11,648 nt of DNA from a virus. Both the position numbers and the translations under genes were made by a program. Positions 1-11,648 of this stretch are shown piece by piece. A model generated the notes under the pieces. It saw nothing but the letters and a program-made list of their open reading frames with translations, made no database searches and was not told where the DNA came from. The first letter of the stretch is position 1. Each line of letters begins with the position of its first letter. The DNA lies in the IMG/VR virus record IMGVR_UViG_3300035501_000484, positions 128,001 through 139,648 of that record; one strand, given 5' to 3'.

Positions 1-2098
1 TATATCCGCACTCTAAACAAGTGTCATTAGGTACATTGATCGCGAAATAAGGTATATCCTTAGCCATTGCATAATTAACAATAGTCTCTAATGCATCTAT
101 ATTATTTTTAACTCCGCCATCAAGCTCTACATAGGTAATGCATCCCGCAGAACTATATCCAGTAAGTTGAGATTCAATATCAATCTTATCAAAAGGGGAC
201 ATAGATTTCCATACTGGAACATGAATTGAATTAGTAAAAAACTCTTTATCAGATACATTTGGAATTTCGCCATATTTAGCTTTAAATTTTTTCATAGCGG
301 TATAGCAAAGATTCTCAGCTGGAGTATAATATACCCCAAAATTAAGTTTATATTCTTCCTTAAATTCAGCACATCTATCTTTAAAAAGTTGTTCAATTCT
401 TTTTGCTAATTTCATACCTTTTTCTGTTGTCTGGTCTGCCCCAATAAGAATTTGAAGTGTTTCTGCTAATCCAAGCTGTCCTATTGCAAGAGTTCCATGC
501 TTTAATGCTGAACGAATACCTTCTTCTGGAATGTATCCTTCCATTACATTATTTTCATACATAAATTTTGCAGAGTCAACAGATTGAGAACAAATCCAAT
601 TAAATCTTTCAATTAGCATATCTTTTGCTTCATTAATTTTTTTATCAAGAATTTCAAAAAATGAATCTACTGTATCTTGCTCTCTTGCTTGATTAGGCTC
701 TGGACTCCATGCATTAGCATCTTCTTTTGCTTCCATAGCAAGAGTAGGCATAATAATCGTTACAGGACAAATATTTCCTCTTCCATCTTTTCTTTGACCA
801 AATCCATTAATATCCCAACCATTAGCTGTGCGGCAGCCCATTGTTGAAAAATATGTACTTGGGTCATTGCGGTCATAACCCGCATTCCCGCTCCAATCAA
901 CATTAGCATAATTTGGATATAATCTTTTAGCTGTTGATTCAAGAGCTAATCTATATAAATCATAGTTAGGGGTTCCAGGTCTATCATTAACACCTTTCAT
1001 GTACTGAAAGATACCACAAGGGAATATTGAAGTTTTATGCAATTTTCCAATTCCTTCTTTTGAAACTTCCAATAATGCTTTAGTTATCATACGACCTTCT
1101 GGTAAAGTACAAGTACCATAGTTAATTGAAGTAAAAGGTAATTGGTTGCCGCTCCTTGACTGAAGTGTATTGAGATTATGATACATTCCTTCAACAGCTT
1201 GATAAACTTCTTTTTCAGTTTTATCAATAGCATATTTATATACTAAAGGATGTTTCTCTTTTAATTCTGCATTATCAATACTTTGATTATCTAAATGCTC
1301 AAACCATTTTTTAAAACGATTAACTTTATATTCAGATTTTTGTTCAATATAAGTTAAACCATCTTGAAAATGTTTAATAAATGATTTTTGTACATAAGGA
1401 ACCATAGTCCAGTCTAAATGCGTCGCAGAGACACCTCCAAATTGTTGAAGGGACTGTAATTGAAAAATAACAGCCACTAATTGAAAAGCTGTACTTACAG
1501 ATTGCGCAGGGCGCACATCTGTTTGTCTGGTATTAAATCCATTTGCCAATAGCGGGTCAAAAGGAATAGAAAGACAGTTATGGTCACCAACAGGATAATG
1601 AGATAAATCATGCACATAAATTTTATTATTTAAGTGATTATTTTTTGCCATAACTGACATACAATAATCCAACGCATACTTTTTCATAACCTCATCACTA
1701 GCAGAACCTATCCTTCCACCAAAAGACTTTTCATCAAGATTAGCATTTTGATTTTCAACATTAGCCGCAGATATTTTGTTAGAAATACCTTTTATAATTT
1801 CACTATTTCTTTCTCTTGCGCGAGTTCTTTCATTACGATAAGTGATGTATGCTCTAGCAACGTCTTTACGTTTTGTACTCATAAGACCTTTTTCAACCAT
1901 ATCTTGAATTTCTTCTACATTAAGAATATGGTCTGCATTTTCTGCCTGCTCTTGAATATAATCAGCTATATTTCCAGCTTTTGCATATGCGTAGTCACTT
2001 AATTCTCCATCAACCTCTTTAAACGCTCCAAATATCGCATCAATTATTTTATTTTGGTCGAATAGCTGTGTTGTGCCATCACGTTTTTGAATTTTCAT
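1..2098 (-). CDS. nrdD: Anaerobic ribonucleoside-triphosphate reductase (class III RNR, glycyl-radical enzyme), N-terminal ATP-cone; 3' end truncated by window edge
   Basis: Hand translation of the minus strand from ATG at 2098..2096, preceded by AGGAGG at 2109..2104 with a 5-nt spacer. It gives an uninterrupted frame to position 1, about 699 codons. N-terminus MKIQKRDGTTQLFDQNKIIDAI is an ATP-cone. Internal motifs are STMGCR (thiyl-radical Cys loop) and GRGNICPVTIIMPTLA (compare E. coli NrdD GRFNQGVVTINLPRI). The last visible residues NDTCLECGY are the first CxxC of the C-terminal Zn ribbon; the glycyl-radical motif would lie beyond the edge. Absent from the ORF track because no stop falls in the window. 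No other ORF of 60 aa or more competes on this strand, apart from an embedded out-of-frame 60-aa one. Confidence 0.85.
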   Translation of the reverse strand, partial: MKIQKRDGTTQLFDQNKIIDAIFGAFKEVDGELSDYAYAKAGNIADYIQEQAENADHILNVEEIQDMVEKGLMSTKRKDVARAYITYRNERTRARERNSEIIKGISNKISAANVENQNANLDEKSFGGRIGSASDEVMKKYALDYCMSVMAKNNHLNNKIYVHDLSHYPVGDHNCLSIPFDPLLANGFNTRQTDVRPAQSVSTAFQLVAVIFQLQSLQQFGGVSATHLDWTMVPYVQKSFIKHFQDGLTYIEQKSEYKVNRFKKWFEHLDNQSIDNAELKEKHPLVYKYAIDKTEKEVYQAVEGMYHNLNTLQSRSGNQLPFTSINYGTCTLPEGRMITKALLEVSKEGIGKLHKTSIFPCGIFQYMKGVNDRPGTPNYDLYRLALESTAKRLYPNYANVDWSGNAGYDRNDPSTYFSTMGCRTANGWDINGFGQRKDGRGNICPVTIIMPTLAMEAKEDANAWSPEPNQAREQDTVDSFFEILDKKINEAKDMLIERFNWICSQSVDSAKFMYENNVMEGYIPEEGIRSALKHGTLAIGQLGLAETLQILIGADQTTEKGMKLAKRIEQLFKDRCAEFKEEYKLNFGVYYTPAENLCYTAMKKFKAKYGEIPNVSDKEFFTNSIHVPVWKSMSPFDKIDIESQLTGYSSAGCITYVELDGGVKNNIDALETIVNYAMAKDIPYFAINVPNDTCLECGY

Positions 2099-2119
2099 AA
2101 ATACCTCCTATGTATTTAA

Positions 2120-2150
2120 ATTATATTAAGGATTTTACTATAAATATGAA
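2120..2150 (-). promoter_or_regulatory. Candidate sigma-A-like promoter for nrdD (weak -35 TTCATA, -10 TAATAT/TATAAT)
   Basis: On the minus strand there is TATAAT at 2125..2120, or TAATAT at 2127..2122. TTCATA sits at 2150..2145 with 17- or 19-nt spacing. An A/T-rich tract lies upstream, and the nrdD RBS AGGAGG lies about 11 nt downstream. Chance matches are common in this AT-rich DNA. Confidence 0.2.
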
Positions 2151-2166
2151 ATTTTTTTAAAAGAGA

Positions 2167-2742
2167 TTAATTTGCTATGACCAATTCTTTTAAAATGCCT
2201 TTCATTTGAGATACCATTTTTTTTTCATTTGTATTCTTATTATTGTTACTATATACTATATAGTCAAAATCTGCGTCAGAAAAATCTTTTTTATCTGCAA
2301 GAAATCTTCTGCATATTTCAGAACAATCTGGATTCTTTTCTCTCTTAAGGGAGCGAAGTAATCTATTTTTATCAGAGCAATATACATAAATAGGAATAAC
2401 ATTTAATCGAGAATCTTGAAGTAAACATTCAATAGCTTGTGGATTAAAGACTCCAATATTAATTTTATCTTTTTGAAGTGCGGAAATCGCTGTTCCATAG
2501 AACCATTCATTGAAACTTGTAGCTTCTAACATTGAGCCATCTAGTACCATATTAGCGAACTCCGCATTACTAACAAAATGATAATCAACATTATCTACTT
2601 CTTTTTCTCTTGATGGTCTAGTAGTATAAGACACAATTCCATTTATATTATCCATATTATTAACTATTGCTTTTTTAATAGTATCTTTCCCTGCGCCACT
2701 CTCTCCGAATAACGCAAGGATTGTGTATTTTTTATTCTCCAT
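2167..2742 (-). CDS. Nucleoside/deoxynucleoside monophosphate kinase of the guanylate-kinase family (P-loop)
   Basis: 191 aa. Walker A GESGAGKDT is at residues 13-21. SYTTRPSREKEVDNVDYHFV fits the guanylate kinase signature T-[ST]-R-x2-[KR]-x2-[DE]-x2-G-x2-Y-x-[FY], except that N replaces the signature Gly. Its start ATG overlaps the stop of the upstream 63-aa ORF by 11 nt. Confidence 0.75.
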   Translation of the reverse strand: MENKKYTILALFGESGAGKDTIKKAIVNNMDNINGIVSYTTRPSREKEVDNVDYHFVSNAEFANMVLDGSMLEATSFNEWFYGTAISALQKDKINIGVFNPQAIECLLQDSRLNVIPIYVYCSDKNRLLRSLKREKNPDCSEICRRFLADKKDFSDADFDYIVYSNNNKNTNEKKMVSQMKGILKELVIAN

Positions 2743-2923
2743 TATCTACCTCTTGATATAAAATACAAATTGAATGGTCTCCATATCTAGCTTGTTCATA
2801 TTTAAATTTTAATATTTCAATATTAGGATGTTCTTCAATCCATTTGTTAAATTGTTCATCAGCGTTGTCATAAAAACAATTTGAACTAGTTCCAAAGAAA
2901 ATTTTAGTTTTATATTTAATCAT
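2732..2923 (-). CDS. Small hypothetical protein (63 aa); tentative resemblance to the Cse60/DUF2758 small-protein family
   Basis: ORF packed between polA-like gene stop (2926) and the kinase start, overlapping the kinase by 11 nt, which suggests translational coupling. The pattern of a K-rich beta N-terminus, then FNKWIEEH, then NIEILKFKYEQA, then HSICILYQE recalls Cse60-like proteins. This is from memory only, not an alignment. Confidence 0.5.
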   Translation of the reverse strand: MIKYKTKIFFGTSSNCFYDNADEQFNKWIEEHPNIEILKFKYEQARYGDHSICILYQEVDNGE

Positions 2924-2925
2924 TA

Positions 2926-5900
2926 TTATTCTCCATTATTTACTTCAAATCTTTCATGTCTAAGTTCCATATTTCCATCTTTATCTATATTTTCTATTAT
3001 ATATAATTGATGCGTTGGAGTTGCCTTATAGGTTTTTCCAACAAACGTATCTTCACGCCTAAATCCTGTTACCATTATTTTTGTACCTCGATTGAACCAA
3101 CCTTTTTCTTTAACCTTCTTGCTTCCATCTTCTTGAATTTCAGAAATTTGGCGGTTATACATAGCATAATATTCTTTAGTAAATTTAACATTTACAACAC
3201 CAGTAGTGGTTAAAACAGAGACTGAAGAACGTGTATCATTTTTACCAATAACAGTTCCAATTATTTTATAAGTTTTATAAATAGGAATTTCTTTACCATT
3301 TCTTTTAAAGAAATAATCTACTTCAGGAGTTTCTGACATTTGAAAGAAATCTGATATTCCATATTTTTGGATATTAACATCTTTAAGCTCATGTTCGTGA
3401 TAATAAAAACATAAACTTTCCATTTCCCATGCGGAAATACTGCCTTGTGCATATTTATCCCAAGTTTCTTGGAATAAAAGATAGTTAAATTCTTTTAAAA
3501 CCTCACTTTGATGCTCTCCAAGCCAAGCTCGCGCATTATCCATTTCTTTTTGATAAATTTTATCCCATTCAGTTTGTAAGATACAAGTATACCCATTTAT
3601 TACTTCTAATGTTTCCATATTAAAGAATTGAGAATAAAACCTTTCGCACGTTTCATCAAAAACATAATATTTATTAACTTTTTTATTAGCCTTTAAATAC
3701 TTATTAAAAATGAATATTCGTTTTGTAAAATCTAAATCTGCTGGTACTAAATCTTTTTGAATTAATCCATTAAAATTTTGTAAAGTTAATCTTTTCTTTG
3801 GCTCACTTACTTTTGAAATATAATAAACCATAATTAACATTCTTGGTTCAATATTTAATTCTTTCGCCCATTCAAGTTCTAGATTATCAAAACTACCTGC
3901 TTTGATTAATGAAATCATAGCAGTTTTATTAAGCGGACAGCGGTTTAAAAAGTCGGTAAAATTCTCATAAGGGCGTCCCGCAATTATTTTATTTATTATA
4001 TCAGTATTAACCCCGCCTAAAGCCTTCATACCAAAAAGAATTTGATTATTTTCAATATCAGGTTCAAAACTAAAATTAGATTTATTAATATCTACTAAAG
4101 ATACTTTAATTCCTTTTGAAATAATATCTCCTAAAGCCTTAGCTACTTTAGCATAATCAGTTCCTTTTTCTTTCTTTTGAGTTGTTTCAGTTTCTTCATC
4201 ATTTTCATATTCAGAATCTTCATCTTCAAGAGAGCCGCTATTTACTATTAAACATGCGGTATTCCAATATATAGGATTCCATTTTGTTGCTATATACATA
4301 GTTTGAAAACCTATAAAAGAGTAGGCTAATGCATGAATGACCGAGAACGAATACCCCATTTGAGGGCCGATTCCATTCTCCCAAACATAATGTCCAAGAT
4401 TTTTAGACTTAGCTTGAGTAAGAACTTTTTCTTTTAATTCTGGAATCTTAGACATCTGTTTTTTACCAACTATCTTTCGTGCGGCGTTCGCTTCTGCAAG
4501 AGTAAAAGCACAAATATCTTTATCCATTAACATCATCATTAATTGTTCTTGGCTAGGTGGAACTCCATGAGATTTTAAGAAATATGGTTTTAAAGTTTCC
4601 TGCTCTTCTTTTGTCAATCCAGCGTTATCCATTTCTTTATACCAAAGATTAATATTATTCTTAAATCTAATATATTTTTCCATTGGAGTTTCTTGACCTT
4701 TTTCTGAAGTCATTAATCTCATTAATCCATTGGCATCCGCCATTTCTAAGATACTACTAGGCTTAATTTTCTTTGCGGCTTGACTTCCTACTTCTGAATC
4801 AAACTGAAAAATATTTAAAACACTATTTTCATGTAAAACTTTCCATATTTTATTATCTTCAATAGGTAAAACAGAAGGATGAAAATATTTATCATATACT
4901 TCTCTTAATGATAATGAGCTATCTATTTCATTATATTTTTGTAAAAGTTTAATAGCTTCTACAAGTTTATCTTGTACTTCTGTAACCAAGAAATCATACT
5001 TTGTCATACCTGCAGCCTCGCACATATGAAGGTCATATTGAGTAATAATTTCTCCTTTCGGAGTTCTCATAAAGCAACCAAACTCATATGGGTCCTCGTC
5101 AAATAAGATAACTCCAGATGCATGACTGCTACGTTTATTTACTAACCCTTCTATTGCAATCATAATATCTAATAGACCTGGGTATTGATTCACTTCATTA
5201 ATAAAAGTTTTAATTGGCTTTCTATCTTTATCGGGGTCGCCATAAAGAACTTCAGATAATGTCCATAAAAATCCTCTCTCAGAAGGAATTAATGAAGCCA
5301 TATACTGAGCTGTATCAGAATCTATTCCATCTGGATAATCTTCACTTCTATATCCGCGGCAAGCAGTTAATATAGTAGATTTTGTTCCTTCCGTTCCAAA
5401 CGTTGCAATAAGAGTACAACCTAAATTTTTCCTTGATAAATCATCAATACCATCTTTGAAGTTCTGTCCACGCTCTTCTTTTATTCTTTTAAGAATGAGT
5501 GGACGTTTACTTGGACATAAATCTAAATCGATATCGCCTAGCTCTGTACGCTCTTTATTTAAATATCTCCAGAATGGTAAATTCCACTCTAGTGGGTCCA
5601 ATTGTGTAATACCAAGAAGATAATGATTCAGTCCTGAGCAACTTGAGCCACGTCCCGCGCCAACTATACTGCCGCACTCCCAAAATAAATTTACATAATG
5701 TTGTAAAGTTACAGGATAAGAGAACATATTAGTTTCAAGTTTTTCTCCTATTGTTCTTTTTATATCAGCTTCTTCTTCAAGTCTTTGAACATATTCTTCA
5801 TTATCTGCCCAATTTCCAATTTTCTCATTTAAATTATTCCAACATTCATTTATCCAATATCTTTCTACTTTATCATCAGAAGTAAACATACTTTTAAGAA

Positions 5901-6921
5901 TTGGATACTTGGTCATTTCATCTGCATATGGATTATTAACTCCCCACCATGAAGATTTAGGATAATTTTTAACTTCTACTTTTGGAATTTGTTGCGGATG
6001 CCTTAAATCATAATTCTCAATTTTTTGATATATTTCCATACTATTATCAAACATTTGTTCAATAATAATAGATTTTTCATTTTCAAAACTTTTTGAAAGG
6101 TTACTTATAATTTCTTCATTGGTTTGAAGATATGAATATTCATAGAAATCATCTACTTCACGCTCCCCACCTTTTGAATTAAGATATGCTTTATGAACAA
6201 ATCTATCTTCCTTTTTAAGATAATGAGCATCAGTGCCAATTACCATTGGAATTTCAAAAGCTTGAGATATACTAAATAATCTTTTATTAACTGCCATTTG
6301 GTCTTTTGAACAGCCGGGCGCGCACTCTATATAAAAGTCGTCACCAAATAATTCCTGACACCAAAGAACAAAATCTACAATACGATTATGTGCATTTCTA
6401 GCTTCTTCAACATCATTAACTTTTTCTGTATTAATTAAATTTAATGTTTGAGTAGATAGTTCGCCTCCTAAACATGCGGTTGTTGCAATTAAAGAGTTAG
6501 GATATTTATGTACGATTTCCGCCAAATCTGAATATAATGTAACAACTCTTTCCATACCTCTATCATAATAAGAGTTCATCCATGCTCTTGAAGATAATTC
6601 TCTTAGAGCTTTATGACCTTGCATATTTTTTGCTATTAATATAAAATGATAATATTTTTGTCCATTTTCTCTATTTTGACATAAATATATTTCATTTCCT
6701 AATGCAATTTTAAAATTAGGATGTTCTTTTTGAATTTCATTTTGATATATATTTAATTCCATATGACTAGATAAGCAATCATGGTTAGTTATAGAAATAC
6801 CTGCTAAACCTAAATCAATCGCCCTATTAACTAAATCTTTTGGACGATTGATACAATCAAGAAGACGAATGTTGCTATACATGTCGTGACTATGAATCTC
6901 GAATCTATCTATTTTATTCAT
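2926..6921 (-). CDS. dnaE: DNA polymerase III alpha subunit, C-family (DnaE-type) replicative polymerase with N-terminal PHP domain
   Basis: 1331 aa. PHP motifs are FEIHSHDMYS (HxH), LLD, ITNHD, GGEL and IGTDAHY. Palm catalytic motif ITQLDPLEWNLPFWRYLNKERTELGDIDLDL matches DnaE ...DPL..LLFERFLNPER..PDIDIDF. Third-Asp region KRSSHASGVILFDED matches RxAGxHAAGVVI. HhH/fingers element VSLVDINKSNFSF...ILFGMKALGGVN matches LPPDINxS..F...IRFGLxAIKGVG. C-terminal OB-like region follows. RBS GGAGAG lies 5-6 nt upstream of ATG 6921. Confidence 0.9.
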   Translation of the reverse strand: MNKIDRFEIHSHDMYSNIRLLDCINRPKDLVNRAIDLGLAGISITNHDCLSSHMELNIYQNEIQKEHPNFKIALGNEIYLCQNRENGQKYYHFILIAKNMQGHKALRELSSRAWMNSYYDRGMERVVTLYSDLAEIVHKYPNSLIATTACLGGELSTQTLNLINTEKVNDVEEARNAHNRIVDFVLWCQELFGDDFYIECAPGCSKDQMAVNKRLFSISQAFEIPMVIGTDAHYLKKEDRFVHKAYLNSKGGEREVDDFYEYSYLQTNEEIISNLSKSFENEKSIIIEQMFDNSMEIYQKIENYDLRHPQQIPKVEVKNYPKSSWWGVNNPYADEMTKYPILKSMFTSDDKVERYWINECWNNLNEKIGNWADNEEYVQRLEEEADIKRTIGEKLETNMFSYPVTLQHYVNLFWECGSIVGAGRGSSCSGLNHYLLGITQLDPLEWNLPFWRYLNKERTELGDIDLDLCPSKRPLILKRIKEERGQNFKDGIDDLSRKNLGCTLIATFGTEGTKSTILTACRGYRSEDYPDGIDSDTAQYMASLIPSERGFLWTLSEVLYGDPDKDRKPIKTFINEVNQYPGLLDIMIAIEGLVNKRSSHASGVILFDEDPYEFGCFMRTPKGEIITQYDLHMCEAAGMTKYDFLVTEVQDKLVEAIKLLQKYNEIDSSLSLREVYDKYFHPSVLPIEDNKIWKVLHENSVLNIFQFDSEVGSQAAKKIKPSSILEMADANGLMRLMTSEKGQETPMEKYIRFKNNINLWYKEMDNAGLTKEEQETLKPYFLKSHGVPPSQEQLMMMLMDKDICAFTLAEANAARKIVGKKQMSKIPELKEKVLTQAKSKNLGHYVWENGIGPQMGYSFSVIHALAYSFIGFQTMYIATKWNPIYWNTACLIVNSGSLEDEDSEYENDEETETTQKKEKGTDYAKVAKALGDIISKGIKVSLVDINKSNFSFEPDIENNQILFGMKALGGVNTDIINKIIAGRPYENFTDFLNRCPLNKTAMISLIKAGSFDNLELEWAKELNIEPRMLIMVYYISKVSEPKKRLTLQNFNGLIQKDLVPADLDFTKRIFIFNKYLKANKKVNKYYVFDETCERFYSQFFNMETLEVINGYTCILQTEWDKIYQKEMDNARAWLGEHQSEVLKEFNYLLFQETWDKYAQGSISAWEMESLCFYYHEHELKDVNIQKYGISDFFQMSETPEVDYFFKRNGKEIPIYKTYKIIGTVIGKNDTRSSVSVLTTTGVVNVKFTKEYYAMYNRQISEIQEDGSKKVKEKGWFNRGTKIMVTGFRREDTFVGKTYKATPTHQLYIIENIDKDGNMELRHERFEVNNGE

Positions 6922-6951
6922 CTTATCTCTCCATCTTTATTTTATATAATA

Positions 6952-6980
6952 ATTATATCATAATTTTTATTAAAAATCAA
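6952..6980 (-). promoter_or_regulatory. Sigma-A-type promoter P2 (TTGATT-N17-TGaTATAAT) driving polymerase gene
   Basis: Minus strand has TTGATT at 6980..6975, a 17-nt spacer, and extended -10 TGATATAAT at 6960..6952. The expected TSS is near 6945 and the GGAGAG RBS at 6932..6927. Nearly identical to P1 at 9346..9374. Confidence 0.5.
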
Positions 6981-7001
6981 AAAGAGTGCTTAGTACTCTT
7001 T
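6972..7001 (-). terminator. Candidate rho-independent terminator (9-bp stem, 3-nt loop, with a U-tract) overlapping the stop codon of the 71-aa ORF
   Basis: Inverted repeat aaagagtgc/tta/gtactcttt at 6981..7001 with one G-U pair. On the minus-strand transcript it is followed by UUGAUUUUUAAU. The hairpin contains the TAA stop of ORF 6990..7205. Confidence 0.4.
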
Positions 7002-7205
7002 ACTATAAGACATTCCTCTCAAACTAGCATAATGGAGAAGATTTTTTACTATATTATTTAAAGATTCATCATCTAGTTCTAATAAACTCATTCCATCTGG
7101 TAGAGCAATAACAGTTTCATCTGGACAACGTTTGACTATATCATTGTACAATTCAGCTACTGCATTTAAATCATTTTTTTCTAAATTATATTGTAAAACT
7201 AACAT
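6990..7205 (-). CDS. Small acidic hypothetical protein (71 aa)
   Basis: RBS GGAGA 8 nt upstream of ATG 7205. It has 12 Asp/Glu against 6 Lys/Arg. No recognisable motif. Confidence 0.55.
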   Translation of the reverse strand: MLVLQYNLEKNDLNAVAELYNDIVKRCPDETVIALPDGMSLLELDDESLNNIVKNLLHYASLRGMSYSKEY

Positions 7206-7436
7206 TATTATTTTCTCCTATAAGTTTAAAATATCTATCAATTACCTCATTTATACCAGAACTAGGTAAACACAATTCGCCTTTATTTCTATCTTTAACA
7301 TTTGTAATTACATATAACATATTATCATTAAATAAATCTAATTCTATATCTAATCTATATCCAGTTTCTTCATTACTAAGTAAAGTATAAACTGGTTTAT
7401 TAAAAAGTATAGTTTTTTTACATCATTCTTTGTCAT
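7186..7436 (-). pseudogene. Small gene apparently split by a frameshift at an A7 homopolymer; -1 slippage or an extra A would restore it to about 85 aa
   Basis: ATG at 7436 follows AGAGGT by about 10 nt and opens a 28-aa frame ending TAG. A -1 shift at the A7 run (minus-strand 7419..7413, GTA AAA AAA CTA) joins it to a stop-free frame. That frame encodes ...TILFNKPVYTLLSNEETGYRLDIELDLFNDNMLYVITNVKDRNKGELCLPSSGINEVIDRYFKLIGENNNVSFTI and ends TAA at 7188..7186. No intact ORF of 60 aa or more lies in 7206..7478, although coding is dense elsewhere. Confidence 0.4.
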
Positions 7437-7478
7437 AATATTTATTTACCTCTTCATAATATAAATCAATTGCCTCTC

Positions 7479-7667
7479 CTATATCAATAGAAGAACTATA
7501 TATATTAATTCTCCTACTATATCTGTAATATCATATTCACTAATTGTATTATTCAATAAATCTAATATAGCAACTAATCTGACTCCTGCTTTATCATTAT
7601 TTAATAATACTTTATTTATATTAGTTTGATAAAAATAACATTTTATTTCTTTAGATGTCCAATTCAT
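7479..7667 (-). CDS. Small hypothetical protein (62 aa)
   Basis: ATG at 7667 lies 2 nt after the stop of the upstream small ORF. Hydrophobic C-terminus ELIYIVLLLI. No motif recognised. Confidence 0.5.
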   Translation of the reverse strand: MNWTSKEIKCYFYQTNINKVLLNNDKAGVRLVAILDLLNNTISEYDITDIVGELIYIVLLLI

Positions 7668-7669
7668 TA

Positions 7670-7822
7670 TTATTTCCCATGTTTACCTAAATTTACAACA
7701 TCATATTTAATTAAACAATAAATTCCTTTAAAAATAAATTGAAATAAATTTAAACTATAATCACATATCTCCCATGAATTATCATTTATATTTCTTGCTG
7801 TAATAGAATATTTTCCGCCCAT
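7670..7822 (-). CDS. Small hypothetical protein (50 aa; the ORF track gives a 74-aa version from an upstream ATG inside the helicase)
   Basis: Internal ATG at 7822 is preceded by AAGGAGATAAAT. That RBS lies immediately after the helicase stop TAA at 7836..7834. The 74-aa version would overlap 61 nt of the helicase C-terminus in another frame. Confidence 0.45.
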   Translation of the reverse strand: MGGKYSITARNINDNSWEICDYSLNLFQFIFKGIYCLIKYDVVNLGKHGK

Positions 7823-7833
7823 ATTTATCTCCT

Positions 7834-9015
7834 TTAATCTTTTTGAATAATTACAAGTTTCTCTGAGGCGCGCGTAGCCGCGGTATAGAGCCATCGAGCA
7901 TGCTCTTCTTTATCAAATGGAAATTTTTCTTCTACGACTAAAACTTTTTCAAATTCGCTACCTTGCGCCTTATGGCAAGTTATTGCGTATCCATAAGTGA
8001 ATTGTTTTGGTACTAAAAGTCTAGTTTTAGGATTTTTAGATAATTTAAAAGAAGTTTTCCAATTTAAACTACTTTCACCTGTAATTATCATATCTCTATC
8101 CATATCAAGAGAGCTAAAAATAGAATTACTATCAGTTTTAAAATTACAATTTAAAATAGGAATCTGCTGACCTTCCGCCCATCTTGGCAACTGTACAAAA
8201 GTAGTAAAACAATTATCAATCCAACCAATAGTACCATTAATTAGCGGGTCTTCACCATCGTCCGAAAAGCTATCCCAATAATTCCTCAAACAGACGATTT
8301 TGTCTCCATTTTGAGGTTTCAAATTATTTAATCCCGACAATTGACGCATTTGAGTATTTAACGCTACTCTTGTAGCATTTGTTGCACATATTACTTGGTC
8401 TGCCCATTGTAACATACCTGTATTAAGTTCATCCTTATGAGATACTATAACTTCATTTCCTTGAATTGGTTTTATTGATTTACCAGCTCTAATATCCATA
8501 GTTAAACGAATTATTTCTGATTCTTGCGCTTGTCGCATTATTTCATCAAGGAATATATGCGGGTGGTCTAATAAATGATTATCCTCGTCTTTATCTACAG
8601 GTGGTAACTGAAATGGGTCCCCTAAGCAAATTATATGAACATTATAAGTTGCAAGTAAAGTCATTAAAGATTTAGGTGCCATAGATACTTCATCTACAAT
8701 TATAATATCATATGGAATAGATTCAACGGGAATACGACCAAAAGTTCCATCTGATTTAGGAAAACTCTTATATAATAATTTATGTAAAGTTTTTACATTC
8801 TTATTACCTTTTTTTAAAAGAACCTGTGCAGCTTTACCTGTAAAGCACGCAAAGCAAACTCTATCTTCATCTACATCTAATGCTTCTATAATAAATTTAA
8901 CTAGGGTCGACTTCCCTGTACCTGCATATCCTGAAATTACAGTATACTTTTCATGGTTTTTATATCTAGTTAATGCGATTTTAAGTCCTTCATTTTGACG
9001 ATTGGTTAATATCAT
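7834..9015 (-). CDS. SF1B DNA helicase of the RecD/Dda/Pif1-like family
   Basis: 393 aa. Motif I is ISGYAGTGKST (Walker A), motif II IIIVDEVSM, motif V YAITCHKAQGSEFEKVLVV and motif VI YTAATRA. These are characteristic of RecD-like 5'-3' helicases; phage T4 Dda is the same class. Its ATG lies 1 nt after the stop of the 92-aa ORF, and GGAGAA sits 8 nt upstream. Confidence 0.85.
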   Translation of the reverse strand: MILTNRQNEGLKIALTRYKNHEKYTVISGYAGTGKSTLVKFIIEALDVDEDRVCFACFTGKAAQVLLKKGNKNVKTLHKLLYKSFPKSDGTFGRIPVESIPYDIIIVDEVSMAPKSLMTLLATYNVHIICLGDPFQLPPVDKDEDNHLLDHPHIFLDEIMRQAQESEIIRLTMDIRAGKSIKPIQGNEVIVSHKDELNTGMLQWADQVICATNATRVALNTQMRQLSGLNNLKPQNGDKIVCLRNYWDSFSDDGEDPLINGTIGWIDNCFTTFVQLPRWAEGQQIPILNCNFKTDSNSIFSSLDMDRDMIITGESSLNWKTSFKLSKNPKTRLLVPKQFTYGYAITCHKAQGSEFEKVLVVEEKFPFDKEEHARWLYTAATRASEKLVIIQKD

Positions 9016-9016
9016 T

Positions 9017-9295
9017 TTAATTATTCTCCATTTTATGAGCTTGCGAAAATTGCTCTAAAATATGATAAAAATGTTGTTTTTGACTATTAGCCCACACTTC
9101 TCTATTAAAAGATTGACAATTATTGCGGGCGCGCTCTTCTTTTAATATTGCTAATTCATCAATTGCAATTGCATATCTAAAATAAATGCTATCAAACCCA
9201 AAATCTAATCTATCTTTAACAATTTTATTTAATTCATCTTTATCAATCATAGTAATGTTTAATTTTTTATATAAATCTTTAATATCATCAGTCAT
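9017..9295 (-). CDS. Hypothetical protein (92 aa)
   Basis: First gene after promoter P1. RBS GGAGA at 9309..9305 lies 9 nt from ATG 9295. No motif recognised. Confidence 0.55.
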   Translation of the reverse strand: MTDDIKDLYKKLNITMIDKDELNKIVKDRLDFGFDSIYFRYAIAIDELAILKEERARNNCQSFNREVWANSQKQHFYHILEQFSQAHKMENN

Positions 9296-9345
9296 AATTT
9301 ATTATCTCCTTTAATAACTTCTTATATCTTTTATTTTCTATAATT

Positions 9346-9374
9346 ATTATATCATATTTTTATATAAAAATCAA
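9346..9374 (-). promoter_or_regulatory. Sigma-A-type promoter P1 (TTGATT-N17-TGaTATAAT)
   Basis: Minus strand has TTGATT at 9374..9369, a 17-nt spacer, and TGATATAAT at 9354..9346. It abuts the terminator hairpin on its upstream side. By my count 25 of 29 positions are identical to P2. Confidence 0.5.
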
Positions 9375-9413
9375 AAAATAGGTTTTAGATGAAAAATTTC
9401 CAAAACCTATTTT
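9366..9413 (-). terminator. Candidate rho-independent terminator after the recJ-like gene (12-bp stem, 15-nt loop, U-tract)
   Basis: Perfect inverted repeat aaaataggtttt (9375..9386) with aaaacctatttt (9402..9413). On the minus transcript the stem is followed by UUUGAUUUUUAU. It starts 35 nt downstream of the RecJ-like stop at 9449. The stem is AT-rich, so it is weak. Confidence 0.4.
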
Positions 9414-9448
9414 AAATTTGAAGATGCGAGTGTCTGCAGCCCGAATAG

Positions 9449-11212
9449 TTAAAAGAAGTATTTAGATGAATCTACAATCTCATAATCTTCAAGTAATATT
9501 TGTGCATTTACATATCCGTTCCATTCATTACGATTACACTTTCCCACTAAGTCAATCTTTACATAACCATCTGTAGCTATTTTATTATATTCTTCTTGAC
9601 TAGAGCCAAACTTAATAATAGATACTTTATTAGGTAAAACAATTTTTAATGTAGGAGTCCTATCAGGAGACATTAGTGTAACCATATCTTTAGTAACTTT
9701 TAAACCTTTAATTGCTATGAGACTTTCTTCGAGGTCTTTTCCCCAAAAACCGTCCATCTCTGCAATATCAAGTATATTTTGAGGATTTACTTCATTACCT
9801 TCATAGATGTAATCAACATAATATAATGCTTCTGAAGGCATATCTTTTAATGCTTCATCTGTAGCGGCAATAAAATCATTAATATCTTGTTCGCGGATTC
9901 CTAGACCAAAGGCGCCTTGATGTCCTGCTGTAAAAAGCGTTAGACCAGTACCCGCGCAAATATCTTTAAAATGAGTAACTCCAACTTGGTCGCATCCTCT
10001 TGCAGAACCTTGATAAGAGATTTCATTATCTTCTTCTACTCTTGTAAGAACACAGCAAGGTCTTTGATAACGTGCCATGAGTTTATTAGCCACCAATCCC
10101 GCAATATTTCGGTCTATTTGCCCAGGTTCTATAAGAAACAACAATACTTTATGTTCAAGCATATTATCTTCCGCAATCTTATTTTCTAAAAATTCCATTC
10201 CTGCATCTTGCGCTCTTGTTTGTCTATTTTTTACATTAGTACAAGTTCTTATTGCCTGTTCTACTCTTTGTTCCTCTTCGCCTAATTTATGTCCTCTTTT
10301 ATTTGAAGGTATCATATCAAAAGCCTTCATTGAAAGCATTGACTCAAATAATAATTCTTTTTCCTCTTGAGTTCCACTTCTTACCATTGCATTAACAAAA
10401 GGAGCAATATAAAATGCAGCGCCCCATGAAGTTATATGTTCGCCTAGCTTAAATTGGTTCTTTTGCCACATATTATAAATAAAAGGATTATGAATATTTT
10501 CAGGCTCGAATCCTTTATTAATTAAATGTTTTGTTTCTATAGATTGAAGGCTCATCATATCTGCGGTATTACCAAGAGCTACAAGGTCTAAAAATTTATC
10601 AGCATAATTTTTATTTAATAAACTATCTATATATTTACAAAACTGATAAGTTATACCAACTCCACTTAAATTTTTATTGGGATAGTCACTAAGTTGATTG
10701 TTAATAATTATAGCATCTTCAGATGCGTATTCAGCTTCATGGTGGTCAAGCACTATAACTGGAATATTATTTTCTTTTAATTTAGCATGATATGAATAAT
10801 CGTTAGACCCAGCATCAGGAACAATAACTAAAGCAAAATGTTGTTCAATAATATAATCATAACAATCACTTAATCCATGCTGTTTTCCTTCATGTATTAT
10901 CCATCTTATATATTTTTGCGTCCACGCGGGAAACGCTTCATATAAATAATTTATAAGTGACGCAGAGCTGGTGAAACCATCGCAATCTGCATCCACTACA
11001 ACTACTACATATTGTTGTTTGCTAATACAAGATATTAATATTTTTGCTGCAATTAATAATTGTGCTTCTCCTAGTAATAATGGAGAGTTAATATCTTTAT
11101 CTGTTGTATTTATGTAATGTGGAATATCTTCATATGATATTCCTCTATTAGTAAGTACCTGTTCTAAAGCAGAGTATTTAGAATTAACAGGTTTTATAAG
11201 TTTATATTTCAT
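9449..11212 (-). CDS. recJ: RecJ-like single-stranded-DNA-specific exonuclease (DHH phosphoesterase with DHHA1 domain)
   Basis: 587 aa. DHH motif I is VVVVDADCDGFTSSASL, motif II IVPDAGSND, motif III VIVLDHHEA and motif IV GNTADMMSL. DHHA1 is GxGHxxAxG as TAGHQGAFGLGI. About 140 aa follow, consistent with a RecJ OB-like tail. The size matches RecJ cores and phage RecJ-like proteins such as SPbeta YorK. Confidence 0.8.
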   Translation of the reverse strand: MKYKLIKPVNSKYSALEQVLTNRGISYEDIPHYINTTDKDINSPLLLGEAQLLIAAKILISCISKQQYVVVVVDADCDGFTSSASLINYLYEAFPAWTQKYIRWIIHEGKQHGLSDCYDYIIEQHFALVIVPDAGSNDYSYHAKLKENNIPVIVLDHHEAEYASEDAIIINNQLSDYPNKNLSGVGITYQFCKYIDSLLNKNYADKFLDLVALGNTADMMSLQSIETKHLINKGFEPENIHNPFIYNMWQKNQFKLGEHITSWGAAFYIAPFVNAMVRSGTQEEKELLFESMLSMKAFDMIPSNKRGHKLGEEEQRVEQAIRTCTNVKNRQTRAQDAGMEFLENKIAEDNMLEHKVLLFLIEPGQIDRNIAGLVANKLMARYQRPCCVLTRVEEDNEISYQGSARGCDQVGVTHFKDICAGTGLTLFTAGHQGAFGLGIREQDINDFIAATDEALKDMPSEALYYVDYIYEGNEVNPQNILDIAEMDGFWGKDLEESLIAIKGLKVTKDMVTLMSPDRTPTLKIVLPNKVSIIKFGSSQEEYNKIATDGYVKIDLVGKCNRNEWNGYVNAQILLEDYEIVDSSKYFF

Positions 11213-11247
11213 TTTATGATAATCCTATTCTTTTTATAAAATCTTTA

Positions 11248-11648
11248 TTATAAATATATCCTTTCTTTAAATAATTCTAAGAAAATTTCTTTTCCATTAT
11301 CTATCGGACTCATTTTATAATTAAGTTTATCTCCTTTTTTATCAAAAACAAAAGAGATTTGAACATATGGACTATATTTCTTATGAATATCAGTTAGTTT
11401 CTTAGTCCATTTTTTAAATTCTTCATCTCCAGATTTTTGAAATTGTTTATCAAAAGCCACAATAATTTCTTGAACTCCAAGAGATAAAAGTAATTTAACT
11501 TGATAACTTATCAAAGAACTTCCGCAACAAGCTACTGAAATATCATTTTCTTCTCCAAAATAACTAGCATAAAGGAGACATGATTTCTCGCCTTCAAATA
11601 CTATCGCCCGCCGCATTATTTTTATGTTATCTTTACTATTGTTTAAAT
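11248..11648 (-). CDS. C-terminal portion of a primase-like protein (TOPRIM domain); 5' end off window
   Basis: The frame is open upstream to the window edge, with no in-frame stop before the listed ATG and no RBS there. VFEGEKSCLL...VACCGSSLIS...EIIVAFDKQFQKSGDEE parallels the T7 gp4/DnaG TOPRIM pattern EGExD...G.GA...IIxxFDxDxAG. The expected DxD reads DKQ here. Confidence 0.45.
   Translation of the reverse strand, partial: LNNSKDNIKIMRRAIVFEGEKSCLLYASYFGEENDISVACCGSSLISYQVKLLLSLGVQEIIVAFDKQFQKSGDEEFKKWTKKLTDIHKKYSPYVQISFVFDKKGDKLNYKMSPIDNGKEIFLELFKERIYL

Follow-up and report, generated by a model that had tools for sequence, protein, structure and literature searches.

Is the replication-gene cluster of this phage expressed as one transcript or as several units, and what marks the borders between them? 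The window analysed here comprises 11,648 nt (positions 128,001 to 139,648 of IMG/VR record IMGVR_UViG_3300035501_000484), and all coordinates below refer to it. Two of its intergenic regions carry a 29-nt promoter-like sequence, termed P1 and P2, immediately preceded by a stem-loop. A sequence-only reading had taken these as members of one promoter family recognized by host sigma-A, each paired with an upstream terminator, and as the borders of three transcription units. With a probability of roughly 70%, we regard P1 and P2 as intergenic expression cassettes in which a strong promoter of the host sigma-A type is joined to the terminator stem-loop of the preceding unit.

Cassettes and predicted transcription units in the window

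9449–11212, minus strand: RecJ-like DHH exonuclease (YorK-like; Pfam DHH, DHHA1, RecJ_OB), closing the upstream unit
9369–9450, minus strand: conserved intergenic element of ~85 nt, beginning directly after the RecJ-like stop codon (9449–9451), with the P1 hairpin inside
9375–9413, minus strand: P1 hairpin, 15-bp stem (arms 9399–9413 and 9375–9389), 9-nt loop
9346–9374, minus strand: promoter P1, TTGATTTTTATATAAAAATATGATATAAT
9369–9374, minus strand: P1 -35, TTGATT
9353–9354, minus strand: P1 TG, within the TRTG/-16 motif TATG
9346–9351, minus strand: P1 -10, TATAAT
6990–9295, minus strand: unit 2 (ORF92, SF1/Dda-like helicase, ORF74, ORF62, ORF44, ORF71)
9017–9295, minus strand: ORF92, first gene of unit 2, ATG at 9295
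7834–9015, minus strand: SF1/Dda-like helicase, unit 2
6990–7205, minus strand: ORF71, unit 2, stop codon 6990–6992
6981–7001, minus strand: P2 hairpin, 7-bp stem AAAGAGU/ACUCUUU with 2 G-C pairs, abutting the -35
6952–6980, minus strand: promoter P2, TTGATTTTTAATAAAAATTATGATATAAT
6975–6980, minus strand: P2 -35, TTGATT
6959–6960, minus strand: P2 TG
6952–6957, minus strand: P2 -10, TATAAT
1–6921, minus strand: unit 3 (DnaE-type Pol III alpha, ORF63, guanylate-kinase-like gene, nrdD-like ORF)
2926–6921, minus strand: DnaE-type Pol III alpha, unit 3, ATG at 6921
2732–2923, minus strand: ORF63, unit 3
2167–2742, minus strand: guanylate-kinase-like gene, unit 3
from near 2097, leaving the window at base 1, minus strand: nrdD-like ORF, unit 3

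Both 29-mers lie on the minus strand, which is the coding strand, exactly as had been described, and at both a stem-loop directly abuts TTGATT. Each consists of TTGATT, a 17-nt spacer made up only of A and T, and TG-A-TATAAT, with the TRTG -16 motif present in the two promoters (TATG-A-TATAAT). The -10 matches TATAAT at 6/6 positions, and the -35 matches TTGACA at 4/6 with TTG intact. The likeness between P1 and P2 extends about 20 nt past the 29-mer, through AwTTATAkAAAATAAA(A)GAT. Transcription from P1, the predicted promoter of ORF92, would start at A 9339, and transcription from P2, the predicted promoter of the DnaE-type polymerase, at A 6945.

The replication cluster would be expressed as separately driven units, namely YorH-DnaB-primase-RecJ, ORF92-helicase-small ORFs and pol-ORF63-kinase-nrdD. 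The first unit, given earlier as primase to recJ, would comprise YorH, DnaB, primase and RecJ, headed by a third hairpin-plus-promoter cassette that lies outside the window before the YorH-like gene. The source genome contains six cassettes within 20.6 kb, all in gene orientation and half of them (3/6) with an abutting hairpin; four of the six sit upstream of the window. No family promoters were found inside unit 2, and the gap between the kinase gene and nrdD is without a family cassette. A -10-like TATAAT in that gap was rejected as a promoter, having no -35 and no TG and lying 21 nt from the ATG. Many relatives lack a promoter directly before the polymerase gene, so the division into units varies within the clade.

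These cassettes come from a large phage of the gut whose relatives include SPbeta and Enterococcus phage VRE9. The RecJ-like gene is syntenic with SPbeta yorK and with a RecJ-like gene of the cultured Enterococcus phage VRE9_3 (PP680569.1), whose gene order is that of the window's phage: Sak4, DnaB, primase-like, RecJ-like, small ORFs, Dda-like helicase, polymerase and guanylate kinase. A near-identity DNA search of the phage collection gave no match, the source being a 21-kb JGI metagenome contig, and the only host clues are 'Bacilli' and 'Clostridia' MAG contigs, which are possibly the phage itself. SPbeta early genes are transcribed by the host RNA polymerase and its late operon by YonO; by this analogy, the cassette-driven genes would be early genes.

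A recurring promoter family in related phages

We searched 50 related loci from the SPbeta / Enterococcus phage VRE9-like clade with the pattern TTGA..-N14-TG.TA.AAT, the spacer being relaxed by ±1 nt. Of the 155 sites that it matched, 150 lay on the gene strand and 5 on the opposite one, and 143 had the 17-nt spacer. Since the pattern fixes part of the motif, conservation of the hexamers is circular, and only the flanking and spacer positions are independent. Among 95 non-redundant sites, the bases before TG are T (82/95) and A (73/95), giving TRTG, and one position of the spacer A-tract is A in 87/95. The predicted start is preceded by T(-1) in 71/95 and is A(+1) in 77/95, while TTGA is followed by C or T in 89/95 and then by T or A. 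The resulting consensus, TTGAyTTTT-W3-AAAAA-tTATGaTATAAT-ATwTATAgAAA, is common to phages with polymerases merely 51–83% identical, and P1 fits both this consensus and the T(-1)A(+1) rule.

Strand, position and spacing of the sites all suit genes. Downstream of 87/95 sites lie a Shine-Dalgarno sequence (SD) and a start codon that opens an ORF of ≥40 aa, at a median distance from -10 to SD/start codon of 32 nt (IQR 29–36), and 11/95 sites fall within a long open frame, compared with 82% of random positions. The motif also recurs before other genes, the point on which the sequence-only reading had staked its claim of a promoter family, with four more cassettes in the genome and ~100 non-redundant ones in relatives.

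The conserved positions outside the pattern are those at which sigma-A promoters are conserved, including the TRTG motif described previously (PMC6570832). The family shares TTGAnn, a 17-nt spacer, TATAAT and an immediately upstream TATG with the Gram-positive sigma-A extended -10 class, as well as an A/T-rich spacer and discriminator and a purine start 7 nt past the -10. It is also alike in standing before early-type (replication) genes in many near-consensus copies per genome. The TRTGnTATAAT class includes strong early promoters of Bacillus phages, for example SPO1 and phi29. From these hallmarks, all of which are present, we infer that P1, P2 and their family are extended -10 promoters of the sigma-A type. 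P1 and P2 each combine the -35 TTGATT and its 17-nt A/T spacer with the TRTG/-16 motif and a flawless extended -10, TGATATAAT; the predicted start is T-A, and a leader of ~25–45 nt with an SD follows. Unlike the usual sigma-A -35, the family promoters carry TTGATT or TTGACT plus a T-run, not TTGACA, whenever a hairpin abuts.

In VRE9_3, promoters of the form TTGACTTTTT-N-ATGRTATAAT stand before the primase-like, helicase and polymerase genes as an unannotated feature, and the kinase gene has a TTGACA promoter without a T-run.

The near-identity of P1 and P2 is ordinary within its subclass. At non-contact positions the two are 81% identical, where the family as a whole has a mean of 54%; for pairs drawn from the TTGATTTTT subclass the mean is 68%, and 13% of them reach 81%. 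Tight constraint on this subclass accounts for the close match, which does not single out these two sites as a pair, and a recent duplication is not needed to explain it. One related locus (L001) has a 29-mer identical to P2 before its polymerase gene.

Taken as a whole, P1 and P2 appear to be ordinary strong host-type promoters of a known kind, with ~100 more in related phages. Current understanding is unchanged by them, as phage early regions are expected to have strong consensus promoters that are paired with terminators. The analysis yields usable rules for promoters and terminators in a widespread clade of uncultured gut and rumen phages (~100–160 kb), relatives of SPbeta and Enterococcus phage VRE9; these rules help in annotating operons, choosing start codons and designing synthetic-biology parts for low-G+C Firmicutes.

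Hairpins joined to the promoters

Hairpins and family promoters are coupled far above chance, in agreement with the proposed terminator-promoter pairing. A hairpin with dG ≤ -8 lies within 42 nt upstream of 45% of sites, compared with 9.9% of random positions (p = 9e-9), and a terminator-like hairpin ends between -30 and +20 of the -35 at 49/101 sites, compared with 5.8% at random. Conversely, of the 79 strong terminators on the gene strand, 35 lie with a family promoter at -17 to +20 nt, where 1.5% would be expected. The coupling extends to the sequence of the -35 region: at least 5 T occur in the next 6 nt at 86% of stem-abutting sites and at 30% elsewhere (Fisher p = 4e-7), and TTGACA is used at 2/29 stem-abutting sites versus 30/66 others (p = 1.5e-4). 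Promoters with the unusual TTGATTTTT -35 region form the subclass that is abutted or overlapped by a terminator hairpin.

The two hairpins of the window are not equivalent, and the assignment of a terminator to each promoter is only partly supported. The P1 hairpin folds at -14.8 to -16.1 kcal/mol (z = -4.8), a value reached by 0/200 shuffles. Its stem is A/U-rich, whereas the stems of intrinsic terminators are normally G+C-rich. In orthologues, 73% of cells are paired, with the best fit at slide 0, and 8/15 pairs are changed on both sides, a number as high in 1/500 shuffles. It is a candidate intrinsic terminator of the YorH-DnaB-primase-RecJ unit. The P2 hairpin, whose loop contains the ORF71 stop codon, folds at -4.9 kcal/mol (z = -0.12), and 85/200 shuffles fold as well. 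Its stem is shared by only three close relatives, too few for covariation, and we consider it at best a weak terminator or attenuator. A stronger stem, AAAGAGTG/CACTCTTT, occupies the equivalent place in three related loci (L006, L007 and L036). A rule-based terminator scan of the window listed neither hairpin, because the P1 loop is too long for its rules and the P2 stem has too few G-C pairs.

A U-rich tract, for which the terminator criterion is 7–9 nt, is present directly after both stems: the P1 stem ends in CCUAUUUU and the P2 stem in ACUCUUU, each followed without a gap by UUGAUUUUU, which coincides with the -35 region. The T-rich -35 region probably doubles as the U-tract of an intrinsic terminator, and we propose that TTGATT plus a T-run stands in place of TTGACA for this reason. 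With G and A at tract positions 3–4, UUGAUUUUU should terminate more weakly. Upstream transcripts would halt, fully or partly, exactly where the new transcript begins. In VRE9_3, the primase-like, helicase and polymerase sites each have a hairpin, AAAAAGTCAAG-N7-CTTGACTTTTT, whose 3' arm is the -35 and whose stem thus includes the hexamer (GTCAAG...CTTGAC), whereas the window stem stops one base short of the -35.

Further and alternative readings

That the U-tract (or stem) and the -35 share bases may go beyond mere compaction and be an evolved device. On release at the terminator, RNA polymerase would already sit on the next promoter and re-initiate there, and the units would be coupled while each retained its own strength. 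The genomic proximity of terminators and promoters and the recycling of RNA polymerase to the nearest promoter have been discussed (PMC11347151). The cassettes resemble such arrangements in having a stem-loop and T-rich tract just past a stop codon with a promoter a few nt away; they differ in that the signals described there are tens to hundreds of bp apart, whereas here the -35 region either serves as the U-tract or is part of the stem. About 30 sites form a clean natural test set for two questions, namely whether one tract can be both U-tract and -35 region and whether termination beside a promoter feeds re-initiation. If the tract is shared, swapping TTGATTTTT for TTGACAAAA with the stem kept would change termination.

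A second tentative reading, which like the first we consider possible rather than probable, takes the ~85-nt element around the P1 hairpin as an undescribed cis-regulatory element. It consists of a G/C-rich 5' part, a TCG at invariant position (9427–9429), an A-rich stretch, the core GGTTTTGGA (9399–9407) and a T-run, following the pattern TCG-N21-GGTTTTGGA-T5-6, always in gene orientation. An nhmmer search with the element model gave 31 hits, all on the gene strand of polymerase loci. We count 29 non-redundant copies, some without a nearby promoter, and the element also precedes helicase, Sak4-like and RuvC-like genes, sometimes without a sigma-A promoter. Among the matches listed in whole-collection scans for the core, most are due to chance, and at least ~6 true copies were added. 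By hand inspection, hairpins form in differing registers around the fixed core; RNAalifold on 18 copies gave no consensus structure. In Rfam scans, neither the window's hairpins nor its copy of the element gave a match (E ≤ 1), and three related loci (L018, L022 and L045) gave nothing relevant (E ≤ 0.5). VRE9_3 lacks the GGTTTTGGA element, unlike the window, and the element model did not match there. Nor did it match the examined SPbeta regions, which include the gap upstream of yonK with the YonO start site, leaving a link to the YonO promoter unsupported. The argument that the element is a promoter from its place between terminator and gene is weakened by the Sak4-like gene of the source genome, which follows a terminator and lacks both the element and a promoter. 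Besides any role in termination, the element may act in cis as a regulator in this clade; it could be bound by a phage transcription factor, or it could be a promoter of another class.

It is unlikely that the cassettes are promoter-plus-operator repeats through which a phage master repressor or activator co-regulates the replication units. Binding at the spacer T5-N-A5 quasi-palindrome or past the -10 would then preserve near-identity outside the hexamers, as in the 81% identity of P1 and P2, and the P1 spacer ATTTTTATATAAAAAT is indeed a perfect palindrome. The precedent is SPbeta, a phage with the same replication-gene synteny, in which near-identical promoter-like repeats such as TAGACAAAGATAAAAAATATGTATATAAT and TAGACAAAAACAAATAATATGTATATAAT occupy several intergenic sites, among them one before yorE, which heads the syntenic replication cluster, and one just past yorL. 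These SPBRE repeats, like P1 and P2 first noticed from sequence alone, are binding sites of the master repressor MrpR (PMC10516654). In sequence, however, SPBRE (TAGACA...TATGTATATAAT) is unlike the window's TTGATTTTT...TATGATATAAT. The core AATATGTATATAATAA, taken from the SPbeta repeats (15-bp motif), has no match in the window at ≤2 mismatches, and at 3 mismatches neither P1 nor P2 has a match on its promoter strand. The ~20 kb of source genome covered showed no repressor gene. A genome-specific operator should raise similarity within genomes, yet non-contact similarity is barely higher within than between them (0.564 vs 0.540, permutation p = 0.03), which is marginal support. Furthermore, A/T palindromes are common in A/T-only sequence, the conserved positions are known sigma-A features (TRTG, A/T spacer, Y-R start), and the consensus spans the diverged phages described above.

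Similarly improbable is the reading in which the stem-loops are not terminators, so that the cluster would in effect be a single long unit boosted by internal promoters. As RNA, the stems would act as 3'-end stabilizers or RNase processing sites of a long polycistronic transcript; as DNA, the inverted repeats would modulate the adjacent -35 by occluding the promoter or forming a cruciform. Efficient termination is not expected of the P2 stem, which is too weak for it. In the source genome, a good terminator-like hairpin precedes the first exon of the Sak4-like gene with no promoter in between, and such hairpins must therefore often be read through. In VRE9_3 and several other loci the stem includes the -35 hexamer, so that promoter DNA could equally be affected. 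Against this, stems vary in sequence from site to site while remaining complementary, with loops of 3 to 15 nt, which favours a structure folded from one strand over a binding site for a dimeric protein. T-runs follow the stems on the gene strand only, and 0/60 opposite-strand terminator-like hairpins have a family promoter within -17 to +20 nt, which is the signature of intrinsic terminators.

That P1 and P2 resemble each other as a functionless chance product of A/T-rich intergenic DNA can be set aside: although weak matches are uninformative in a window of ~30% G+C, where a generic promoter scan found 76 promoter-like sites against 70 expected, a match to the 29-mer arose in 0/200 dinucleotide-preserving shuffles, and the motif recurs ~150 times with a 30:1 strand bias at a fixed distance from start codons. 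P1 and P2 were the sole 10/12 matches with TG in that scan.

Gene order of the window and its relatives

The genes of the window all lie on the minus strand, and two near-identical 29-mer promoters, each with a hairpin upstream that makes it a cassette, stand ahead of ORF92 (P1) and ahead of the polymerase gene (P2). The cassettes are ordinary in kind: strong host-type promoters fused to terminators within a phage replication cluster. The functions that we infer for them, and for a conserved element described below, are read from sequence.

Genes and cassettes of the window, in transcription order
11248-11616 and beyond, minus strand: Toprim primase gene, 3' part, first in order
9449-11212, minus strand: RecJ-like DHH exonuclease, after the primase
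9346-9374, minus strand: P1
9017-9295, minus strand: ORF92, after the RecJ-like gene
7834-9015, minus strand: SF1/Dda-like helicase, after ORF92 and followed by four small ORFs
6952-6980, minus strand: P2
2926-6921, minus strand: DnaE-type Pol III alpha, after the four small ORFs and followed by ORF63
2167-2742, minus strand: guanylate-kinase-like gene, after ORF63
open to base 1, minus strand: nrdD-like frame, last in order

The window polymerase shares 39% identity with YorL of SPbeta and with the polymerases of the Enterococcus faecium phages VRE9 and H1, and a search of the phage collection returned no record near-identical to the window. A 21-kb JGI metagenome contig (L051, the source contig) encodes the exact RecJ-like protein of the window and carries, in order, YorF, a Sak4-like AAA_24 gene, YorH, DnaB, a YorJ-like primase, RecJ, ORF92 with the helicase block, and DnaE. 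This is the yorF-yorL order of SPbeta, and the helicase insertion also occurs in Enterococcus phage VRE9_3. Relatives were found in 45 IMG/VR loci and four MAG contigs from rabbit gut and sheep rumen, with a polymerase best-segment identity of about 51-87%. Many of the related polymerase loci lie on contigs of 100-160 kb; over 262 residues, one short contig matches the window perfectly.

Several gene calls deserve comment. In the metagenome gene call the polymerase begins 13 codons further in (1318 aa), which affects 6883-6921 on the minus strand. A GGAG stands 8 nt ahead of the ATG at 6921, and this ATG lies 30 nt past the P2 -10 and yields the N-terminus seen in relatives (MNRFE...); of the two readings, the one of 1331 aa is probably right. 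ORF74 (7670-7894, minus strand) shares 61 nt (7834-7894) with the 3' end of the helicase ORF, read in a different frame, and is either a genuine overlapping small gene or has an incorrect start. In L051, upstream of the window, the Sak4-like gene is interrupted within its Walker A motif, between YGEPKS and GKTT, by a 1114-nt insert (4638-5751) in which an ORF for a LAGLIDADG homing endonuclease lies; by tblastn, residues 4-31 map to 4554-4637 and residues 32-341 to 5752-6681. The insert looks like a group I intron, with no intron match in Rfam.

A predicted promoter family shared with related loci

The sequence-only reading gave the two 29-mers exactly, and its observation that both are present beyond chance is real: a degenerate 29-mer with at most three mismatches recovered P1 and P2 alone in the window and nothing in 200 shuffles. 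They are also the sole 10/12 matches with TG in a generic promoter scan of the window, which was otherwise uninformative (76 sites versus 70 expected). Their likeness runs on for about 20 nt downstream of the 29-mer. Their identity at non-contact positions is 81%, where the family as a whole averages 54%; within the subclass defined by TTGATTTTT, the T-run form of the -35 region, pairs average 68% (sd 9%) and 13% of them attain 81%. Since the T-run, A-tract and TRTG permit little variation, the resemblance needs no recent duplication.

Across the related loci, the strict pattern TTGATTTTT-N9-13-TGnTATAAT matched 28 times, always on the polymerase strand, and the looser TTGA..-N14-TG.TA.AAT (spacer ±1 nt) matched 150 times on that strand versus 5 on the opposite one, with a 17-nt spacer in 143 of 155 sites. 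Once near-duplicates were taken out, 95 family sites were left. Outside the search pattern, T and A precede the TG in 82 and 73 of these, giving TRTG, the Gram-positive -16 motif (PMC6570832). The spacer contains an A-tract and is nearly free of G and C, and T(-1)A(+1) follows 7 nt past the -10 (71/95 and 77/95 sites). Because such positions are conserved at sigma-A promoter features without having been part of the pattern, we count them as evidence for a promoter family. Furthermore, a Shine-Dalgarno sequence, a start codon and an ORF of at least 40 aa lie downstream of 87/95 sites, at a median distance of 32 nt (IQR 29-36), and sites fall inside a long open frame in 11/95 cases versus 82% of random positions.

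The motif recurs before further genes, with six sites in 20.6 kb of the source genome, every one gene-oriented; VRE9_3 likewise carries family promoters ahead of its primase-like, helicase, polymerase and kinase genes. Taken as a prediction, the promoter interpretation is well supported by the comparison of sequences, and the case for the family is as strong as sequence alone can make it. From their consensus, these promoters would be read by host sigma-A, which is also consistent with SPbeta, where early genes are expressed via host RNAP and one late operon via the phage RNAP YonO (PMC5467207).

Hairpins, predicted terminators and transcription units

A stem-loop had been proposed to abut each TTGATT. 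Both stems do end one base before the hexamer, but they are of unequal quality. The P1 hairpin folds at -14.8 to -16.1 kcal/mol (z = -4.8), whereas that of P2 reaches -4.9 kcal/mol (z = -0.12) and is equalled by 85/200 shuffles. The P1 stem is retained in nine relatives at the orthologous position downstream of RecJ, with 73% of cells paired, both-sided changes in 8/15 pairs (1/500 shuffles as high) and the best fit at zero slide; the register is shifted in some relatives. At the P2 position, a stronger version of the stem (AAAGAGTG/CACTCTTT) is found in three related loci (L006, L007, L036), other relatives carry unrelated strong stems ahead of their polymerase promoter, and many lack a promoter at this position. 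Given its weak stem and these relatives, the P2 hairpin is an attenuator at most. The suggested pairing of terminators with promoters is supported at P1 and weak at P2.

Across the family, structures with dG <= -8 occur within 42 nt upstream of 45% of sites versus 9.9% of random positions. Terminator-like hairpins, defined as a perfect stem followed by a T-run, end at -30 to +20 of the -35 in 49/101 sites (5.8% at random) and abut or overlap the promoter in 32 of 101 (2.3% at random). Among strong gene-strand terminators, 35/79 have a family promoter at -17 to +20 nt (expected 1.5%), as opposed to 0/60 opposite-strand terminators. Stem sequences vary between sites, which favours a folded strand over a protein site.

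Stem-abutted sites, the type to which P1 and P2 both belong, have at least five T in the next six bases in 86% of cases versus 30% otherwise (p = 4e-7), and carry TTGACA in 2/29 cases versus 30/66. In the simplest reading, TTGAyTTTT would double as -35 region and terminator U-tract. Alternative registers place the -35 inside the stem (VRE9_3, L035, L048) or make TTGA the loop, with the T-run just ahead of TG (L008 13960). That terminator and promoter share bases so systematically is modestly new. In the cultured VRE9_3 (L283, PP680569.1), the -35 hexamer is the 3' arm of a hairpin at three replication-cluster promoters (6857, 10101, 11928), of the form (AAAAA)GTCAAG, a 7-11 nt loop, CTTGAC, TTTTT, unannotated in that record.

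Exactly two family cassettes lie in the window, with none in the primase-RecJ, ORF62-ORF44 and kinase-nrdD gaps. Of the three transcription units envisaged earlier, the second and third, beginning at ORF92 and at the polymerase, stand as proposed, but the first has its start outside the window. Position 6744 of L051, ahead of the YorH-like gene, carries a third cassette with an abutting hairpin, whose stem folds at -14 to -19 kcal/mol (z -4.2).

L051 6700-6772, outside the window: third cassette, GAGGCTAGCTTTAAAGGCGAGCCTC then TTTTTGATTTATTTAAAAAAATATGTTATAAT

An ORF call of 47 aa that overlaps this cassette is probably spurious. Within the ORF62-ORF44 gap (7321-7478, minus strand, 158 nt) are an 11-codon mini-ORF (MTKNDVKKLYF) and the stem CCAGTTT...AAACTGG, which has 7 bp, closes a 21-nt loop and lacks a T-run.

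A conserved element around P1 and the operator question

The P1 hairpin sits inside a conserved element of about 85 nt (window ~9369-9450, minus strand) that runs between the RecJ stop codon and P1. Its 5' part is rich in G/C and frequently self-complementary, though the register varies; then come a TCG at constant distance, a stretch rich in A, the core GGTTTTGGA and a T-run, in the arrangement TCG, about 21 nt, GGTTTTGGA and T5-6. A profile built from 11 copies matches the polymerase loci 31 times, in every case on the gene strand; with extra loci included, there are 29 non-redundant copies.

Copies of the element in related and extra loci, all in gene orientation
L018 220-306 and 18212-18295
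L022 1006-1085
L025 14804-14888
L045 18453-18520
L049 6492-6576
L246, L181, L234 and L262

Most copies have RecJ upstream and a family promoter downstream, the core lying 26-29 nt ahead of the -35; others stand ahead of Sak4-like or RuvC-like genes without a sigma-A-type promoter. Some directly follow a strong terminator (L018 220 and 18212, L022 1006, L246). No Rfam match and no consensus fold were found for the element, nor was it found in VRE9_3 or the SPbeta regions examined. The element may represent a family of terminators that has retained an ancestral core, a site bound by a phage regulator, or a promoter of a second class. The promoter reading is weakened by the Sak4-like gene of the source genome, which follows a terminator with neither element nor promoter. 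The GGTTTTGGA element is a modestly new feature.

An operator may be embedded in P1 and P2, but this finds no positive support. Non-contact similarity is barely higher within genomes (0.564) than between them (0.540; p = 0.03, marginal), which counts against an operator specific to one genome. The closest documented parallel to the cassettes is SPBRE of SPbeta, a repeat whose promoter-like copies precede yorE and yorZ and follow yorL and which serves as operator of the MrpR repressor (PMC10516654); the core of SPBRE is absent at P1 and P2. In SPbeta (L050, NC_001884.1) the repeat forms a full promoter-like unit of TAGACA, 17 nt and TATGTATATAAT at 7578-7610, 18898-18930 and 24145-24180. One copy falls inside yorM as annotated, at the 5' end, a hint that the start given for this gene lies too far upstream.
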